The notes under the pieces were generated by a model. It was not told where the DNA came from and made no database searches. It saw only the letters and a list, made by a program, of their open reading frames with translations. DNA of 64,000 nt from Minisyncoccota bacterium (GTDB lineage: Bacteria; Patescibacteriota; Minisyncoccia; Phycocordibacterales; UBA2100), in NCBI GenBank assembly GCA_022842645.1, contig JALHPE010000002.1, positions 1,322-65,321 of the forward strand. The letters are read 5' to 3'. Positions 1-64,000 of this stretch are shown piece by piece. How positions within the stretch are numbered: the first letter of the stretch is position 1; every line of letters begins with the position of its first letter. A program made the position numbers and the translations under genes.

Positions 1-29
1 AAAGACGGCGAAGCCTGCGAGAGTCTACC

Positions 30-1427
30 CTAACCCTCGAGGAGTTGATCGATGAGCTTTTCGGTTTCTTCGGGGCCGGAGGTGTGGTGGGTTTTGATGC
101 CAGTGGGGATGACCGCTGCGTCGTTGCCTCCCTCATAAAACGCATCGCCGACGAAGAGCATGTTGTGCGCAGGAATATCGAGATGCGCCGAGAGCCACTC
201 GACACCATACGCTTTACTGATACCTTTGCGGACGATGTCGATGGTTGTTTTGCCGGCGATCAATATTTCATAACCGGGAAGTTTTTCACGGAGCACCTCT
301 GCAAGTTTCGGGCGTTTCGTGAGATTGGGATCCCACGCACTTTTTTTCGACTGTGGGGCGCCGTCCTCGAGCGCTGCGAACGAGACTGATGTGCCGCGAT
401 CGAGAATGCGATACTGCGGTTCTTCACCGTTGAATACGTCAGTTTCTTCGACAGCTTCGGCCACAATCTTGCTAATATGTTCTCGCTCCTCAGTCTCTAA
501 GGGAAAATGGTATTCGGTGTTCCATGTGCCGTTCTTCCATATATCGCAGCGTGCACCGTTGTCAGAAAACACAGAAAGCTGTGCGGTGCGGTGCGCGGGT
601 AAGCGCTTCATGACATCCCGCTCAAGGCGGGTGAATGTGGCGCCCGACATGACCGCAACAGGCATACGTTCTGCAAGGGTAAAGAGTTTCTCGAGAATTC
701 CCTCACTTGGTGCCTGAAAGCTTTCGGCGAGCGTGTCGTCGAGGTCGAAAATGATTCCTTGTGTATTCATTTTTTCCACCCGGGCGTCCTTCAGTGTCAT
801 TGTTTCAGGCATATCAGAATTGTATCTTTTTTCGCGTCTTCGTGCGAGCCATATTTGATGTACGAGAGGGAGGACGGTGATGACAATGATGCTGATGATC
901 ACGATTTCGAGATACTTTTCCACTTCAGGTATTGCTTCACCAAGGAAGTAGCCCGCGAGTGTGAAGCCGCCACCCCAGAGCACGGCTCCCGCAACGTTGT
1001 AGAAAAGGAATGTTGAGTAGCGCATTTCGCCAACACCGGCGAGGATGGGCGCGAAGGTGCGCACAACAGGCACGAAACGTGCAAGGAGGATTGTCTTCGC
1101 GCCATGCTCGTTGAAGAAATCACGCGTGTGTTCGAGATGTTTCTTTTTGAAAAAGCGCGAATCTTCGCGGCGCCAGAGCGCCGGGCCAACCCACGAACCA
1201 AACCAGTAGCCGATTGTGTCGCCTAACGTTGCCGCAATGATAACGGTAGAGAGCAAAATCCATATATTGAGATAGCCTTGCGAAGCAAGAAGCCCTGCGG
1301 TGAAAAGAAGGGAGCCACCCGGAAGTGCGACGGCAAAAAAGAGGCCAGACTCCGCCATGATGATGGCAAAAATACCAGGGTAGCCAAAGACCTGAATGAG
1401 CTGTGTGATATCAATACCAAAAAACAT
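30..1427 (-). CDS. Fusion protein: N-terminal DedA/VTT (SNARE-associated) membrane domain + C-terminal HAD-IIB (Cof-type) phosphatase domain
   Basis: N-terminus has DedA-like TM block (YPGIFAIIMAESGLFF...FVPVVRTF...). C-terminus has HAD motif I FDLDDTLA and motif IV VGDAFYEGGNDAAV. Paralogous to the standalone HAD at 9492-10217. Confidence 0.6.
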   Translation of the reverse strand: MFFGIDITQLIQVFGYPGIFAIIMAESGLFFAVALPGGSLLFTAGLLASQGYLNIWILLSTVIIAATLGDTIGYWFGSWVGPALWRREDSRFFKKKHLEHTRDFFNEHGAKTILLARFVPVVRTFAPILAGVGEMRYSTFLFYNVAGAVLWGGGFTLAGYFLGEAIPEVEKYLEIVIISIIVITVLPLVHQIWLARRREKRYNSDMPETMTLKDARVEKMNTQGIIFDLDDTLAESFQAPSEGILEKLFTLAERMPVAVMSGATFTRLERDVMKRLPAHRTAQLSVFSDNGARCDIWKNGTWNTEYHFPLETEEREHISKIVAEAVEETDVFNGEEPQYRILDRGTSVSFAALEDGAPQSKKSAWDPNLTKRPKLAEVLREKLPGYEILIAGKTTIDIVRKGISKAYGVEWLSAHLDIPAHNMLFVGDAFYEGGNDAAVIPTGIKTHHTSGPEETEKLIDQLLEG

Positions 1428-1538
1428 TTCTGTAGTATGACCGATTTTTGGCTTGTTTCAATGGGTTTTTAGGAGTTGACCCACTTATTTTTTTGTTATA
1501 TAAATTGGACAGGTTCAACATACAAAAGCGAGGAAGAA

Positions 1539-1901
1539 ATGCCAATTTTTCTTGTTGAGCATCTTGACGGTTGTTCGCCGCTTACTCCATGTACTTCTTG
1601 TAAGGCAAATGAATGGTTGAAGGCACATTTACCCGTCGAGAAGTATTCAGAATTTGTTGCTCTTGTTATCAAATCCAGTAATGGAAAGACGTCCGCTAAT
1701 CTTGATGCAAGGGTAAGCAGTGTTCTTGAATTGTCTGCTAGGGTATGTAATTGTCTCAAGAACAATAACATAATAACCCTCCGAGAACTCATGGATAGCA
1801 GCGAAGCTAAGCTTCTAGATACGCCGAATTTTGGTCGCAAAGGCATCGAGGAGCTTCGAGAAAAGCTTGCGAGAATCGGCCTATCTATTCCTAAGAGGTA
1901 A
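1539..1901 (+). CDS. Small protein with RNA polymerase alpha-subunit C-terminal-domain-like (alpha-CTD, HhH) fold
   Basis: LSARVCNCLKNNNIITLRELMDSSEAKLLDTPNFGRKGIEELREKLARIGL closely matches the RpoA CTD consensus (LSVRSxNCLK...L..NFGKKSL.EIKEKL). RBS GAGGAAG lies upstream of the ATG at 1539. Confidence 0.5.
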   Translation: MPIFLVEHLDGCSPLTPCTSCKANEWLKAHLPVEKYSEFVALVIKSSNGKTSANLDARVSSVLELSARVCNCLKNNNIITLRELMDSSEAKLLDTPNFGRKGIEELREKLARIGLSIPKR

Positions 1902-1912
1902 AAGCATTTTAC

Positions 1913-1935
1913 GGACCACCCACAACGGGTGGTCC
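1913..1935. terminator. Bidirectional stem-loop terminator between alpha-CTD-like gene (+) and glyA (-)
   Basis: GGACCACCC-acaac-GGGTGGTCC followed by TTTTAT. Confidence 0.5.
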
Positions 1936-1941
1936 TGACTT

Positions 1942-3210
1942 TTATATAAACCGATTCGGAATTGGGAACTTCTTGCAGAGTTTTTCGACTTCCTTCTTTA
2001 TTTTCACCAATTCTTTTTTATTGTCTTTGTGTTTGAGCGCATCAACCATCCACTCGGCAACTTTCGCGCATTCTTTTTCTTTGAGGCCGCGAGTGGTGAT
2101 GGCCGGCGTGCCGAAGCGTATGCCGGAGGGATCCATTGGCCCGCGAACGTCATCGGCAATTGAATTTTTATTGAGCGTGATGCCGATGAGATCGAGTGTG
2201 TGTTCGGCGTCTTTGCCGGTGATGCCGAGGGAGCCGTAGACATCAGCGAGAAGAAGGTGGTTCGACGTGCCGCCGGTGAGAAGGCGAATGCCGTGTGCTT
2301 TGAAGACTTTTTCCATCGCTTTTGCGTTTTTTAAGATTTGCTTGGCATACGTGCGGAATTTGGGAGAGAGCGCTTCGCCGAAGGCGACTGCTTTTGCGGC
2401 AACTGCGTGCATGTGCGGACCGCCCTGAAGACCGGGAAAGACGGATTTGTTGATTTTCTTTGCCAATTCTTCGCTTTCGCGCACAAGGATGAGACCGCCG
2501 CGCGGGCCACGGAGGGTCTTGTGCGTGGTGGACGTCACGATGTCGAACCCGTAGTCGAAGGGGTTTTTGATTGCTTTTCCGGCGATGAGACCTGCGATAT
2601 GTGCGGCGTCCATGACGGCTATCGCGCCCACCTCGCGTGCGATAGAAACCATGCGTTTGTAGTCGAGCTCTCGTGGGTAGGCCGAAAATCCTGCAAGCAG
2701 GATTTTCGGCTTCTCTTTGAGTGCCACCTGTCGCATCTCGTCGTAATCAATCTCGCCCGTATCCGGATTCTTCATTTTGTAGCGCACGAAGCGGAAGATT
2801 TTGGTGAGATAGGTGACAGGGTGGCCGTGCGTGAGGTGGCCGCCATGCGAGAGATCCATGCCTAAGACGGTGTCACCCGGCTCAAGAAGTGCGAAATACA
2901 TCGCGAGGTTGGCATTTGCGCCACCGAGTGTTTGTACATTGGCATATTTCGCTTTGAAGAGCTTTTTTGCACGCTCGATTGCGAGTGTTTCTACGGCATC
3001 CGTGAATTCCTGCCCGCCGTAGTAGCGTTTGCCAGGATAGCCTTCGGAATATTTGTTGGTGAGGATGGAATAATTCGCCTCGCGCACGGCGCGAGAGGCG
3101 TAGTTTTCAGAAGGAATAAGCTCAAGTCCAATCGCTTGCCGCTTTTCCTCGCCGATAAGGGCGGCGTACACTTTTTTGTCTTGTTTTTTGGTGAAAGGGT
3201 ATAAATCCAT
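1942..3210 (-). CDS. glyA: Serine hydroxymethyltransferase
   Basis: SHGGHLTHGHPV and VTSTTHKTLRGPRGG PLP-lysine region, 422 aa. Confidence 0.9.
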   Translation of the reverse strand: MDLYPFTKKQDKKVYAALIGEEKRQAIGLELIPSENYASRAVREANYSILTNKYSEGYPGKRYYGGQEFTDAVETLAIERAKKLFKAKYANVQTLGGANANLAMYFALLEPGDTVLGMDLSHGGHLTHGHPVTYLTKIFRFVRYKMKNPDTGEIDYDEMRQVALKEKPKILLAGFSAYPRELDYKRMVSIAREVGAIAVMDAAHIAGLIAGKAIKNPFDYGFDIVTSTTHKTLRGPRGGLILVRESEELAKKINKSVFPGLQGGPHMHAVAAKAVAFGEALSPKFRTYAKQILKNAKAMEKVFKAHGIRLLTGGTSNHLLLADVYGSLGITGKDAEHTLDLIGITLNKNSIADDVRGPMDPSGIRFGTPAITTRGLKEKECAKVAEWMVDALKHKDNKKELVKIKKEVEKLCKKFPIPNRFI

Positions 3211-3249
3211 AGGTTCTAGGTGTTAGGGAGTAGGGTCTAGGAGGATAGA

Positions 3250-3302
3250 AATATTACGGACTTCGTAAATCCGTATATTACGGATTTACGAAGTCCGTAA
3301 TA
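3250..3302. repeat. 53-bp perfect palindrome (two inverted 25-bp arms, each with an internal TACGGA/TCCGTA hairpin), REP-like
   Basis: ATATTACGGACTTCGTAAATCCGTA-TAT-TACGGATTTACGAAGTCCGTAATAT. Core GGACTTCGTAAATCC resembles the REP core GGACTTCGTAAGTCC at 18325/18506/19024. Confidence 0.7.
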
Positions 3303-3332
3303 TGCATTTTGCAAGATTAGGTCATATGCAGA

Positions 3333-3668
3333 TTAGCGGTTGTCGCCGGAGCTTTTGATGACACCACGTGCTTGGCGATCTTGTATTTTTTGCACGTTAG
3401 CACGAGCTGCTTCGGAAAAAGGAAGATCCAGTAGGCGGGAAAGCTGCGAGAGATACCACAATACATCCCCGATCTCATTTTTGAGGGAATCACGGTATTC
3501 ATCAGTGAGTTTCCCATCGTTGTTACGAATTAGTTTCTTTATTTTTTCTGCAATTTCGCCACTTTCTCCTGCGATTCCGAGGGCGACGTACATCAATTTA
3601 TGCTCTTCTTGTTTGCCGTCGAATGTGGCAGTAGTGGTTGCAATTTTTTGATACTCATCAAAATCCAT
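3333..3668 (-). CDS. MazG-like nucleoside triphosphate pyrophosphohydrolase domain protein
   Basis: EIGDVLWYL motif typical of the MazG/NTP-PPase all-alpha fold. TAATG overlap with the tmk stop. Confidence 0.65.
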   Translation of the reverse strand: MDFDEYQKIATTTATFDGKQEEHKLMYVALGIAGESGEIAEKIKKLIRNNDGKLTDEYRDSLKNEIGDVLWYLSQLSRLLDLPFSEAARANVQKIQDRQARGVIKSSGDNR

Positions 3669-4359
3669 TACTGAATCGTAGCACCCAAAACCTCATGCAC
3701 AATTCTTGACACCTCCTCGTGAATGTCTTCGGGCGTGCGTAGTGACCCTGCTGGAGCGCACTCGACCACGCGCCAGCCTTTTTCCTCGGCGAGGCGGAGG
3801 TACGCATTACGGGTGCGGTCTTGGTGTGCCATGTTGCGCTCTGCTTGGTCGCGCTTTTCGCCGCCCGTGTATTCGCGCGCATCTTTTTTAGAAACGAGAT
3901 CTGCGGAGACGTCGGTGGGGACGGAGAGGTACATTACGAGATCGGGGCGTGGGAGGCGCAAATCGCCGTATTCGAGGTTTTCGATAAATTCCACCAAGGC
4001 GCCCTGTTCATCTTTCGGGAGTTTCGCGCTTTGGTGGGCGAGGTTCGAGGAAGTGTAGCGGTCGCAGATGACGACCGCGCCTTTTGCGAGGGCTTCAACA
4101 ATCGCGTCGCGCGCTCCTGCGCGATCCATCGCATAGGGGAGTGCAGAAACATACGGCGGGACGCTCATGAAATCGCCGTGTTTGCCGGCAAGCAGCTCGC
4201 CGATGAGTTTCCCTGAGGTGGATTCGTAATAGCGGGGGAATGAGAAAACGATGACCTCATGTCCTTCGGCTTTGAGGCGCTCCGCAAGCATTTTAGTCTG
4301 CGTCGCTTTCCCCGCGCCATCGCCGCCTTCGATATCGATTAAAATCCCTAGTTTGTCCA
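3668..4359 (-). CDS. tmk: Thymidylate kinase
   Basis: ILIDIEGGDGAGKATQ P-loop. Start moved to the internal MDKLGIL, because the six-frame ORF over-extends to 4753. Confidence 0.8.
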
Positions 4360-4402
4360 TAGTCTCTGTCGCACTAGTATATGGTATATTTTTCGGACGC
4401 CT

Positions 4403-5122
4403 ATGGCCCTTTCGGATACCAAAATACTTGCAGCCATGAAGGAAGGGTCTGTGATTATTGAGCCGTTTGTGCGGCAGAATCTGGCCACTTCGAGCTACGA
4501 CGTGACGCTTGGCGAGTATTTCTTCACCGAGGAGAATCCGGGGCATTTTGAAAACATTTTCAACATTTACGACAAAAATCATATTGATAGGGTGTGGGGC
4601 ACAGAGCCGCGGCGTGCGAGAAAAGCAAAAGACGTATTTGAAAAATATAATTTCGACTGGAAAGGAATTCATCCCGAGGAGCAGGTAATTCTCATGGCAC
4701 CGGGAGAGACGATTCTTGGACACACCAACGAATTTATCGGCGGGCGCGAACACGTGACAACGATGATGAAGGCGCGCTCATCGCTCGGCCGCTCGTTTAT
4801 TTCAGTGTGTAAATGCGCTGGCTGGGGCGATGTCGGCTACACGAATCGTTGGACCATGGAAATTCAGAATACCTCCACACGCTACTACATTCCACTCGTT
4901 GTTGGCCGCCGCATCGCGCAGATCGTGTTTTTTGAGACGGGGCCGATCCAGGAAAAGAGTTATTTCGTGGAAGGGAAATACCAATCGGGCAAAACCCTGG
5001 CAGAACTAAAGAAAAACTGGAAGCCACATATGATGCTGCCGCGCTTGGATACTGATCGCGACATTAAACTGGGCGCCGAGAGAGCGAAGGCTTCGATGAG
5101 AAAGAAAAAGAAAAAATCATGA
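4403..5122 (+). CDS. dcd: dCTP deaminase / dUTPase-fold protein
   Basis: SSYDVTLG motif and dUTPase-fold family. Lies upstream of thyA. Confidence 0.75.
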   Translation: MALSDTKILAAMKEGSVIIEPFVRQNLATSSYDVTLGEYFFTEENPGHFENIFNIYDKNHIDRVWGTEPRRARKAKDVFEKYNFDWKGIHPEEQVILMAPGETILGHTNEFIGGREHVTTMMKARSSLGRSFISVCKCAGWGDVGYTNRWTMEIQNTSTRYYIPLVVGRRIAQIVFFETGPIQEKSYFVEGKYQSGKTLAELKKNWKPHMMLPRLDTDRDIKLGAERAKASMRKKKKKS

Positions 5123-5958
5123 AAATCTATCACGACGTCTTGAGACGCATCATGGACGAGGGGGTGGATCGTGAGGGGCGCAATGGTGCGACGCGTGCGC
5201 TGTTTGCCATTCAGATGCGATTCAGCATGGCGGATGGTTTTCCGGCTGTCACAACGAAAAAACTTGCGTTTAAAGCGGTGAAGAGTGAACTCCTCTGGTT
5301 TCTCGATATGAAAGGGAAAGAGCGCGCGAGCGACGAAGATTTGAAGCGACTGAATGAGAGCGAACGAACGATTTGGACGGACAACGCCGAATCCGATTAT
5401 TGGAAGCCAAAAGTTCAGTTTCCGGGGGATTTGGGGCGTGTCTATGGCATTCAGTGGCGCAACTGGAAGAAGCCTGACGGCACGACGGTGGATCAGATCG
5501 CAGAGCTCGTAAAGAAGTTGAAAGAAAACCCAACTGATCGCCGATTGATTGTCTCTGCGTGGAATCCGGGGGAGCTCGACATGATGGCGCTGCCACCGTG
5601 CCACATGCTCTTTCAGTGTTTTGTGGCAGATGGAAAACTCTCGCTTCACATGACGCAGCGTTCGTGCGACATGTTCTTGGGCGTGCCGTTTAACATTGCA
5701 TCATATTCGCTTCTCCTCCACATGCTCGCGCAGGTGACGGGGCTCATAGCACATGAGTGTATTTTGACTCTGCAGGATGCGCACATCTATCACGATCATT
5801 TTGATGCGGTGAAAGAGCAACTTGCGCGTGAGCCGTATCCGCTTCCGACATTGAAGCTCAATTCCGAAGTGAAAGATATTGATGGTTTCAAAATGACAGA
5901 TATCGAATTAGAGAACTATCAACATTACCCACCAATTAAGGCGAAAATGGCGGTTTAA
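5119..5958 (+). CDS. thyA: Thymidylate synthase (ThyA type)
   Basis: MALPPCH active-site cysteine motif and RLIVSAWNP. ATGA overlap with dcd. Confidence 0.9.
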   Translation: MKIYHDVLRRIMDEGVDREGRNGATRALFAIQMRFSMADGFPAVTTKKLAFKAVKSELLWFLDMKGKERASDEDLKRLNESERTIWTDNAESDYWKPKVQFPGDLGRVYGIQWRNWKKPDGTTVDQIAELVKKLKENPTDRRLIVSAWNPGELDMMALPPCHMLFQCFVADGKLSLHMTQRSCDMFLGVPFNIASYSLLLHMLAQVTGLIAHECILTLQDAHIYHDHFDAVKEQLAREPYPLPTLKLNSEVKDIDGFKMTDIELENYQHYPPIKAKMAV

Positions 5959-5959
5959 T

Positions 5960-6490
5960 ATGGCGCGCGTCTCGGCCATCGCGGCGATTGGGAAGGGGCG
6001 TGTGTTGGGGAAAGATAATCAGCTCCTCTGGCACATTCCGGATGATTTAAAGCGGTTTAAAGCGCTCACGCTCGGACATCCGATTATCATGGGGCGGAAG
6101 ACGTTTGAATCTATTCTTGCAGTTTTAGGAAAGCCGCTGCCGGGGCGGACAAATGTTGTAGTGACACGCCATCCTGAGAATATGAAGGGTTTCGGAAATA
6201 CGTCATATGACGGATTTCCGAAACCCTTCATTTGGGCGGGTTCGGTGGAAGACGCGATTGAGAAGGCGAAAGACGCGCCCGGGGGCGATGAGATTTTTAT
6301 TGGCGGCGGCGGGCAGATATATGCGGAAGCACTACCTTTTACCGATAAGTTGTATTTGACGCTGATTGATGATGAGAAGGAGGGCGATTCTTTTTTTCCG
6401 GCGTATGAAGATGTGTTCACCGAGGTGGTTTTTGAAGAAGAGCGGGAACACGAGGGACTCAGATACACTTGGGTGGATATTGAGCGGTAA
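5960..6490 (+). CDS. folA: Dihydrofolate reductase
   Basis: ISAIAAIGKGRVLG...LLWHIPDDLKRFKALTLGHPIIMGRKTFESI. Confidence 0.85.
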   Translation: MARVSAIAAIGKGRVLGKDNQLLWHIPDDLKRFKALTLGHPIIMGRKTFESILAVLGKPLPGRTNVVVTRHPENMKGFGNTSYDGFPKPFIWAGSVEDAIEKAKDAPGGDEIFIGGGGQIYAEALPFTDKLYLTLIDDEKEGDSFFPAYEDVFTEVVFEEEREHEGLRYTWVDIER

Positions 6491-6498
6491 AAAAGTTA

Positions 6499-6526
6499 AG
6501 GACTGGGTGCGCACGCACCCAGTCCT
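6499..6526. terminator. Stem-loop terminator (T-run on minus strand) shared by folA and the convergent formyltransferase gene
   Basis: AGGACTGGGTGCG/CGCACCCAGTCCT flanked by A-run/T-run. Confidence 0.55.
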
Positions 6527-6531
6527 TTAGT

Positions 6532-7284
6532 TCATCCTCTAGCATAGTCCGCAATCGCCTGCGCTTTCGCGAGACAAAGCTCTTCATACTGACTCGGCAT
6601 GATGAATTGCTCAAAACGCCGCGTGGTTAAAATTTTTTCTTCGCGCGCGATGTCGGCGAGTGCCGCTATTTGTACACGATGTTCAATTGGGAGCAATCGA
6701 CTCTGGATTGAATCGACCGTATCTGTCTCGAAGATCGGCACCTGTTCGTATCGCACGAGCTTCCCGGTATCCAGTTCGTTCTCGACGAGGTGTGTTGTTG
6801 CTTCGATCCACCAATTCGTCCCCGTACGTTTCGCAAAGTGTAGTGCTGCGGCTATAACGCGACGACCATACATTCCCTTGCCGCCGAAGTCGGGGTTCGG
6901 GCGCTCCTTCGTCGCGTGATCTGGATCGAGCGCCCCTGGATGTTGGTTGACGATCTGTGGGAACGCTTCGATGACGTTTGTTGGCGTTTTCGGCAACCAT
7001 CCGTACTGCCCGATGACTTCTACGTCACGCATTGTGCATGCACGAATGATTGCGTCGCCGAGGTGTTCGGGTGTTTGAAAGTCGCGCGGGCGTATGATCT
7101 CGATCTGATTTTCATCGAAGCCGCGCTCGCGCGCCTTTTCGATGACACCGGCATCGTTTCTACTAACAATAAGTACGACGGGGTCTACTGAGAGTCTTTT
7201 TGCACGGACGGCATCAAGAATTGCAGCGACTGTCGAACCGCCTCCTGAGGCAAAGAGCGCAACTTTTATCATCTTTGGCATCAT
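6532..7284 (-). CDS. Formyltransferase-family protein (PurN/Fmt N-domain-like) with C-terminal extension
   Basis: IKVALFASGGGS, then NQHPGALDP (N..H) and LVENELDTGKL (D) catalytic-triad arrangement. Start set at MMPKMIKV with an AGGAGA RBS. Confidence 0.5.
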   Translation of the reverse strand: MMPKMIKVALFASGGGSTVAAILDAVRAKRLSVDPVVLIVSRNDAGVIEKARERGFDENQIEIIRPRDFQTPEHLGDAIIRACTMRDVEVIGQYGWLPKTPTNVIEAFPQIVNQHPGALDPDHATKERPNPDFGGKGMYGRRVIAAALHFAKRTGTNWWIEATTHLVENELDTGKLVRYEQVPIFETDTVDSIQSRLLPIEHRVQIAALADIAREEKILTTRRFEQFIMPSQYEELCLAKAQAIADYARG

Positions 7285-7444
7285 CTTTCTCCTTTGAGCT
7301 AGCCAAAAACTCCTTGAGGAATGTAGCAGGAAATCATACGGTCGCAAAGTCGCCCGAGGCGATTTTGCGACCCGAGTTTTTTTGGGAAGCATACCTCTCT
7401 CAAGAGGGTTGCACAAAAGCCACTCATACAATGGGCGGCTTCTT

Positions 7445-8227
7445 CTACTGTTTCAATCCCAGTCCCGTGCGGATGAGGTACCAATTGATGGCGATGAGGG
7501 CGGCGACCATTGCCATGAGAATGGTGAGCGCGAGTGAAAGCGAGACATCGGAGAAGCCTAAGAAGCCGTAGCGGAATCCGTTGATGAGATAGAAGAGCGG
7601 GTTTGAGAAGGTAATTGCTTGCCACCACGAAGGGAGGGATTCAACTGAATAAAAGATGCCGCCGAGGTAGACGAGTGGTGTGAGGACGAAGGTGGGCACG
7701 ATGTTGATGCCGTCGATTGTTTTTGCGTAGATGCCGTTGACGAGGCCTGCGAGCGCAAAGACGAGACAGGTGAGGATCGCGAATCCGAGAATGATAAAGA
7801 GGCTGTGGATGGAGAGTGAAAGACCTGTGAAGAAAAGGGAGACGAGAAGCACGAGGGCGCCCGTGATGACACCGCGCACGACACCGCCCGCGACAAAGCC
7901 CGCGATCATGAGCCATGGCGGAGTCGGAGAGACAAGAATTTCTTCGATATTGCGCGCGAAGAATTTCGATGAAAAGAAGGTGAATGATGTGTTGGCGTAC
8001 GAGGTGGTGACGATCGCGAGCATCACAAGGCCGGGGACGACGAAGGTCATGTAATCCACGCCTTGCATCTCTCCAATGCGTGAGCCGAGCACGGTACCGA
8101 AGACGAGAAAGTAGAGCGATGAGGTGATGACGCTCGGGAGAAACGTCTGCACCCAAATGCGGAACATGCGCACGACGTCCTTGCGCAACATCGTATAAAA
8201 AGAAATCCAAAGGCGATGGGTATTCAT
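7445..8227 (-). CDS. ABC-2 type transporter permease
   Basis: Six predicted TM helices. Stop-codon TGA overlaps the start-codon ATG of the ATPase gene by 1 nt (8227-8229). Confidence 0.7.
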   Translation of the reverse strand: MNTHRLWISFYTMLRKDVVRMFRIWVQTFLPSVITSSLYFLVFGTVLGSRIGEMQGVDYMTFVVPGLVMLAIVTTSYANTSFTFFSSKFFARNIEEILVSPTPPWLMIAGFVAGGVVRGVITGALVLLVSLFFTGLSLSIHSLFIILGFAILTCLVFALAGLVNGIYAKTIDGINIVPTFVLTPLVYLGGIFYSVESLPSWWQAITFSNPLFYLINGFRYGFLGFSDVSLSLALTILMAMVAALIAINWYLIRTGLGLKQ

Positions 8228-8228
8228 A

Positions 8229-8990
8229 TTAATTTTCAGATGTGAGTTGGATGAATACCTCTTCCAACTTGCCGCCGCGGAAGCCGTTGTTTTCGTTTGA
8301 ATCTTTGTGGAGCGCGAGGATTTCGTTCATCGTGCCGTTGGCGACGATCTGTCCTTTGTTGATGATGGCGACGTGCTTCGCCAGCTGCTCGGCCTCTTCA
8401 AGATAGTGGGTGGTGAGGAGAATGGTGAGTCCTTCGCTTGTGAGTTTTTTGAGATACTCCCACATGCCGCGGCGAAGCTCCACATCCACACCCGCGGTTG
8501 GCTCGTCGAGGACGAGAAAGCGTGGCTTATGAATGAGTGCGCGCGCGATCATGAGGCGACGCTTCATGCCCCCCGAGAGTTCCATCCCGCGAACGTTCAT
8601 TTTCTCGCCGAGACCCAAGTCTTTAAGGAGTTGTTCTGCACGCGGAATTGCTTCCTCGCGTGGAATACCATAGTAGCCGCCTTGGTTTATGACGATATCG
8701 ATCGGTTTTTCAAATGGATTGAAATTGATTTCCTGCCCGACGAGTCCAATCTGCGCTTTTGCGAGCTCGGGCTCTTTGTCGATGTCGTGGCCAAACACTT
8801 CCACTGAACCCTCTGTTTTATTCACGAGCCCGGTCGAGATGCCGATGATGGTCGTTTTCCCCGCGCCGTTCGGGCCGAGGAGTGCAAAGAAATCGCCTGC
8901 GGGGACAGTGAGCGAGACACCCTTGAGAGCTTCTGTGCCGTTGTTATATCTCTTTTTGAGGTCTGTGATTTTGAGGGCGGGGGAGGACAT
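8229..8990 (-). CDS. ABC transporter ATP-binding protein
   Basis: Walker A GPNGAGKTT, signature LSGGMKRR, Walker B LVLDEPTAGVD. Confidence 0.85.
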   Translation of the reverse strand: MSSPALKITDLKKRYNNGTEALKGVSLTVPAGDFFALLGPNGAGKTTIIGISTGLVNKTEGSVEVFGHDIDKEPELAKAQIGLVGQEINFNPFEKPIDIVINQGGYYGIPREEAIPRAEQLLKDLGLGEKMNVRGMELSGGMKRRLMIARALIHKPRFLVLDEPTAGVDVELRRGMWEYLKKLTSEGLTILLTTHYLEEAEQLAKHVAIINKGQIVANGTMNEILALHKDSNENNGFRGGKLEEVFIQLTSEN

Positions 8991-9020
8991 GGAAACGGAT
9001 TATATCAAACTCTGGTTATA

Positions 9021-9049
9021 AAAAGAAAACCCCACCATCTCTGGTGGGG
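9021..9049 (-). terminator. Rho-independent terminator for the 9059-9424 gene
   Basis: CCCCACC-atctct-GGTGGGG followed by a T-run on the minus strand. Confidence 0.45.
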
Positions 9050-9058
9050 CAGATCGAC

Positions 9059-9424
9059 TCAAACGCCATTTCCAAGCACGACACACCGAATAGAGCCTTT
9101 GGGGGGATACTCATCTGCTTCATTTGTAGCGCAGACATGGCTTCCAAGATCGGGGCTCGTTTTTTTGAGAATCTTTTCAGGCGGTACATCTTCCCACTCT
9201 CCGTCGACCAACACCTGTACTGTTTTTTGGTCTTCCGGAGAAATGCGATCCTGTGTTGGTCGGCAATCTTCGCCGTGGCAACACGGGATACCAGCGGGAT
9301 CTTTGAGAGTTTCGTACCACGGATGAAATTGTTCGTGGCCACTCCCATGGTGGCCATCTTGGGCGTGCGCGGAGGTCGTCAGCCCTAAAGCTAGTACGGC
9401 CAACACAAAGAACATTCTCGTCAT
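9059..9424 (-). CDS. Secreted small protein, His-rich N-terminus and conserved Cys pairs
   Basis: Signal peptide MTRMFFVLAVLALGLTTSAHA, then HHGSGHEQFHP and CCHGEDC. Confidence 0.4.
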   Translation of the reverse strand: MTRMFFVLAVLALGLTTSAHAQDGHHGSGHEQFHPWYETLKDPAGIPCCHGEDCRPTQDRISPEDQKTVQVLVDGEWEDVPPEKILKKTSPDLGSHVCATNEADEYPPKGSIRCVVLGNGV

Positions 9425-9491
9425 GATGTGTTCCTTTCACTGTTTGACGATGAGAGGAGGATACGCTCATCGAGAACGGGGTGCAAGTGTT

Positions 9492-10217
9492 TTATGAAAG
9501 TACTGAGGCGAGATACGAAAATGTTTCTTGGGGGTTTTGCACGGCGCGGGTGGGGATGATGCCGATGACTGTTTCGTCGTTACCGCCCGGGAAGAGGGCG
9601 TCGCCGATGTAGAGGCAGTCTTCCTCCCGCCAATTCATACGTTCAATCAGTGCCTTGCAGTTGAATCCTTTGTTTTTTCCTTTTTCGAAGATGTCGAGAC
9701 AGGTGGTGCCGCCCGAGCGGATTTCGATCGCGTGTTCTTCGGAGAGTTTCTGTACGTCGCTCTCAAATATCCGCAAGAGCTCAAGACGTTTTGCGTGATC
9801 CGGATCAAACGCCTCCTTTTTTGCTATGTCTTCATGATGACCAATGAGGCTGTACGATATTTGTGAACCACGGTCTTCAATCAGGTCATGTTCGTCCTTC
9901 ACTACAAGCTGGAGATGGTCTTTCATTTTGGAAATGAGGCCAATGACCGCGCTCTTTTGTGTGGTGGAAAGTTTACGATCCCACAGAGGCGAGCCATCCG
10001 GCGCAAGAGCGGAATTCCCATTCTGACCAAGAGAAAAATACCCGTTTGCGAGTTCGGGTTCGAGCTGCAGTGCTTGTTGTGCGCGCGTTGCTCCGGATAC
10101 CACAATGACATGAGCACGCTCCGAGAGTGTTTTTAAAATAACCGCGTGCTCAGGGGTGATATGGGAGCGGCTGCGAGTGAGCGTGTTGTCGAGATCAAAA
10201 AAGAAGTGTTTTGGCAT
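9492..10217 (-). CDS. HAD-IIB (Cof-like) phosphatase
   Basis: FFFDLDNTLT motif I and GDALFPGGNDETV motif IV. Confidence 0.65.
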   Translation of the reverse strand: MPKHFFFDLDNTLTRSRSHITPEHAVILKTLSERAHVIVVSGATRAQQALQLEPELANGYFSLGQNGNSALAPDGSPLWDRKLSTTQKSAVIGLISKMKDHLQLVVKDEHDLIEDRGSQISYSLIGHHEDIAKKEAFDPDHAKRLELLRIFESDVQKLSEEHAIEIRSGGTTCLDIFEKGKNKGFNCKALIERMNWREEDCLYIGDALFPGGNDETVIGIIPTRAVQNPQETFSYLASVLS

Positions 10218-10266
10218 GCCGCGATTTTAGCACAAAGGGGCTTTCGAGGTGTTGGGGGAGCGTGTC

Positions 10267-11472
10267 TTAGTCGTCGCGGCCTGATTCATCCTTCCCGCGC
10301 GATTCGTCTTTATTGTTGCTTCCTGAGTTACTCGAGTCTTCGTCGCGTTCTTCGGACTCATTCGATTTCTCATGTTTTACACGAGCTTTTTCAAGAATAG
10401 TTTCTGAATCAAAGAAAACGCTCGTGCGTTCGCTTTGTTCAAGCGAGGCGCGGAAGGAGAAGAACGCCGCTGCGTAGTTTTCTGTTTCGAGAAGATCCTC
10501 TCCCTCTTCGAGAAGGTTCTCAGCGATTTCGAGCTCGGCACGTGCCGCATCTGATTTGCGTGCCTTTTTCTGCGTCTCTTTCAATTTATACTCTGCCGCC
10601 TTTTGCATGTGCTCTGCGGTGTTTCGTTCGACTGCAGATTCTGGTACGGATTCTGCCATAGGCGTGGCCGCTTCAAAGGGTGCATCAAATGTCTCCGCCA
10701 TATTCGCCGATTCTGCGGTGAATGCAGCCGGAGCTGCTTTCATAGCCATTGTTGCAGCTGCAGGCTCAAAGACTTCCTCAGGATTGCCGCCGAGTGCTGG
10801 AGCGAGTGCGAGGCGCACCTCGGTGCGTTCTCGTAGGAGCGCAACACGGCTGCTCGCCTCGCGGATGGAGCGCTGGACGCTTGTTTCTGATTCGTTTTCC
10901 ATTCTCTGACGCACTCGTGCAAACACATCTTCGCGCGCGCGAAGACGTGTTTCAAAACGTGCCGAGAGCGCGACGGCGGTGTTGGCGTCTTCTTCGTCTA
11001 TTTCCTCAACTAAAGTTGCTGCGCTTGCGGCGTGCGCGTCGAGTGCGACGGCAAGCTGTGCTTCCGTTGCCTCGTCAAGGCGGTCGTCGGCTGCGAGTTC
11101 TGCGGCTTCTTGAATGCGACGCTCGGCGAGCTCGATTTCCACCTCAGCCTCTTCCTCGGCGCTCGAGGCAAGTGCGACTTTTAGTGGCTCGTTCACACTG
11201 GTTTTGATTGTGTAAAGCGTGTCGCCAGGAAGCGCGCCTTCTGCGGCATAAGAAACGCCCGAGCCAACGACCAAGACGAGAACGAGCGATGCGGCGATCG
11301 GGCGCTGGAGGAAAATAAACCAATCACGGGTCACGGTGTATGTAGTGATTGGTTCTGGAGCAGGGTGGAAGCGCATGTAGCCTTGGAGCACATTTTTCAT
11401 GCGCGCTTTTTCAGCGTCGGAAAGGACGACGTTTGAAGTTGCTTTTTTTATGTGTTTTTCGAAATTAGTCAT
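10267..11472 (-). CDS. Putative membrane-anchored anti-sigma factor (single TM, Ala/Glu-rich extracytoplasmic region, acidic Ser-rich tail)
   Basis: Directly downstream of the ECF sigma, overlapping it by about 8 nt. One TM helix (ASLVLVLVVGSGVSYAA). Confidence 0.4.
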   Translation of the reverse strand: MTNFEKHIKKATSNVVLSDAEKARMKNVLQGYMRFHPAPEPITTYTVTRDWFIFLQRPIAASLVLVLVVGSGVSYAAEGALPGDTLYTIKTSVNEPLKVALASSAEEEAEVEIELAERRIQEAAELAADDRLDEATEAQLAVALDAHAASAATLVEEIDEEDANTAVALSARFETRLRAREDVFARVRQRMENESETSVQRSIREASSRVALLRERTEVRLALAPALGGNPEEVFEPAAATMAMKAAPAAFTAESANMAETFDAPFEAATPMAESVPESAVERNTAEHMQKAAEYKLKETQKKARKSDAARAELEIAENLLEEGEDLLETENYAAAFFSFRASLEQSERTSVFFDSETILEKARVKHEKSNESEERDEDSSNSGSNNKDESRGKDESGRDD

Positions 11473-12004
11473 GGTGTTCTTCGGCGCAGAGTGCGCGCAG
11501 CTTTGTGATGCCTCGATGAATGCGGACGGAGATTACGTTCTCGCTCTCTCCCAGAAGCTCAGCGATTTCTTTTGGCGAGAGTTCGTCAACGAAACGCATA
11601 GTAACCGCTTCGCGATACATCGTCGGCAATTCTTGCAGACGTTCACGAATGCGCGTGCCCAGGATTTTTTCGTCGAGCTCAGTTTCTGTCTCGCTTCTCC
11701 CGCCCTCAGCCATGCGTGCCTCAAACGCGCCCATATCGTCTTCGAGTATTTCGTCGAGCGAGGAAGACTTGCGCTTCCGGTACTCGTCGATGATGAGGTT
11801 ATTCAAAATGCGATACAGAAAACTTTTGAAATCGCGCACGTCGCCGCCCCCCTGCAGAAAATCCCAGGTTTTGAGGAACGCATCTTGTGTGAGCTCCTCT
11901 GCGCGTTCACGGTTTGAAAGCCGGAAAAACGCATGCCTGAAAAGCGCATCGGCGTATGCCTCGAACGCCTCGAGATAGTCTGCTTCAAAAGAGGGGCCTG
12001 TCAT
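11465..12004 (-). CDS. ECF-type RNA polymerase sigma factor (sigma-70 family regions 2 and 4)
   Basis: Region 2 (YRILNNLIIDEYRKR) and region 4 HTH (LSPKEIAELLGESENVISVRIHRG). Start set at MTGPSF with a GGAGG RBS. Confidence 0.8.
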   Translation of the reverse strand: MTGPSFEADYLEAFEAYADALFRHAFFRLSNRERAEELTQDAFLKTWDFLQGGGDVRDFKSFLYRILNNLIIDEYRKRKSSSLDEILEDDMGAFEARMAEGGRSETETELDEKILGTRIRERLQELPTMYREAVTMRFVDELSPKEIAELLGESENVISVRIHRGITKLRALCAEEHHD

Positions 12005-12202
12005 ACTAGACGGAAAAGGCGCCTCCGCATTACGGAGGGAGCCTCTATCTATTGTAGGCGGCTGGGTGATGGGGGACAAGGTCTAACTTGAGACTGCGGA
12101 GGGGCTTTAAAAAATTGTGGTTATTTAACCTCACGTTTCTTTATAAGTGTAAGTTCCAGGCAGAGGTTAAAGTCTACAAAATTGCACGAAGCGTTTCTCC
12201 AT

Positions 12203-13111
12203 TTAATCAAAAATCCGTGCCAAATAGGCATTAATTTCGCGCTGGTCGAGGTCGTAGAAGTACTTGTTTTCTGCGTGGAGGCGGGTGGCAAGATCGACCC
12301 CCACGAATCGCCAGTGCCAGGGTTCATATTGGAAAAAGGTATTGCCTTTCGGGTAGGAGAGCACGAAGCCATACTTATGTGCGTTCTTCACCAGCCAGTC
12401 ATACTGCGATGTCTCGCCAAAACTTGGCACTAGGCTCGCAGGTTTTTCCGGAGTGACGAAATCGATCGTTGAGCCAAGCTGGTGTTCGGAATAGCCTTGA
12501 TCGGCAGAAAATTTGTTGGCGGTACCCGCGCCGTAGGTCACTTTGTAGCCAGATTTCACCGCACTTTGTTCGCTAAACGAGCGATATGCAGAAAGAATTA
12601 AAAGCGGAGCGCCATCTGCTTTCGCCGCTTGCATCATGGAGCGCAGAAACGGCATAACGCCACCATGGATCATTGCGTTTGCATCTTTGCGAGCAAGTAA
12701 ATCCGCATCGATGGGTACGAGCGGATCAGGAATAAAATTTTCACTCAGAAAATAGACCGATGAATATTTTTGAAGAAGCTCGCGATCGGTTTTGGATAGT
12801 TTGTCGAGGAGACTGACGCTGCTCGCGAGTGTCTCGACGCGCTTACCGAACGCTTCGTTCTCAGCGGCCGCTTGTTGGAGTAGATTCTGCAAGCGATTAC
12901 GTTCTTCTTCCGTGCTCGAGAGTTTTTCTTGCAGCTCGGTTATCGATTGTTCTCGAGAACCAAGCTCAGCGCGTATCGCAACGAGATCGGTGTGCCCGCG
13001 CCACAGAAAAAACGCTCCCGCGCCAAGCGCGAGAGTAGAGATGGCGAGAGCGGAATGGAGCCAGAAAGAATGATGTTTGAAAAAGGTATGCACCGGCGCA
13101 TTGTACGTCAC
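12203..13111 (-). CDS. D-alanyl-D-alanine carboxypeptidase, VanY/peptidase M15B family, N-terminal TM + coiled coil
   Basis: SEHQLGSTIDF and EPWHWRF zinc-binding motifs. Confidence 0.7.
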   Translation of the reverse strand: MTYNAPVHTFFKHHSFWLHSALAISTLALGAGAFFLWRGHTDLVAIRAELGSREQSITELQEKLSSTEEERNRLQNLLQQAAAENEAFGKRVETLASSVSLLDKLSKTDRELLQKYSSVYFLSENFIPDPLVPIDADLLARKDANAMIHGGVMPFLRSMMQAAKADGAPLLILSAYRSFSEQSAVKSGYKVTYGAGTANKFSADQGYSEHQLGSTIDFVTPEKPASLVPSFGETSQYDWLVKNAHKYGFVLSYPKGNTFFQYEPWHWRFVGVDLATRLHAENKYFYDLDQREINAYLARIFD

Positions 13112-13115
13112 TTTT

Positions 13116-13325
13116 TCAACTCGTCACAGGAATGAGTTTCCCTAGGATCATGCTTACTATTTCAGAGTGAGAGGGGAGCGGTTCTTCGGGGTGTTTCTCG
13201 CGGAGGTGTTTGTGGAGTACGCCCGCACTCCAGCGCGTCGTCAGGATATGCACGGCTTCACGGCGCGTGGGCGCTTCCACTGCAGCGATTTCTCCGCATG
13301 AGCACATGATGGTGAATGTCATCAT
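13116..13325 (-). CDS. Possible small Cys-containing protein
   Basis: 69-aa ORF with a GGGGGA RBS-like element. No recognised domain. Confidence 0.2.
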   Translation of the reverse strand: MMTFTIMCSCGEIAAVEAPTRREAVHILTTRWSAGVLHKHLREKHPEEPLPSHSEIVSMILGKLIPVTS

Positions 13326-13648
13326 AGTTCACTCGATCCCCCGATGGAGAAACCCGCTCTCGCGGGCTTCTCAACGAGCTTATTCGTTCAGGAATTGGGG
13401 TTCTGCTTTCGCGTTACGTGGGCTCCCAGTCGGATCCCTAAGATGCGTATGAGAACCATCCTGAAAGAACAAACTTCAATTTCAAGTGTGTGTTAAAGAG
13501 CGCAAAAGTCAATCGCTCTTTTTCGCGATTTTCGGGGAGAATAGGTGGACAACTATGTGCATAACCTCGATTTTTCTGGGGATTGTGTGCGTCGCAACAG
13601 GATGACTTTGCTGGTGTTGGGGATTTTGGTGCATGGTACACTTTTAGC

Positions 13649-14227
13649 ATGATCGAACATTATGCCGCCAGGACGCACGAAAAAATGCGTGAGGTTTTGA
13701 TGGCGCCGGATGCGCCCGGGCCGAACATTCATTACTACATGATTCGCGGTGGGAGCGAGCAGAAGAATGTGACGGTATGGGAGCCTGGCACAGTGGGTGG
13801 CGAATACATTAAGACGTATGGCCACTATCACATTGGGCAGCTCGATGAGACGTATTGGGTCTTACTTGGTGAGGGTGTGATTCTCCAGCAGAAACTGGTA
13901 GATGAAACAGATCCTGCACGCATCGAACTTTTTCGTGCGATTGTCGTAAAGCCGGGGGACTCCGTCTACATGCCACCAGGGCACGGGCACTTGGCAGTGA
14001 ATATCGGAAAGACTTATTTCGTAACCGCGGATGACAGCCCCGTCAACTTTGATGAAAAAAATCCTATTGCCATGCCGGGGCACGCCGACTACACGATGGT
14101 GCAGAAAATGCGCGGCTTTGCCTACTACGTCGTCGAGCGCGACGGGAGCCCCGCGCTTTTGAAAAATCCGCTTTACACCGAGGTGCAAAAAACTGATTTT
14201 GGGGGGTTGCCGGTGGTTACATCTTAA
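13649..14227 (+). CDS. Cupin-type glucose-6-phosphate isomerase (archaeal cPGI-like)
   Basis: TYGHYH...ETYWVL and PPGHGHLAVNIG match the cupin PGI metal-binding motifs (TxGHxH...E..Y / PP..H..N.G). Confidence 0.55.
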   Translation: MIEHYAARTHEKMREVLMAPDAPGPNIHYYMIRGGSEQKNVTVWEPGTVGGEYIKTYGHYHIGQLDETYWVLLGEGVILQQKLVDETDPARIELFRAIVVKPGDSVYMPPGHGHLAVNIGKTYFVTADDSPVNFDEKNPIAMPGHADYTMVQKMRGFAYYVVERDGSPALLKNPLYTEVQKTDFGGLPVVTS

Positions 14228-14260
14228 TCATGGCTGAGAAAAAACTTCCGGAAGAAAAAT

Positions 14261-15499
14261 ATGCGTGACCAAGGGCCCAGAATATTCCCCGAAGGGTTTT
14301 ACTGGGGCGCGGCAACGGCCTCCTATCAAGTCGAGGGCGGCATCGAAAATTGTGATTGGGCGGAGGCGGCGCGAGAGGGTAAGGTGCCTCCGTGCGGCAT
14401 CGCGTGTGATCACTACAATCGATACGAAAAGGATTTTGATATCGCGAAAGAGCTCGGACACAACTGTCACCGCATTTCTGTTGAGTGGGCGCGGATTGAA
14501 CCAGAGGAAGGGAAGTTTGATGAGCGTGAAATCGGGCACTATCTCGCGGTCTTAGCGGCACTCCGCGCGCGCCACATAAAACCCTTCATTACCATGTGGC
14601 ACTTCACCCTACCGCAGTGGTTTGTGGAGAAAGGAGGTTTTGAAAATCCCGAGGCACCGAAAATTTTTGCGCGCTATTGCGGCTATGTTGCGCAAAAACT
14701 CGGCAACGACTGTCGGCACTTCTCAACCATGAACGAACCGCTAGTTTTTGCATCGAATGGTTGGCGACGCGGCACCTGGCCACCCTTTAAGGCGTGGCCA
14801 CTTATGGAGCATGCGCTTCAAGCGGTGCCGGGGGCTCGTCCGTTTGTCGAGAAACGCACGGCACTTAGAAACGTGTTTCTCTACTTTAAAATAGCAAAAA
14901 ATCTAGCGCGTGCGCATAACGCCGCATACGACGCAATTAAAGCGGCCGCATTTGGAGCAGAAGTGGGCGTCGTGCACCAGGTCATCCTCTTTCATGCGAA
15001 TTGGAACCCGCTTAATAAATTATTTGCCGCACTTCTCAATTGGCACTGGACGCATCAGTTTATAAAACGCATCGTGCGCAAAACTGATTCGATTGGCGTG
15101 AATTACTATCTTCACAAAAAATTCGGCGACACGCGCGCGTACGAAAAAACCGACATGGGATGGGATGTCTACCCTGAGGGGCTTTGTGGCGCGCTGCTTA
15201 TGCTGAAGCGGTATCAGAAGCCTCTTTGGGTAAGCGAGGCGGGCGTTGCAGATGCGCACGATGCAATCCGCGCAGACTATATCACCCGCCTTGTACACGC
15301 TATGCATATGGCTATCGAAAAAGGAGCGGATGTGCGCGGCTTCATGTACTGGTCGCTTCTTGATAATTACGAATGGGCGCAAGGATTTGAAAAACGATTT
15401 GGGCTGGTTGAAATTGACTATACGACTTTGGAGCGAAACGTGCGCCCGAGCGCCTACGTGTATAAGGAGATTATTGAGCGAAATGGGTTGGTAGAATAA
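14261..15499 (+). CDS. Glycoside hydrolase family 1 (beta-glucosidase-like)
   Basis: N-terminal FYWGAATASYQVEGG and acid/base TMNEP. The nucleophile region WVSEAG deviates from canonical ITENG. Confidence 0.7.
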   Translation: MRDQGPRIFPEGFYWGAATASYQVEGGIENCDWAEAAREGKVPPCGIACDHYNRYEKDFDIAKELGHNCHRISVEWARIEPEEGKFDEREIGHYLAVLAALRARHIKPFITMWHFTLPQWFVEKGGFENPEAPKIFARYCGYVAQKLGNDCRHFSTMNEPLVFASNGWRRGTWPPFKAWPLMEHALQAVPGARPFVEKRTALRNVFLYFKIAKNLARAHNAAYDAIKAAAFGAEVGVVHQVILFHANWNPLNKLFAALLNWHWTHQFIKRIVRKTDSIGVNYYLHKKFGDTRAYEKTDMGWDVYPEGLCGALLMLKRYQKPLWVSEAGVADAHDAIRADYITRLVHAMHMAIEKGADVRGFMYWSLLDNYEWAQGFEKRFGLVEIDYTTLERNVRPSAYVYKEIIERNGLVE

Positions 15500-15503
15500 G
15501 CGA

Positions 15504-16400
15504 ATGGCGTATCTCGCGCTTGCGGTTTTTGCACAATTTCTCTTTGCCGTTTCGGTCTTAATTGATCGGCATATCGTTTTGAAGGCAACGCATATCGGGC
15601 GGCCGATTGTTTATGCGTTTTATGTATCACTCCTCTCAGGTTTCGTGATCGTGTTTGCGCCATTTGTTTCGGTACCAGACACGCACGCGCTCGCACTCTC
15701 GTTGGTGAACGCCGCCGCGTTCGTCGCGGCAATCTTTTGTCTTTACTCGGCGCTTTTGCACGCGCGCGCGTCAGATGTCGCACCGGTTGTGGGTGCTGTT
15801 TCAGCAATTACGACGCTCGTCTTTGCGGGGCTCTGGATTGAAGGGGACATCACTGCCTCTCTGGTGCTTCCTGTTCTTTTACTTGCGGGGGGCACCGCAC
15901 TCATTTCTCATTTTCACTTTTCGCGGCACGCACTGTTTCTCACACTCATCTCCGGATTTTTCTTCGGCATCGTGGCATTTAGTTTTAAGCTCGTCTCCAT
16001 TGAATTGCCTTTTATTGACAGCTTCTTCTGGACACGCGCCATGAACGTGGTTCTTGCGCTTGGGCTGCTTGTTGTTCCAGCGTGGCGTGCGGCCATTTTC
16101 CATGGGGGCAAACGCTCATCATCCCGCGCCAAGGGCTTGGTCTTGGGAAACAAAATTATTGGTGGTGTTGCGAGCATTTTCACCGCGCTTGCGATCTCCC
16201 TCGGCTCAGTCACAGTGGTTAACTCGCTCGCAGGGCTCCAGTTCGTGTTTCTCTTTATCTTTGCGCTCCTCTTCGCAAAGCATATGCCGCGCGAAGGCAG
16301 TCGCACGCACGGGCATGGTGGCGCGCCGTCTGCAACTGGCGTCGCGCTGATTGTGTTTGGTCTCGCACTCATATCCCTTGGGCACTATCTTGAACTATGA
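15504..16400 (+). CDS. Polytopic membrane transporter (DMT/EamA-like, about 10 TM)
   Basis: Hydrophobicity pattern only. Confidence 0.35.
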   Translation: MAYLALAVFAQFLFAVSVLIDRHIVLKATHIGRPIVYAFYVSLLSGFVIVFAPFVSVPDTHALALSLVNAAAFVAAIFCLYSALLHARASDVAPVVGAVSAITTLVFAGLWIEGDITASLVLPVLLLAGGTALISHFHFSRHALFLTLISGFFFGIVAFSFKLVSIELPFIDSFFWTRAMNVVLALGLLVVPAWRAAIFHGGKRSSSRAKGLVLGNKIIGGVASIFTALAISLGSVTVVNSLAGLQFVFLFIFALLFAKHMPREGSRTHGHGGAPSATGVALIVFGLALISLGHYLEL

Positions 16401-17383
16401 GTCGCAGCGCGAAGATCCTCCTCTCGATTCTCGTCTTTCTCGGTGCGTTGTGGGCGCTTTCGTATCGCGCAGAGCCGGAGCGCATAGAGTATGGTGTCAC
16501 CTTTAGCCCCATGTATGCGGAAGAACTCGGGCTCGAGTGGCGAGAAGTCTACCGCGCAATGCTTGAAGAACTCGGCGTAAAGAGGCTTCGTCTCGCTGCA
16601 TACTGGGAATACTCCGAGCCGGAACGCGACGTGTACGATTGGCGCGATCTTGATTTCCAAATTAGAGAGGCAAAAAAACACAATGCGGAAATAATTCTCT
16701 CAATCGGGCGACGTCTTCCGCGTTGGCCAGAGTGTCATGTGCCGTATTGGGTTGGCTACATGCCATGGGAGGAGCAGAAAATGGAGATCAGACAATATCT
16801 CACGGCGGTTGTAGAGCGATATCGTGATGAAGAAGCGATTGTCATGTGGCAGGTGGAGAACGAGCCGTTTCTGCGCGTATTTGCCACAGAACACTGCGGC
16901 GAACTCGACGTTGAATTTTTTGATGAAGAGCTTGCACTCGTGCGTTCTCTTGATAATCGCCCCATTTTAATCACTGACGGCGGGAATACCGGGCTGTGGG
17001 CCGGGGCGTATAAACGCGCGGATGTGTTCGGGACGAGCATGTACCTCTATTTCTGGAACGAAACGGCCGGGGCATTTCGTACTGCACTTCCGTCATCGTA
17101 CTATCGTGTGAAGACCAATCTTATGCGAATACTTTTTGGCGAGCGCGAGGTCATTCTCTCAGAACTCTCGCTTGAGCCATGGTTTGGTGCAGCGGTGGAA
17201 ACAGTGCCAATTCCAGAACAAATCAACCGCATGAGTCTTGAAAAGATAGAAGAAATACTTGCGTATGCAAAAAGTTCGCGCCTCGGGACGCAGTACCTAT
17301 GGGGCGTTGAGTGGTGGTACTACATGCGCGAAAAGGGACATCCTGAATTTTGGGAGCGGATGAAAAGGGTGTACGCTGAGTAG
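16397..17383 (+). CDS. Membrane-anchored TIM-barrel glycoside hydrolase (GH5-like clan GH-A)
   Basis: N-terminal TM/signal region and WQVENEP acid/base motif. ATGA overlap with the upstream gene. Confidence 0.45.
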   Translation: MSRSAKILLSILVFLGALWALSYRAEPERIEYGVTFSPMYAEELGLEWREVYRAMLEELGVKRLRLAAYWEYSEPERDVYDWRDLDFQIREAKKHNAEIILSIGRRLPRWPECHVPYWVGYMPWEEQKMEIRQYLTAVVERYRDEEAIVMWQVENEPFLRVFATEHCGELDVEFFDEELALVRSLDNRPILITDGGNTGLWAGAYKRADVFGTSMYLYFWNETAGAFRTALPSSYYRVKTNLMRILFGEREVILSELSLEPWFGAAVETVPIPEQINRMSLEKIEEILAYAKSSRLGTQYLWGVEWWYYMREKGHPEFWERMKRVYAE

Positions 17384-17385
17384 TA

Positions 17386-17510
17386 TGAATCCCGTTAGAA
17401 GTCGCGGACGCACGGGGTATACTGTGCACATGCGGAGGTCGCGTTTATCAACTTTATGCCAAGTGAGAGACGGGACTCTATCGTCCGCGTCCTACTTCTA
17501 ACGGGATGAA
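17386..17510. promoter_or_regulatory. About 20-bp inverted repeat flanking an about 75-bp spacer, overlapping the ROK start codon
   Basis: CCCGTTAGAAGTCGCGGACG ... CGTCCGCGTCCTACTTCTAACGGG. The spacer contains TATACT. Confidence 0.4.
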
Positions 17511-18306
17511 TCTTGTCTTCGATATTGGGGGAACCAAATTGCGTGTTGCAATGGCAGAAGGGCACATACTTGGAGAGATAAAAAAAGTGCCAACACCTCT
17601 TGATCTTTCCGAAACCATTCGCACACTTACGGAAATCGCACAGAGTTTTAATGTTCCCTTAGAACGGGCCGCTGGATGTATTCCCGCACAGATACACAAA
17701 GAGCGTGGTGTATACGATGCGAATAACCGACCGCTGTGGGAGGGAAGACACATGGATCGTGAGCTTGCAGAAGTATTGCAGATGCCCGTACGTATTGAAA
17801 ACGACTGTGCGGTCATTGGACTGGGAGAACGCGAAGAGGGTGCGGGGAAGGGTTCGTCGCGTATGGCGTATGTCACCGTTTCCACGGGCGTGGGTGCAGC
17901 ACTTATTGTCGATGGAGACATTGTCGCCCCCGATGGATTTTTCTTCGGCCACACGCGAGTGCATAACACCGAGCTCGAACTTCTGGTCTCTGGCACTGCG
18001 ATAAAAAAGAAATTTGGCATCGAACCAAAAGATTTAGATTCTCTTGAAGAGCGAAACGCACTTGCCGAGATTCTTGCAGAGGGTTTAGTAACACTTGTCG
18101 AGACGTGGTCGCCAGACACCATTGTCTTGGGCGGCTCAATGATCGTCGGTATAAACCCGATTCCGCTCGAAAGAGTCGCCTCAGAGCTTGCCGAGCGACT
18201 CGTGATGCACCCAAATCTGCCTGCTGTAAAAATGGCTCAGTTAGGCGATAATGGAGGCCTTGTCGGCTCCGCAATTCTTGCGGAAAAGCTTGTGTCTCAG
18301 CAATAA
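17506..18306 (+). CDS. ROK-family sugar kinase (glucokinase-like; no N-terminal HTH)
   Basis: LVFDIGGTK ... ENDCAVIGLGE ... VSTGVGAAL. Confidence 0.75.
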   Translation: MNLVFDIGGTKLRVAMAEGHILGEIKKVPTPLDLSETIRTLTEIAQSFNVPLERAAGCIPAQIHKERGVYDANNRPLWEGRHMDRELAEVLQMPVRIENDCAVIGLGEREEGAGKGSSRMAYVTVSTGVGAALIVDGDIVAPDGFFFGHTRVHNTELELLVSGTAIKKKFGIEPKDLDSLEERNALAEILAEGLVTLVETWSPDTIVLGGSMIVGINPIPLERVASELAERLVMHPNLPAVKMAQLGDNGGLVGSAILAEKLVSQQ

Positions 18307-18324
18307 AATAGCTGGACCATACAC

Positions 18325-18349
18325 ATGTGGGACTTCGTAAGTCCCACAT
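18325..18349. repeat. REP palindrome ATGTGGGAC-TTCGTAA-GTCCCACAT
   Basis: Exact 9-bp stems. Confidence 0.8.
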
Positions 18350-18367
18350 GGACGTTAAGATGGGAGT

Positions 18368-19024
18368 ATGGATATTTATCACGTCCTCAATCGAGGTGTC
18401 GACAAGCGAACCATTTTTGATACACAAGCTGATCATGCACGCTTCATACACGACCTCTATGAATTCAACGATACCGCTCCGGCACCTGACGCGTATCGCC
18501 GCCCAATGTGGGACTTCGTAAGTCCCACATTGCGAGAAGAAAGGAAGATGTTGGTGGATATTCATGGGTGGTGTCTTATGAAGAATCATTACCACCTTTT
18601 ACTTTCTGAAAAACGAGAGGGTGGGCTAACGCTTTTTGTGCGCAAGCTGAATATTGGGTATTCAAAATACTATAACGACATACACAAGAGAACTGGAACC
18701 CTATTTCAAGGGAGGACGAAAAAAATACTCATTCATCAAGACGCACATTTTCTTCATATTTTACATTACATACATCTGAATCCTCTTGATTTCCTCGCGG
18801 ATACAAAAGAGTGGAGAAACGGACAGATTGCGTCGAAAGCAAAAGCACTCGATTTTCTATCGCAGTATCGGTGGAGTAGTTTGCACGACTATCAAGGGAA
18901 GAGAAATTTCCCCTCTATTCTTACCAAACACTTCTTCGAAGGCGCCTACGGTGGCGTTGCTCGACAACTACTGTCTCGCCTTGATGATATGGATTTGATA
19001 GGCATTGGGGAGCGTCTTGAATGA
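18368..19024 (+). CDS. REP-associated tyrosine transposase (IS200/IS605 TnpA-like, Y1 HuH)
   Basis: YHVLNRGVDKRTIF N-terminal motif and HuH motif NHYHLLL. Confidence 0.65.
   Translation: MDIYHVLNRGVDKRTIFDTQADHARFIHDLYEFNDTAPAPDAYRRPMWDFVSPTLREERKMLVDIHGWCLMKNHYHLLLSEKREGGLTLFVRKLNIGYSKYYNDIHKRTGTLFQGRTKKILIHQDAHFLHILHYIHLNPLDFLADTKEWRNGQIASKAKALDFLSQYRWSSLHDYQGKRNFPSILTKHFFEGAYGGVARQLLSRLDDMDLIGIGERLE
18506..18530. repeat. REP palindrome copy inside the RAYT coding sequence (encodes MWDFVSPT)
   Basis: Identical 25-mer. Confidence 0.8.
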
Positions 19025-19048
19025 TGTGGGACTTACGAAGTCCCACAT
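19024..19048. repeat. REP palindrome copy (loop inverted: ACTTACGAAGT) overlapping the RAYT stop codon
   Basis: ATGTGGGACTTACGAAGTCCCACAT. Confidence 0.8.
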
Positions 19049-19081
19049 GGAAAGGTTTTCAATGGTTGGAGCGGGAGACTT

Positions 19082-21703
19082 TTAGTTGTGTGCAAACGAG
19101 CGAAACACCCATTTTGTCGTCTCAACAAGAAGAATATTGAGGACGAGCCATGCGATGACGAGTGCGAAGAGCGGGAGCGTGAGCGGCGCGAGCGCGAATA
19201 TCTCTCGCATAAAGGGAGTGAGTATCGTGACTGCAATCAGTGTTATTCCGAACATGACGCTCCAGTTGAGTGTCGTGTTCTCAAATAACGGCATTCTGAA
19301 CATGCTCGTGTGAAGTGATCGGAATGAATAGGCAACAACAAGACCGTAGAGTGCAAAGCACACAAAGACAGTGCTCTTTGCTTGTTCCGTTGCAATGCCT
19401 GTATGGAGCAGGAACCAGTACATACTAAAAAGGAGGAGAGACGAGAAGGCGCCGATACCGAGTGTGAGTGTTTTGACTTCAATTGTAAGAATTTCGGCCC
19501 CACGACCACGTGCGTGTTTCGCATATTCTTTTTCAAACGCAAAAGAAAGTGCCGGAAGGCTACCGGTGAAGAAATTGACCCAAATAATTTGAAGTGCAGA
19601 AATAGGGAGCGGAAGCCCAGCCAGCAGTGCTCCGCCAATAAGAAAGACGGCATCAAGGCAGGTGGAGGTAAGATAGACGAACACTTTGCGAATATTCTCA
19701 AGAATACGACGACCTTCTTCTATGGCATGTACCATCGTCGAGAAACTGTCATTTAGAAGTATGAGATCGGCTACACCTTTTGCAACGTCAGTGCCCGAGC
19801 CGAGCGCGACACCGATATTCACCGCTTTGAGCGACGGTGCGTCGTTCACACCATCACCCGTCATGGCCACAATCTCGCCTCGTTTTTGGTAGAGTCGTCC
19901 GATACGCAATTTATCTTCAGGTGTCACGCGTGCAAAGATGCGAATATCATCAAGTTTTGCGTTGAGTGCCTCATCGGGAAGGCCGCGGAGTTCTTCGCCG
20001 GTGAGAACCGAACCCTCATCAACATCCCACCCAAGTTCATGGGCTATCGAAAGTGCGGTGCCTTTCAAATCTCCCGTAAGCATGACGACGCGTGCCCCGA
20101 GATGCTCGATTTTTTGAATAGATTCTGCAGCGTCTTTTCGAAGAGGATCTTGGAACACAAGGATGCCGAGAAAGAGAAGGTCTGCAGCATGTTCTGCGCG
20201 GGCAGCACCTTTTTTCAGATGCTGCGAACGTTCGCTCGGCACGCGTGCCACACCCAAAAGCCGCTTTCCCTCGGCGCTGAGACGATTCACCTCTGATTCC
20301 ATTGCGAGAAAGTCTTCTTTCGTGAGTCGTGAACGGGCGAGGAGAATATCTGGCGCACCGACAACGACATAAAGTTCTTTTTCATGATTGCCGGAAATTG
20401 AAAATTTATTGGTCGAATTAAATGTCAGGAGAGAACTGCGCGTTTTGCTGGTTTCAGGGACATCAATACCATGTGTGTGAGCCGCGCGCGCAATCGCAGC
20501 CTCTATCGGCTTTCCGCTAAAACGCCACTCATGCTTCGGTGCCTCAGGGTTCTCCAAGAGCACGTCAGCACCCCAAAGCGCATCCGAAAGAATCTCTTTC
20601 TCTGCGGGAGCGAGATGTGTGATTGCTTCGCGCGGCGGTGGGATGGTGATGAGCTCTGTGGCGGTGCGCACATCAACGAGACGCATATTCGCCTCAGTGA
20701 GTGTGCCCGTTTTGTCCGTCATAATGACAGTTGCACTTCCCAGTGTTTCCGCCGCGGCAAGTTTTCGTATGATGCCGCGTTTTCCGGCAAGCCGTTGCAC
20801 ACCGACGGCAAGAATCACCGTGAGCGCGATCGGCAGTGCCTCGGGCACTGCGCCCACAGAAATTGCCGCCGCCATAAGAAGCATCTCGAAGAAGGGAATG
20901 CCGCGTGAGAGGCCGAGGAAGAAAATAATGGTAACCAAGAAGGTAATACCAATGAAGATAAACCACCCCAAGCGTGCAAGTGCTTTTTGAAGCGGGGTTG
21001 GCTCGTGTTCCGTTTCAGAAACAAGCCGCGCAATTTTTCCGATTTCTGTGGCAGTGCCGGTTGTGGTAACGACCGCAAGTGCCGTGCCTTCAATCACCAG
21101 CGTCCCGGCGTGTACCATGTTGACGCGCTCAGGGAGTTCCGCGCCCTCGGAGAGGACATCCACACTCTTACGCACCGCGAGTGATTCGCCCGTAAGCACC
21201 GATTCATCAATCGAGAGTTCATTTACCTCAATAAGGCGTGCGTCGGCAGGAATGCGCGCGCCGTAGGAAAGGCGAATCACGTCTCCCGGGACGATTAGCA
21301 GAGAATCTATTTCTTGCTCAACATCATTTCGAATAACTCGCGTCCGCTCCTTTACGTAGGTTGTGAGTTTTTCGAGCGTCGTCTCTGCGCGATATTCCTG
21401 AAAGAAACCCAGTCCTGCGTTCACAAATATTGCAAGGAGAATCACTGCTGTGTCGATCCATTCTTGGAGAAAAATAGTGAGAACGGAGGCGCCGACGAGT
21501 ATGAAAATAAGTGGGGAATAGAATTGCCGCCCCAGAATCCCCAGCACGGTAAAACGCCGCGCGCGGGGTAGTGTATTTCCGCCAAACTGTTTGAGTCGTG
21601 CCTCTGCTTCCGCCTCGTGAAGGCCCTCGCGACGCGATTGCAAGCGCTCCAGTGCCACCTCCGCCGAAAGCGACCACGCAAAGAACTGTTTCTCCTCGTG
21701 CAT
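19082..21703 (-). CDS. Cation-transporting P-type ATPase (type II, Ca2+/Mg2+-like)
   Basis: DKTGTLT phosphorylation site, MTGDGVNDAPSLK hinge and PEALP transport-site motif, 873 aa. Confidence 0.85.
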   Translation of the reverse strand: MHEEKQFFAWSLSAEVALERLQSRREGLHEAEAEARLKQFGGNTLPRARRFTVLGILGRQFYSPLIFILVGASVLTIFLQEWIDTAVILLAIFVNAGLGFFQEYRAETTLEKLTTYVKERTRVIRNDVEQEIDSLLIVPGDVIRLSYGARIPADARLIEVNELSIDESVLTGESLAVRKSVDVLSEGAELPERVNMVHAGTLVIEGTALAVVTTTGTATEIGKIARLVSETEHEPTPLQKALARLGWFIFIGITFLVTIIFFLGLSRGIPFFEMLLMAAAISVGAVPEALPIALTVILAVGVQRLAGKRGIIRKLAAAETLGSATVIMTDKTGTLTEANMRLVDVRTATELITIPPPREAITHLAPAEKEILSDALWGADVLLENPEAPKHEWRFSGKPIEAAIARAAHTHGIDVPETSKTRSSLLTFNSTNKFSISGNHEKELYVVVGAPDILLARSRLTKEDFLAMESEVNRLSAEGKRLLGVARVPSERSQHLKKGAARAEHAADLLFLGILVFQDPLRKDAAESIQKIEHLGARVVMLTGDLKGTALSIAHELGWDVDEGSVLTGEELRGLPDEALNAKLDDIRIFARVTPEDKLRIGRLYQKRGEIVAMTGDGVNDAPSLKAVNIGVALGSGTDVAKGVADLILLNDSFSTMVHAIEEGRRILENIRKVFVYLTSTCLDAVFLIGGALLAGLPLPISALQIIWVNFFTGSLPALSFAFEKEYAKHARGRGAEILTIEVKTLTLGIGAFSSLLLFSMYWFLLHTGIATEQAKSTVFVCFALYGLVVAYSFRSLHTSMFRMPLFENTTLNWSVMFGITLIAVTILTPFMREIFALAPLTLPLFALVIAWLVLNILLVETTKWVFRSFAHN

Positions 21704-21839
21704 TCACTCTATTATTGCACGCCCTTCTGCCACCTGCGCTCTATAGTGAAAGAATTGCGCAGAAAGCTAAAAAAGTGTATGACTGTAAGCAAGCACTCCC
21801 GTGAGTGCGTGTTCAATACAGACAAAATAGGAGGGTATC

Positions 21840-22379
21840 TTGAGAATACGTATTCTTGTGTGTCTTACAGCGTGGCTTTTCAGCTGGGGATACGCACAGG
21901 CATATGAACGTTGCGCGCTCGGTATCGATGTGCCGCGTGCGATCCACATCCCCGGAATAATCGTGCTGGTGCTTCGTGACCCCCAATGTTTTGGGGTGTA
22001 TGAAAACGGCACATTATCCACTCGTCGTTTTGACCGACCTCTCTATGGCTGGGTCTCTACGGGTGGGGAAGGACATGACACTCCAATCACCGATCCATCT
22101 CTTGGCGCACATCGGATTCACTTCGCGTCGGAGCATCACTTCTCAACACAGTTTTCTATGGTCGTGAATGGACGTGAAGAACCGGCCTACATGCCACAAG
22201 CGCTCTTCTTTAACAAAGGAATCGCATTGCATACAGGCAGAGTTACCACGCCTTTTGCGTCGCATGGCTGTGTTCGGTTGCCCAAAGCAGCTGCACACGC
22301 GCTCTTTTACAACTTTCCTCACGATGAAATACAAGTCATCGTGGCGGAAGACAAAGAGAGCTTCAAAGAACAGTGGTGA
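21840..22379 (+). CDS. L,D-transpeptidase (YkuD) catalytic-domain protein, secreted
   Basis: Signal peptide and SHGCVRL catalytic motif. Confidence 0.65.
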   Translation: MRIRILVCLTAWLFSWGYAQAYERCALGIDVPRAIHIPGIIVLVLRDPQCFGVYENGTLSTRRFDRPLYGWVSTGGEGHDTPITDPSLGAHRIHFASEHHFSTQFSMVVNGREEPAYMPQALFFNKGIALHTGRVTTPFASHGCVRLPKAAAHALFYNFPHDEIQVIVAEDKESFKEQW

Positions 22380-22397
22380 ATCTGTTCATTAAGAAAC

Positions 22398-22435
22398 ATT
22401 CAGGCGTCTCGCAATCGAGACGCCTGAATCTTTTT
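22398..22435 (+). terminator. Rho-independent terminator
   Basis: ATTCAGGCGTCTCG-caa-TCGAGACGCCTGAAT followed by TTTTTAT. Confidence 0.6.
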
Positions 22436-22550
22436 ATATAAAGTTGTAAGCTTGCTATTTTGTCAAAAATATGGTAGTAATCGCGCGGGTTATACCTCAG
22501 GCGATACTCGTCGCTTGACAGCTTGGCTTAAAAACGAAAGGAATTGAGCC

Positions 22551-23402
22551 ATGAAAAGTACGTTGACTATTGCAGTGGCGTTCGCGCTACTGGGTCTGTT
22601 TGCGCCGGAGACGGCGCTCGCAGGGAAGAAAAAGAAAACCGCCGAATGCCACGGCGATATAGCCTGCGCTCAAGGGGTTGGCTATCTGCGGCAATCGAAC
22701 GGACGCCTTGCTTCACGTTCGGGAAAGGGTGGCGCGTCCAGCAGTGTTGGGTGGAGCTGTCGTTTTAAAAAAGACGGCTACGATGAGTATCGTCGTGTTC
22801 AGAATAAATCCAGCCGTAAGAGTGCGGATACATTTCTCGGCACAGCCACTACTAATTTTCTTGTGTCGGCGTTTTCTGCATCGGTGAGTGGAAATCCGAT
22901 TGGTCTCGTGGTTGGTCTCGTGAATTCCGGCATGCAATACGAGAATCTCACAACCCAGCAGAAGATCGCATGTGAGAAACTTGAATTGGAAATCACAAAC
23001 AAAAAGAAGCAGATGGTTGCGATTGCTGAAATCGGGAAAAAGATGAGCGGACAAATTCAGCAAGTTGCGCTGAATCTAAAAAATCAGATTGCCGATCAAA
23101 AAGACCCCATAGCACAAGAAGCGGCACAAAAGGCGTATCAGTTGATGAAGGAGGATTTTAAGAATGCGGGGTTCGACATCGATAAAATGATTGAAGAAAA
23201 CTCTGTCCCCCCTTCTCCTCAAGCAAAGCCAGAAGAAAAGCCGGCGACACCTAAGGAGGTTCCTGTGGCACCACAGGCGCCAGAAGTTCCTTCGGTGAGC
23301 GCACCCGTTCCAAAATTGGTTGTGCCGCCGCCGGAAGCGGTACCACCAAGAGCCAAAATCCTCAATCCAAGTACTCCTCTACAAAGTGCAGCGAAGAACT
23401 GA
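22551..23402 (+). CDS. Secreted protein with coiled-coil middle and Pro-rich C-terminus
   Basis: Signal peptide MKSTLTIAVAFALLGLFAPETALA and PxxP-rich tail. Confidence 0.5.
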   Translation: MKSTLTIAVAFALLGLFAPETALAGKKKKTAECHGDIACAQGVGYLRQSNGRLASRSGKGGASSSVGWSCRFKKDGYDEYRRVQNKSSRKSADTFLGTATTNFLVSAFSASVSGNPIGLVVGLVNSGMQYENLTTQQKIACEKLELEITNKKKQMVAIAEIGKKMSGQIQQVALNLKNQIADQKDPIAQEAAQKAYQLMKEDFKNAGFDIDKMIEENSVPPSPQAKPEEKPATPKEVPVAPQAPEVPSVSAPVPKLVVPPPEAVPPRAKILNPSTPLQSAAKN

Positions 23403-23589
23403 GGATTCAAGGGGGTAACGTTTTGTGAATAGTCTGTGCCTCGCGGCCTAAAAACCGCGGGGCACATTTCTTGCATATATGCAAAAAATGTGGTAATGAA
23501 TGTGTCCTCGAACCCGAGTGCTGTCCTGGGCATACATATGTGCCTGGGCTTGCCCTCAGGGCATGATCTCTGACAAGAAAGGAAATACG

Positions 23590-24780
23590 ATGAAATATGG
23601 GCTCGTCGTTACAGCTCTTCTGCTGTCATCATCGGCGTTTGCGCAAGATGCGCCTGCGCCTGATGTCGCACCGCCAGCACCTGCGGCCATGCCGGAGGTT
23701 GCAATGCCCCCACCGGACATTGCTCCTCCCATGGAAATGCCGCCGATGGACGTGAGTCCGCCGGTTCCCGATATCGCTGCAAGCATGCCTACGCTCGACA
23801 GCGCGCCTCTCGCGATCGAAGTACCTGAAGCGCCGGCGGCAGCACCCTCTATGCCGGACATCCCGACACTAGATGTTGCCTCACCTCCGGCTTTGGAGAT
23901 GCCCTCTCCAGAACCGCAGATCGCGGCTCCGGCTCTTGATGCACCTCCGCTCGACGTGGGGCTCAAGACATTCTCGCCGGAACATTCTGGCGACCATGGT
24001 GACCATGGTAACGGTGGCGACAACGGCGGAACGCCTGAGTTGCCGTCGGTGGATCTTTCCATCGATACGACTGCAATCGGCAAAGGTGGAGACGCCTATG
24101 CCGAAGGTGGGGATGCTCATGCAGTCCTCAAGGATGTGACTGTGAAGCCGGTACAAGAGACGACAGTCTTGAATAATCCGGAAAACAAGAACATCAATCA
24201 CAACGAAGACAAGAACATCAATAACGTCCACATCGACGACAAGGACGTCACGAAAGTCGAGATCGGCGGCGACAAGACGAAAGTCGAAGTCGGCGGCGAC
24301 ACAACGCATGTCAACACGAAGACGGATGTCGATGTGAAGACCGGCGATGTGAAAACGGGTGATGTGACGGTCGGCGATGTAAAGGTTGGCAACGTGACGC
24401 AACACCAAACGGTGAATCTGCAACAAGCGTCAGGCCAGCGGCAGGAATCAAATGTCTTCCAGAGCATTGCTCCACTTCTCGCAATTGCGCTGATGAATCG
24501 TGGAGGCGATCGTGATGGTCATCGTCGCGACCGCGAAAAGTCCACGCAGCAGACCGACTACTGCCTGCTGAAAGACGGAAGGAGGTATCCGATTAATCAC
24601 AAGTTCTGTGAGCGGCCGGCTCCTCAAAAGCATGCGCGGTCTGTGCCGCGTCGTGTCTCAAAGGATGAGGTGCCACTCACCGGGCCTATTGGTGCTCCTA
24701 AGAAGAAGTCTGTGCCTGAAAATAAATGCAAAGAAGGCGAGGGCTTTGCTGATGGTCACTGCTACAGCACAGGGCCATGA
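23590..24780 (+). CDS. Secreted low-complexity repeat protein (Pro/Ala-rich then GD-V/K-T repeats)
   Basis: Signal peptide MKYGLVVTALLLSSSAFA, and repeated VEIGGDKTKVEVGGD / KTGDVKTGDVTVGDVKVGNV units. Start moved from 23500. Confidence 0.5.
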   Translation: MKYGLVVTALLLSSSAFAQDAPAPDVAPPAPAAMPEVAMPPPDIAPPMEMPPMDVSPPVPDIAASMPTLDSAPLAIEVPEAPAAAPSMPDIPTLDVASPPALEMPSPEPQIAAPALDAPPLDVGLKTFSPEHSGDHGDHGNGGDNGGTPELPSVDLSIDTTAIGKGGDAYAEGGDAHAVLKDVTVKPVQETTVLNNPENKNINHNEDKNINNVHIDDKDVTKVEIGGDKTKVEVGGDTTHVNTKTDVDVKTGDVKTGDVTVGDVKVGNVTQHQTVNLQQASGQRQESNVFQSIAPLLAIALMNRGGDRDGHRRDREKSTQQTDYCLLKDGRRYPINHKFCERPAPQKHARSVPRRVSKDEVPLTGPIGAPKKKSVPENKCKEGEGFADGHCYSTGP

Positions 24781-24880
24781 AGTCACGCACGACTGATCTT
24801 TCAACCCCCGCGGCCAAGCAAATGGTCGCGGGGGATTTTTAATTGACAAATGTATGTAAATGGTGTAGAAAGCAGGTCTT

Positions 24881-25333
24881 ATGAAAACAGCACTACTTGC
24901 GGCGGTTGTATTGATTATGAGCCCTGTGGCAGCACAGGCGGCGGTTAACTATGGCGCTTGGTACTATACCCCTGCACCCTATAACCAGCCCTACTATCAG
25001 CCCATGAGCGCCTATGCCTACGCGCCATCGCAAAATACGACCATCTACCAGCCGAACTATGCCTACCAGCCCTCATATCAGTCGATGAGCTATCCACAGC
25101 AGTATGGCTACGACGGCTACCAAGGTTACAGCCATTACCCACAAAATTATGGTTACGGTGGATATGGGCACTACACCCAACCATCCCCAATTCACCCAGG
25201 ATACGGAACAGGAGAAACCATGCCATGGCTCGGAGGCGAGCTCTGCACCTTCCCCGGTTACGATGGGCGCGCCATCTGCGGCTCGAACCCTCGTCAATAC
25301 ATCTACGATCATTGGACCGGCACCTGGTACTAA
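24881..25333 (+). CDS. Secreted Tyr/Gln/Pro-rich low-complexity protein
   Basis: Signal peptide and YxQP / GY repeats. Confidence 0.5.
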   Translation: MKTALLAAVVLIMSPVAAQAAVNYGAWYYTPAPYNQPYYQPMSAYAYAPSQNTTIYQPNYAYQPSYQSMSYPQQYGYDGYQGYSHYPQNYGYGGYGHYTQPSPIHPGYGTGETMPWLGGELCTFPGYDGRAICGSNPRQYIYDHWTGTWY

Positions 25334-25353
25334 ATACACTGTGCATGCGATTC

Positions 25354-25381
25354 AGCGGCCGCCCCGTGGGGGCGGCCGCTC
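25354..25381 (+). terminator. GC-rich hairpin (weak terminator, no T-run)
   Basis: GCGGCCGCCCC-gtgg-GGGCGGCCGC. Confidence 0.35.
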
Positions 25382-25416
25382 CGCACGAGGAGAGAACGCC
25401 GTGCTAGCATAGTGCG

Positions 25417-25656
25417 ATGCCCGAGGGGACAGAAGAACAGCGTACGCATATTATCGCGCACCTAGAACGTCTCAACACAAATGTTGAGAAGCAAATGTCG
25501 ATTTCATACGGACTGCGAAACGGTGTCATCTACGGTCTCGGCTTTGTGATTGGTTCGACGGTACTCTCTGCGTTTATCGTGACTCTTGTACTCCAATTTT
25601 TTAACGATACATTGTTTGGAGACGTGGTGCATTGGATCGTGCGCACACTTCGGTAA
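25417..25656 (+). CDS. Small membrane protein
   Basis: One or two TM helices. Its stop is followed immediately by the next ATG. Confidence 0.35.
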   Translation: MPEGTEEQRTHIIAHLERLNTNVEKQMSISYGLRNGVIYGLGFVIGSTVLSAFIVTLVLQFFNDTLFGDVVHWIVRTLR

Positions 25657-25658
25657 CC

Positions 25659-26228
25659 ATGCTGACACGACATTTTCTACACTCATTGCTGATCGAGTTT
25701 GGTCCGATCACACTTTTCTTTTTGATTGCTGAATGGAGGGGATTTTTTGCAGGAACGATAGGACTGATTATAGCCACTATACTCGCGGTTGTTGCATCAT
25801 ATCTGCGTGACAGACGCTTGCCGCTCTTTTCGCTACTCTCAAGCCTCTTCGTACTCATCTTTGGTGGTCTCACACTTTATTTCTGGGAACCACGCTGGTT
25901 AGTGCTTGAATACACGCTCTACAACGGCATTGCTGGGCTTGCACTCCTCGCCGGTCTCTTTTGGGGAAAAGCATTTCTAAAGCCACTTTTTGAAACGATG
26001 TTTGCGATCACTGAGCGTGGGTGGCGCATTCTTTCGTTCCGGTGGGCCCTATTTTTCCTTGCAACCGCACTGGGTAACGAGATTGTGTGGGGCGTCTATG
26101 GTGAGCCAGGGTGGATTATCTATCGATTCGCCGCAGCACTTGTGCTCTGTATGTTCGGTTTCTCTCAATTTCCCATTGCGCGACAAGAACGACTCCCTGA
26201 GGCGAGTCCGTGGGGACTCCGCATGTAG
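25659..26228 (+). CDS. Intracellular septation protein A family (YciB/IspZ-like) membrane protein
   Basis: FGGLTLYFW matches the YciB FGGLTLFF motif. About 5 TM helices. Confidence 0.5.
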   Translation: MLTRHFLHSLLIEFGPITLFFLIAEWRGFFAGTIGLIIATILAVVASYLRDRRLPLFSLLSSLFVLIFGGLTLYFWEPRWLVLEYTLYNGIAGLALLAGLFWGKAFLKPLFETMFAITERGWRILSFRWALFFLATALGNEIVWGVYGEPGWIIYRFAAALVLCMFGFSQFPIARQERLPEASPWGLRM

Positions 26229-26281
26229 AACATACGCCGCCCGGGGAGGGCGGCGTATGTTTGTGCACACAAGAGAGAGGG

Positions 26282-27349
26282 CTAGTTCGTCGTTACGAAT
26301 GACGAATTTGAACTCGTCGCAGTATTTCCTGCCGCGTCCTTCGATTCAACCACCACATAATAGGTTGTGGAAGGAGAAAGGCCGGGGAGCGAGAGTGAGT
26401 GCGCAAGCACAAGTGCCGAGTTAAACACGCTTGCTGTTGGGCTCGTGAGCGTAAGCGGTGTTGACGTGCCGTACCACACGCGGCTCGAAGAGTTTTCATT
26501 TGTCGTCCAGCTCACCTGTGCGGTGGTGGAAGCCGGAGTAATCGAGAGCGCAGAAATCGTCGGCTTTGTGGTGTCGGTTGGAGGTGTTGTTGTCGCACCG
26601 CTACCAGGGCACACGCCAACGCTATCCCCGTGCGCAAGGTGCGCGCCGAGAGCCGGAACCGCGATCACGAGCGTTTGAGGGCTCGAGCCTGCTGGTTTAT
26701 GGCAAAGTGTGACGAAGCCTTGTCCAGGTGTTGTGGAGCTTGTTTCAAGTCCAAGACGCTTAATGATGCCGGGTGGAAGCGGTTTCCCGACGAAAAGCGC
26801 GAGAATCTTTGCCTGAGTCTTTGGTCCAAAGACACCAATCGCTTCAATGCCGTGCTTTTTCTGAAACTTACGAAGCGCCTCTTCCGTAACCGGGCCGAAG
26901 AATCCGGTGACGTTTGAAGAATCGAGAATCGACGGATCTTGCGCGAGGAGTTCTTGAAGATCCCGCACATCGTCGCCCTTCATGCCGCGTGCGAGCGATC
27001 GGAGGAATTTAATCTCATTCTTCGTCTGCTTTATCTCGCTTTTCAGAGCGTCGCGTGCCGCTTTATTTGAATCGTTCGAATCGTCGTCTGAGTTATCATC
27101 AGAATCATCATCAAGTGCCTCACGCTGCGCCTTGAGACTCTTAAGCATTTCCTGGAGGCTCTGAATCTGCGCCTGAAGCGTCCCGGTAGTGGTGCCGAGC
27201 ATGGTAAAGGGGACGGCAAATGCTTTTTCATCCTCCTTTTTTCCTTTTCTCTTACCTTTTCCCGAATCGTCATTGTCTGCAAACGCAAACGGTGCTGCCA
27301 TAAGAGCGAGCACAAGCGCCGCCCCGATACTAATGCGAAGTGAATACAT
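26282..27349 (-). CDS. Secreted protein with peptidoglycan-binding (PG_binding_1-like) domain and C-terminal fibronectin type III-like domain
   Basis: GDDVRDLQELLAQ...GFFGPVTEEALRKFQKKHGIE, and a C-terminal SWTTNE...YYVVVESKDAAGN beta-sandwich pattern. Confidence 0.5.
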   Translation of the reverse strand: MYSLRISIGAALVLALMAAPFAFADNDDSGKGKRKGKKEDEKAFAVPFTMLGTTTGTLQAQIQSLQEMLKSLKAQREALDDDSDDNSDDDSNDSNKAARDALKSEIKQTKNEIKFLRSLARGMKGDDVRDLQELLAQDPSILDSSNVTGFFGPVTEEALRKFQKKHGIEAIGVFGPKTQAKILALFVGKPLPPGIIKRLGLETSSTTPGQGFVTLCHKPAGSSPQTLVIAVPALGAHLAHGDSVGVCPGSGATTTPPTDTTKPTISALSITPASTTAQVSWTTNENSSSRVWYGTSTPLTLTSPTASVFNSALVLAHSLSLPGLSPSTTYYVVVESKDAAGNTATSSNSSFVTTN

Positions 27350-27436
27350 ATATAAAGAGTTAACTACTACTGGTAACAGGGGAATTATACCCCTGCTATC
27401 CTAGACGCCGGGCACATTGTTTCCTTACCAGCTATT

Positions 27437-28849
27437 CTATAGTCGGAAAATTCTTTGGAGGGCAGGCAAGAGACCGCGAGGGCGACTCAGTGTTTCCGGG
27501 ACATCAAATAATGAACGCTCCACATGTTCTCCTCTCACATGGCGAGTAATCTTCGTTGCGCCATAAATAGAAGGCAAGATGCCGATGCCGTTGCAGCCGA
27601 GGTTATAGAGCAAGATAGGGTTTTGCGGCTCCGGCCCCACAAGGCGCACCCCGTTGCGTGTGTAGCCCATGAGCCCGTGCCAGGTGAATTTATATTCAAT
27701 AGTTTTATTCGGGTCGGTGTCGTACGTTCGCTTCACAAAGGTATCAATATCTCGCATGTGCTCCTCTGGATAGAGCGCCTCCCGATCGTAGGAGGTCGTA
27801 TCCTCAAGAAAAAATTCAGGACCACCGATGGAGATCAGGTTGTGGTGCACGCCCTTCTCGAATTCATACGGGCGTCGCGTCAGATAGTAATACGCATTTT
27901 TAGGGTCTGTTCCTGGGTCAGTGTGATAACTAATCGCGACAGGCGACTTGCCGAGTTTTTCTAGATAGCCCGACATGTAGCCGGTAACACCGCTCACGAG
28001 ATAGTGATAGCGCGCGTCTATAGCGAGGCCATTTTTATCAATGATATGAAGATCTTCAAAGCCGTTGGTGCAGAGCACCACGTGCTCGGCGCGTACGGTG
28101 TGTGTTTCCACGTCGAGCATTGCTCTTGTTTCGCTCAGAATAATTTTATGTACCGGCGCATGTTCAAAGAGCGTGAAGCGGTCTGGATATCGCTCAAGAA
28201 GAAAACTAATAATCCGTTCGCAGAAGAGTGCGCTATTGATAACGCCTTTCGGGTATTGATGCACAGAAACAAAATCCGTGCGATCGGTTTCGAGAAGCTC
28301 TTGTATTTTTGCTGCGGGTACGAGAGAAAAAAGTCCGACGTAGTGGCGTGGTATTTTTCTGACAAACGGCGCGTCTTCACTCACGTAGATCGACTCAATT
28401 TCAAGCCCACCCTCGAGGCGCATATGATTGTGTTCGAGCCGCAGGAGTGTCTGTGCTTCACTCGTAAAGCCTGAGAACCCCTCGCATTTGTAGTAGGGGA
28501 TGTCGAGCTTGGCGTCGTAGTACATCGCGTCGAGCGTGTCCCATGCGCTTTCAATCGCTTTCTGGCCTGCGATTGTGAGTTCACTCCCAAATTTCTCTGC
28601 AAGGTTTTTGAGCCCTCGTTCAAAATGAGCAACTACCTGCCCGGCGTTGTGTCCCGTCGCCCCATGGGCCAGCCGATGCCGCTCAAGCAGGACTACGTTC
28701 TTTTGGGTGCCCTGGAGAAGGTGGTAAGCCGTTGCAACCCCGGCAATACCCCCGCCTACAATCACAACCTGGGTCTCCAAATCTTCGGAAAGGCGATTTC
28801 GGGGGCGTTCGGGCAGTTGCCGGAGCCAGGGAGAGGTATTTTTAAGCAT
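27437..28849 (-). CDS. FAD-dependent oxidoreductase (DAO/glycine-oxidase-like family)
   Basis: VVIVGGGIAGVATAYHL dinucleotide-binding motif, 470 aa. Confidence 0.65.
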   Translation of the reverse strand: MLKNTSPWLRQLPERPRNRLSEDLETQVVIVGGGIAGVATAYHLLQGTQKNVVLLERHRLAHGATGHNAGQVVAHFERGLKNLAEKFGSELTIAGQKAIESAWDTLDAMYYDAKLDIPYYKCEGFSGFTSEAQTLLRLEHNHMRLEGGLEIESIYVSEDAPFVRKIPRHYVGLFSLVPAAKIQELLETDRTDFVSVHQYPKGVINSALFCERIISFLLERYPDRFTLFEHAPVHKIILSETRAMLDVETHTVRAEHVVLCTNGFEDLHIIDKNGLAIDARYHYLVSGVTGYMSGYLEKLGKSPVAISYHTDPGTDPKNAYYYLTRRPYEFEKGVHHNLISIGGPEFFLEDTTSYDREALYPEEHMRDIDTFVKRTYDTDPNKTIEYKFTWHGLMGYTRNGVRLVGPEPQNPILLYNLGCNGIGILPSIYGATKITRHVRGEHVERSLFDVPETLSRPRGLLPALQRIFRL

Positions 28850-28893
28850 CGATACTCATTATAACCGACTAATATTGCACCACTCTCGATTGC

Positions 28894-28922
28894 TTGACAG
28901 GGGGGTCAAAATATGCTAAATT
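28894..28922 (+). promoter_or_regulatory. Sigma-70-like promoter (TTGACA-17 nt-TAAATT with TGn)
   Basis: TTGACAggggggtcaaaatatgcTAAATT lies 35 nt upstream of the 28957 ATG. Confidence 0.35.
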
Positions 28923-28956
28923 TGGCTCTATATAAGGATATTTTCCTTATTTACAC

Positions 28957-29556
28957 ATGAGTATTGCTATGACAGCCCTAACGGGCTTTTTTGTTTGGTC
29001 GAGCGTCGCGTCGTCTTCGGTCTTAACCAGCCCGCCGGCACCAATGGCTCTCCCCGAACCGGTCGCCCCGCTTACGGCGGCACCTTCCAAAAGCATCCCT
29101 GTCCGCGTGACGGGCTATAACGCCGTTCCCGAGCAAACCGACAGCGACCCCTTCATAACCGCCTCAGGTGCCTTCTCTAACCCCGAGGTGGTGGCGGCTG
29201 TTTCGCGCGATCTGCGCGGCGCACTTCCGTTTGGAACCGTGATTGCCCTTGAGGCGTCAGATAATCTCACCGGGCAGTATTGTGGCTGGGAGCTCGTTGA
29301 GCATTTCGTTGGCTATCGTGTGATCGCCGACACCATGAACGCACGGCACGTAGAGCGTGTGGACATCCTCTTTGCAGAAGACGCCATGGTGAACGTGCGG
29401 GTGGATGGAACCGTGAAGAACGTTAATGCGGCGCGAGCGCTTGCAAGCTGTGGCGGCATCAAAGCGCGCGTCGTTGGTAAAATTGATATCAAAGACATTC
29501 CTGATACGCAGGCAGAACTCGCGATGCGCGTGCAAGAAACACTTGCGGCGAAGTAG
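28957..29556 (+). CDS. 3D-domain protein (MltA/YuiC-like cell-wall-binding)
   Basis: VRVTGYNAVPEQTDSDPFITASG...LPFGTVIA. Confidence 0.5.
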   Translation: MSIAMTALTGFFVWSSVASSSVLTSPPAPMALPEPVAPLTAAPSKSIPVRVTGYNAVPEQTDSDPFITASGAFSNPEVVAAVSRDLRGALPFGTVIALEASDNLTGQYCGWELVEHFVGYRVIADTMNARHVERVDILFAEDAMVNVRVDGTVKNVNAARALASCGGIKARVVGKIDIKDIPDTQAELAMRVQETLAAK

Positions 29557-29557
29557 G

Positions 29558-29944
29558 TTAGCGACGAACTACCACCTTAAACCCACCGTACGCCATTTTT
29601 GTTGGATCCATAGGCACAGGGACGCCCTCCCATTTCTTAGCTTCCTTGTTCATCTGTTCCATCACTTTCTTATTCACCGCGTCGCGGTGTTTTTTGTTTT
29701 TGTAGACGATAAATGAAAACCACACCGTGTCGCCCGGCTTCGCATCTGCGGTTTCCACAAACGAGCGCGCGGTCATGCCGGAGGGATCTGGCTTAATCTT
29801 CAAATCGTCACCCTGACATTCGTAATAAGCGAGCGCGCCATATTTCATCCACGTGCGCGCTCCCCACGCGGCCATTTTCTTGTAAGCAGCGACTTTGTTT
29901 TTAGCGATAGGGAACACGAATCCATCAATGTATGAGCCTTTCAT
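29558..29944 (-). CDS. DUF1428-family protein
   Basis: MKGSYIDGFVFPIAKNKVAAYKKMAA...YYECQGDD resembles the DUF1428 N-terminus. Confidence 0.5.
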   Translation of the reverse strand: MKGSYIDGFVFPIAKNKVAAYKKMAAWGARTWMKYGALAYYECQGDDLKIKPDPSGMTARSFVETADAKPGDTVWFSFIVYKNKKHRDAVNKKVMEQMNKEAKKWEGVPVPMDPTKMAYGGFKVVVRR

Positions 29945-30162
29945 ATAAATAGAAATTAGATTATAGATAATAGACGCTGGATAACGCCCTACGCTATGAA
30001 TGATAGACCACTCTTCTTGGGTGCGCGAGTAAGATTGCTGAAAAACTCACTACTTAAAGTCTTTTCTTATACCCAGGCCAGCATTTTAGGCACACAGGGG
30101 AGTCGCTGCTTTTATAAAACACATGCCCGCGGCTACAGGTCTTCCGAATACTTTTTCGATTC

Positions 30163-30585
30163 TTAGCGACCATATTTCTTTTTCATTGCTTTGTATCCTC
30201 GTTCAACGATGGTCTGGAGCGTCGGGAGATGAACATCAGAAAGTCGCTTGATGTAAAGACATGAGCCGCCGTGTTTGTGCTTCCCAAGTTTTTTCAAAAG
30301 TGCGCCGTAGTCTTTAAAGCCCGGCATGATATACACCGTGAGATTGCTTTTGCGAGGAGAGAATGCGGTGAGTGGCCAATCGCCCTTTTGTGCGCTCCGA
30401 TCCGATTCGTAGTGATATTCACCGAAACCAACCATGTTGTTGTTCCACAGCACCGGCTTTTCCCCCGTCGCCTTTTTCATGAGCGCAAGAAGCCCTTTCG
30501 CATCCGCGCGCTGCTTTGCATCAGGAATTGCTGCGATAAATTTCACGACACTCTCTTTGGTTTTCTTGGTTTTAATTTCTGCCAT
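30163..30585 (-). CDS. DUF1801 (YdhG-like) domain protein
   Basis: VVKFIAAIPDAKQRADAKGLLALMKKATGEKPVLW pattern. Confidence 0.45.
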   Translation of the reverse strand: MAEIKTKKTKESVVKFIAAIPDAKQRADAKGLLALMKKATGEKPVLWNNNMVGFGEYHYESDRSAQKGDWPLTAFSPRKSNLTVYIMPGFKDYGALLKKLGKHKHGGSCLYIKRLSDVHLPTLQTIVERGYKAMKKKYGR

Positions 30586-30686
30586 AGTTAGGATGCAGCT
30601 TCTTCACAATTCATGTCAAACCAGAGGCAAGGAGTTATTTTTTGCATGGGTTTATTCTAACATTCAGTGTGGTTATAATCGTGGTA

Positions 30687-31102
30687 TGGAACGTGAAAAG
30701 AAGCCGTCGACACCTCGAGTCCAAGGAAGTGGTTTCGAGACAGCGGAAACGATCTCAACTGAATTTCCAGGGCTTAATGTTGAGGCTGTGCGGCAATCTA
30801 TTGCGTTTTTACTCGCACAAGTATCAAAAAGTGGCTATACGGGTATCGAGGAAGAAATTGAGTTTGATAAGCATGGTCTTCCTGAGGGAACGTACAGATT
30901 GGATAGCATCATGAACATACTCGACCTACGAACAAAGAATGACATTGAACGATTTGTGCAGAGTGTTGGGGATGGTGAGAATTTCGACGTGTATTTCGTG
31001 TTTAATCCGGAAACCAAGCGTGCGCGTCTTGGCTGTACGCTCAAAAAGCATGCATTGGTGCCGAATCTGTACACATTCGAATCACGTATTAAGGAGAAAT
31101 AA
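30687..31102 (+). CDS. Hypothetical protein
   Basis: Start set at MEREKK. No recognised domain. Confidence 0.35.
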
Positions 31103-31131
31103 TCATGAACCATGGCCACATAGCGCCACAA

Positions 31132-31165
31132 AAAACACAAACCCCCTTGCGGGGGTTTGTGTTTT
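31132..31165. terminator. Bidirectional rho-independent terminator
   Basis: AAAACACAAACCCCC-ttgc-GGGGGTTTGTGTTTT. Confidence 0.65.
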
Positions 31166-31180
31166 GCTACCAGGCGCAGA

Positions 31181-31381
31181 TTACGCGCGGCTGATTTTGA
31201 CGGCGTTCAAACCCTTTGGGCTCTCAGCGACCTCAAACGTCATGACATCACCTTCGCGGAGTTCGTCGAACGAAACGCCGACGAGTTCGGTGGAGTGGAA
31301 AAAGAGATCCTTTTCCTCGCCATCGCGCTTGATGAAGCCGAAGCCCTTATCAGTGATACGGGCAATTGTTCCTTTTTGCAT
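31181..31381 (-). CDS. cspA: Cold-shock protein (CspA family)
   Basis: KGFGFI and FFH RNP motifs, 66 aa. Confidence 0.9.
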   Translation of the reverse strand: MQKGTIARITDKGFGFIKRDGEEKDLFFHSTELVGVSFDELREGDVMTFEVAESPKGLNAVKISRA

Positions 31382-31690
31382 ATGCAGAAGAATTTCGGTT
31401 TGGTTAAATCAAGACAGCCTGCTGGAGTTGTAGTTCGATCCCTGCTTCTCTGGATCAGCTCTGAATTTGATAGTGTGAAGATAGCACGTCGAACACGCTG
31501 TGTCAATCGTTTTTTCCCTGAAAAACAAAGAAAGCATGCTACACTCAGAAGCGAGTCGAGTCCCTTGGTTTCGGCTGACTTTTCCCAAGTATCCGCTCGG
31601 GTTCTGCCGAAGAAATTTACACTCTTCCTGCACACTGCCGCCTCCGGGCGGTTTTGTGCGTGTGGCACGCCGTGTCTTTTGTTCTCCTCG

Positions 31691-32315
31691 TCAATCTTGT
31701 ATGGGTACGAGTATTTCGTTGCGAATCAGGAGCGGAAATGTCCACGGTGCGTTATATCCCGCAAAGCGCGCTTCGCCGAGAATACCCACACCATCCTTGC
31801 GTAAGATGTTCAGAAAATGCTCTTTGCGTTCTTCAACGCGACTTCCGCGAAACCAACCGCCAAAAGTATAGGCCGCAACGCGCTCGCTCGGTAACTCTCG
31901 GACAGTAATGCGAGGGTCATTTGGTTTGGGGAGAGTATCGCGCGTATATTTCTGAGGAACCACAAACTGCACCGTCCAGAGCCCCTCTTTTTCTTCGACA
32001 ACCACGGGCGCCGTCATAGCAATCTTTTCTCCACGACTTTTTTGTTGAATCACGGGCGCCGTCATTGCAATAGATTCTTGGGCGGTATTATTACCAAAAA
32101 TAAACGAAGCAAGAATAGAGAATCCTTCATTGATCGCAGAATCAAAATCGCTCTGTACTGTCGTCTCGATCACGAGGTGTGGGGCGTAGCGGCGTATTTC
32201 GTAACTTCCTTTTCGCTCGAGCACTTCGTATGGAGCTTGTTCAACGTTGTTTGAAAAAAAACTCCAGGCAAGCCAGAAGGCAAGCACAGCTACTACCACC
32301 CCAATAGATACGTAC
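31691..32315 (-). CDS. SOUL/HBP heme-binding family protein with internal tandem duplication
   Basis: YEVLERKGSYEIRRY. The IAMTAPV motif is present twice (ESIAMTAPVIQQKSRGEKIAMTAPVVVEE). Confidence 0.55.
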
Positions 32316-32368
32316 ATGTTCACGTGTTGAATTGTAGCATCATCCAGAAAGATGATAGAATTGATCCT

Positions 32369-32779
32369 ATGACTCTCATGCAATATGTACTCACATATCT
32401 CATCTCAGTACCCGTCTTTTTTGCGATCGACATGGTCTGGCTTGGGTATGTTGCGTCTTCTTTTTATCGCGAGCAGATAGGACATCTTCTTGGTCCGATA
32501 AACTGGCCTGTCGCAATCGCTTTTTATTTCATCTTCCTCGTTGGTCTTCTCATTTTCGCCATTGGTCCCGCTTTGCAAGGCAAAGGCCTTGGCCATGCAA
32601 TTCTTTTTGGTGCACTCTTCGGCTTTTTCACCTACGCTACGTACGACCTCACTAACTGGGCAACGCTTCGCGATTGGCCTGCACTCGTTGTATTTGTCGA
32701 TCTCGTGTGGGGGACGGTGCTTTCAGCAACTGTTGCAGGTGTGACATTCTGGCTTGCAAGCATGTTTCTGATTCGGTAA
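32369..32779 (+). CDS. DUF2177-like small membrane protein
   Basis: Four TM helices. Family assignment is tentative. Confidence 0.35.
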   Translation: MTLMQYVLTYLISVPVFFAIDMVWLGYVASSFYREQIGHLLGPINWPVAIAFYFIFLVGLLIFAIGPALQGKGLGHAILFGALFGFFTYATYDLTNWATLRDWPALVVFVDLVWGTVLSATVAGVTFWLASMFLIR

Positions 32780-32782
32780 CAC

Positions 32783-33553
32783 ATGACAACGCTTCTTTTC
32801 TCACTTGGCGTACTCACGTTTTTCATGAGTGCTCTTTTTATCATTTCAATTGCGAGGAGAAACAACGATACTGCAGACATCGGCTACGGAGTTGCGTTTA
32901 TGGTCGTCATCGCGACCACATTTATTTTGAAAGGCGCGCAAGGCTGGACACTTTTAATCGCGCTTCTACCATTTATCTGGGGCACCCGTCTCGCGTATCG
33001 AATCTATAAAAAGAATCGCGGCAAGCCCGAGGACTTTCGGTACAAAACCTGGCGAGAAACGTGGGGAAAGACATTCGTCATTCGCAGTTTCTTTCAGATT
33101 TATATGCTCCAGGGTGCAATCGTCTTTCTGGTCGCGCTCCCCGTCCTTCTTGCAATCGTATTTCCGCGCGAACCCTTGACAGGACTTGTGCTTCTAGGAT
33201 TTTTTGTATGGTGTGTTGGGTTTTTCTTCGAGGCGCGCGGTGATTACGAACTCGACCGCTTTCTCGCGAATCCGGAAAACAAAGGAAAAATTATGACGGA
33301 GGGTTTGTGGCACTATACGCGCCACCCTAATTACTTTGGCGAGAGCGCTATGTGGTGGGGGCTCGCAATTATGTGTTTTGGGCTCTCGAGTCTCGCGACG
33401 TGGGGACTTATAAGTCCACTCCTCATCACCTATCTTCTTCTCTATGTGTCTGGTGTCCCCATGCTTGAAAAGCGCTGGGAGGGAAATCCAGAGTGGGAAG
33501 CCTACAAAGCCCGCACCTCTGTTTTTCTGCCTCTTTTGCCGAAAAAAAGCTAG
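32783..33553 (+). CDS. DUF1295 / ICMT-like membrane methyltransferase-fold protein
   Basis: RHPNYFGE motif. Confidence 0.55.
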   Translation: MTTLLFSLGVLTFFMSALFIISIARRNNDTADIGYGVAFMVVIATTFILKGAQGWTLLIALLPFIWGTRLAYRIYKKNRGKPEDFRYKTWRETWGKTFVIRSFFQIYMLQGAIVFLVALPVLLAIVFPREPLTGLVLLGFFVWCVGFFFEARGDYELDRFLANPENKGKIMTEGLWHYTRHPNYFGESAMWWGLAIMCFGLSSLATWGLISPLLITYLLLYVSGVPMLEKRWEGNPEWEAYKARTSVFLPLLPKKS

Positions 33554-33571
33554 CGCGTGCGAAATAAAAAA

Positions 33572-33605
33572 GTGCGAGACCCCTTGCTGGGGCCTCACAC
33601 TTTTT
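33572..33605. terminator. Bidirectional terminator hairpin
   Basis: GTGCGAGACCCC-ttgc-TGGGGCCTCACAC followed by TTTTT. Confidence 0.55.
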
Positions 33606-33751
33606 CTATGTTAAAAATTTAACGGCGCTTCGCGCGCTTGCTCTTCTTTGCAGAGAGCATCGCAGCCTTCGTCGCAAGACGTTTTGCGGTCTTGCGCGAG
33701 CGCGACTTCTTGCGCTGTATCGGCGAAATTCTTCCTTGGCTCATGCGCCCA

Positions 33752-34177
33752 TTATACACGGTTTCTGCGCATACGCACGCACTTTACGCAGCGACACCCC
33801 TTAGGTTTGATGTGCTTATCAAAATACTCTTTGCCGTAGTTGTAGGAGAGTTCTTCGCCGGCGCGAATGGTTCGTAGCGCGACGATAAAAATACGCCCGG
33901 GCGGACCATCAGCCTCGCAGTTGGGAGCGCACGAGTGATTAATAAACCGCGCCTTATTGGAGGGAATGTTCCCATTTATCATAGTTGTCTTTCCCGTCCA
34001 GAAAAGATATTTTCCATCGTCCCGCGCCATCTCCTCCAAAGTTGCCGGTCGTCCGGTGTATTCAATGATGCACGCACCTTTCGGTATCGTCTCCTCAGCA
34101 AAAAGCCCGCGCCCCGTAGCGGATTTCCGCACGCGAAGTTTGAAAGTGTCTGGAGCGAAGCGAGATTGTTTTCTCAT
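33752..34177 (-). CDS. SET-domain protein (lysine methyltransferase fold)
   Basis: FINHSCAPNC (NHSC), ELSYNYG and post-SET CRCVKC. Confidence 0.7.
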   Translation of the reverse strand: MRKQSRFAPDTFKLRVRKSATGRGLFAEETIPKGACIIEYTGRPATLEEMARDDGKYLFWTGKTTMINGNIPSNKARFINHSCAPNCEADGPPGRIFIVALRTIRAGEELSYNYGKEYFDKHIKPKGCRCVKCVRMRRNRV

Positions 34178-34184
34178 GCGAGAC

Positions 34185-34769
34185 CTACCGCACGAGGTGG
34201 CGCGGCACGAGCCACATCACCGCGACGAGGGCGAAGATGATATACGAAATGATGGGACTTACAAATGCGGCTCCTATCGCGAGCACATAGAGCGCAATAG
34301 ATGCTTTGCCTTTAAAATCATTCTCAAATTTAAAATCACGTGTCACCTGAGAATCTTCTTCATGCTGCGCGACGATGTGTGCCTGCAAAATGCTGTAGGC
34401 AAATGCCGCAGCGAGAAGCATGAATCCATAGAGAAGCACAGGCGCGAACGCACCGTGACTCTCGCCGAGCCATGCTGTCGCGAAAGGTATGAGTGAGAGC
34501 CAGAACAAAAGGTGTGCATTTGCCCACATGATGCCGGGCGTTGGTGTACGCATCGCACGCAGAAGATGGTGGTGATTGTTCCAATAGATAAGGAGATACA
34601 TAAAGCTGAGAACATAGCTCAAGAAAATGGGGAACACAGCAAGGAGATCAGCAAAATAGTGTCCAGTTGGAGGACGGAGCTCGAGCACCATAATGGTTAT
34701 GATGATCGCAAACACTGCGTCGCTAAAAAGTTCGAGACGAGGTGGGATAAAAGATTGTTCTTTTTGCAT
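34185..34769 (-). CDS. TMEM175/DUF1211-family K+ channel-like membrane protein
   Basis: RLELFSDAVFAIIITIMVLEL signature helix. Confidence 0.6.
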   Translation of the reverse strand: MQKEQSFIPPRLELFSDAVFAIIITIMVLELRPPTGHYFADLLAVFPIFLSYVLSFMYLLIYWNNHHHLLRAMRTPTPGIMWANAHLLFWLSLIPFATAWLGESHGAFAPVLLYGFMLLAAAFAYSILQAHIVAQHEEDSQVTRDFKFENDFKGKASIALYVLAIGAAFVSPIISYIIFALVAVMWLVPRHLVR

Positions 34770-34870
34770 GACGCGAGTATAGCACTTAGGTTCCAGAGTT
34801 CTGCACGCGCTCCTAGTGGCGTGGCACAAAAAGATGGGTATACTTTCAGCATATGGTCGCTACAGGAGAC

Positions 34871-35263
34871 ATGAAATACACCGTTCTCATTATCGAAGAC
34901 GACGAGACACTGCGCTCGGTAAGTGCAGAAAAACTTACACAAGAGGGGTTTGTAGTCTCTCAATCAGCAGACGGTGCGAAGGGACTTGCCTTGGCGCTCG
35001 AAACACACCCCGACCTCATCATTCTCGATAACCGTATGCCGAATATGTCGGGCTATCAGATGTTGAAGACACTCCGCGCGAGCGGGGATTGGGGCGCGCG
35101 CGTCCGCGTTATTTTCTTCACCAACATCGCACCTGAGGATGAATCCGCAGCGGCGGACATCGAAGCTATTGCACCCCAGCGCTATTTGATGAAAAGCGAG
35201 GTGAGCTTGGAGGAACTCGCTAGAATTGTGAAGGAACAGCTCGGGATTACTGCTCAGGGCTAA
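34871..35263 (+). CDS. Single-domain response regulator (CheY-like receiver)
   Basis: VLIIEDD, phospho-acceptor Asp in IILDNRMP, and K in the FFTNIAP region. Confidence 0.7.
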   Translation: MKYTVLIIEDDETLRSVSAEKLTQEGFVVSQSADGAKGLALALETHPDLIILDNRMPNMSGYQMLKTLRASGDWGARVRVIFFTNIAPEDESAAADIEAIAPQRYLMKSEVSLEELARIVKEQLGITAQG

Positions 35264-35266
35264 TCT

Positions 35267-35488
35267 ATGCACACGTTGCCTGGGGATTTGCGAGCGGCGC
35301 TCTTACAGGCGCCGCGCGCCAAAGCCACTTGGGACAAAACCACGCCCCTCGCCAAAAACGATTGGATTTGTTGGGTAATCTCCGGGAAAAAAGCAGAAAC
35401 CCGCGGCATTCGCATTCAGAAAGCCATTTCCAAACTTTCCGGCGGCATGCGCCGCCCCTGCTGCTGGACAGGCTGCCCGCATCGCTAA
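35267..35488 (+). CDS. YdeI/OmpD-associated (OmdA) family protein
   Basis: LPGDLRAALLQAPRAKATWDKTTPLAKNDWICWVISGKKAETRGIRIQKAI. Confidence 0.45.
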   Translation: MHTLPGDLRAALLQAPRAKATWDKTTPLAKNDWICWVISGKKAETRGIRIQKAISKLSGGMRRPCCWTGCPHR

Positions 35489-35515
35489 AGGAGGAGTGGG
35501 CGGGAGTGATAAAAA

Positions 35516-36388
35516 ATGTATACTGCCTTCGTGGAGAAGCACATCATCATTCTTTTCTATAAATTCGTACGGATTGAGAATCCGGCGGCATTCCGCGAGG
35601 AGCAGATTGCGCTCTGTAAAAGGCTTGGGCTCAAGGGGCGTATGCTTATCGCGCACGAAGGGGTGAATGGCACCTTCGAGGGCACCGAGGGAGCGATTGA
35701 ATCTTACAAACAAACGCTCCGGAGCGACGCGCGCTTCCGCGACCTTGTTTTCAAGGAATCCGAGGGCACGGGAAGTGCTTTTCCCCAGCTTCGCATCAAG
35801 GTGCGCAAAGAGGTGGTAACGCTCGGCGCAGGGGAGTTTGATGTACAAAAAGAAACTGCGCGAGAAGTCACTGCCGAAGAATTGGAGGCAATGTACGCGA
35901 GGAACGACGACTTCGTTGTTCTCGACCTGCGCAATGATTTTGAAATTGAGGCAGGGCAGTTTGAACGCACTGTCGACCCAAAGCTCCGCTTCTTCCGCGA
36001 TCTTCCGCAGAAACTCGATTCAATCGCCCATTTGAAGCAGAAGAAAGTGGTCGCTGTCTGCACTGGTGGCATTCGCTGCGAAAAGGCAACATGTCTTCTC
36101 CAGAAAGAGGGTTTTGAAAATCTCTATCAATTGAAAGACGGTATTCACACCTACATGCAAAAATTCCCAGGGAAGCGCTTCAAAGGAACGCTCTATGTCT
36201 TCGATAATCGCCAAGTGAGCGAGATCGTCGAAACTCCCGGGCGCGAAGTCATCTCTCGCTGCGCCTTTTGCGAAACTCTCACGGAAGATTTCTACAGCGA
36301 CGACAGCGTCCACCCCTCCCGCAAAGTCATCTGCTGTGACGAGTGTATCGAAACCCACGCGGAACTGCGAAGCTGCGTGAATGCGTGA
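35516..36388 (+). CDS. trhO: tRNA uridine(34) hydroxylase, rhodanese-like (TrhO/YceA, UPF0176)
   Basis: ILFYKFVRIENP...LGLKGRMLIAHEGVNGT and rhodanese Cys in CTGGIRCEKA. Confidence 0.65.
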   Translation: MYTAFVEKHIIILFYKFVRIENPAAFREEQIALCKRLGLKGRMLIAHEGVNGTFEGTEGAIESYKQTLRSDARFRDLVFKESEGTGSAFPQLRIKVRKEVVTLGAGEFDVQKETAREVTAEELEAMYARNDDFVVLDLRNDFEIEAGQFERTVDPKLRFFRDLPQKLDSIAHLKQKKVVAVCTGGIRCEKATCLLQKEGFENLYQLKDGIHTYMQKFPGKRFKGTLYVFDNRQVSEIVETPGREVISRCAFCETLTEDFYSDDSVHPSRKVICCDECIETHAELRSCVNA

Positions 36389-36486
36389 GATCGCGCAAGT
36401 TTCCGCACTAGTTAAACCTCTGTCTGTATTTGACGTCCCACACCCGCGGGCGTTTAATAGCGGAAGTCACAATCGGAGAAAGTGTC

Positions 36487-36747
36487 ATGAGAGATATGCA
36501 GTTGCTCTTGCAAGGATATGGCCTTACAACAGCCGAAATTCTTTATGGCATTCCAGATTATCCGGCGATTCTGCAATCGTACACCTGGCAGGACTATGAC
36601 CTCGCGCCACAGTTTCCAAAACTGCGGGGGTTCCTGAATTTCTGGCAACACAATCTCGACGGCCCGCTTTTTCAGGTCATCGTCGCCCACCGTACGCTCA
36701 TTCGCCCGGCCGAGATCCGTCTGGTTTGCGAGACGAAATTGCACTAA
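36487..36747 (+). CDS. Usg-family protein
   Basis: GYGLTTAEILY..PDYP..LQSYTWQDYDLAPQFP. Confidence 0.5.
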   Translation: MRDMQLLLQGYGLTTAEILYGIPDYPAILQSYTWQDYDLAPQFPKLRGFLNFWQHNLDGPLFQVIVAHRTLIRPAEIRLVCETKLH

Positions 36748-36750
36748 ATA

Positions 36751-36778
36751 GGCGCCCGTTCCCGAAGGAACGGGCGCC
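36751..36778 (+). terminator. Perfect 12-bp-stem palindrome immediately after the usg-like stop
   Basis: GGCGCCCGTTCC-cgaa-GGAACGGGCGCC, with no T-run. Confidence 0.45.
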
Positions 36779-36912
36779 TCCTCGTCTCTCCCTTTACGAC
36801 ATCCATGGATGCATATTTTCAACAGGCCCAGTCGCACAGACTTTTAGTGGGCGTATACTACTCTTAGTAGTGCTTTGTGCATCATTGATTACTCATCGAG
36901 CGATCGCAAGCT

Positions 36913-37155
36913 ATGAAAAAAGAATTTACTCAGGAGGAGGCAAAAAATATTGGGAATACGCTCGGCGTCAATTGGGATGCGGTCGATCTCGAGCAATTCC
37001 GCTTAGGACTCGCAGTTGAGTTGGAGCACGGCGCGCATGATCCGGAGACCAACGTCACTAACGATGATCTCCTCATGACCGGAAAAATCGCCTGGGCTCA
37101 TCTGAAAGAAGTTCCCGATTACTACACAAAATTACAAGCAGTAGAAAACGAATGA
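36913..37155 (+). CDS. Hypothetical protein with ELEHG / PDYY motifs
   Basis: 80-aa ORF. Conserved-looking LAVELEHG and LKEVPDYYTKL. Confidence 0.4.
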   Translation: MKKEFTQEEAKNIGNTLGVNWDAVDLEQFRLGLAVELEHGAHDPETNVTNDDLLMTGKIAWAHLKEVPDYYTKLQAVENE

Positions 37156-37319
37156 GTATGGAAAAAATAAAAATTGAACAACACACTGTTTCCGGCGGCG
37201 CATGGTGTGCCGCATGGCTCTTTACTGTCGGCTACCTGCAACTTTCATTCTGGAAGGGTGTATTAGCACTCCTCCTCTGGCCATATTACCTCGGTGTGCA
37301 CTTTAGTCCGTTGGTGTAG
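37152..37319 (+). CDS. Possible 55-aa hydrophobic peptide (overlaps the upstream stop, ATGA)
   Basis: ATG overlaps the stop of the preceding gene. Two hydrophobic segments. Confidence 0.2.
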   Translation: MSMEKIKIEQHTVSGGAWCAAWLFTVGYLQLSFWKGVLALLLWPYYLGVHFSPLV

Positions 37320-37331
37320 CACGCTGCGCGA

Positions 37332-38015
37332 TTACTGTTCGTGATCCTGCACCGCAGGTTCTCTTGATTTTTGATGCGATCGAAAGCGGCGGACGCTGTA
37401 TATGACTACCGTTATCATCCCAAGAAGCAGGAGACTCAAAAAGATATATTTTTCAAACCGCGAAATTGCTGTTGCATATGTTGCATAAACCTCACCCACC
37501 TGCCACCCCACGAGGCCTAAACAAAAAGCCCGCAGAAATGATCCTATTCCCGTAATAACAAGAAATGTGGGGTAGGGGTAACGTATAAGGCCGCAAAATC
37601 CAGAAATGCCCACACCGGGAACAATGGGAAGTAAACGCAAAATAAACAATACAACCTCGTCAGTCCGCCCCTGTCGCATGCGCGCCTGGGTGCGCTCAAC
37701 TGACTCCCAGTGAAGACCTATCCATCGTCCGATGTAATCAATAGCTGGTTTTCCACCAAAATAACCAAATGCATACACTACAGATGACCCTAGGCTTACC
37801 CCAATAGAAACAGGTAGTGCGATCTGCGTGAGAGAGGCCACGACAGCCAGGGAAAATGTGTAGTCATCGGGCAGCAAGAAGAATCCTGCAGACAAAGGGA
37901 TTAGTGGTGAGGGAATGGGCGCAACAAATTCTTCTATGATAGTTGCAACAAATACCCCCCATGCACCATATGTCACTATGATGTTTTGGATGTAGATGAT
38001 CAAACTTTCTAACAT
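37332..38015 (-). CDS. DedA/VTT-domain membrane protein
   Basis: YGAWGVFVATIIEEFVAPIPS. Confidence 0.6.
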   Translation of the reverse strand: MLESLIIYIQNIIVTYGAWGVFVATIIEEFVAPIPSPLIPLSAGFFLLPDDYTFSLAVVASLTQIALPVSIGVSLGSSVVYAFGYFGGKPAIDYIGRWIGLHWESVERTQARMRQGRTDEVVLFILRLLPIVPGVGISGFCGLIRYPYPTFLVITGIGSFLRAFCLGLVGWQVGEVYATYATAISRFEKYIFLSLLLLGMITVVIYSVRRFRSHQKSREPAVQDHEQ

Positions 38016-38105
38016 GAGATATAGCGCGCTAGTCGTTTTGGTGGTTTCCTCAGATGCGCTCTGAAACCAGTGTATGCGTGTGCATATCCACGGTGACTCA
38101 GAGCT

Positions 38106-38381
38106 TTAAAAGAAATCAAATAAGTCACTCAGCGGATTTTCTCTTCTGTTTTGTCCTCCAAAACCATTACGTTGTGGCGATCCATCCTCATCTTCGTCGT
38201 TGTGGGGTGTAGATCTTGATGCGCCATTAGAGTGTGAGGTAAATTCGCTTCCGGAGCGCTCGATGATTTTATCGAGTTCCCCTCGATCAAGCCACACACC
38301 TCGGCATTGTGGGCAATAATCAATCTCAATTCCTTGACGATCGCTCATTACAAGAGAAACATTGCACGTTGGACAGTTCAT
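38106..38381 (-). CDS. Zinc-ribbon protein (zf-TFIIB-like, bacterial)
   Basis: CPTC...19 aa...CPQCRGVWLDRGELDKI. Confidence 0.55.
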   Translation of the reverse strand: MNCPTCNVSLVMSDRQGIEIDYCPQCRGVWLDRGELDKIIERSGSEFTSHSNGASRSTPHNDEDEDGSPQRNGFGGQNRRENPLSDLFDFF

Positions 38382-38594
38382 ATGAAAGCATTATACGGTC
38401 TTCAATTCATGTGTCTAGTTTCTTTGGCGTGAGACGTCGTTTCGCAGTCGGAATCAGTGTGCTATCTGGAGTCGAGATTACGTGCCGCAGGGAGAGCAAA
38501 AGTATTGGGACCGTCTCGATTTGCGCTTGAAATAAAAGCCGCTCGATCGAAATCGAGCGGCTCTCAGCGAACGGGCGAAGCTGCAAAAGTAGCT

Positions 38595-38873
38595 CTATCG
38601 TGCTGGCGCGGTGTTTGCTTCCTGACACGTCGGTGAGTTGTCATTGTCCCACCTTGTGCCATCGCCGTTACATTTTCCCACGGTACCCTTCGCAACGCAC
38701 AAGTAGGCGCCGGGCGAGTACAGGCGGTCGTGAAAAACGCAGAACCCCTTTGGTGGGGGTGTATACCCGCACACTGTACACGGAGCTGTCGGATTGGTGG
38801 GGCGGCTGGGATCTTCAGCCATAGCTGCAATTGGAATCAATATCAACGCTGCAGAAAGAGCGAGTTGTCTCAT
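38595..38873 (-). CDS. Small secreted Cys-rich protein
   Basis: Signal peptide MRQLALSAALILIPIAAMA and 7 Cys residues. Confidence 0.35.
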   Translation of the reverse strand: MRQLALSAALILIPIAAMAEDPSRPTNPTAPCTVCGYTPPPKGFCVFHDRLYSPGAYLCVAKGTVGKCNGDGTRWDNDNSPTCQEANTAPAR

Positions 38874-39064
38874 GTCGTCTACCTCCAGATTTGTGGCACA
38901 AAGGTACTCACGAAGTAAGCATCCGGCCACCGGCACAACTTCTATCATTATTTCTTTTTATTGTCACGCTGCTGCTAGTCGCGAGAGCGTGAATTCAAAA
39001 TCTGAATAAATAATGTCAGAGTTCTTTATACATCACAGAAAAGGCAAGGAACTTATTGTGTGAT

Positions 39065-39092
39065 AAAAAGCCGCCCCTTGTGGAGGGGCGGC
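39065..39092 (-). terminator. Rho-independent terminator for the 39106-39558 gene
   Basis: GCCGCCCC-ttgtgga-GGGGCGGC with a T-run on the minus strand. Confidence 0.55.
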
Positions 39093-39105
39093 TGCAAAGA
39101 GCGAT

Positions 39106-39558
39106 TTAGGTAGCCGGTACGATGCGAGCACCGATGCTTTCGAGATATGCTCGAGATTTGTCAGAAATGCTTCCAACTGTACCAGTCTCAATTGCAAGAG
39201 GCGATGCTTTAATGAGCTTGATGAGTTTGGTCGTGTCGATGCAGCGGTGCACTTTGTGCCAACCGCTCTTCTTCTCGACGCTAACGCCACCACGTATGTA
39301 CCGACCCGTGAACATAATCCCAATCCTGTTGCCTTGGTCTTCGACCGAAACAACCTTGGCGCGATCATAGCCGTAGACCTTACCGCTCGGCTGTTCGGCA
39401 TCTATCCAGATCGTTGCGCCCTTTTCGATTTTGGCGAGTTCGTTGAGCGGAATACATTCGAACAACGCACCAATTTCTCGACTTCGGAAGCCAGTCCATT
39501 TGTTGTAGTACACAACTTCATCGGGGAGTTTTGCAGTATCAGATTTCCTCGTTGCCAT
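39106..39558 (-). CDS. Hypothetical protein, co-oriented downstream of the KAP NTPase
   Basis: 150-aa ORF with GGAGAA RBS. No recognised motif. Confidence 0.4.
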   Translation of the reverse strand: MATRKSDTAKLPDEVVYYNKWTGFRSREIGALFECIPLNELAKIEKGATIWIDAEQPSGKVYGYDRAKVVSVEDQGNRIGIMFTGRYIRGGVSVEKKSGWHKVHRCIDTTKLIKLIKASPLAIETGTVGSISDKSRAYLESIGARIVPAT

Positions 39559-39929
39559 CACTATTCTCCTCGTTTGAGAGCAAAAATCCGCCCCGCAGGG
39601 CAGACTGCCAGCTTTATACCACAAAATGTGAAATACATCAGGTAAATGACGTCCGATTCCTCTTCAGTAGGCCTGAGCCAAGCTGTGGCCAATTTGGCGC
39701 CAAATGAGCCAGTCCTTGGCTCACGCCTGGGCGAAAAACGGCAAGTTTTCTCGCTGTGGGGAGGGGATAGTACACGATAATTATAGCTGAAAGCCAAACG
39801 GCAGGGGAAAGCCATTTGGCAAGTACATGCAGAGAATGCGTAGCTTCTTTAGGTGAGTGGTTTCTTTTTGCTTACTATCTTGCCCCCCGCCCTCTATGGC
39901 AACTTAAATTACACGGAAATCGAGATAGG

Positions 39930-42900
39930 TTAAGCCGCCATTTTCTCAATCCGTTCGTAAAATTCTTTAGAACGTTTATTGACAAGTCCATATTCTAAAA
40001 TGGCATGAGCAGTGTATTTCTGAACTTCTCTACCTTTGCGAGTTAGTTCATCATACACTTTTTCAAAAAGCTGCTTATTATCGGAATAGGTAATATTGGC
40101 TTCCTTTGCAATATTTAAGATACGCTCAACCACTGTTTTATTCTCCATTGAACGCATTAGAATATGATTAATAAGTATGTGACCAAGTCTTTCATACGAA
40201 GCTGCCGTCATTGGTAATTGTGAAATTAATGACAGTGCAGGAGCATAATGGTCTAAGCCCGAGAGGTTTTGATGTTCCAAATATTCAGTCATTGTGCTCG
40301 TAATCTCTTCCATTTCTGACTTGGTGAGATAACCCTGAATTTTGTACTTATACACTAACTCTGTCATCTGTCGTTGATGGTCAGTATTTGTACTCTCCAG
40401 ATTTTTGGTGATTACAGCAACGAGTACTTTTTTGAAGGCAGCTTCATTGAATTTAATCTTTGGCAGTGCAGTCATGAGAGTAATCTTCTCGGGGAAGTTT
40501 TCTCGTTGGGCACGACTTAGTGTGCAGTTAGCAACTAATTCAGGGTTTGTTACCTTCCTTAATTCAGTAAACTGTTCAAGTGCAGCGAGATAATGCGGTG
40601 CATTCTTGATAGTTCGGGCGAGGAAAGATTCTTTGTGTTGTGCGTCAAAATGCGAAGACAATGAGCGAAATACTTCATGATCTTGGAAGCTGCGCGATTC
40701 GAGAATTTCTCTTAAGTTGTCATAAGCAGGACCTGGTTTATTAAGAAAGTCCGTTGCCGACAAGACTTTTTCCAATGTAGATACGGGCGAGGAAGTCAGT
40801 ATCTCATTCGTGTACTGTTTGAGGGGCTCAATGTTGTCGTCATGGTGTTCTACTGCAAGACCTCTCAAAATGAGCAGGTTTGTCGTTACTGCCACTCGCG
40901 GTATCGGATTGTTGTTCTGGTCGTAATTCTGTCTAAGACGAGCTGTAAGTGCTGTAATTTGGTCGGCCGTGACTCTCGAATCAACCTTCTCGAGACTTTC
41001 TCGTATCGCGGTATTTACTATTTCCACTGCTCTGTCGTCGCCAATAGCCGGTTGCTGAGCAGCAAGCTCAGAAAGCTTGTGGAAAAGAGCATTGATAGAG
41101 TGCTCATTAAGAGTTGATTCAGCAGTCAGAACCAATCGTACTTTTCGGAGGAGGGGAGAAGTGGTGATGTCGAGAATGCTCAAATCTGAAGAAGTAATCG
41201 TTCGAACAATTCTCTCTAAGTGTTCATTACGAATATACGCTTTTCGAGCCTTTAGATTGGGTATGAAGATGTCAGCATTATCAAGGTCTTCGAGTAAGCT
41301 ATTTTCTCCTAAGATTGAAGAAATTTCTTCGATTTGCCCCTCGCTAAACAGTTCGGGGTTATCAGAAATCTTTTTGAGCAGTTGCTTCCTATATGTATCG
41401 TCATCTATGTTGACTCTAAAAGCTTCGGCGCGTGCAACACGCTCCAGGAGTGAGACGTATTTCTTTGCAAGCTGTAATCGGTTCGAACCGTTAACTCTGG
41501 GCATCAAGTAATCAAAAAGAACAGGCAATCTAAAGCCCTCAATGTAATGAGTAGATTCGGTTTCTGTTCCCAAGATATATGCCGCTATGCGGTTCAAGAA
41601 ACTGGACGAAAATCCAATATTTTGGACCGTATTATTACTGAAAAAGGTATTAATAATGTTGTAAACTCGTACAGCACTTGATTTAACATTTTCGATATTC
41701 TCAATAATAAATTGCTCTAAATATCTGGGACTGCCCGTTTCTGCTTTTCCAAGCATTTCGGTCACCTTATCGTCGTCACCATCCTGAAGTGCCTCTGTGA
41801 GTTTTTCTGCATTTGTGCTGATGCGTCGCGAGTCCTCAGATTGCTTAAGGAAAATAAAAGGTGAAATATTATTGGTCGTTATAAACTTCGTGCGCAGAAG
41901 GAATCTGTATAGAGAGTCATCCCCTCGATGCTCGAAGCGTTTTCGCAGTTTATCGTCTTCAGGAATCTTATTTTCAACAATGTGCCTATCAACAACATTC
42001 CATAAACCCGGCTCTTGTTTCAGGTCATTGAAAAAATCAGGATAGCGTTGTTCAATGACCATGACTTTTGCAAGCATTTGGATATTTCGAGTTACTACGC
42101 CCCTTGGCTGTAGTATGTTGCCATCATTTTCTCGATGGTGAGCGAGCAAGAAAGAGGAGATAAGAGCATTAATAAATTGCTTAATTTTCCTAGGGTTAGG
42201 GTTATCACGATGAGAAGAAGATATAACCGCGAGCAAATCCGAGCGCGTTTGCTCGTCAGGCATGGGTAATTTGGTTTCAGCAATTAAGCCACCTGTAAAT
42301 CTGTCTAGGTCACCCGCCAATACAGGAGGGATGCGGACATATGTGTTGAAGAATTTTCGCAAAAATTCATCTGTGTACCGTTCTCCTATAGTTTCGGATT
42401 CCTTATTATTCGATTCTTTGTGATAGATATGCAACAAGTGTCTTTTAATCGCTTTCTCGTCGCACTGAATAAGAAAAGCAACACGCTCATATTCCAAGAA
42501 CGTCTTAACGGAAGAAAGCAGTTGTAAGATTTTCTCATCAGAAACTCTATCCAAGTTATCGATGATAATCACTACTTTTTCGAATCCTTGCTTTATTTTT
42601 GCATCAATAATCGATTCAAAGAGCTTTTCGAATTGCTCTGCAAATTCGATACGATGTTCAGTGACTGTTATCTCATGCACCTTCAGGACTCCTTTGGCTG
42701 CCGAGAAGAACCAATCTAGAACTTTGCTTAAAAATTCTTTTGCAAATACCACCGCAATCGCGGTGAAGGTACCGACACCGCCTAAGATTTGCAATATCCA
42801 TTTGTATACAGAATTGACAGTCAAATCAGCTGCGAAAAACATCGCAACTCCAACTGTTGCAATTGCAATTGGTACCAGTAACCTAACCCAGCTGTTCTTA

Positions 42901-43328
42901 TCGGGAGAAAGAGAATTCTGCTGTTCGATGTGGGAGGAAGACTCATATATTTTTTTCAGCTTCTCCAGTCCAGTATTTAGTCCGGTTTTATCATCCAAGA
43001 AAATCAAGAACTGACGGCGAAAGCTGTCTGATTCGTATTTCCAAATATCAAATTCGACAACTGCTGTTTTTGTGGGGTCAATGAATTCTGTGCGCAGTAA
43101 CCTACCGATACCGCTTTTTCCTGTTCCCCAGCTGCCAAAAAGCCCTACCGTAAATGGCCCTTCCTCATGCTTCCATTTTGCAAGTACGTCACCTAAGGTT
43201 CGGGCAACTGACCTGTGTTCAAGAGCGTCATTTGCGGGCTCACTTATCGGCCTATCAGGTAAAAAAGATACGCTTTCAACACCGTCTTGGGGGTCGTTAC
43301 CGTTTTGGGAGTCGTTTTCGGAGGTCAT
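39930..43328 (-). CDS. KAP-family P-loop NTPase (1132 aa) with intra-domain TM hairpin and long helical C-terminal region
   Basis: Walker A LFGSWGTGKSGIG, DIWKYES, Walker B VVIIIDNLDR, and two TM helices (LLVPIAIATVGVAMFFA / ILGGVGTFTAIAVVFA) inserted between Walker A and B. AT-rich relative to flanks. Confidence 0.7.
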   Translation of the reverse strand: MTSENDSQNGNDPQDGVESVSFLPDRPISEPANDALEHRSVARTLGDVLAKWKHEEGPFTVGLFGSWGTGKSGIGRLLRTEFIDPTKTAVVEFDIWKYESDSFRRQFLIFLDDKTGLNTGLEKLKKIYESSSHIEQQNSLSPDKNSWVRLLVPIAIATVGVAMFFAADLTVNSVYKWILQILGGVGTFTAIAVVFAKEFLSKVLDWFFSAAKGVLKVHEITVTEHRIEFAEQFEKLFESIIDAKIKQGFEKVVIIIDNLDRVSDEKILQLLSSVKTFLEYERVAFLIQCDEKAIKRHLLHIYHKESNNKESETIGERYTDEFLRKFFNTYVRIPPVLAGDLDRFTGGLIAETKLPMPDEQTRSDLLAVISSSHRDNPNPRKIKQFINALISSFLLAHHRENDGNILQPRGVVTRNIQMLAKVMVIEQRYPDFFNDLKQEPGLWNVVDRHIVENKIPEDDKLRKRFEHRGDDSLYRFLLRTKFITTNNISPFIFLKQSEDSRRISTNAEKLTEALQDGDDDKVTEMLGKAETGSPRYLEQFIIENIENVKSSAVRVYNIINTFFSNNTVQNIGFSSSFLNRIAAYILGTETESTHYIEGFRLPVLFDYLMPRVNGSNRLQLAKKYVSLLERVARAEAFRVNIDDDTYRKQLLKKISDNPELFSEGQIEEISSILGENSLLEDLDNADIFIPNLKARKAYIRNEHLERIVRTITSSDLSILDITTSPLLRKVRLVLTAESTLNEHSINALFHKLSELAAQQPAIGDDRAVEIVNTAIRESLEKVDSRVTADQITALTARLRQNYDQNNNPIPRVAVTTNLLILRGLAVEHHDDNIEPLKQYTNEILTSSPVSTLEKVLSATDFLNKPGPAYDNLREILESRSFQDHEVFRSLSSHFDAQHKESFLARTIKNAPHYLAALEQFTELRKVTNPELVANCTLSRAQRENFPEKITLMTALPKIKFNEAAFKKVLVAVITKNLESTNTDHQRQMTELVYKYKIQGYLTKSEMEEITSTMTEYLEHQNLSGLDHYAPALSLISQLPMTAASYERLGHILINHILMRSMENKTVVERILNIAKEANITYSDNKQLFEKVYDELTRKGREVQKYTAHAILEYGLVNKRSKEFYERIEKMAA

Positions 43329-43511
43329 GTTGATTAATTCATGAAATCATTCGTTAAACCACTTGGTTTGTCAATTAAGGAAACGAAGCGCTTTTCGAGC
43401 GGTTATGAAGCTATGGGTGGTAGTAGGGTCAGGTACCGCAAAGTAAATACATCATGTTGTAATGATATTCATATCGGAGAGCGCTGCTAGCAATCACATC
43501 AATCGCTTTAC

Positions 43512-43650
43512 TCCGCGGGTAGTCGGCGTCGCCGGAGGCGAACCAGGCGCCTCGTTTTGGATAGGTGCTCGCCACCGCTCGCGCGAATTCTTTGCGAGTA
43601 GACTCGCCACCCAATAGGACTCTCACCCAAGGGTTCGAGTCCAGCCCGCG
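43512..43650 (+). other. tRNA-derived remnant: 12-nt direct copy (43511-43522) and an approximately 23-nt diverged inverted copy (43628-43650) of the tRNA-Asn 3' end, bracketing a hairpin-rich 105-nt segment
   Basis: CTCCGCGGGTAG repeats the sequence at 43701-43712. GGTTCGAGTCCAGCCCGCGGAG mimics the T-arm + acceptor, but its T-stem cannot pair. Confidence 0.3.
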
Positions 43651-43700
43651 GAGGAGTTGCAACAGAAAACGCCCACAAGGGGCGTCTCTGTTTTGCAAAG

Positions 43701-44012
43701 CTCCGCGGGTAGGACTCGAACCTACAACCAACTCGTTACACTTTGTCCCGAAATTTCTTAAGGGGGTGGACTATATCATCATCCTTCGTTCTAAACGGAT
43801 CGGATGCGAGGTGCTTCGGGCGCTTTCGCGCTCTACTCCCTTACGGGATAGTCTCTGAACCTTCTCGTCAATTTTTACATTGACGAGCTCGGCTGCTGAT
43901 TACCCACCGATTAGGGTTTGGGCTTCCAGCAATTCTCCTCGTTTTTCTTCCCGCATTCCTACAGGAAGCTGCCTACTGACAGCGAGCTGCTCTACCATTG
44001 AGCTACCGCGGA
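43701..44012 (-). tRNA. tRNA-Asn(GUU) interrupted by a group I intron between positions 35 and 36 (exons 44012-43979 and 43738-43701)
   Basis: The spliced sequence has a full cloverleaf. U1:A72, G73, anticodon loop CUGUUAA and T-loop UUCGAGU all match bacterial tRNA-Asn. Confidence 0.7.
43739..43978 (-). ncRNA. Group I self-splicing intron (240 nt, no ORF)
   Basis: P/Q/R/S core elements occur in order: AATTGCTGGAAG, AATCAGCAGCC, GTTCAGAGACTA, GATATAGTCC. Exon 1 ends in U, which pairs with G in the P1 guide GGCAGC. The intron ends in G. Confidence 0.7.
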
Positions 44013-44076
44013 ATATACCGTTAATCGCTTAACGGCTGCGGGGCAGTATAGCTGAAAAGCCCAGGATTTCAAACGG

Positions 44077-44101
44077 AAAAACCCGCCTGTGGCGGGTTTT
44101 T
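44077..44101. terminator. Bidirectional rho-independent terminator
   Basis: AAAAACCCGCC-tgt-GGCGGGTTTTT. Confidence 0.55.
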
Positions 44102-44124
44102 GCGTCACTCTTGTGCGAGAGGTT

Positions 44125-46272
44125 CTACTGAAGCTCCGGCATTGGAATGTTCAAGCTTGCGCAGTGAACCATATTGATCCAACGCTGCGTAGTCTTGAAC
44201 ACATATCCTGTTGGAGTGTTTTCAGGAAGACCAAATGAGCTCCACGGCTTCAAGACTTCGTTTTTGTACTTGAGCTGGAACGCATTCACCGCATTCTCTG
44301 TTTCTTCTCCAAAGATACCGTTTACTTCAAGTGAGAGACCAAGCTCGCTATTCAAGAAGTTTTGCAATTTCTTTACTTCTTCAATATCGTTTGTGCGACC
44401 GATATGCATGTAGGTGGTGATAAGTGCAGAGCAGGTGTCATCTAAGGTAGCGACACCAAGTACATCGCCACCAATCGGATTTTCTTCAGAAGTATCTGAC
44501 TTGCTCTCACAGCCCGGATCGTTCATGTCGTAGAGACCATCGCCGTCGTCGTCGACGTTGTTGCCACAGGCTTTCTTAATTCCTTTCCCAGATGTTTTTG
44601 GGGTCTCGGTGACTTCTGGCTCAGAAGTTTCTTCCTCACCACCCTCGTTGCTTACGCAGTTCGGGAACGTTCCGCTCTGGCCTTCTGGGCACACTTCGGG
44701 CGTTGGTTCGGAGCAGTTTGGAGGCGTTCCAACCTGTCCCTCTGGGCATGTTTCTGGTTCGGGGGTTACGCAGTTAGGGAATACGCCAACCTGACCCTCA
44801 GGGCATGATATGACGACAGGGACGCATGCTGGTGGTACACCAACCGTTCCTTCTGGGCAGACTTCAGGAACCACGGGAACACACGCAGGAGGAACTCCCA
44901 CGGTGCCTTCTGGGCATGTTGGTGGAGGAGGGGTGACGCAATTAGGGGGCGTGCCGGTCTGTCCCTCTGGGCACACGCCGTTTGGTGTCGGGTCACATGG
45001 ATCACCCGTTCCATCGTTGTCGCTATCAAGCTGGTTGGTATTTGCGTGTGACGGACAGTTGTCGGAAGAATCAGGAATAGTGTCAGCGTCAGTGTCTATG
45101 ACTGGTGGTGGAACACATTGCTGCGTGCCAACGTTCCAGGTGTTTGGCGCCAAGCACTGTGCGTCGAGGCAAGGGCCAGCGACTTGCATGCCAGTCACAT
45201 TGGGGCATGCGTCGACTGGAGGTGGTGGCATGACGCATGAGCTGCTATTCCAGGTGCCGCCATCTTGTACGCAGGTGTCATTTGCACATGGTCCTGATGT
45301 TTGAGTACCAGGAACCTGTGGACACGCATCAGGTGTGGGGATGTTGACCTGGAACGAATACACTGAGTCTCCCGAGCTTTCTGCGCCGGGTGGTGTTTGG
45401 TGGTAGAGCTTCACCGTAATCGTGTAGATGCCAGCAGCTGCGTAGGTGATGGAATTACTCCATGTGCCCGTAAAGTTTTTCGGGCCGCCCGCAGGATCAA
45501 TGAAGTTCGTGGTGGAGGTGTTATCAATCACGCTGTTACCCCAGTTCACTTGCACATCATGTGCGCTCAACTGACCAACATAGGGCGTGCCTTCACCAGT
45601 TCCAGTGAGGGTAAGGGTGAGACCCGAAATTGAAACGGGTTGGTTTACAGTAACTGCATAGTTCGAGGAATCAGTAATAGTGATGCCATCGACACGGAAG
45701 TATTCGTCGGAGCTATTGGTATTTGCCTTAAAGCGAAGGCGAAATGTCGTGTTGTCGAGACTGTTCGGAAGGTTGAATGCATTTTGTGTTGTCCACGACG
45801 CATCATCGCGCATGTCGTGATTCTGAAGCTGGCTCCATCCGCTCGCATCAGTGCAGCTTCCCGATCCCGCTTTATATTCGACGATGCCATCATCGGCGTT
45901 ACTGCCAGCGTCGGAGTCGCCGCGCCAATAGTAGGAAAGCTTGAGGCCCTCGCGATTTGCAGCGTTAATTTCGCGACAGATCCACTCACCCTGTGCAATT
46001 TTTGCAAATGCACCGGCATCAGGACTTGCCGAATCATTGCCGCTTCCAGCAGCTTGCGCGAGCGTGCTCGAATCGCTGTCCGTTCCTTCCTCATCCCAGT
46101 TCGGGATATCGTTTATGGTTACGGTGCCGAAGCTCTCTAGCGGCAAGACGGTAATTGCATGTGCAATACCAGGAATAATAGGAGCGAGCGATGAGCCAGT
46201 TATCACGGTGATGATAAACAAACTCAACGCTTTATGCGCGAGAGAACCTCGCAGTTGTGTTGCGTATAACAT
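44125..46272 (-). CDS. Large secreted/cell-surface protein with thrombospondin type-3-like Ca-binding repeats, Cys-rich CPEGxVGxPPxCV repeats and C-terminal PG-binding-like domain
   Basis: Signal peptide. DTDADTIPDSSDNCPSHANTNQLDSDNDGTGDPCD. At least six repeats of the CPEG(T/Q)VG(V/T)PP(A/N)CV motif. C-terminal NGIFGEETENAVNAFQ. Confidence 0.5.
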   Translation of the reverse strand: MLYATQLRGSLAHKALSLFIITVITGSSLAPIIPGIAHAITVLPLESFGTVTINDIPNWDEEGTDSDSSTLAQAAGSGNDSASPDAGAFAKIAQGEWICREINAANREGLKLSYYWRGDSDAGSNADDGIVEYKAGSGSCTDASGWSQLQNHDMRDDASWTTQNAFNLPNSLDNTTFRLRFKANTNSSDEYFRVDGITITDSSNYAVTVNQPVSISGLTLTLTGTGEGTPYVGQLSAHDVQVNWGNSVIDNTSTTNFIDPAGGPKNFTGTWSNSITYAAAGIYTITVKLYHQTPPGAESSGDSVYSFQVNIPTPDACPQVPGTQTSGPCANDTCVQDGGTWNSSSCVMPPPPVDACPNVTGMQVAGPCLDAQCLAPNTWNVGTQQCVPPPVIDTDADTIPDSSDNCPSHANTNQLDSDNDGTGDPCDPTPNGVCPEGQTGTPPNCVTPPPPTCPEGTVGVPPACVPVVPEVCPEGTVGVPPACVPVVISCPEGQVGVFPNCVTPEPETCPEGQVGTPPNCSEPTPEVCPEGQSGTFPNCVSNEGGEEETSEPEVTETPKTSGKGIKKACGNNVDDDGDGLYDMNDPGCESKSDTSEENPIGGDVLGVATLDDTCSALITTYMHIGRTNDIEEVKKLQNFLNSELGLSLEVNGIFGEETENAVNAFQLKYKNEVLKPWSSFGLPENTPTGYVFKTTQRWINMVHCASLNIPMPELQ

Positions 46273-46431
46273 GCTAAATATGGCTTAAAGCCTTGTTAAT
46301 TACCCCTCATAATCAACAGATCAGAAAAAGAAAAACACCCGTTAGGGGGTGTCGCTGCAAAGACCCTACTACGTTTCTAAAAAAGCACAAGGTTGTGGGA
46401 ATGTTGCGAGGGTAGATGGTAGAATGGGGGG

Positions 46432-46798
46432 TATGGACATTCGTCTTAAGGCAAAAAAACAGGTGGCGTTAACAACCGCCATTCAGAAGTATCTTGATAC
46501 GCGTTTGCGCTCACTCGAACGACTGTTGGGTTCGCACGCTGAGCTTGCCCGCTGTGAAGTAGAGCTCGGTCGTGCTGCAGGAAAGAAGCACCAAAGCGAC
46601 CACATGTGGTTTGCAGAGGTTCACATTAAAGCACCCGGTGGCATATCGGCATATGCAAAAAATCACGCCGCATCGGTGAACGCCGCAATCGATGATGTAA
46701 AAGAAGAAGTGGAACGTCAGCTCCGCACCGCTAAAAAGGTGCGTGTGACGAAAAGAAAGAAGCAGGGAAGAGAGGCAAAGCACGCACTTCGCGGCTAA
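46432..46798 (+). CDS. hpf: Ribosome hibernation-promoting factor / RaiA (S30AE family)
   Basis: MDIRLKAKKQVALTTAIQKYLDTRL...HMWFAEVHIKAPGG. Confidence 0.7.
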
Positions 46799-46804
46799 AA
46801 AGAA

Positions 46805-46832
46805 ACGCGCCGGGTCGTAAGACTCGGCGCGT
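46805..46832. terminator. Bidirectional terminator hairpin
   Basis: ACGCGCCGGGTC-gtaa-GACTCGGCGCGT. Confidence 0.5.
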
Positions 46833-46850
46833 ATTGTATCTGCGTGCTCC

Positions 46851-47084
46851 TTAGCACAAGGCAGCTTCGACGAAGGTGCCGTGGTTGATGCGGACCTTCC
46901 ACTGCTTACGGTCACGTGTCTTGACGACGACCTGCAGCGTTCCGCCTTCATCGGTCTGCATGTCCTGTTGGACATCAACAATTTGTATCGGTTTGTTGCC
47001 CCGAGGTTCCCAGCTGGCAAGAGCAGATGCAATCTGCTTTTTTACCATCTGACTTCCTTTTTCTCCAAGCTCGCGCAGCTTCAT
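46851..47084 (-). CDS. Hypothetical small protein
   Basis: 77-aa ORF from MKLRELGEK. Confidence 0.3.
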   Translation of the reverse strand: MKLRELGEKGSQMVKKQIASALASWEPRGNKPIQIVDVQQDMQTDEGGTLQVVVKTRDRKQWKVRINHGTFVEAALC

Positions 47085-47167
47085 GGGGTACGTTCTCCTT
47101 TGTACATTTCCCCGGCCTGCCACTACTCTCTCCTAACTCATAAAAACAGTCAATCCGCAATCCACAC

Positions 47168-48031
47168 CTAGAGCGGTTTTGCACCCGAACGCACAAAAGC
47201 TTCGTAGGCCATCTCACCCTTACCCTCCGGCTTCACGGTTTCTATTACAAACCGCTCACCCTCGCGGTGTGCTTTCACGATAATGGTGCGGATCCTTTTT
47301 TTGTCACGCTCAAAGTAGGTGTAGATTCCAGGCCACCCAAAATACGCACGGAATTTTCGATCGTTTATTTCTGCAGAATCGGAAAGACTCACCAGCCCGT
47401 CTTCTTTTGAAATTTTTCCGCAGTGTGTCGTGGCAGATTCATCCTGCACTTCTTCAGGGAGCGTTCCTTCTGCGAGCGCAGGGAAAATGCCGACGAGCAG
47501 CTCTTTTGCGATGCCATTTAAGCGTGCGCGGAGCGCAGGCGCCGTTTCACCTTTCTCAATCGCAGTTCTTTCAAGTGCGACAAGAGGTCCCGCGTCGAGC
47601 TTGTGCACGATACGTTGGATTGCAACACCGGTTTCAGCATCGCCCGCAAGTATCGCGCTCTCCACAGGAGTTGCACCGCGCCAGCGGGGGAGGAGGGAAT
47701 AGTGAATGTTATACATCGGGAGCACGTCGAGGAGTGCTTGGGGGAGGATTTTGCCGTAGGCAACGACAACAGCAAACTCAAGTTTGTAGTTGGTAGACTG
47801 TAGTGTGTAGATAAAGTCAGAATCTAATTTTTCGGGCTTGAGGACGGGAATGCCGCGCTCGCGCCCCCAGGCTGCAACCGCGGTTTCTTTCATTTCCATT
47901 CCGCGTCCTTGCGGCCTATCCGGCATCGTCACAATGACGGCAGGCAGTCCGCCAGCCGGGAAACCCGCACCCTCAAGTGCTTCAAGAATCTCAACCGCAA
48001 GTGTCGGTGTCCCGAAGAAAGCGAAATTCAT
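47168..48031 (-). CDS. fmt: Methionyl-tRNA formyltransferase
   Basis: NIHYSLLPRWRGATPVESAIL. Confidence 0.85.
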   Translation of the reverse strand: MNFAFFGTPTLAVEILEALEGAGFPAGGLPAVIVTMPDRPQGRGMEMKETAVAAWGRERGIPVLKPEKLDSDFIYTLQSTNYKLEFAVVVAYGKILPQALLDVLPMYNIHYSLLPRWRGATPVESAILAGDAETGVAIQRIVHKLDAGPLVALERTAIEKGETAPALRARLNGIAKELLVGIFPALAEGTLPEEVQDESATTHCGKISKEDGLVSLSDSAEINDRKFRAYFGWPGIYTYFERDKKRIRTIIVKAHREGERFVIETVKPEGKGEMAYEAFVRSGAKPL

Positions 48032-48038
48032 TTTGCTG

Positions 48039-48581
48039 TTATAGCACAAGCTCGGAAGTACTGAGTATCAACCCGAGCATGGTACCAGCAAAAAGGAAGA
48101 GAACGATCCACGCTAAAACTTGGAATCGCCAATCATAACCAATGGGTTCTGGGCGCGAGAGACGGTTTACACTACTTACGAGTATCCATGTAATGGTTCC
48201 AGAAAGCAGCAACATACCGAGTACGATTGCTAAGATATCGAGTAAGGGTTGTGCAAAGAAGACGATTTCGTATGTGCCATTCATTGCCATCTGGGCGAGA
48301 AATATGCTTCCGATCAACAAATCTGCAGTTCCGAGCAAAAAAAGACCTACAATAAGTTGTATAACAAAGTCTTTTCGTTGAGGGAGGAGTGCTGGAAGTT
48401 GTGCAGCGATATATCCATAACCAAGTGCAGAAATTACAACGACAATAAGTGTTGGCACAAGTGCGATATCGATTCGGGGGTTTTGGATAAATACCGACGC
48501 GATATGAAAACTATCCCAAGCAGCACTTAGTGCAAAAAATCCAATGAGTAGTCGCAGTGTCGTTAATGACTCCTTCAACAT
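48039..48581 (-). CDS. Hypothetical membrane protein (5-6 TM)
   Basis: Hydrophobic profile. Lies between def and fmt. Confidence 0.4.
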   Translation of the reverse strand: MLKESLTTLRLLIGFFALSAAWDSFHIASVFIQNPRIDIALVPTLIVVVISALGYGYIAAQLPALLPQRKDFVIQLIVGLFLLGTADLLIGSIFLAQMAMNGTYEIVFFAQPLLDILAIVLGMLLLSGTITWILVSSVNRLSRPEPIGYDWRFQVLAWIVLFLFAGTMLGLILSTSELVL

Positions 48582-48584
48582 AAT

Positions 48585-49157
48585 TTATGTTTTTTGTTTT
48601 CCACTATCTTGTTCATCATACACCTCCGTCGCCTTATCTATATAGAGAACACCATCAAGGTGATCCATCTCATGTTGAAAAATGTGTGCAAGAAGACCCG
48701 AGGCGCCACGGGTGAACTTTTTGCCATGTTCGTCGTAAGCAGTGATAGTCGCTTTTTCCGCGCGCGGAACCATGCCCCACTTACCACGAATCGAAAGACA
48801 GCCTTCATGCTTATCTTTTTTTGCGCGCGAGAGTTTAGTTAAGACGGGATTGATATAAACTTGGTCGGACACGGCTTCGACTTTCGAACTTCGAGCTTCC
48901 GCGGAATCGTCTTTTACGCCGCGCTTTGTCGATGCTTTTTCGCGCTTTGCAATCGCTGAGCCGGCAACAATGAAAAGTCGCACTGATTCTCCCACCTGTG
49001 GCGCAGCAAGCGCTACGCCATACTCTTCTTTGGCAAGAAGTTTTTTCATCTCGGCGATAAGGGTGAGTATGCGAGCACTCCCAATCTCGTCTTTGGGAAT
49101 TCCTTCCGCGATAGCGCGGAGTGCTGGGTGTTCTTTCTGTACGATACTGCGACTCAT
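48585..49157 (-). CDS. def: Peptide deformylase (with about 35-aa insertion)
   Basis: EGCLSIRG and HEMDHLDG metal-binding motifs. Confidence 0.85.
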   Translation of the reverse strand: MSRSIVQKEHPALRAIAEGIPKDEIGSARILTLIAEMKKLLAKEEYGVALAAPQVGESVRLFIVAGSAIAKREKASTKRGVKDDSAEARSSKVEAVSDQVYINPVLTKLSRAKKDKHEGCLSIRGKWGMVPRAEKATITAYDEHGKKFTRGASGLLAHIFQHEMDHLDGVLYIDKATEVYDEQDSGKQKT

Positions 49158-49494
49158 GATGAAGACTATACCGCGTCAATTACAAACAAGAAACGGCTCG
49201 ACCAAAGAATGGTCGAGCCGAATTATGTGGGCGCAAATGTATGCCAGACTCGAAAATTACACCCTCTCGGTCTCTCGCGGGTACATTTGCGCCCTCCTCG
49301 CCTCCATGGTGCGCGGGGCAGATATAGTGCGCAGGTTGGGCGGCGAGGTCTCGGGAGTTGTAGCTGGTCTCCCGAGATAAAGCTTTGTTCCTTATACCAT
49401 AGCCGCCGCTCATGTACAATTCCCCGCATGCAACACATTGGTGCGAGCTTGAAAGAAAAACGAAGCGCACTGCGCCAGACCGAGCGGGGTGAAA

Positions 49495-49694
49495 TAATGA
49501 AATATTTTTGCGACCGTCTCAATCCAAGCAGAATTCGCGACAACCTCCCAAAAATCACTATGGCACGGATGGGGAAGATTCTGGAGCAGATCCCCACGAA
49601 AGATCTCTACTATTTGAAACGCGTGTGCGACGAAGCGGGGAATTTCTCCAAGAAATTCTGGTACGAACTAGACCCCAAAAAACACCAAAATTGA
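49495..49694 (+). CDS. Possible small protein (66 aa)
   Basis: ORF beginning MKYFCDRL. Weak RBS. Confidence 0.25.
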
Positions 49695-49755
49695 CGCTAT
49701 AAAACGATGTGGTACAATATCAGTCTCGTTGTTTAGAAAAAGGAAGGACGAAGAC

Positions 49756-49983
49756 ATGGTCAATCGACAGCCGAATGAGTTCGATAAAATCGAAATTGAA
49801 CTCATTATTGAGGAGACAGAAACGCGAGCTCTGCATGCTGAGCGGGCAGGAAAACCAGACTGCGCAAAGCTCGCCCGCACAACCGTGCACACGTTGGAAG
49901 GGGAACTCGATCGTCGTATTGAAGAACGTAAAAAACTCTTCGATCTCGGTGCCGCGGCTGTGCTCTCAGAAACCGGTATCTAA
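49756..49983 (+). CDS. Small hypothetical protein (75 aa)
   Basis: AAGGAAGG RBS, with a clean rho-independent terminator right after the stop. Confidence 0.35.
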   Translation: MVNRQPNEFDKIEIELIIEETETRALHAERAGKPDCAKLARTTVHTLEGELDRRIEERKKLFDLGAAAVLSETGI

Positions 49984-50002
49984 TCTGCCCGAGAGAGGGC
50001 AC

Positions 50003-50035
50003 AAGCGCTCCGCATTACGGAGCGCTTTCTTTTTC
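50003..50035 (+). terminator. Rho-independent terminator
   Basis: AAGCGCTCCG-catta-CGGAGCGCTT followed by TCTTTTT. Confidence 0.6.
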
Positions 50036-50063
50036 CACACGCACGACTACAATGCGCCTACCC

Positions 50064-51077
50064 ATGGCACTCTTTACACCCAAACTTGGTATCGACCTCG
50101 GGACGACAACCGTGCTGGTCTTCGTCCCTGGGAAAGGTATTGTGCTCAATGAACCGTCGGTTGTCGCCGTCTCCCTTGCCGACAACAGAATCCTCGCCGT
50201 TGGAAATGATGCCAAAGACATGATTGGGCGCACTCCTGATGCGATTCGTGCCTATCGTCCTATGAAAGACGGCGTGATAGCAGACTACCGCGTCACCGAG
50301 GCGATGCTTCGTTACTACATCCGAAAAGCACTTGGCCCATGGAATTTATTCCGACCAGAAGTCATGATCTCTGTTCCTGCGGGGGTCACGTCGACAGAAC
50401 GTCGTGCAGTGGTGGAAGCGGCGACGAAAGCTGGTGCGCGTCAGGCGTATGTCGTCAAAGAACCAATCCTCGCCGCCATTGGCGCGGGCATTCCTATTCA
50501 TGAGGCGCGCGGTCACATGATCGTCGACATTGGCGGAGGCACAACAGACGTTGCGGTGATTTCCCTTGGCGGTATCGTCGCATCCACATCGGTGAAATGT
50601 GCAGGGAACGCTATCGATCATGCAATTGCTGACTACATCAAAAAGAATTTGAATCTTGCAGTCGGGGAGCGTAATTCTGAAGGCATAAAAATCCAAATTG
50701 GCTCTGCTGTCCCGCTTGAAGAAGAGCTATCAATGATGATCAAGGGGCGCGATTATGTCACAGGGCTTCCACGCTCTGTCGAGCTTTCAACGAACGAAAT
50801 AGTAAAAGCTATTTCAAAAGAGCTCCGTACCATGGTGACAGCCATCAAAGATGTGCTTCAAGAAACGCCGCCCGAACTTGCCGCCGATATTATCGACAAC
50901 GGCATCATCATGACGGGAGGCTCCTCTCAACTCCGTAATTTTGCCGAACTCATTTATCGCCGCACTGGCGTGCGAGCGCAAGTCGCAGCAGACGCGCCGT
51001 TTTGTGTCGCAAAGGGAACTGGCGAAGCCCTCAAGCATTTAGATGTCTACAAAAAAGCGATTATCTCCAAGCGTTGA
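50064..51077 (+). CDS. mreB: Rod shape-determining protein MreB (actin-like), copy 1
   Basis: LGIDLGTTTVLVFV, NEPSVVAV and DIGGGTTDVAV. Confidence 0.85.
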   Translation: MALFTPKLGIDLGTTTVLVFVPGKGIVLNEPSVVAVSLADNRILAVGNDAKDMIGRTPDAIRAYRPMKDGVIADYRVTEAMLRYYIRKALGPWNLFRPEVMISVPAGVTSTERRAVVEAATKAGARQAYVVKEPILAAIGAGIPIHEARGHMIVDIGGGTTDVAVISLGGIVASTSVKCAGNAIDHAIADYIKKNLNLAVGERNSEGIKIQIGSAVPLEEELSMMIKGRDYVTGLPRSVELSTNEIVKAISKELRTMVTAIKDVLQETPPELAADIIDNGIIMTGGSSQLRNFAELIYRRTGVRAQVAADAPFCVAKGTGEALKHLDVYKKAIISKR

Positions 51078-51314
51078 CACATAAAGAATAGTATATTTTA
51101 ATACCCCTGTCAGTCTACAAGAGGAAAAAGCAAATGACAAAGATTTTCATTGCCGTTGCTGTGATGATGCTTACGTGTGTCGGTGTAGCAATCCTCCTTG
51201 CGCTTATAACCAATGGATCTGAGAGCGCAAAGAAGGTCGCACAAGAATTCTTCGGTTCACCTCTATGAAACGTGGTGCGCCGTGAAAAAAAGGGGGTCGT
51301 CGGAAGACGGCTCC

Positions 51315-51809
51315 CTACTTTTTTAATTTCTCAATATCAGCAAGGAGTCGCTTGAGGTCCTCTTGAATGGTCACGAGGGTCTGCTTCTGTTCGGCTTTAC
51401 GACGTTCTTCCGCGGCTTCTTCCGTTTCCTCTTCTTCCACAATTTCCTCCACGTCCTCAGAAATTTCCTCAACATCTTCTTGAAGCTCTTCGACGTCTTC
51501 TTGAATTTCGCCGACATCTTCTACGATCTCTTCGACGTCTTCCTGAATCTCCTCAACGTCCTGACTCACTTCCGCAAGGGATTGTCCTTGATAGTTAATT
51601 GTCATTTGAATGAATATGGCGAGATAAATTGCCTCCAAGGAGACAATGGTCGTAAGGACAAGAAGCATGCGATCGAAATCGACAACCTGAAAAAAGGCAA
51701 GCGCAAAACACCCAAGAAAAAAAATCGAATGTAAGATAATAGACGGAGGAGAGCCGACCATGCGCGTGATTTTGAGCGCAGTTTTTTCAATATCGCTTTG
51801 TACGCGCAT
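51315..51809 (-). CDS. Membrane protein (DUF1003-like) with C-terminal acidic heptad repeats (QEDVEEI)x7
   Basis: VSLEAIYLAIFIQMT resembles the DUF1003 core. DNA-level imperfect 21-nt repeats at about 51420-51570. Confidence 0.4.
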   Translation of the reverse strand: MRVQSDIEKTALKITRMVGSPPSIILHSIFFLGCFALAFFQVVDFDRMLLVLTTIVSLEAIYLAIFIQMTINYQGQSLAEVSQDVEEIQEDVEEIVEDVGEIQEDVEELQEDVEEISEDVEEIVEEEETEEAAEERRKAEQKQTLVTIQEDLKRLLADIEKLKK

Positions 51810-51869
51810 GCGCCTAGTGTACTACACTCGAACTTGATACTTGATTGCTTGTACTTGATACTTCTGTGT

Positions 51870-52502
51870 ATGCAGTATGCAGGAGCATATCTTGTAGCCG
51901 GAGGCGCGACGACAGTAGATACGCTTCTCGAGCGTCTGCGCACAGAAGGTGTTGTTGAAATAGGGAGCCCTGATCTTTTTAGTCGTGCATATAGAAAATT
52001 TGGTGTCGAGGAGGCGGAAGACATTCGTGCCCGCATACGTTTGAAGCCGATACGCGATCCGCGTCGTGTCGTTGTATTTTTTGCAGCCGCACCAACTACT
52101 GAGGCACAAAACGCACTTCTCAAGACACTTGAAGAACCAGCAGGAAATCCTCTTTTGTTTATCGTCACTCCCGCGCCAGAGACCCTGCTTGCAACGGTGC
52201 GTTCGCGTACACAGCGATTAGACATCAAAGGGAAGGAAGAAACCGATGTTGAGGCGTTCCTAGGCGCTTCCTTTGAGGAACGCATTCAGATGCTGAAATC
52301 CCTGTACGAACATGACGACGATGGTCGCGACATGGCTGCGGTACGTGGATTTTTGCACGCACTTGAGCGCCGCTTTGCGGAAGTGCCGAATCGCACAGAT
52401 GCGCTTCGCGCCATATATCGTGCTGGGAAGTTTGTGGGGGATAGAGGTTCACTTCTCAAAGCACTTCTTGAGCAGGTGGCTCTCCTTACGCCGAAGTTGT
52501 AG
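51870..52502 (+). CDS. holB: DNA polymerase III delta-prime-like subunit (degenerate P-loop)
   Basis: LKTLEEP and TVRSRTQ motifs. Confidence 0.5.
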   Translation: MQYAGAYLVAGGATTVDTLLERLRTEGVVEIGSPDLFSRAYRKFGVEEAEDIRARIRLKPIRDPRRVVVFFAAAPTTEAQNALLKTLEEPAGNPLLFIVTPAPETLLATVRSRTQRLDIKGKEETDVEAFLGASFEERIQMLKSLYEHDDDGRDMAAVRGFLHALERRFAEVPNRTDALRAIYRAGKFVGDRGSLLKALLEQVALLTPKL

Positions 52503-52508
52503 TAGAAT

Positions 52509-53066
52509 GTGCGCATGGCATACGATTTTAAATCTTTTGAAGTGAAACTTGCGGGAGCAAAAGAATGGCTCGGTCGCGAGTATCAGGGGCTGCGCACAGG
52601 CCGTGCGACGCCAGCAATTCTTGATGGCATTTCAGTGCAAGCCTACGGCTCGATGATGCCACTCAAGCAAGTGGCGACGATTGGTGTCGAGGATGCACGT
52701 TCTCTTCGCGTGCAGGCGTTTGATCCCGGAATTATCAAAGATATTGAGCGCGCGATCACGCAGGCGGATCTTGGCGTGGGCGTCGGCTCCGACGCCTCCG
52801 GTGTGCGCGTGACGTTCCCCGAACTCACCGGCGAGCGTCGCGAGCAGCTCATCAAACTCGCAAAAGCCAAGCTTGAAGATGCGCGCACCACAGTGCGCCA
52901 AGCGCGCGATGAGTGTTGGAAAGATATTCAAGCGCAAGAAGAAGAGGGTGCGATAACCGAAGACGACAAATTTCGCCTGAAAGATGAGATGCAGAAAAAG
53001 GTGGATGCGATGAACGAGGAATTACAGAAAGCGTTTGAGAAGAAAGAAACAGAGATGCACGGATAG
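52509..53066 (+). CDS. frr: Ribosome recycling factor
   Basis: Characteristic RRF length and pattern (…EYQGLRTGRATPAILDGI…). Confidence 0.85.
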   Translation: MRMAYDFKSFEVKLAGAKEWLGREYQGLRTGRATPAILDGISVQAYGSMMPLKQVATIGVEDARSLRVQAFDPGIIKDIERAITQADLGVGVGSDASGVRVTFPELTGERREQLIKLAKAKLEDARTTVRQARDECWKDIQAQEEEGAITEDDKFRLKDEMQKKVDAMNEELQKAFEKKETEMHG

Positions 53067-53067
53067 T

Positions 53068-53155
53068 CTGTAGAAAGTAGTTTGTAGACTGTAGTAAAAT
53101 ACGGTGCAGGCATTTCACTACAAACTAAAGTCTACAAACTACAAACTATTTTTTC
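53068..53155 (+). terminator. Long repeat-containing stem-loop after frr (GTAGTTTGTAGACT units) with T-run
   Basis: GTAGTTTGTAGACTGTAGT ... ACTACAAACTAAAGTCTACAAACTAC followed by TTTTTT. Confidence 0.45.
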
Positions 53156-53156
53156 C

Positions 53157-54242
53157 ATGACAACAGCCCTCCTTGTCCTCGGCATTCTCATTTTTCTCAT
53201 TGTCGTCCATGAGCTTGGGCACTTTTTTGCCGCGAAACTTTTTAAAGTAAAGGTTGAAGAGTTTGGTATTGGGTATCCACCACGAGCCTTCACGTTCGGC
53301 ACCTGGGGAGGCACAGAATACACGCTGAATTGGCTTCCGTTTGGCGGCTTCGTGAAGCTGTGGGGCGAGCACGGAGAAACGCATACGCGCGGCAGTTTTG
53401 CAGGCGCACCCAAATACGCACAGGCGATCATTCTCATTGCAGGCGTCACCATGAACGCGCTCGCTGCCTATTTTCTTTTTGCAGGCGCGCTTACCGTTGG
53501 TGTGCCGCGCCTCATCACTGATCGGTCACAAATAGAACACGCCGAGCTTCTGGTAAACACGGTTGTACCAGGTTCTCCCGCCGCTGTTGCGGGGCTGCGT
53601 GTGGGTGATGAGATTACGCGCGTTGTGGATGAGAAAGGCGTCGCAGTCAGTCTTGTGCCAGGGGATGTGGTGAATTACGTTGGCGAGCGCGGCGGAAAGC
53701 CGCTTGAAGTCACCTATCGCCGTGAACAAGAAATTCTCACGGCAACCATGATTCCTGCACATGCTGTTGTGGAGGGAAGTGCGAACAGGCCCGCGGTTGG
53801 GATTGGTTTAATGCTCGTTACCGATGATGCGCTCCCACTTGGTGCGGCGTTTAAAGAGGCTGGCACACGTACGAAAATCGCATTTGTTGAAACAGCAAAA
53901 GGCTTGTGGAAACTTCTGCGTGATGCGGCCGGAGGGTCGCCAAACATCAAAGAAATCGTTGGTCCCGTGGGTCTTTTCGATTACGTAGGTAACGCCTCGC
54001 GTCATGGGGTGGGGCAGGTGCTGGCACTCGCGGCATTTATTTCAGTCAATCTCGCCATCATTAATCTCGTGCCGATTCCAGCTCTCGACGGCGGTCGTCT
54101 TTTCCTTCTCGGTATCGAAACCGTCATTCGCCGCCCGCCTCCAAATGTAATCGTAAACCTCTTCAACTTTGCCGGCATCCTCCTCATCATCGTCCTCATG
54201 ATTGCGGTCACCTACAACGATATTGCGCGGTTGCTCTCATAA
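53157..54242 (+). CDS. rseP: RIP metalloprotease RseP (site-2 protease, M50, with PDZ)
   Basis: HELGHFFAAK HExxH motif. C-terminal LDGG motif. Confidence 0.8.
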   Translation: MTTALLVLGILIFLIVVHELGHFFAAKLFKVKVEEFGIGYPPRAFTFGTWGGTEYTLNWLPFGGFVKLWGEHGETHTRGSFAGAPKYAQAIILIAGVTMNALAAYFLFAGALTVGVPRLITDRSQIEHAELLVNTVVPGSPAAVAGLRVGDEITRVVDEKGVAVSLVPGDVVNYVGERGGKPLEVTYRREQEILTATMIPAHAVVEGSANRPAVGIGLMLVTDDALPLGAAFKEAGTRTKIAFVETAKGLWKLLRDAAGGSPNIKEIVGPVGLFDYVGNASRHGVGQVLALAAFISVNLAIINLVPIPALDGGRLFLLGIETVIRRPPPNVIVNLFNFAGILLIIVLMIAVTYNDIARLLS

Positions 54243-54315
54243 CCAAGGGTTATTGACGTAAAAGAAATCGGCCGAACATTTGCATGCCGGCCGATCTTTC
54301 ATTTTGAGGAGGCGG

Positions 54316-54579
54316 TTAATGGTGGATGTACGGACTTACAGGCGGATACACCGTGCCCCACTCTCCTTTGAGGTGCAGGTTGTGCTCAACGCACGCATTA
54401 AGCACAATTGCTCGATTCTGGTAAATCGCCGACGTGGAGACCGCTTGATGTTCGCACATGTCCCTGTCGGTGTGAACGACAGTTTGTGGAACCATGTAGG
54501 GGTAGCCACCGCTAAGCTTTTTTTGGGACTCAGTTGGCTCAGAGATCAAGTAGAGTATAGTCAGAATAAAGACCTTCAT
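54316..54579 (-). CDS. Small secreted hypothetical protein
   Basis: Signal peptide MKVFILTILYLIS. Confidence 0.3.
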   Translation of the reverse strand: MKVFILTILYLISEPTESQKKLSGGYPYMVPQTVVHTDRDMCEHQAVSTSAIYQNRAIVLNACVEHNLHLKGEWGTVYPPVSPYIHH

Positions 54580-54679
54580 CGTCGCGACTCCTTTTTGCAA
54601 GACGATTAATTTATAATAGCATGATATTATTATAAGTCAAGTTGGGAGTTTTCTCGAAGACGCGTACAATGCTAAAAAT

Positions 54680-55948
54680 ATGCGTCAATCTCAACTCTTC
54701 ACCCGAACCCGCAAAGAAGCCCCGAAAGACGAGGTGGCAAAGAATGCACAGCTCCTCATCCGCGCTGGCTATGTGCACAAAGAAATGGCGGGTGTCTATG
54801 CGTATTTGCCGCTCGGACTTCGCGTATTGGAAAAGATTAAGCAGATTGTGCGCGAAGAAATGAACAAAGTCGGCGGGCAAGAGATCATCATGACCGCACT
54901 CCAGCGCAAAGAGCTGTGGGAGAAAACAGATCGTTGGGACGACAGGAATGTTGATGTCTGGTTTAAGTCGGAACTCAAAAGTGGCGGTGAGGTTGGTTTT
55001 GGATGGTCGCATGAAGAGCCTATCACCGATATGATGACGAATTTTCTTTCGAGTCATCGCGATCTTCCTGCATATGTGTATCAATTCCAGACCAAGATGC
55101 GTAATGAGCTCCGTGCGAAAAGCGGCATCATGCGCGGGAGAGAGTTTGTCATGAAAGACATGTACTCCTACACAAAAAATGCAGATGAGCACAAGAAAAT
55201 CTACGATGCGACGATTGATGCCTATCTTCGAGTGTTTGAACGTGTTGGGCTCGGTGACCGCACATTCCTCACGTTCGCTTCCGGAGGCGCATTCACCGAA
55301 TTCTCACACGAATTTCAAACACTTTCTGATGTAGGGGAAGATGTGGTGTATCTGCATCGCGAAAAGAAAATCGCCATCAACCAAGAAGTATTGCGAGATG
55401 ATGTACTCACAAAACTTGGCATTGCGCGCGATGAGCTTGAAGAAGTGAAATCTATCGAAACTGGAAATATTTTTGATTTTGGCGGAATGAAATCAGAGCA
55501 GCTCGGCCTTTTTTACACGAACGAAGAAGGGGAGAAGACACCTGTACATTTGGGCTCATACGGTATTGGCATCACGCGTTTGATGGGTGCCATCGTTGAA
55601 ATCTTTTCCGACGAGAAGGGTATTATCTGGCCAAAGGAAGTCGCACCGTATAACGTACATCTGGTATCAATCACCAGCGGAAACGCTGATGTTGAGAAAG
55701 AAGCAGACCGCGTGTATGAGATGCTGCGTGAGAGTGGTATTGAAGTTTTCTACGACGATCGCGATCTGCGCGCGGGGGAAAAATTTGCTGACGCCGATTT
55801 GATTGGTATACCACTTCGCCTCGTAGTTTCAGAAAAGACAATTGCCGCAGGCGGATTTGAACTCACAATCCATCAGCTGGCGGAGAGGCAGGGCAAGGGA
55901 ACCCTGGTCGCGGAGAGCGACATTATTGAAACACTGCATGACGCATAA
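54680..55948 (+). CDS. proS: Proline--tRNA ligase (short form lacking editing insertion)
   Basis: Class II aaRS motifs and ProRS N-terminal pattern MRQSQLF..RK..P.DE...AQLLIRAGY. Confidence 0.8.
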   Translation: MRQSQLFTRTRKEAPKDEVAKNAQLLIRAGYVHKEMAGVYAYLPLGLRVLEKIKQIVREEMNKVGGQEIIMTALQRKELWEKTDRWDDRNVDVWFKSELKSGGEVGFGWSHEEPITDMMTNFLSSHRDLPAYVYQFQTKMRNELRAKSGIMRGREFVMKDMYSYTKNADEHKKIYDATIDAYLRVFERVGLGDRTFLTFASGGAFTEFSHEFQTLSDVGEDVVYLHREKKIAINQEVLRDDVLTKLGIARDELEEVKSIETGNIFDFGGMKSEQLGLFYTNEEGEKTPVHLGSYGIGITRLMGAIVEIFSDEKGIIWPKEVAPYNVHLVSITSGNADVEKEADRVYEMLRESGIEVFYDDRDLRAGEKFADADLIGIPLRLVVSEKTIAAGGFELTIHQLAERQGKGTLVAESDIIETLHDA

Positions 55949-55953
55949 TCACC

Positions 55954-57021
55954 ATGAACACACTGCGCAGATGGAAGGACAAGATACTCGGATTCTTTTC
56001 GAATGATATTGGTATTGACCTCGGCACAGCAAACACGCTCGTGCATGTGAAGGGGCGCGGCATCGTAATTAACGAGCCGTCACTCGTTGCGTTTAATCAG
56101 AAGACAGGGCAGGTGGTTGCGGTGGGGCAAGAAGCCAAAAACATGCTCGGACGCACACCGCCGCACATCGTCGCGGTGCAGCCGGTGGTGGATGGGGTTA
56201 TCTCAGACTTTGAAATTACGAGTGAGATGCTGGGATACCTTATTGGGAAAGCACAGGCAGGACACACAAAGCTTCTGGGGCCGCGCGTCGTTGTGGGCGT
56301 GCCGTCGGGAATCACCTCAGTCGAAGTGCGTGCCGTGCGGGATGCGGCGCGCGCCGCAGGCGCGCGCGAAGTGCATATTGTAGAAGAACCGATGGCTGCA
56401 GCGATTGGCATTGAACTTCCGATACACGAACCAACGGGAAGCATGGTGATTGATATCGGCGGCGGCACGACGGATGTGGGTGTTGTCGCGCTCGGAGGAC
56501 TCGTAAACGCACGTAATGTCCGTGTCGCGGGAGACAAATTCAATCAAGATATCGTGAGTCATATTCGTAACGAGCATAAACTTTTGATTGGGGACAGAAC
56601 TGCAGAAGACATTAAGATTGCAGCGGCAACCATATTGCGCGGTGCCCCGATTTCATTCACTGCACGCGGGAGAGATCTTGTCAGTGGTCTCCCGCGTGAA
56701 ATTGTCGTTACCGATCAAGATGTGCGCACGGCAATCGGGCACTCGATAGACGATTTGGTAGAGCAGGTGAAAGATGTACTTGAGTCCACGCCGCCAGAGC
56801 TTCTTGCCGACATCATGCAGCGTGGTATTTATCTTGCTGGCGGTGGTGCGCATATCCGCGGGCTTCCAGAATTTCTGACTGCGGCTCTTGGGGTTCCTGT
56901 TATTGTCGCGCCAGATCCTCTCACTGCTGTTGTGCGCGGTACTGCACTTATCCTCGATGACATGGAACGCTTCCGCGACACGCTTCTTACAAACGAAGAT
57001 GAACTCGTGCCTTCAGAATAA
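55954..57021 (+). CDS. mreB: Rod shape-determining protein MreB, copy 2
   Basis: IGIDLGTANTLVHV, NEPSLVAF and DIGGGTTDVGV. Confidence 0.85.
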   Translation: MNTLRRWKDKILGFFSNDIGIDLGTANTLVHVKGRGIVINEPSLVAFNQKTGQVVAVGQEAKNMLGRTPPHIVAVQPVVDGVISDFEITSEMLGYLIGKAQAGHTKLLGPRVVVGVPSGITSVEVRAVRDAARAAGAREVHIVEEPMAAAIGIELPIHEPTGSMVIDIGGGTTDVGVVALGGLVNARNVRVAGDKFNQDIVSHIRNEHKLLIGDRTAEDIKIAAATILRGAPISFTARGRDLVSGLPREIVVTDQDVRTAIGHSIDDLVEQVKDVLESTPPELLADIMQRGIYLAGGGAHIRGLPEFLTAALGVPVIVAPDPLTAVVRGTALILDDMERFRDTLLTNEDELVPSE

Positions 57022-57024
57022 CCT

Positions 57025-57822
57025 ATGCAGCCGCGTCGCCCGTCATTCACCAGAAGTGCGACGCGCGATACTTCCGTCGCACGCAACTTTGTATTTCTCG
57101 CACTCATCGTGGCGGGTATTTTTCTTGTCGATCATGTTTCTCAAGGTGTCATGCGCTCCTCGCTTAAAGAATTTGGAGGTCTTGCTTCGGCCACTGTCGC
57201 AAGTGTCGTGAATACACTACCAAGTGCACATGGATTTGCCACTCGCGCATCGATTATTGAAGAAAATAAAGCATTACAGGATGCGCTGGCGCGACGCGCC
57301 GAAGAAGATGCTCGTTTTGAAGCGCTCCGCGCTGAAAACGAAACACTGCGCGCGCTTGCAAAAGTTGCAGCGGCAGAGACGGGTGGTGTGAGCGCTTCAG
57401 TGCTTTCGTCATTTTCCACCTCGCCGTACGGCACCTTTGTTATCGGGGCGGGTGCACGTCATGGTGTGCAACTCGATGCAACAGTGCTCACGCCGAGCGG
57501 TTTCCTACTAGGAAAAATAATCGCTGTCCAGGATCGCACGGCAACCGTTGAGGCGCTCTTTGCTCCCGGAAAAGAAATCGAAGCCGTCATTAACGATGTT
57601 CCGCTTCTTCTGCATGGAAGAGGTGGTGGCAATGCACGCGGGGAGGCTCCTCGCGATGCCGCCCTCAAGAAAGGAGATGTTGTGACCATTCCCTCCTTTG
57701 CGAGACGCCCAGCGGGCCTTGTGGTTGAACTTAATGTGGCGTCATCAAGCGCGGTAACCACACTTTTTATCCGTACCCCGACGAATCTCGATACACTTCG
57801 TTTTGTCTATGTCGTTCAGTAA
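57025..57822 (+). CDS. mreC: Rod shape-determining protein MreC
   Basis: N-terminal TM + coiled coil, then beta-rich domain. Position right after mreB. Confidence 0.65.
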   Translation: MQPRRPSFTRSATRDTSVARNFVFLALIVAGIFLVDHVSQGVMRSSLKEFGGLASATVASVVNTLPSAHGFATRASIIEENKALQDALARRAEEDARFEALRAENETLRALAKVAAAETGGVSASVLSSFSTSPYGTFVIGAGARHGVQLDATVLTPSGFLLGKIIAVQDRTATVEALFAPGKEIEAVINDVPLLLHGRGGGNARGEAPRDAALKKGDVVTIPSFARRPAGLVVELNVASSSAVTTLFIRTPTNLDTLRFVYVVQ

Positions 57823-58090
57823 AGTCCGGATAGTGCTCGCGCTCTTGTGTGCGGTTTCCGTATTTCTTTTTCCGTGGTGGGTAACACTCATCACTGCGTT
57901 CGCGCTTTGTGTGCGCTATCGCGCATGGGAGATTGTACCCATTGCTCTTGCCTTCGATTTCATGTGGCTTCCCTCGCTTTCATTATCGTGGGGTGGTCTT
58001 CCACTTGCAACATTGACCGCATTCGCGCTCCTCATTATCTTTGAGCCACTGCGCCGCGAGCTTCTGACAGGCTCTGCACTTCCACGATAG
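57803..58090 (+). CDS. mreD: MreD-like small membrane protein
   Basis: Three TM helices. Sits between mreC and PBP2 and overlaps the mreC 3' end. Confidence 0.4.
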   Translation: MSMSFSKVRIVLALLCAVSVFLFPWWVTLITAFALCVRYRAWEIVPIALAFDFMWLPSLSLSWGGLPLATLTAFALLIIFEPLRRELLTGSALPR

Positions 58091-58112
58091 TCCTGTTTGC
58101 TATAGTGGCACT

Positions 58113-59801
58113 ATGCGTCTTTTTCGTCGCCGACGTTTCCCAATCGAGATCACCCCAGAAGATATTTTTATCGATTCTACAAACCTTCCTCGTCTCGATG
58201 AAGGAAGCTTGGAGGGAAGAGTGGAGCGCCCCATCTCTTCTCGAGCTATAGCATCAGTTGGTCTTCTGTGCGCTCTTGCGCTCGTGGTTTTTGCGGGCCA
58301 AGCATTTCGTTTGCAGGTTGTCGAAGGTTCCTCATATGCCGACATCTCGCGTAATAATCGTCTCGAACGTTCAGTAATCTTTGCTCCACGTGGCGTCGTC
58401 ACTGATAGAAACGGTGCCGCGCTTGCCTGGAATGAAATCGAAACCGACCCACAGGCAACCAGCTCTACGCCGTTTCCATATCGCAGACATACTGATCTCG
58501 CTGGTTTTTCTCACGTGCTCGGCTTCGTGCGCTATCCCAAAGCAGACGCTTCAGGGAGGTGGTGGAGTGAAGACCATATTGGCATTGCGGGTATTGAAGC
58601 TGCATTTAATGAAACGCTCGCAGGAAAAAATGGAAGCATTATGCAAGAAACAGACGCACGTGGTGGCCTCGTACGCACCGATATTGTCGATCCGCCGCGT
58701 GAAGGGGGTGAGCTCACGCTTTCGATTGATGCTGAAGTACAAGATGCACTCGCGCGCCGTCTTGCAGAACATATCGCCACACAAAAATTCCGTGGTGCGG
58801 CCGCTGCGATTATGGATGTGGAAAATGGCGAGCTTCTCGCACTCGTGAGTATCCCAGAATACGATACAGAAGCGTTTGCGGAAGGGAACACCGAAATTGT
58901 TGCCGCTGCAAACACTGATCCTACAACGCCCTTATTAAATAGGGCTGTGGCGGGGCTCTATGCACCCGGCTCCATCGTAAAGCCGATGTTTGCAGCTGCG
59001 GCGCTGGAGGAAAATCTCATCAGCCCGCAGAAACAAATTTTTTCTGCTGGCTCAATCTCGATCCCGAATCCATACTTTCCTGAAAAACCATCAATTTTTA
59101 AAGACTGGCGCGCTCACGGTTGGACAGACATGCGTCGTGCAATTGCGGTCTCTTCCGACGTGTATTTTTATGCAATTGGTGGTGGCTTCGAGGATCAGCG
59201 GGGCTTAGGTATTGCGCGCATCGACGATTACGCGAAACGTTTTGGTTTTGGCGAGGTGGTGAACTTTGCGCTACCGGGTGGTCTTGTTGGTACCATTCCG
59301 ACGCCAGAATGGAAGCAAGAAGTGTTTGATGAAGACTGGCGTCTTGGGGACACATACAACACAGCAATTGGACAATACGGTTTCCAAGTCACGCTCCTAC
59401 AGGTTTTGCGTCACACTGCTGCAATCGCAAACGGAGGTAGGCTTCTTGACCCACAATTACTCTTAGGAGCGCAGGCGCACGGGTCGGTTGTTGGTATCCA
59501 AGATGAATACCTGCAAATTGCGCGCGAAGGTATGCGCGAGGCTGTTTTGGAAGGGGGGACGGCAGCGGCACTTAATATCCCCGGCATTTCCATTGCAGCA
59601 AAAACGGGTACGGCACAGGTAGGTGTGCGTAATGAATTTATGAATTCGTGGGTCATTGGTTTTTGGCCATTTGAAAAACCGCGCTATGCATTCGCAGTGG
59701 TTCTTGAGCGCTCTCCTGCGGGCACGCTCTCTGGTGCCTCACCAGCCATGAACCCATTTTTCACCTGGCTCCGAGACTCAAAGCCGGAATACATCGAATA
59801 G
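58113..59801 (+). CDS. mrdA: Penicillin-binding protein 2 (elongasome transpeptidase)
   Basis: SIVKP (SxxK), SSD and KTGTA motifs. N-terminal TM. Confidence 0.8.
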   Translation: MRLFRRRRFPIEITPEDIFIDSTNLPRLDEGSLEGRVERPISSRAIASVGLLCALALVVFAGQAFRLQVVEGSSYADISRNNRLERSVIFAPRGVVTDRNGAALAWNEIETDPQATSSTPFPYRRHTDLAGFSHVLGFVRYPKADASGRWWSEDHIGIAGIEAAFNETLAGKNGSIMQETDARGGLVRTDIVDPPREGGELTLSIDAEVQDALARRLAEHIATQKFRGAAAAIMDVENGELLALVSIPEYDTEAFAEGNTEIVAAANTDPTTPLLNRAVAGLYAPGSIVKPMFAAAALEENLISPQKQIFSAGSISIPNPYFPEKPSIFKDWRAHGWTDMRRAIAVSSDVYFYAIGGGFEDQRGLGIARIDDYAKRFGFGEVVNFALPGGLVGTIPTPEWKQEVFDEDWRLGDTYNTAIGQYGFQVTLLQVLRHTAAIANGGRLLDPQLLLGAQAHGSVVGIQDEYLQIAREGMREAVLEGGTAAALNIPGISIAAKTGTAQVGVRNEFMNSWVIGFWPFEKPRYAFAVVLERSPAGTLSGASPAMNPFFTWLRDSKPEYIE

Positions 59802-59853
59802 CTTGTTGTTTACGGGCGGGCGGGGTACAATGCTCTCGCTTTGATACATCAGT

Positions 59854-60324
59854 ATGATGACTGACCAAAATACGTACCTCTCGCAAGAGAAATTCGACGA
59901 GCTCTCCGCAGAACTCGAGCATCTTAAGACGGTGCGCCGCCGCGAGATTGCCGAACAGCTCGAATACGCTCGTTCGCTTGGCGATCTCTCTGAGAATGCT
60001 GAATACGAAGAGGCCCGCAATCTCCAAGCGGCAACCGAAGACCGTATTCGCACGGTTGAAGTCGAACTCTCTCGCGCCCGCATCATCGAGCACGCTAAAG
60101 GCTCGACTGTTTCTCTCGGCTCTCAGGTTGTCATTCAGAAAATAGGCGAAAAAGAAGAGCACACCTACGAAATCGTCGGGAGTGCAGAAGCAAATATGCA
60201 GGAGAAGAAAATCTCACACCTTTCACCCCTCGGCTCTGCGCTCATGGGCAAGAAAAAAGGTGATGCGTTCACATTTGAAACTCCTAAGGGTGCACAGAAG
60301 TATAAGATCGTGGCTGTTAAATAG
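59854..60324 (+). CDS. greA: Transcription elongation factor GreA
   Basis: LGDLSENAEYEEAR coiled-coil tip motif and C-terminal FKBP-like domain. Confidence 0.8.
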   Translation: MMTDQNTYLSQEKFDELSAELEHLKTVRRREIAEQLEYARSLGDLSENAEYEEARNLQAATEDRIRTVEVELSRARIIEHAKGSTVSLGSQVVIQKIGEKEEHTYEIVGSAEANMQEKKISHLSPLGSALMGKKKGDAFTFETPKGAQKYKIVAVK

Positions 60325-60362
60325 TTTGTGTCAGGACGTATCTTATTGCATAATCGGCTGAC

Positions 60363-60436
60363 GCGCTTTTAGCTCAGTTGGTTAGAGCGTTCGATTCACA
60401 TTCGAAAGGTCTCAGGTTCGAATCCTGAAAGGCGCA
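60363..60436 (+). tRNA. tRNA-Val(CAC)
   Basis: Full cloverleaf: GCGCTTT/AAGGCGC acceptor, D-arm GCTC-AGTTGGTTA-GAGC, anticodon loop TTCACAT, T-arm TCAGG-TTCGAAT-CCTGA. Confidence 0.85.
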
Positions 60437-60561
60437 CATCACTTGAGATACAACGGCTTATCGCAACAAAACACAAAAACGGACATAAGAAATTCTGGAA
60501 ACTCGGCGTTGAGGAATTTAACACTGCACACCTCGATATTTCTCCCGAGGGCGAGCTTGTC

Positions 60562-61830
60562 GTGCGAGAGGGCAACTACCAGTACAACATCCACAAGATT
60601 GTTCAGAAATACGGTACTTCAACAGAGATAGTCTTTCCCACCATCATCGAGAATCGTGTACGCGATCTTATTGAAACCTTCAACGCCTATATAAAAATTC
60701 TCGGGTATCGAGGCCGTTTTTACTACCACTATCCGATGAAGGTAAACCAGAACAAAGAATTTGTGCTTCCGGCCGTTGCGGAAGGTGCAAATCTTGATGT
60801 CTCAAGTCGCAACGAGCTCTATCTCGTGAAGAAAATGATTGAGAGTGAGAGATTCAATGCAAAAATTCGCGTCACTTGTAATGGGCCAAAAACACCAACG
60901 TACATGGATCTTATTGAAGAGCTTCGCGCGAAAGGCTTCAACATCGTTCCTATCATTGAGGATTATGTCGAACTTGAGCGGATGAAAAAATTTGGCGGCC
61001 CTGTCGGTATTCGAGTCAATCTCAATGTAAAAATTAAAAGTCACTGGGACAAGAAATTTAATCGTTTTGGCTTTACTGAAGAGGAATTGTTGAAGCTCGG
61101 CAAAGTGCGTAACCTCACCATTCTCCACTACCACATTTCGAGTCAGATGGAATCCGTTGAAAGCTTCGTAAAGCCTTTAAAGCGCGCTCTCGAGCTTTTC
61201 CAAAAACTCAAGGAGAAAAACCCGGGACTCGATACGCTCGACATCGGTGGGGGAGCCGCGGTGCCCTATGAGAAAAAACGCCTTTACACAGGCAAGAATC
61301 TTATCCAGCGCATCGTCAAAACTGCCAAATCACACGCAGATAAGCTCGGGCTCCGTCACCCTAATCTCATTGTCGAATGGGGTCGGTACGTCGCTGCGCC
61401 TGCACAAATGACGATCTACAAAATTCTTGCTGAGAAAACGATAGAAACAAAGAGTGATAAGCGCTGGTATGTCATCGACGGCTCATTCATGAACGATCTC
61501 ATTGATTCGTGGGCAATTCACCAAAAGTGGCACGTGATTCCTGTCAATGCACTTCATGCACGTAAATTGGTTAAAACATGGCTTGCTGGCTCTTCGTGCG
61601 ATAGTGACGATAAATATACTGCGGGCGGCATGCATATTCTTCTCCCGTCGCTTGAGAACGTCGATGAGCTGTATGTTGCCATACTCGACACAGGGGCATA
61701 TCAAGATCCGCTTGCGTCACACCACTGTCTTCTCTCATCGCCCGCAAAACTTATCGCAGGAAATGGTGAAATAAAGCTCGCACGAAAACGCGAACAACCC
61801 GAAGATGTAGGCAAACTATTTGGGTGGTAA
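60562..61830 (+). CDS. PLP-dependent decarboxylase of the Orn/DAP/Arg decarboxylase fold-III family (SpeA-like); true start may lie upstream (in-frame to TTG 60442)
   Basis: HYPMKVN (PLP Lys), DIGGG and GSSCDSDD. The in-frame upstream segment FWKLGVEEFNTAHLDISPEG resembles the SpeA N-terminus. AT-rich relative to flanks. Confidence 0.55.
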   Translation: MREGNYQYNIHKIVQKYGTSTEIVFPTIIENRVRDLIETFNAYIKILGYRGRFYYHYPMKVNQNKEFVLPAVAEGANLDVSSRNELYLVKKMIESERFNAKIRVTCNGPKTPTYMDLIEELRAKGFNIVPIIEDYVELERMKKFGGPVGIRVNLNVKIKSHWDKKFNRFGFTEEELLKLGKVRNLTILHYHISSQMESVESFVKPLKRALELFQKLKEKNPGLDTLDIGGGAAVPYEKKRLYTGKNLIQRIVKTAKSHADKLGLRHPNLIVEWGRYVAAPAQMTIYKILAEKTIETKSDKRWYVIDGSFMNDLIDSWAIHQKWHVIPVNALHARKLVKTWLAGSSCDSDDKYTAGGMHILLPSLENVDELYVAILDTGAYQDPLASHHCLLSSPAKLIAGNGEIKLARKREQPEDVGKLFGW

Positions 61831-61831
61831 T

Positions 61832-62152
61832 CTATTCCGCAACGTAGGATCGTTTTGCGATATAGAGCGGAAGAAATTTTTCGTACGTAATATCGGAGTC
61901 GCTTAGTTCGCTCTGTAACGTAGTACGCAGGTGTTTGAACACAAACTTTGCCTGATGATCCGAAGATGATCCTATAAGACTTTGAGCATAATCCCGTGAT
62001 GTAGTAGGGAACAGTGTTTGCGCGCGCTTGAGTATCTCTTCGAGCGGTTTGCCACTCCAAAGAGCATTCGCTATTTCTTCACATTTTTCCTCGAATGCAC
62101 GTCTCTCAAGCACATTCAACTGTGCATATGTGTGTGGCGTTTTTTCACTCAT
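61832..62152 (-). CDS. Hypothetical protein
   Basis: 106-aa ORF with no motif recognised. Confidence 0.3.
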   Translation of the reverse strand: MSEKTPHTYAQLNVLERRAFEEKCEEIANALWSGKPLEEILKRAQTLFPTTSRDYAQSLIGSSSDHQAKFVFKHLRTTLQSELSDSDITYEKFLPLYIAKRSYVAE

Positions 62153-62154
62153 AT

Positions 62155-62226
62155 TCGGGCCGACGAGAATCGAACTCGTTCTACATGACCCCCAGCCATG
62201 CGTACTACCACTATACTACGGCCCGT
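62155..62226 (-). tRNA. tRNA-Pro(GGG)
   Basis: On the minus strand: CGGGCCG acceptor, D-arm GTAT-AGTGGTA-GTAC, anticodon loop CTGGGGG, T-arm ACGAG-TTCGATT-CTCGT. Coordinates are +/-1. Confidence 0.8.
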
Positions 62227-62257
62227 TGTGCGAGCGAGTATACCGTATACTTATGGC

Positions 62258-62749
62258 ATGAACCACCGCACTTGGACTTTTTCTAGAGTCCGCAACCTTC
62301 TCGTATTCATCGCCGTTGCTCAAGCTGCCGGTTTAATCGGCACGTTTTTTACATTTGACGCAATACCGACCTGGTATCCGACGCTCGCGAAGCCGTGGTT
62401 CTCACCACCGAATTGGATATTTGGGCCCGTGTGGACAACGCTCTACACCTTGATGGGTATTGCGGCGTTTTTTGTGTGGGAAAAACGCTTTCAAAAAACA
62501 CACGCTTCGCGCGGTATGAACTGGTATTGGGCGCAGCTCTTTTTGAATGCGATTTGGTCGCCGATTTTCTTTGGTGCAAAACAGCTCGGATGGGCTCTTA
62601 TCGTAATCGCGCTTCTGTGGGTTGCGATTCTCTTCACCATACGCGAATTCTGGAAGATACGCCCTCGGTACGGAGTGCTTCTTCTTCCCTATCTTGCATG
62701 GGTCTCATTCGCCAGCGTTCTCAACTACCAGCTTTGGATGCTTAATTAG
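62258..62749 (+). CDS. tspO: TspO/MBR (tryptophan-rich sensory protein) family membrane protein
   Basis: WFSPPNWIFGPVWTTLYTLMG and 5 TM. Start set at MNHRTW, downstream of the tRNA. Confidence 0.7.
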   Translation: MNHRTWTFSRVRNLLVFIAVAQAAGLIGTFFTFDAIPTWYPTLAKPWFSPPNWIFGPVWTTLYTLMGIAAFFVWEKRFQKTHASRGMNWYWAQLFLNAIWSPIFFGAKQLGWALIVIALLWVAILFTIREFWKIRPRYGVLLLPYLAWVSFASVLNYQLWMLN

Positions 62750-62771
62750 AGCAGTGCGATACGGTGTTTGC

Positions 62772-64000
62772 TCACGCTACTTTTTTGATTTCTCGATACG
62801 CAACCATGATCGCGAAAATACCGATGAGCACGAGTCCGATCGCTTGACCCACCAAAATTCCTTCTGGCCCGCCGATCCGCCCGCCAATGTAGACAAAAGG
62901 AATAAGAAAAACGATATTGCGTAACATGTTGATGGTTGTCGCGAGCGCTGCTTTATCAAGTGCGTTTAAGGCAGCATTTGCAACGAACACCATGCCGGCA
63001 AATGCAAAACTCCACCCAAGAAATGTGGCATAAAAAAGGACAAGACCCGCACCTTCAGCACTGAGGGAAAATTGCTCGACTAGCAAATGTCGAACAAAGA
63101 AAAGAATAATCGAGGCACCTGCGACATAGTACAGAGTAAACATAATTGCATCTCGAAATGCACTGAGCACTCGATCATACTTTTGTGCGCCAAGATTTTG
63201 TCCAATAATAGGACCTATCGCGCCCGAGAGTGCAAAAATGACACCAAAAAGAACCGGCGTGATGCGCCCCAAAACCGAAGCCCCTGCGACGTAGCTGTCG
63301 CCGTAACGAGCAAGTTGCGTAATCACGAATGCACTTCCCACGGGTGTTGAGAGATTACTGAGTGCCGCGGGGATGAAAACACGCGCGTATTCTCGCACGT
63401 CCTGGAAGAGGCCCGGCTCACGCTCACCATCTAAAAAACCGCTGCGGTAGAGGAGAAAGAAGCCAATTGCGCAGATTGAAATACGTGATGTGGCAGCGGC
63501 AAGTGCGGCACCAGAAAGCCCCCAGTCGAATCCAAAGATGAATAATGGGTCGAGAACGGCGTTCACAACGCCTCCGAGGAGTGTGACGTACATTGCCAAA
63601 CGGAATTGTCCTTTTGCGCGCAGAACCGCCGAGGCGGCGATTCCCATGGCAAGAAACGGGAACGTAGGTATCACGATGCGAAAGTATTCGACTGCATACT
63701 CGAGGGTGCTGCCACGGGCGCCAAGAAGCGAGAGGATGGGTTCGGCAAAAATAAAGAGTACAAACGCTAGGGGTATTGTAAGCACGAGTGTATAGAATGC
63801 CGTATTGCGAAAAAAAGATCGGGCGCGAAGCCCATTATTCGCACCCTCAAGTCGGGAGATGGTGGTTGTGATGGCGATCGAGCTTGCGATTGCAAGAGAA
63901 AGCGTAAAAAAAGAAACACTTCCTGCGAAACCAACGGCCGCTGCGAGCTCGGCTTCGCCAAGAAGCCCGATGAAGAAAATATCCAGAAGATCGACGAAAA
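62772..64000 (-). CDS. MATE-family efflux transporter (5' end beyond window; ORF continues in-frame past 63785 to the window edge)
   Basis: 12-TM MATE pattern. The upstream in-frame sequence has no stop up to 64000. Confidence 0.65.
   Translation of the reverse strand, partial: FVDLLDIFFIGLLGEAELAAAVGFAGSVSFFTLSLAIASSIAITTTISRLEGANNGLRARSFFRNTAFYTLVLTIPLAFVLFIFAEPILSLLGARGSTLEYAVEYFRIVIPTFPFLAMGIAASAVLRAKGQFRLAMYVTLLGGVVNAVLDPLFIFGFDWGLSGAALAAATSRISICAIGFFLLYRSGFLDGEREPGLFQDVREYARVFIPAALSNLSTPVGSAFVITQLARYGDSYVAGASVLGRITPVLFGVIFALSGAIGPIIGQNLGAQKYDRVLSAFRDAIMFTLYYVAGASIILFFVRHLLVEQFSLSAEGAGLVLFYATFLGWSFAFAGMVFVANAALNALDKAALATTINMLRNIVFLIPFVYIGGRIGGPEGILVGQAIGLVLIGIFAIMVAYREIKKVA

Follow-up and report, generated by a model that had tools for sequence, protein, structure and literature searches.

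Most descriptions of RAYT/REP systems concern Proteobacteria, with a few other phyla besides. In the REPtron (Nunvar 2010, PMC2817692; Ton-Hoang 2012; Corneloup 2021, PMC8266576), two cognate hairpins, as a rule in inverted orientation, closely frame a transposase gene, and solo or doublet copies of the hairpin are dispersed. Every paralog is paired with a hairpin class of its own, with which the protein co-evolves. RAYTs also have specific motifs, namely an N-terminal Thr that is conserved and, following the Tyr, NP(L/V)(R/K)xG, together with two inverted flanking REPs (Nunvar 2010, PMC2817692), and there is a second RAYT group that uses perfect palindromes (Corneloup 2021, PMC8266576). The REPs described around RAYT genes in this literature are flanking ones only (Nunvar 2010, PMC2817692; Corneloup 2021, PMC8266576).

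Two other systems are close enough to be compared. The TnpA transposases of the IS200/IS605 family (IS608, ISDra2) share the fold, the catalytic residues, and the presence of hairpins at the unit ends with the locus treated here. Palindromes within genes have precedents as well, for a few species have already been found to carry intragenic REPs or Rickettsia palindromic elements (RPEs) (Di Nocera 2013, PMC3733652). According to the account of RPEs (Ogata 2000) that is relayed there, these are in-frame palindromes in housekeeping genes, such as those for tRNA synthetases and DNA repair, which leave the host ORF intact; several insertions per gene are possible, and both filled and empty alleles occur.

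The locus described here lies in a 64-kb stretch of DNA, analysed at its full length and referred to below as the window. Its protein resembles the E. coli TnpA-REP enzyme (the RAYT YafM, PDB 4ER8) in having a Y1 HuH fold, a HuH motif, and a Tyr that is followed by NP, and the layout of the locus, the dispersal of its hairpin on related metagenome contigs, and the pairing of each paralog with its own co-evolving hairpin class are all REPtron-like. In contrast to known REPtrons, the gene belongs to the Patescibacteria (candidate phyla radiation), it encodes NPLD in place of NP(L/V)(R/K)xG, and it lacks the conserved N-terminal Thr. The hairpins have no GTAG/CGTC tag, a third cognate copy is located in-frame within the gene, and many copies elsewhere are intragenic. 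Compared with RPEs, as these are portrayed in the same secondary account, the units are much shorter (25–27 nt, or 9 aa), and a cognate Y1 transposase gene is carried by the same contigs, with one copy of the palindrome inside that gene.

We put at roughly 65% the probability that this is a Patescibacterial REPtron-like unit, comprising a Y1 HuH gene and its cognate hairpins, among them an ancient, homogenised copy within the gene itself. An earlier note on this DNA had proposed a RAYT gene with its REPs, and that interpretation was largely right; its suggestions of a recent duplication and of an extragenic repeat were wrong. In the searchable literature, which is incomplete, neither this family nor any Patescibacterial RAYT turned up, and no RAYT ORF was reported to contain a REP.

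The locus and its encoded protein

Three copies of one palindrome lie inside 725 bp of the window. The 25-mer ATGTGGGACTTCGTAAGTCCCACAT, which has the structure ATGTGGGAC-TTCGTAA-GTCCCACAT, occurs at 18325–18349 and at 18506–18530, and its exact reverse complement, with the loop TTACGAA, occurs at 19024–19048. No further match with up to two mismatches was found in the whole 64-kb window, and shuffled sequences lead to an expectation of 0. The features of the locus are as follows.

18324–18350, + strand: upstream hairpin, 12-bp perfect stem with loop CGT; 25-mer core at 18325–18349
18368–19024, + strand: transposase ORF, 218 aa, Y1 HuH (IS200-like/RAYT-like) ssDNA transposase
18504–18532, + strand: internal hairpin, 13-bp perfect stem with loop CGT; core at 18506–18530
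18587–18595, + strand: HuH motif codons CAT TAC CAC (H74-Y75-H76); H74 and H76 are invariant in the family
18767–18769, + strand: codon of Y134, in the motif H-Y-I-H-L-N-P-L-D; invariant putative catalytic tyrosine
19024–19048, − strand: downstream hairpin, exact reverse complement of the upstream 25-mer; the + strand loop is ACG

All three hairpins have perfect stems of 11–13 bp and a 3-nt loop, either CGT or ACG, and their folding energies as ssDNA range from −10.9 to −14.3 kcal/mol (z from −5.8 to −7.8). The 25-mer core of the upstream hairpin starts 18 nt past the stop of a ROK kinase gene and ends 18 nt ahead of the ATG, a gap that the earlier note had given as 16 nt. The first base of the downstream hairpin is the final base of the stop codon TGA (19022–19024), so that the two share this one base and do not overlap exactly, as had been claimed. 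In other respects the description in that note was accurate: a copy is present at the start, within the ORF, and, with its loop inverted, at the stop, and the gene is bracketed in RAYT fashion by exact inverted copies. The internal core also encodes the peptide reported, as codons 47–54 (M47-W-D-F-V-S-P-T54), N-terminal to the HuH motif H74-Y75-H76.

Across the locus, four independent assemblies of this one strain agree exactly. Chance and assembly artefact are both ruled out as sources of the repeat, given this agreement and the 0 matches in shuffles. A scan for promoter and terminator consensus sequences around the gene returned nothing above chance, and the hairpins are not followed by a T-tract.

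By fold and catalytic motifs, the 218-aa protein is a Y1 HuH tyrosine transposase, and by analogy with its structural relatives it would be catalytically active. The AF2 model has a pLDDT of 80. Its best PDB match in Foldseek is 4ER8_A, a complex of the E. coli RAYT with REP, and the TnpA proteins of IS608 and ISDra2 come next; the probability is 1.00 for 4ER8, 2VIC, 2A6O, and 2XO6, with target-normalised TM-scores of 0.55–0.66. It was fold comparison alone that found a transposase in the PDB, since sequence searches there with the protein and with the family profile as queries returned none. The model’s only internal low-confidence loop (pLDDT below 50) comprises residues 42–54, which include the hairpin-encoded peptide, and lies between the helix at 20–32 and the strand at 63–70.

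Profile searches place the protein at the edge of the described families. It passes Pfam Y1_Tnp (PF01797) marginally, with 24 bits against a cut-off of 23 over residues 60–136. It does not pass the curated NCBIfam RAYT model NF047646 (REP_Tyr_transpos), where it scores 36.7 bits against a cut-off of 80 (E 3.4e-9). Of the RAYT-specific motifs, Y134-IHL-NPLDF contains NPL without the (R/K)xG, and the Thr at position 15 of the window protein is variable across the family. The identification as a RAYT consequently stands in part: the Y1 HuH fold, the Pfam pass, and the top Foldseek match to 4ER8 bear it out, whereas the curated RAYT model, the missing RAYT-specific motifs, and the lack of a GTAG tag on the hairpins do not. 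The earlier note had allowed that the palindrome might occur only here, beside a protein without the catalytic Tyr and HuH. In fact, H74, H76, and Y134 (within Y-I-H-L-N-P-L-D) are invariant in both family alignments, and the hairpin is dispersed in related genomes. The family is large: 2393 proteins are homologous at E ≤ 0.001, species-representative genomes contain at least 551 loci, and all named homologs are Patescibacteria (Kaiserbacteria, Paceibacterota, Parcubacteria).

Conservation and concerted change of the hairpins

The family was compared across 80 homologous Patescibacteria loci from species-representative genomes. Of the 80 genes, 56 have a matched pair of hairpins, one ahead of the start and one behind the stop; an in-frame internal hairpin at the equivalent position is present in 55, and 38 combine all three. 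The layout is tight, with median gaps of 15 nt from hairpin to start codon and 3 nt from stop to hairpin. The flanking copies are inverted in approximately 23 of 36 scorable loci; this arrangement is therefore not universal, which counts against the REPtron-like reading. Loop orientation differs by position, being mostly CGT upstream, mostly ACG downstream, and close to 50:50 in the internal copy.

As far as sequence comparison can date it, the internal copy is old and not recent, because it is common to a large subfamily and occupies an equivalent in-frame place in 55/80 loci. The recent duplication suggested previously is contradicted by this shared position and by the covariation of the internal copy with the flanks. 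The peptide MWDFVSPT, which might have proved an insertion when aligned with orthologs, is conserved in close homologs and is thus no insertion relative to them. Variants such as MWDLRNPT correspond to a flipped loop in an unchanged frame, and across the family the DNA keeps its palindrome although the peptide read from it is free to vary. In the alignment with a clade that lacks the internal hairpin, the linker of that clade is variable and only some 4–5 residues shorter, with no clean 9-aa gap. The internal copy is also less well preserved than its neighbours: it is a perfect palindrome in 26/55 loci, compared with 41/66 and 46/62 for the flanks. It has decayed or been lost in about a third of the subfamily with the ORF intact, which argues against an essential role, and a distant clade has flanking hairpins only.

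Copies within a locus change together. Stems differ between loci yet stay palindromic, and the copies in one locus are nearly identical, with an 11-nt arm distance of approximately 0.8–1.05 within a locus as against 4.8 between loci. In an alignment of internal hairpins (n = 53), 91.7% of cells are paired, compared with 60.8% in shuffles and around 35% in slid controls; these loci were picked because they contain a hairpin, a choice that inflates the share of paired cells and leaves the diversity of pair types unaffected. All 12 of the 12 pairs in this alignment have changes on both sides. The top of the hairpin is conserved as GA(C/T)-TT-CGT-AA-(G/A)TC and an ATG/CAT foot is frequent, with the 4–5 bp in the middle defining the class. 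Mismatches are about equally often G-T (22) and A-C (27), and so carry no signature of RNA wobble. This parity, the unfixed loop orientation, and the lack of a terminator-like context would favour an element that acts at the DNA level.

Paralogs within one genome share 34–68% identity, and each has its own hairpin class. Judging from these sequences, the divergence of paralogs with separate classes is the pattern of RAYTs and not that of an active insertion sequence. At the site itself, an 88%-identical homolog (L134) is found in the same position, between the ROK kinase and P-type ATPase genes, and a 71% homolog is located in a different genomic place. In three syntenic relatives, with ROK proteins 69–75% identical, the order is ROK-(DUF5679)-ATPase, and the gene and the hairpins are both missing, so the hairpin–gene–hairpin block is present or absent as a unit. 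The upstream loop is ACG in L134 (1476–1500) and CGT in the window (18325–18349), with the stems and the other two copies unchanged. A flip between syntenic loci with 88%-identical proteins implies that loop inversion is fast.

A small difference at this junction concerns a small DUF5679 zinc-ribbon gene that, in L134, L138, and L140–L143, separates ROK from the ATPase or RAYT gene. It is missing from the window (18307–18324), and its absence beside the upstream hairpin suggests a deletion there.

Hairpins elsewhere in the window and in related genomes

A covariance model built from the internal hairpins and scanned over the window recovered only the three copies and two other elements.

3251–3303, no strand assigned: 53-nt perfect palindrome of two inverted sibling hairpins; intergenic, REPIN-like
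6182–6231, + strand: 50-nt near-perfect palindrome of two inverted hairpins of a third stem class; in-frame in the folA/DHFR ORF

The first of these consists of TACGGACTT-CGT-AAATCCGTA and its inverse, and its neighbours are glyA (−) and a MazG-like gene (−). It keeps the conserved top, GA(C/T)TT-CGT-AA(G/A)TC, on a different stem class, TACGGA(C/T)TT, for which no cognate transposase gene is present within the window. The second lengthens a loop of the folA/DHFR product (ORF 5960–6490, +) by approximately 14–16 residues compared with E. coli FolA. The DHFR of L099 has, in nearly the same loop, a single ATGTGGGAC hairpin, read as MWDFVSPT. The transposase locus had been listed among the few mobile-element-like features of a small genome; it is not alone in the window, which has these two further palindromic doublets, one of them in-frame in folA.

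An exact-stem scan of metagenome contigs yielded 53 stretches with 56 distinct copies in unrelated flanks, mostly not beside a RAYT-like family gene. The palindrome is thus a dispersed repeat, as had been supposed, with 56 distinct sites on metagenome contigs of related genomes and several of them to a contig set. The supposition that it is extragenic does not hold, since many copies are in-frame within genes that have Pfam-verified domains. These copies lie deep in long ORFs, on either strand of the host genes, and are read in frame as xVGL(T/R)KSHx or MWD(F/L)(V/R)SPT. Housekeeping Pfam domains are present in 17 of the 18 host ORFs that were tested. These 17 are PheT, ValRS, AlaRS, MurD, Tgt, UvrC, PGM/PMM, and MnmA, as well as a lyase, a class-V aminotransferase, TsaD, EndoIII (two), DHFR, HolB (two), and DprA. 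Copy number appears to be low, at about one per tens of kilobases on some related contigs. The 64-kb window contains no cognate copy outside the locus, which leaves dispersal in this particular genome a presumption.

Several host genes are informative about the events behind these insertions. One site in PheT exists as a filled allele (+27 nt) and as an empty allele. A second PheT site holds three different hairpins (L081, L083, L088) whose boundaries and frames are shifted, whereas the HolB site (L103, L133) has different stem classes with identical boundaries in two contigs. Identical boundaries in HolB and shifted ones in PheT suggest that hairpins may in some cases have been replaced where they stand and in others have entered permissive loops repeatedly. 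One 25-kb contig (L095 and L088) combines an insertion in PheT with a RAYT-like gene and the hairpins of that gene.

No conserved tag or target motif flanks the 56 dispersed copies, and there is no GTAG/CGTC at the foot. Positions −1 and +1 are complementary in 28/56 copies, so that the flanks tend to prolong the palindrome. It looks as if the dispersed hairpins had been inserted at the tips of existing palindromes or terminators.

Two further details of these copies can be recorded. In housekeeping genes, the loop on the sense strand is ACG (Thr) in about 14 cases and CGT (Arg) in about 4. Some copies (L081–L133) extend by 7 bp, for example as acacccc...ggggtgt.

A proposed mechanism and its rivals

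In a REPtron-like unit of this kind, the enzyme would recognise the folded hairpin on ssDNA, as do E. coli TnpA-REP and IS608 TnpA, and would cut and rejoin the DNA next to it by means of Y134 and a metal site at H74/H76. The two flanking copies would delimit the unit, like the REPs around RAYT genes. Solo hairpins would spread elsewhere, and many of the survivors would be 27-nt in-frame additions in surface loops of housekeeping proteins. The internal copy may itself be an in-frame insertion of this sort in the gene of the enzyme, at a disordered loop that joins helix 1 to strand 2, where ongoing homogenisation would keep it identical to the flanks. Such homogenisation could proceed by short-tract gene conversion between copies 150–500 bp apart, together with self-correction of the palindrome, or else by hairpin exchange catalysed by the enzyme, and a process of either kind would also explain the free flipping of the 3-nt loop. 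Gene conversion and palindrome self-correction are established mutational mechanisms and would suffice here.

A bolder version of the second route is that the Y1 enzyme swaps hairpins in place, excising one from ssDNA and ligating a cognate one into the gap in either orientation; we regard this as rather doubtful. If swapping does take place, every genomic copy, including those in the enzyme’s own ORF and in essential genes, would be kept in step with the drifting specificity of the enzyme. Loop flips would then be a by-product, and Patescibacterial proteomes would hold a moving set of 9-residue, hairpin-encoded inserts.

The internal hairpin could alternatively be a selected cis-regulatory site, where binding or nicking of the gene’s own coding ssDNA or mRNA, by the transposase or by some host factor, would limit expression or activity. 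What speaks for selection is that a perfect or near-perfect palindrome, always matched to its flanks, persists in the same in-frame place in 55/80 loci despite 40–55% protein divergence, and that the peptide drifts while the DNA remains palindromic. Homogenisation alone would yield the same pattern, however, and a regulatory site would not be expected to be kept less well than the flanks, to be lost or decayed in many loci with intact ORFs, or to be absent from a whole clade that has flanking hairpins. Its loop orientation of around 50:50 and the lack of a G-U bias are likewise unfavourable, and we consider regulation unlikely. Still further from the evidence is the proposal that the hairpins are RNA structures (a 5' stabiliser, a translation pause site, a 3' end protector) and not the DNA substrates of the enzyme. 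The three copies would share one transcript, and REPs elsewhere have been proposed as RNA elements (Di Nocera 2013, PMC3733652). Against this, loop orientation varies by position and flips between close relatives, G-T mismatches are no more frequent than A-C ones, the context has no T-tract and is not terminator-like, and the hairpin occurs on either strand of host genes; a role in RNA is therefore very improbable.

An ordinary, autonomous IS200/IS605-type insertion sequence, with the flanking hairpins as its left and right end structures and the whole element transposing, would account for the Y1 fold and catalytic motifs, for a block that is present or absent at a syntenic site, and for the 2–4 family members found in some genomes. 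These same-genome copies, however, share 34–68% identity and differ in their hairpins, which rules out recent transposition as their source, and identical multi-copy elements do not occur. In the IS608 family, the ends are different hairpins on one strand, whereas here both ends are the same perfect palindrome, usually inverted. In addition, solo hairpins are dispersed without the gene, the protein is longer than TnpA (218 aa, with a RAYT-like C-terminal extension), and there is no tnpB partner. Taken together, these differences make an autonomous insertion sequence an improbable explanation.

The REPtron-like reading would add to the RAYTs a large Patescibacterial lineage whose putative substrate is a very simple perfect palindrome. 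With three copies that evolve in concert and loops that flip between close relatives, such loci amount to a natural experiment on homogenisation and strand choice. They also illustrate that such repeats persist in ultra-compact genomes chiefly as in-frame inserts of 9 residues within essential proteins. Inserts of this kind affect gene annotation, alignments, and phylogenomics of Patescibacterial lineages.

In a few members of the family (L006, L042, L047, L048, with its gene at 2718–3389, and L058), a flanking hairpin is part of a longer perfect palindrome, with stems of 18–24 bp, or of a doublet.

Follow-up and report, generated by a model that had tools for sequence, protein, structure and literature searches.

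The Locus

The window analyzed here is a stretch of 64,000 nucleotides from the genome of a Patescibacteria (CPR) bacterium. It encodes a KAP-family NTPase of 1132 residues, and the ORF list places the gene at exactly the coordinates given by a first-pass annotation of this DNA (Table 1). Its neighbors in the window are an ORF of 150 residues (39106-39558), an ORF of 117 residues, a Zn-ribbon protein, a VTT/DedA protein, tRNA-Asn, and a surface protein. No recognized defense gene, integrase, or att repeat flanks the KAP gene in the window. The gene is intact, and three or more sequencing runs yielded Logan contigs with the identical sequence, one of which was present in nine samples.

Table 1. 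Features of the KAP locus, in order of transcription (positions in the window; residues are those of the KAP protein).
Feature	Position	Strand	Basis
tRNA-Asn(GUU), interrupted by a 240-nt group I intron (43739-43978); integration hot spot	43701..44012	(-)	Rfam and ARAGORN
Conserved non-coding element lying between tRNA-Asn and the inserted KAP DNA; context rather than cargo	43511..43653	(-)	L016 alignment
Distal copy of the tRNA-Asn 3' acceptor strand, GACTACCCGCGGAG; att-like boundary of variable DNA	43511..43524	(-)	Exact 12-nt copy
Upstream spacer unique to the window genome; AT-rich from ~43480	43329..43510	(-)	GC profile; end of L016 homology
Promoter-like site TTGACA-17-AATGAT, about 18 nt 5' of the ATG	43346..43374	(-)	Consensus scan, 10/12
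KAP-family NTPase gene	39930..43328 (stop codon included)	(-)	ORF list; Pfam PF07693, E 1.2e-29
KAP P-loop domain, residues 54-389	42162..43169	(-)	Pfam match; most (near-)invariant family columns
Walker A GSWGTGKS, residues 65-72	43113..43136	(-)	Motif position; G68, G70, K71 invariant
TM hairpin within the NTPase domain, residues ~146-196	42741..42893	(-)	Hydropathy; AF2 helices
Walker B VIIIDNLDR, residues 253-261	42546..42572	(-)	Motif position; homolog conservation
Conserved helical module C-terminal to the Pfam domain, residues 390-520	41769..42161	(-)	Family-conserved positions
Variable HEAT/ARM-like alpha-solenoid, residues 521-1132; proposed sensor	39933..41768	(-)	
Spacer downstream of the KAP gene, before the 150-residue ORF; terminator-like hairpins at 39741-39754 and 39585-39606 from a terminator scan	39585..39754	(-)	

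The NTPase Domain

Membership in the KAP family, originally read from the letters alone, is borne out by the Pfam profile KAP_NTPase (PF07693). The profile matches residues 54-389 far above its cutoff (103.9 bits against 20) and is covered from position 17 to 286 of 293. Invariant or nearly invariant columns in the domain are W67, G68, G70, K71, D260, R261, K275, D290, E321, K325, F327, and R380. Walker A has the form GxxxxGK[ST], and G68, G70, and K71 do not vary across 70 homologs. Walker B has the form hhhhD with the DNLDR signature; D257 is conserved in 99% of homologs and D260 and R261 in 100%. The DIWKYES motif starts at residue 94, so that all three motifs named in the first-pass annotation are present (at residues 65, 94, and 254).

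The protein has only two hydrophobic helices, at residues 148-166 and 178-196, called by Kyte-Doolittle windows of at least 1.6 and peaking at 2.15 and 2.03. Both lie between Walker A and Walker B, as had been noted. AF2 helices at 144-167 and 173-192 match them, with the low pLDDT expected for a membrane segment. Among homologs in which a regular expression found both Walker motifs, the TM hairpin occupies this position in 96 of 97. This hairpin should hold the ATPase to the membrane on its cytoplasmic side. In the description by Aravind and colleagues in 2004, KAP proteins reportedly have two or four TM helices inserted within the NTPase domain, and the two helices found here agree with this. 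A preprint (PMC13001434) places the TM helices of KAP proteins outside the P-loop domain, which conflicts with the earlier description.

The C-Terminal Region

No Pfam domain is found after residue 389. The helical module that comes next has conserved positions at A396, E400, K421, F476, T480, and F491. Matches from plasmid and viral collections reach about residue 530 of the KAP protein and then end. The C-terminal ~610 residues are confidently modeled as a HEAT/ARM-like alpha-solenoid, an assignment shared by the fold search, and profile searches match them to designed helical repeats. The pLDDT is 86.9 for the full-length protein and 91.5 for the C-terminus. The long C-terminal region had been described as helical with no recognizable domain; the predicted models are indeed all-alpha, and the structure prediction proposed at that stage supplies the solenoid fold. 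A search of BFVD matched the KAP domain and nothing further.

The C-terminus diverges rapidly among homologs, which share no conserved polar or catalytic residues in this region. An enzymatic effector in the C-terminus is rejected, given that neither a Pfam domain nor an enzyme fold is found there and that polar residues are not conserved. Rapid divergence without conserved polar residues, in what is predicted to be a HEAT/ARM-like fold, is the pattern of a recognition domain. HEAT solenoids are also generic scaffolds and are compatible with non-immune roles.

Base Composition and Codon Usage

The KAP gene had been judged by eye to be AT-rich and atypical in codon usage, and both impressions hold up when computed. 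Three 1-kb windows at 40-43 kb have a GC content of 0.405-0.412, against about 0.51 elsewhere in the window. The ORF itself, at 0.414, is the lowest of the 61 ORFs in the window (z = -3.0), and its GC3 is 0.399 (z = -1.9). Its codon-usage distance from the pooled genes is 0.192, compared with 0.10-0.15 for other long genes, and the size-matched distance is about 2 sd over the mean. At finer scale, the AT-rich tract begins at ~43480, and GC is back at about 0.50 immediately past the KAP stop codon.

Low GC is a property of the KAP gene in all six homolog loci examined, where it lies 5-13 points under its own flanks. Since it is common to all six, low GC is weak evidence for a recent transfer and gives no date for the acquisition; it may instead be intrinsic to the gene.

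The tRNA-Asn Gene and the Integration Site

ARAGORN finds no tRNA at the tRNA-Asn locus in the unspliced sequence. Rfam matches Intron_gpI at 43747..43972 (61.2 bits), and when 43739-43978 is removed in silico, ARAGORN returns a canonical tRNA-Asn(GUU) spanning 44012..43701. The tRNA gene reported beside the KAP gene is therefore real, but it is split by the intron, and its 3' end is 372 nt from the KAP start codon. A tRNA-Asn follows fmt and HPF in the relatives L016, L008, L009, and L011 as well.

Two copies of the tRNA 3' end lie between the tRNA and the KAP gene, one inverted and 22 nt long (43632-43653), the other direct and 12 nt long (43511-43522). These repeats had been taken as part of a classic island integration site. 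They are present, but they did not arise with the insertion; they belong to a conserved non-coding element of ~120-145 nt that is 81% identical over 125 nt to L016:14581-14704, while the fmt proteins of the two genomes are only 70% identical. Because L016 shares the element, it predates the KAP insertion. The distal copy in L016 is its own version, CCCGGGGAG, which matches its own tRNA. The two genomes part immediately past this copy, with homology ending at 43511, and the KAP gene starts 182 nt past the end of homology to this nearest relative. The element has no Rfam match at E<=1, and a metagenome scan with a 20-mer from it returned only the L016 contig. A consensus fold, based on these two sequences only, is uninformative. 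The promoter-like site upstream of the KAP gene is a consensus match only, and such sites in the region do not exceed shuffle expectation.

Of the features of a tRNA island, adjacency to a tRNA 3' end, foreign composition, and absence from relatives are found here. An integrase and an attL/attR pair are not found, and the one att-like copy (43511-43524) is on the tRNA side. Pfam hits of called genes covering about 29-56 kb include no integrase or transposase family, in line with the earlier remark that no integrase is near. A search allowing 3 mismatches detected no third copy of the tRNA 3' core that could mark a far-end att site, and a search for target-site duplication found one 10-mer as the only word shared by the KAP flanks, which is compatible with chance.

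The KAP gene is absent from every fetched relative. The MreB-def-fmt synteny is retained in these genomes, and HPF and tRNA-Asn are also retained in several of them. In L016, the slot behind tRNA-Asn holds other lower-GC genes with no recognized function. In L005, a Kaiserbacteria relative, a large serine recombinase gene and a Rep gene come directly after the same tRNA-Asn. The tRNA-Asn 3' end is accordingly an integration site, as the first reading had proposed. Logan contigs carrying the KAP gene, the 150-residue ORF, or a 715-residue gene show no alternative junction of an empty site. These contigs are 100% identical to the window and break at 43703-43732, in the tRNA 3' exon, and at 39694-39703, the center of an imperfect palindrome. 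A search of genome contigs with fmt gave only relatives of at most 70% amino-acid identity, in which synteny past the tRNA is already lost.

Homologs and Their Neighborhoods

Homologs that combine a KAP domain with a HEAT-like solenoid form a subfamily of about 1050-1140 residues with at least 300 clusters in metagenomes. Their full-length similarity is only 24-56%, and they are patchily distributed across unrelated phyla. They occur in Patescibacteria, and source names, available for a minority of matches, add Omnitrophota, Cloacimonadota, Saccharimonadales, a Heimdallarchaeota bin, and Bacteroidota.

The two closest homolog loci lie within elements that carry large serine recombinases and AAA_25 and HTH genes. 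At another locus, a tRNA-Ser is accompanied by an EcoRI-type methylase, GmrSD/HNH, and an integrase; a further one has a tRNA-Ser with a tyrosine integrase. A tRNA-Asp lies 292 nt upstream of yet another homolog, which is also accompanied by IS200. Relatives of the N-terminal ~530 residues occur on 57 plasmids and on 13 viral contigs in IMG/VR, and no homolog of the KAP protein was found in cultured phages.

The KAP gene thus sits in a variable slot behind tRNA-Asn, and its relatives travel on recombinase-bearing islands. Atypical composition, absence from the fetched relatives, and the integrative elements around homologs support a foreign origin and uphold the horizontal acquisition suggested at first. 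No conserved partner gene adjoins KAP in six homolog loci, which agrees with the description of a stand-alone gene.

Comparison with Known Systems

The closest precedent is a set of four single-gene KAP NTPases with uncharacterized C-terminal regions that gave phage protection (PMC13552941, PLoS Biol 2026). The set is composed of EF_KAP of Enterococcus faecalis and three KAP proteins from gut metagenomes. EF_KAP, the only characterized single-gene KAP defense, required both Walker B and the C-terminal region for protection and reportedly protects by a route other than abortive infection (PMC13552941). The protein in the window is likewise one gene with a KAP NTPase, membrane helices, and a C-terminus with no known domain; it has no Pfam domain past residue 389 and no conserved neighbor in six loci. 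Single-gene KAP defenses adjoin serine recombinases. No recombinase is found in the window, and large serine recombinases adjoin the two nearest homologs of the gene, with another after the same tRNA in L005; the bait in PMC13552941 was small serine recombinases. Compared by description, EF_KAP places one helix at the N-terminus and another within the domain and ends in a 322-residue tail (PMC13552941), whereas in the KAP protein of the window the domain contains both helices, and the tail, with its HEAT-like solenoid, is ~740 residues long. Its host, a CPR bacterium, also sets it apart from the proteins of that study.

Among defense profiles, PADLOC matches to QatA, PifA, and PDC-S20 (E 2.4e-6) are all limited to the N-terminal third of the protein, and NCBIfam likewise matches the NTPase part alone. 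QatA is the best HMM match (PADLOC 6.5e-24, NCBIfam 3e-29). Membership in QatABCD is rejected, as the equivalog NF041923 scores 102 bits against a cutoff of 600 and no qatB, qatC (QueC-like), or qatD (TatD) gene is near KAP in the window.

PifA of the F plasmid, which excludes T7, shares the KAP NTPase domain (PADLOC E 9.5e-12, residues 23-390). Only positions 6-314 of the 720 in the profile are matched, so similarity to full-length PifA is lacking, and the C-terminal parts of the two proteins are unrelated. PifA is a single gene on a mobile element and, as PMC13001434 summarizes, has a membrane-level effect on infected cells. The same preprint reports PifA without transmembrane helices, whereas the KAP protein in the window has two.

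In RdrA of RADAR, an ATPase precedes a variable alpha-helical lobe for which a sensor role has been proposed (PMC9994260). A Foldseek search with the KAP model returned RdrA rings among its matches (8hrb and 8fnt, E about 1.5e-4), with low TM-scores of 0.17-0.27. The likeness is one of architecture, an ATPase with a helical lobe, and RdrA differs in being soluble. RADAR membership is rejected, as there is no PADLOC hit to RdrA, no RdrB deaminase gene nearby, and only weak fold similarity.

Tmn, a single-gene defense whose P-loop domain also contains two TM helices, acts as a sensor of a phage protein and increases ATP turnover (PMC13001434). Its NTPase family is a different one, it has no large accessory domain, and membership in Tmn or YobI is rejected because neither is among the PADLOC hits at E<=0.01. 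The STAND/Avs NTPases resemble the KAP protein in joining an NTPase switch to a repeat-rich sensor for phage proteins (PMC13001434). They differ in NTPase clade, and the KAP protein has no separate effector domain and is membrane-anchored through the insertion in its NTPase. No Avs or NACHT HMM hit was obtained, and Avs membership is rejected.

Proposed Function

The KAP gene is probably a horizontally acquired, stand-alone immune gene of its CPR host. The defense role is suggested by homology and context. The solenoid would be the sensor, binding a phage protein or guarding a host complex, and target binding would switch the ATPase. By analogy with the heptamers or octamers of QatA and RdrA, the active form is probably a ring oligomer. 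A nucleotide-driven change could block phage replication by way of the membrane hairpins or of the ATPase itself, perhaps by letting ions or nucleotides leak, as for PifA, or by draining ATP. The outcome could be abortive, as the first-pass annotation had suggested, or non-abortive. No trigger is proposed for the sensor because phages of CPR bacteria are little known. If this is a defense gene, the sparse set of immune systems known from CPR bacteria gains a membrane-anchored sensor-ATPase encoded by one gene. The gene also defines KAP proteins with a HEAT-like solenoid as a large, uncharacterized subfamily that is directly testable. For the whole KAP class (PifA, QatA, EF_KAP), it poses the mechanistic question of how a hairpin-bearing ATPase turns recognition by a repeat domain into protection. 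The advance is incremental, as the family is already annotated and single-gene KAP defense was shown experimentally in 2026 (PMC13552941).

A broader proposal is offered tentatively. KAP-HEAT proteins of ~1100 residues may constitute a distinct and widespread class of membrane-tethered, NLR-like pattern-recognition ATPases. The hypervariable solenoid would recognize phage proteins, and the hairpin inside the ATPase would be the effector, making a separate effector domain unnecessary. Serine- and tyrosine-recombinase elements would spread the genes, carrying them into tRNA genes. If so, genome-reduced CPR bacteria, which mostly lack CRISPR, would gain a compact one-gene immunity.

It is unlikely that the KAP gene is instead mobile-element cargo, used for exclusion of competing elements or phages or for maintenance or addiction, and stranded when a recombinase was lost. 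PifA on the F plasmid is a precedent for exclusion that serves the element. The serine-recombinase elements around the closest homologs, the integrase-bearing tRNA islands of others, the plasmid and viral N-terminal relatives, and the L005 element at the same tRNA would all fit. This reading largely overlaps with defense, since phage exclusion counts as defense. No element surrounds the gene, yet it has stayed intact and identical across sequencing runs, and no toxin-antitoxin-like partner is present.

A cellular, non-immune role is quite unlikely. Here, the protein would be a membrane scaffold or regulator whose HEAT solenoid assembles or disassembles a membrane complex under NTP control. KAP NTPases in general were first proposed to act in this way, and the family includes non-defense members such as Kidins220/ARMS (Aravind and colleagues, 2004). 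HEAT/ARM solenoids are classic scaffolds, housekeeping genes flank the KAP gene, and no defense gene neighbors it in the window. The patchy distribution at low similarity, the absence from all fetched relatives despite conserved neighboring synteny, the foreign composition, the very fast evolution of the C-terminus, and the mobile islands around homologs argue against a housekeeping scaffold.

The gene is very unlikely to be an inactive relic of a decayed island. Its isolation, with no integrase and no far-end att repeat, would suit a relic, but a 3.4-kb ORF is uninterrupted in AT-rich DNA, all invariant family residues are kept, and the predicted fold is of high confidence.

A two-gene system with the 150-residue ORF, which the first-pass annotation had considered as a possible partner, is highly improbable and already contradicted: the genes are adjacent on one strand and the protein has no known family match in profile searches, but the ORF has a host-like GC of 0.50, lies 371 nt from the KAP gene behind two terminator-like hairpins, has no related counterpart in any of the six KAP homolog loci, and has homologs (50-75% identity) in three other genomic contexts that never adjoin a KAP gene. 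Inside the same spacer, an inverted-repeat scan found the imperfect palindrome, 60 nt long, at 39669-39728.

KAP protein architecture

The KAP gene lies exactly where the first-pass annotation had placed it, and its product is a bona fide member of the KAP family. Pfam KAP_NTPase (PF07693) matches residues 54-389 at 103.9 bits (cutoff 20; E 1.2e-29). Walker A (GSWGTGKS), DIWKYES, and Walker B (IIIDNLDR) start at residues 65, 94, and 254, in agreement with the initial description. The same description put two transmembrane helices inside the NTPase domain; a hydropathy scan of the whole protein finds two membrane-grade segments only, 148-166 and 178-196, both between Walker A and Walker B. Among homologues with both Walker motifs located, 96 of 97 share this layout. 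PADLOC matches to QatA (6.5e-24), PifA (9.5e-12), and PDC-S20 and an NCBIfam QatA match (102 bits against a cutoff of 600) are confined to the N-terminal third, and identity with QatA or PifA was rejected on these grounds. Identities as RdrA, Tmn, or STAND were also rejected.

The full-length AF2 model, built from an alignment of 70 homologues, is confident (pLDDT 86.9, pTM 0.63), and a model of residues 422-1132 alone is better (pLDDT 91.5, pTM 0.76). In the model, the NTPase core extends a stalk of two strands (131-142 and 215-224) that bears a helical hairpin, whose low pLDDT is in line with a membrane segment. Past about residue 390, the modelled protein is all helical. A PDB profile search matched designed helical repeat proteins, and RdrA of RADAR was among the Foldseek matches (E about 1.5e-4, at a low TM-score).

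Conservation in the family is concentrated in residues 1-500, and no invariant polar residue was found past residue 520 among the homologues. The last 612 residues, searched against 1.84 billion representatives, matched seven proteins only. Six of these have a length of about 1100 aa, and five had already been recovered as KAP homologues with the whole protein. Because the tail has no invariant polar residue after 520 and so few matches, it is predicted to be a fast-evolving binding surface and not an enzyme.

Homologues and composition

The family comprises at least 300 matching clusters, many of 1050-1140 aa and aligned over their full length at 24-56% identity. The named minority of clusters includes Omnitrophica, Cloacimonetes, Saccharimonadales, a Heimdallarchaeota bin, and Lacibacter. 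On cultured plasmids (57 records, including QatA) and IMG/VR contigs (13), the relatives found match the N-terminal ~530 residues alone, and cultured phage genomes yielded none. Several homologues adjoin recombinases or tRNA genes (see table). No neighbour gene recurs across six homologue loci (L091-L096), so the KAP gene is predicted from gene context to act alone.

The GC and codon-usage profile agrees with the AT-rich composition and deviating codon usage first judged by eye. GC is 0.405-0.412 across the three 1-kb windows of the gene and about 0.51 elsewhere, with the low-GC tract running from about 39900 to 43480. Among 61 ORFs, the KAP ORF has the lowest GC (0.414, z = -3.0); its GC3 is 0.399 (z = -1.9). 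Compared with pooled genes, the KAP gene uses more TTA (0.20 vs 0.04) and less CTC (0.16 vs 0.43) for Leu, more AGA for Arg (0.23 vs 0.06), and less GCG for Ala (0.14 vs 0.35). By codon usage it lies at a distance of 0.192 from the pooled genes; other long genes range over 0.10-0.15. The low GC had been taken as a sign of foreign origin, which gave it too much weight. The KAP gene is 5-13 GC points under both of its own flanks at each of the six homologue loci, even within mobile elements. The bias is a property of the family and provides no clock for acquisition. It may stem from amino-acid composition, from the control of expression, or from a common gene pool of low GC.

The tRNA-Asn locus

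The genes flanking the KAP gene are housekeeping genes (TrhO, a DedA/VTT protein, HPF, fmt, def, and MreB). The highest fmt identities are to Patescibacteria MAGs: H51-bin041 (70%), a Kaiserbacteria MAG (64%), and Minisyncoccia and Paceibacterota MAGs. These keep the gene order MreB-def-fmt-HPF-(surface protein)-tRNA-Asn, and the DNA past the tRNA varies. The distance from the tRNA to an OmdA-like conserved gene is 8.2 kb in the window, against 1.0 kb in L008, 1.3 kb in L009, and 3.3 kb in L016. None of the fmt relatives examined has a KAP gene; in L016, three lower-GC ORFs without assigned function fill the slot. In the Kaiserbacteria locus L005, the tRNA is followed directly by two genes, one for a 532-aa large serine recombinase and one for a Phage_CRI-type (rolling-circle) Rep, and the stop codon of the recombinase falls within the tRNA T-stem. 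The stretch resembles a small element that has inserted into the tRNA, as seen from the tRNA side with its far end unlocated. Given these two genes directly behind the same tRNA, the tRNA-Asn 3' end looks like an integration site in this lineage, as had been proposed. Near the KAP gene, no integrase appears in Pfam matches of called genes over about 29-56 kb, in keeping with the original reading, and beyond the gene there is no far-side copy of the att-like core or other direct repeat.

ARAGORN finds no tRNA near the KAP gene because the tRNA-Asn(GUU) is interrupted by an intron. Rfam identifies a group I intron at 43747..43972 (61 bits), and in-silico removal of the intron yields a canonical tRNA-Asn(GUU) in ARAGORN. 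The intron is 240 nt, lacks an ORF, and is located in the anticodon loop after U35. An intron-bearing tRNA-Asn with 75% identity is also present in L005 (17143-17459); in L016, L008, L009, and L011, the tRNA-Asn at this position has no intron. No published bacterial group I intron in tRNA-Asn came up in a full-text search.

Two copies of the tRNA 3' end, a 22-nt inverted copy (43632-43653) and a 12-nt direct copy (43511-43522), had been read as marks of an integration site. Both the tRNA and the repeats are real, but the repeats belong to a conserved non-coding element of about 120-145 nt that is 81% identical to L016:14581-14704. This identity, from the two examples found, compares with 70% for the fmt proteins of the same genomes. 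The element starts with a degenerate T-arm-like stretch (GGTGAGAGTCCTA) and ends in a copy of its own genome's tRNA-Asn acceptor 3' strand (CCCGCGGAG in the window, CCCGGGGAG in L016). Hairpins of differing sequence occupy one shared position, and Rfam has no match for the element. Homology between the window and L016 ends exactly past the acceptor-strand copy, at 43511. An att-like core therefore marks the start of the variable DNA, and the KAP gene follows after 182 nt. The element may be a small RNA, or what remains of a miniature integrative element that serves as a landing pad.

The motif (G)CTTTCAGCTATAMT is common to 39780-39794 and 44045-44059 (-), upstream of ORF150 and of tRNA-Asn. 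The motif is a candidate native promoter element, with a match count in the window no higher than chance. The predicted surface protein near the tRNA carries six to seven tandem 57-nt repeats (19 aa, CPEGxVGxPPxCV-like) at 44645-44973 and a thrombospondin type 3 repeat. Its C-terminus, with a peptidoglycan-binding domain, is the only part conserved in L016.

Features of the KAP locus and genomic contexts of KAP homologues
Feature	Position	Strand	Basis or context
KAP gene, 1132 aa	39930..43328	-	ORF list of window
ORF150, 150 aa	39106-39558		
Imperfect 60-nt palindrome	39669-39728		30-nt arms, 80% complementary
Conserved non-coding element	43511-43653; L016:14560-14704	- (window)	alignment of two genomes
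tRNA-Asn(GUU) with intron	44012..43701; intron 43739-43978	-	Rfam and spliced ARAGORN model
Surface protein, 715 aa (predicted)	44125-46272	-	repeats and domain matches
OmdA-like conserved gene	35264-35485		
Serine recombinase and Rep genes	L005:17446-20090		
AbiEi/AbiEii pair	L111:1354-2556		
Homologue P0002 (56% identity)			between two large serine recombinases; AAA_25, HTH, DUF5677 genes
Homologue P0005			adjoins large serine recombinase
Homologue P0008			at contig end
Homologue P0009			tRNA-Ser island: EcoRI-type methylase, GmrSD/HNH, excisionase-like HTH, integrase
Homologue P0011			292 nt after tRNA-Asp; IS200 close by
Homologue P0021			tRNA-Ser island with tyrosine integrase

ORF150 and the downstream palindrome

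ORF150, suggested at first as a partner of the KAP gene, is a lineage gene. The partnership is ruled out by its host-like GC (0.50), by the 371-nt gap downstream of the KAP gene with two terminator-like hairpins, and by its homologues (50-75% identity), which occur in three other contexts, all without a KAP gene. Family profile searches gave no known family for ORF150. In L111, the locus of a relative, an AbiEi/AbiEii toxin-antitoxin (abortive infection) pair is directly upstream of a 68%-identical ORF150, in the position that the KAP gene has in the window.

Logan contigs from the KAP side (L002, L003) and the ORF150 side (L084-L088) stop within 10 nt of the palindrome centre (39694-39703), and the L001 assembly reads through it. 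The hairpin probably caused these breaks during sequencing or assembly, though the palindrome may be a recombination site.

Predicted function

The gene lies in a mobile and variable genomic context, and the KAP ATPase that it encodes is anchored in the membrane, retains its catalytic motifs, and carries a large variable solenoid. Phage defence is its favoured role, with moderate confidence. Four single-gene KAP NTPases with a C-terminal region of unassigned function protected against phages (PMC13552941), and the protein fits this validated class. One of them, EF_KAP, required Walker B and the C-terminal region for protection and did not act by abortive infection (PMC13552941). The first-pass annotation was accurate in description and reasonable in interpretation. 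Four points of it need correction: the proposed partner ORF, the reading of the tRNA fragments, the weight given to GC, and the "abortive" label.

The solenoid would sense a phage component, and the ATPase would then switch, probably as a ring. The output, whether abortive or not, could act at the membrane or through nucleotide turnover. During T7 infection, PifA leads to membrane leakage, and Tmn, an unrelated protein, detects a phage protein and consumes ATP (PMC13001434). QatA assembles as heptamers or octamers (PMC13279940). RdrA has a similar layout of an ATPase plus a variable helical lobe (PMC9994260). Unlike the validated single-gene KAPs, the protein comes from a CPR host, places both helices within the domain, and has a much longer, HEAT-like tail.

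Follow-up and report, generated by a model that had tools for sequence, protein, structure and literature searches.

The locus on the minus strand between 44012 and 43701 raises the question of which tRNA it encodes, what kind of element interrupts its anticodon, and whether the interrupted gene can still give a working product. The whole stretch of DNA that was analysed, 64,000 nt in length, is called the window here. The reading preferred on sequence evidence, with a probability of roughly 0.92, is that the gene is functional and encodes tRNA-Asn(GUU), and that a 240-nt group I ribozyme of the IA type, without an endonuclease gene, interrupts its anticodon between U35 and U36. The features of the locus are collected in Table 1.

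The sequence-only reading had joined two exons on the minus strand into a tRNA-Asn(GUU). ARAGORN agrees with this when it is given the joined exons (72 nt), which are called as tRNA-Asn(gtt). All the stems are paired and the cloverleaf has no mismatch. The U1-A72 pair, the discriminator G73, the 7-nt anticodon loop CUGUUAA and the T arm GTAGG-TTCGAGT-CCTAC, all of which had been named from the letters, are present in the joined tRNA, and the predicted ligated product of 72 nt contains GCUCGCUGUUAACGAGU. The U1-A72 pair together with G73 is typical of bacterial tRNA-Asn, such as tRNA-Asn of E. coli. This combination is invariant in the sequences compared below, in 12/12 of the aligned sequences and in 108/108 of the metagenomic relatives among the matches listed. 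CCA is not encoded at the end of exon 2, where G73 is followed by CTT. When ARAGORN was run without introns and the Rfam tRNA model was applied, the split tRNA-Asn was missed and only tRNA-Val and tRNA-Pro were reported in the 64-kb window, because the interruption makes the gene invisible to intron-blind tools. No second tRNA-Asn was found in the 64-kb window by ARAGORN.

The gene is flanked by candidate signals for its own transcription. The TTGAAA-16-TATACT candidate is the sole promoter-like site identified by consensus match within 43400–44200, and from the end of its -10 hexamer it is 33 nt to tRNA position 1. The terminator-like hairpin starts 15 nt past the tRNA end; a scan reports the same hairpin on the plus strand, and it could work in both directions. 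The promoter-like and terminator-like signals fit a tRNA-Asn unit that would be transcribed independently.

Table 1. Features of the tRNA-Asn locus, in window coordinates, listed in the orientation of the tRNA
Feature	Position	Strand	Sequence and basis
Sigma-70-like promoter candidate	44045..44072	-	TTGAAA-16 nt-TATACT; 10/12 consensus matches
Small hairpin, predicted 5' leader	44018..44035	-	CCGTTAA-GCGA-TTAACGG; read from sequence
tRNA-Asn exon 1	43979..44012	-	TCCGCGGTAGCTCAATGGTAGAGCAGCTCGCTGT; acceptor 5' strand, D arm, anticodon stem 5' strand, loop C32 U33 G34 U35
P1	43968..43983	-	exon GCUGU and intron C with internal guide GGCAGC (43973-43968), loop AGUA; drawn helix
Group I intron	43739..43978	-	240 nt, begins CAGUAGGCAGC, ends AAAGUG, omega G at 43739; Rfam RF00028, homology, covariation
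P2 hairpin	43948..43967	-	8 bp; all 8 pairs change on both sides across family
P3	43807..43941	-	43941-43935 with 43813-43807 (CGAGGAG / CACCUCG), one A-A mismatch; 96% paired, compensatory changes
P4	43931-43926 / 43899-43894	-	UGCUGG / UCAGCA; 96% paired, compensatory changes
P5	43922-43903	-	drawn helix
P6/P6a	43893-43859	-	drawn helix
P7 pseudoknot helix	43769..43853	-	GACUA (43853-43849) with UAGUC (43773-43769), the R and S elements; forms pseudoknot with P3
P7.1 and P7.2	43820..43848	-	UCCC-GUAA-GGGA (43848-43837) and GCGC-GAAA-GCGC (43831-43820), between P7 and P3'
P8 hairpin	43780..43806	-	CAUCC...GGAUG; 91% paired, 4/5 pairs change on both sides
P9 hairpin	43747..43764	-	GAAA loop, two internal mismatches here; all 7 pairs covary in family
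tRNA-Asn exon 2	43701..43738	-	TAACGAGTTGGTTGTAGGTTCGAGTCCTACCCGCGGAG; U36 A37 A38, anticodon stem 3' strand, variable loop, T arm, acceptor 3' strand, G73
Intrinsic-terminator-like hairpin	43661..43685	-	ACGCCC-CTTGT-GGGCGT, then TTTCTGTT; read from sequence
Flanking segment, outside intron	43511..43653	.	~145 nt; bounded by inverted and direct copies of tRNA 3' end

The 240 nt between the exons had been taken for a group I intron, and Rfam bears this out. The model RF00028 (Intron_gpI) matches 43972–43747 on the minus strand over its whole length (positions 1–253). The score is 61.2 bits, above the gathering score of 50 bits, and the E-value in the 64-kb window is 4.3e-13. This match is well beyond chance. 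The four strings that had been marked as the core elements P, Q, R and S correspond to the P4 5', P4 3'/P6 5', P7 5' and P7 3' strands of the Rfam consensus. The guide GGCAGC, in which a G had been proposed to pair with the last exon U, occupies intron nt 6–11, and the G at intron nt 7 (43972) pairs with U35 (43979). The resulting U35:G wobble marks the 5' splice site; like its three adjoining pairs, it is invariant in 12/12 sequences. The last base of the intron is a G, also in line with the sequence-only reading, and serves as the omega G. The longest sense-strand ORF overlapping the intron has only 32 aa and starts in exon 1. Therefore, no homing endonuclease gene is present in the intron, and the earlier claim that it holds no ORF of its own stands.

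The helices P1 to P9 and the subgroup had been left to a folding check; they could be drawn and are supported by covariation. P3 encloses P4, P5, P6/P6a, the 5' strand of P7, P7.1 and P7.2. Relative to the Rfam model there is a 33-nt insertion between P7 and P3', which folds into P7.1 and P7.2, both of them in the MFE fold. The MFE fold of the whole precursor gives P1, P2, P3, P4, P6a, P7.1, P7.2 and P8, with a z-score of -4.4 versus shuffles. In the Michel and Westhof classification, P7.1/P7.2 between P7 and P3' define subgroup IA. The architecture of the intron, as modelled here, is of the subgroup IA type with P7.1/P7.2 present.

For comparison with known introns, 11 endonuclease-free tRNA-Asn 35/36 precursors from Table S3 of PMC13011429 were aligned with the window sequence by MAFFT (12 sequences). 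The window precursor aligns end to end with these 11 published Patescibacteria precursors. The exon identity is 69–94%, the best being that to Paceibacteria GCA_030583765.1 (94%), and the intron identity is 46–71% over aligned columns, the best being that to Paceibacteria GCA_016699245.1. When no structure was supplied, RNAalifold returned the four tRNA stems together with P1, P2, P3, P4, P5, P6/P6a, P8 and P9, and compensatory changes were observed in 47/67 of the predicted pairs. In the full drawn structure, which includes P7, P7.1 and P7.2, 86.5% of the cells are paired, versus 35–43% when the 3' partners were slid by 1–3 columns; 62/93 pairs change on both sides, and 0/500 shuffles reach any of the observed measures. 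P7 has 97% of its cells paired and is almost invariant across the family, P7.1 is 100% paired in the relatives that possess it, and the GAAA loop of P9 is invariant in 12/12 sequences. Because the P1 core and P7 are both nearly invariant, covariation is uninformative for them. The poorly paired P5a, distal P6a, P7.2 and P8a are variable-length regions in which the MAFFT alignment is unreliable.

The sequence-only reading held that introns at this position of tRNA-Asn had not been described, and this did not survive comparison with the literature. Group I introns at this position were named 'Asn.4Ug' (Williams 2020, bioRxiv 10.1101/2020.01.27.920355), and tRNA-Asn(GUU) 35/36 introns in Patescibacteria have been characterised and their splicing shown experimentally (Nakagawa et al., mSystems 2026, PMC13011429; preprint 10.1101/2025.07.03.662931). 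The intron here has the same host tRNA and insertion site as this family, the same GCAGC guide pairing with GCUGU, the same U-1/omega G and the same IA-type core with P7.1/P7.2. It also has no endonuclease gene, as is usual in the published family, and its 240 nt lie within the published range of 184–894 nt (mean 257). The nearest published intron is about 71% identical to that of the window, and the exact window sequence was not found in the available part of the tables of PMC13011429. The locus is a divergent further example of an already described, experimentally validated class.

A family pattern composed of the D-stem 3' strand, CTGT, the P1 guide GCAGC and the start of P3/P4 was used to search metagenomes, and at least 120 loci match it. 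The family-specific exon/P1 pattern had no match in IMG/VR viral contigs. Among the loci listed, 108 parse into exon 1, intron and exon 2, and most of the others are cut by contig ends. The joined products of these members are tRNA-Asn(gtt) in 108/108 among the matches listed, a result that follows in part from the requirement for CTGT and TAA. Their introns are 182–604 nt long (median 246; 108 members among the matches listed), and CCA is encoded in the tRNA genes of 56/108 members, not in the window gene. The eight closest relatives among the matches listed all reach the RF00028 gathering score with 61.9–92.4 bits, and the 61.2 bits obtained here is the lowest score among the close relatives tested. 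The closest precursors among the matches listed are 73–75% identical to the window precursor. The family is thus frequent in environmental data and not confined to the 15 complete-genome cases of tRNA-Asn described in PMC13011429. As a separate observation, the sequence here is divergent from every relative retrieved, its intron being at most about 71–75% identical to any of the published and metagenome matches listed.

The identity of the tRNA depends on where the exons are joined. With the 35/36 boundary (CUGU/CAG...AAAGUG/UAAC, slashes marking the splice sites) the anticodon is GUU (Asn). If the same gene and intron were spliced 2 nt upstream, at 33/34 (CU/GUCAG...AAAG/UGUAAC), the anticodon would be UGU (Thr), and this is the call made by ARAGORN with introns allowed, tRNA-Thr(tgt) i(33,240). 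The 33/34 boundary likewise shows U at -1 and G as the last intron base. The U/G rule thus agrees with both boundaries, and therefore the P1 pairing and the comparison with the family are needed to exclude Thr. The earlier placement of the insertion at 35/36 is upheld by these two lines of evidence, but the U/G rule alone would fit 33/34 as well. The U that precedes the 33/34 site forms a Watson-Crick pair with A in P1, and the invariant U:G wobble lies at U35. At the 35/36 boundary the last intron base is G in 108/108 metagenomic members among the matches listed, and the omega G was not required by the parse of these members. In contrast, at the 3' junction of the 33/34 reading only 65/108 of the matches listed have G as the preceding base, and 43/108 are without it. 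The tRNA body is also Asn-like, with U1-A72, G73 and 94% exon identity to a tRNA-Asn. The spliced products of a homologue have been sequenced and carry the 35/36 junction. The same work documents the Thr(UGU) 33/34 call, common to the published family and the window gene, as a recurrent error of ARAGORN and tFind (Nakagawa et al., PMC13011429). A tRNA-Thr(UGU) with the intron at 33/34 was rejected on the P1 wobble, the omega G statistics and the identity of the tRNA body, and it is scarcely credible as an explanation of this locus. With the P1 wobble and the terminal G, the junction is set at 35/36 and the tRNA is tRNA-Asn.

The same locus could also be read as a decaying or inactive copy, an inefficiently spliced pseudogene whose work is done by a second, intron-less tRNA-Asn. 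This is very improbable for a gene with a mismatch-free cloverleaf that has preserved all tRNA stems, all catalytic-core elements, the U:G wobble, the omega G and the GAAA L9 loop, and that is flanked by intact promoter-like and terminator-like signals; nor does the 64-kb window contain another tRNA-Asn. Decay would nevertheless be consistent with the RF00028 score, the lowest among the relatives, and with the mismatches in P9 and P3. Just downstream, parts of the tRNA 3' end are repeated, and therefore the locus has been rearranged, which also speaks for decay. So does the break of Logan unitigs inside exon 2: the unitigs from one sample end and begin there with a 30-nt overlap, which suggests a second sequence context sharing that exon 2 30-mer in the same sample.

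The locus lies on a bacterial chromosome. On one side of the tRNA-Asn gene is the gene of a 715-aa protein that has a peptidoglycan-binding domain, on the other that of a KAP-family P-loop NTPase (1132 aa), and the genes of peptide deformylase (def) and methionyl-tRNA formyltransferase (fmt) are a few kb away. The best GTDB relatives of the 715-aa protein are in a Candidatus Saccharibacteria MAG and a Candidatus Parcubacteria MAG, and these are weak, with 41–47% identity in the N-terminal part only. Taken with the 94% exon identity to a Paceibacteria tRNA-Asn, they point indirectly to a host that probably belongs to Patescibacteria. No group I intron and no tRNA above threshold was found at the loci of these two relatives (L003, L004). 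The exact matches of the neighbouring proteins are only in short Logan contigs (SRR28154519-SRR28154530), which break inside exon 2.

For the preferred reading, a functional tRNA-Asn(GUU) gene with its intron at 35/36, a splicing pathway can be proposed. The gene would be transcribed alone, from the sigma-70-like promoter to the intrinsic terminator. The intron folds into P1–P9 and P7.1/P7.2, as the covariance-model match and the covariation show, and in P1 the exon GCUGU pairs with the guide GCAGC and sets U35 in the U:G wobble. According to the established group I mechanism and the in vitro behaviour of a homologue, exogenous guanosine would attack after U35; the terminal G (43739) would move into the P7 pocket, the 3'-OH of U35 would attack after 43739, and ligation of ...CUGU to UAA... 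would restore the CUGUUAA loop. RNase P, 3' trimming and a CCA-adding enzyme would probably complete the tRNA, the last of these being invoked because CCA is not encoded.

The homologue from GCA_016700035.1, which has the same junction context (CUGU/...GUG/UAAC), shows precise self-splicing at 35/36 in vitro, and an omega G-to-C mutant of this intron was blocked (PMC13011429). A regulatory role of such introns was raised as a possibility by Nakagawa et al. (PMC13011429). The intron here is 62% identical to the spliced GCA_016700035.1 homologue over aligned intron columns, and by analogy it would be expected to undergo guanosine-dependent self-splicing as well. Because of the two internal mismatches in P9 and the A-A mismatch in P3, its catalytic competence is something we only infer.

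Other group I introns resemble the one in the window in part. The subgroup IA introns of phages and tmRNA genes (e.g. T4 td) have P7.1/P7.2 between P7 and P3', as here, and their R and S elements are similar to those here (GUUCAGAGACUA, GAUAUAGUC). Unlike the intron here, they interrupt protein-coding or tmRNA genes and often contain endonuclease ORFs. A relationship to known phages was considered and rejected, the search giving only a weak match of 72% over 117 nt of the intron core to Alteromonas phages, which is uninformative on origin, as is a 45-nt match in Escherichia phage Av-05. The classical bacterial tRNA introns belong to subgroup IC3 and are located in tRNA-Leu(UAA) at 34/35 in cyanobacteria and plastids, tRNA-fMet at 33/34, tRNA-Arg(CCU) at 36/37 and Azoarcus tRNA-Ile(CAU). 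They differ from the intron here in lacking P7.1/P7.2, in their insertion positions and in their host tRNAs. None of the tRNA introns of Patescibacteria is of type IC (PMC13011429).

Outside the intron, the locus contains a flanking segment that starts about 50 nt downstream of the tRNA, past the terminator-like hairpin in the tRNA orientation. One of its ends (43632–43653) is a 22-nt inverted copy of the last 22 nt of the tRNA with 2 mismatches, and about 110 nt beyond this copy the last 12 nt of the tRNA are repeated exactly and in direct orientation (43511–43522). The segment between the copies folds into a 10-bp closing stem and several hairpins (z-score -3.2). It was rejected as a tRNA or tmRNA on either strand, since neither ARAGORN nor Rfam reports one there and no more than 2/5 pairs could form in the T stem, and it matches no Rfam family.

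Similar arrangements were observed at other loci of the family. In 8/99 loci with enough downstream sequence among the matches listed, the last 12 nt of exon 2 recur in direct orientation 156–188 nt downstream. When looser criteria were used, 9–14/95 loci among the matches listed had either the acceptor 3' strand repeated directly or the T-loop region in inverted copy, and some of the inverted T-loop matches (e.g. L027, L063) look like chance. Analogous segments of 127–156 nt are present in about 10% of the related loci among the matches listed. The direct repeat reaches into the 3' flank in several related loci; in L032 and L125 the distal copy carries CCA and the tRNA gene itself is without it, and L013 has two units in tandem. 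Repeats that extend into the flank, CCA-bearing distal copies and tandem units are traits of the kind that site-specific integration into a tRNA gene would leave.

L013, L047, L061, L109 and L125, joined by L086 through the covariance model described next, form a subfamily with an acceptor-like stem and a hairpin, in which the sequence varies but the pairing is kept. The 3' strand of the second stem equals the T-stem and the 3' part of the T-loop of the tRNA, and a 17-bp stem has a 3' strand identical to the T-stem and acceptor 3' strand of the tRNA. A covariance model built from six similar elements retrieves only the training sequences and one truncated new copy (L086). It gives the window segment 13.5 bits with an E-value of 0.65, and membership of this segment in one conserved RNA family with the subfamily was rejected. 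The internal parts of the window segment and of its nearest analogue, L091, were not convincingly alignable. Therefore, what recurs is the layout and not the sequence. The motif GGATTCGAA...GAGCGNAGCGA, taken from the elements of this subfamily, proved to be a false lead in viral contigs, where none of its 13 matches resembles the downstream element; 7 are antisense of ordinary tRNA-Met genes, and at the other 6 ARAGORN finds no tRNA. An undescribed class of small elements tied to the tRNA-Asn genes of Patescibacteria, either miniature integrative elements for which the tRNA 3' end would be the attachment site or a structured RNA mimicking the acceptor/T-arm helix of tRNA-Asn, is a tentative and rather doubtful reading of these segments. 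Alternatively, the downstream segment might represent remnants of elements integrated at tRNA-Asn.

The window intron by itself opens no new question. The tRNA gene that holds it is missed by standard tRNA finders or miscalled as tRNA-Thr(UGU). When annotation is done without intron-aware tools, a genome would seem to be without tRNA-Asn and would be scored as less complete, and such lowering of completeness scores by an apparent loss of tRNA-Asn is the point made in PMC13011429. The locus adds one more divergent member to a family of ribozymes on which the anticodon of an essential tRNA depends, in organisms whose genomes are very small.

In the window, a 22-nt inverted copy of the tRNA-Asn 3' end, with 2 mismatches, lies about 50 nt downstream of the gene, and an exact 12-nt direct copy is found about 110 nt past the inverted one. 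The stretch that these two copies delimit is GC-rich and about 145 nt long. The predicted fold of this segment has a 10-bp closing stem, and no match was obtained when it was searched for tRNA, tmRNA and Rfam families.

Analogous segments of 127–156 nt were observed 3' of the tRNA terminator in about 10% of the related metagenomic tRNA-Asn loci, among the matches listed. At the start of each the tRNA 3' end is repeated in inverted orientation, at its end as a direct copy (12–29 nt), and CCA is sometimes present in the distal copy where the tRNA gene itself lacks it. The metagenomic locus L013 carries two tandem units of the segment. In one subfamily a hairpin is maintained through compensatory changes; comparison of this subfamily with Rfam matched no family.

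A motif derived from the downstream elements, GGATTCGAA...GAGCGNAGCGA, was scanned in IMG/VR contigs. On L131, L132, L133, L137, L138, L141 and L142 what it matched proved to be ordinary tRNA-Met genes in antisense orientation, and these viral matches were rejected as copies of the downstream element. The match to the tRNA-Met antisense strand shows that the motif is tRNA-like when reverse-complemented.

Features at the tRNA-Asn gene and in related loci (L001 and L008, Logan sequences matching the tRNA region; other L numbers, metagenomic loci with an intron-split tRNA-Asn)
Feature	Position	Strand	Remark
5' leader hairpin CCGTTAA-GCGA-TTAACGG	window 44018-44035	-	perfect 7-bp stem, GCGA loop
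Overlapping unitig ends	L001:12541-12570 and L008:1-30		window ~43703-43732
Repeat-bounded segment	window 43511-43653		compared with tRNA 3' end, 43701-43722
KAP-family P-loop NTPase domain protein	window 39930-43328	-	1132 aa; Pfam E 1e-29
Downstream segment	L013:5093-5346
Downstream segment	L047:2027-2159
Downstream segment	L125:378-510
Downstream segment	L109:1501-1634
Downstream segment	L061:777-932
Downstream segment	L086:1-108
Looser analogue	L091:5400-5529
Looser analogue	L032:11410-11536
Looser analogue	L101

On the other side of the gene, the GCGA-loop hairpin is located in the predicted 5' leader, downstream of a promoter-like -10 hexamer and ahead of tRNA position 1.

Within exon 2 of tRNA-Asn, one Logan unitig ends and another begins in the same sample (SRR28154530). 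The two unitigs overlap by 30 nt, so the 3' end of the tRNA is a branch point in the assembly graph. This points to a possible second strain or locus with the 30-mer in common and different sequence on both sides of it.

The tRNA-Asn gene and the repeat-bounded segment are directly followed by the KAP NTPase gene. Contigs with this gene run on past it for about 236 nt and stop near window 39694, and no further copy of the tRNA-Asn 3' end that might mark the far boundary of a possible island was found within the 64-kb window. The KAP NTPase could be the cargo of an island at tRNA-Asn.
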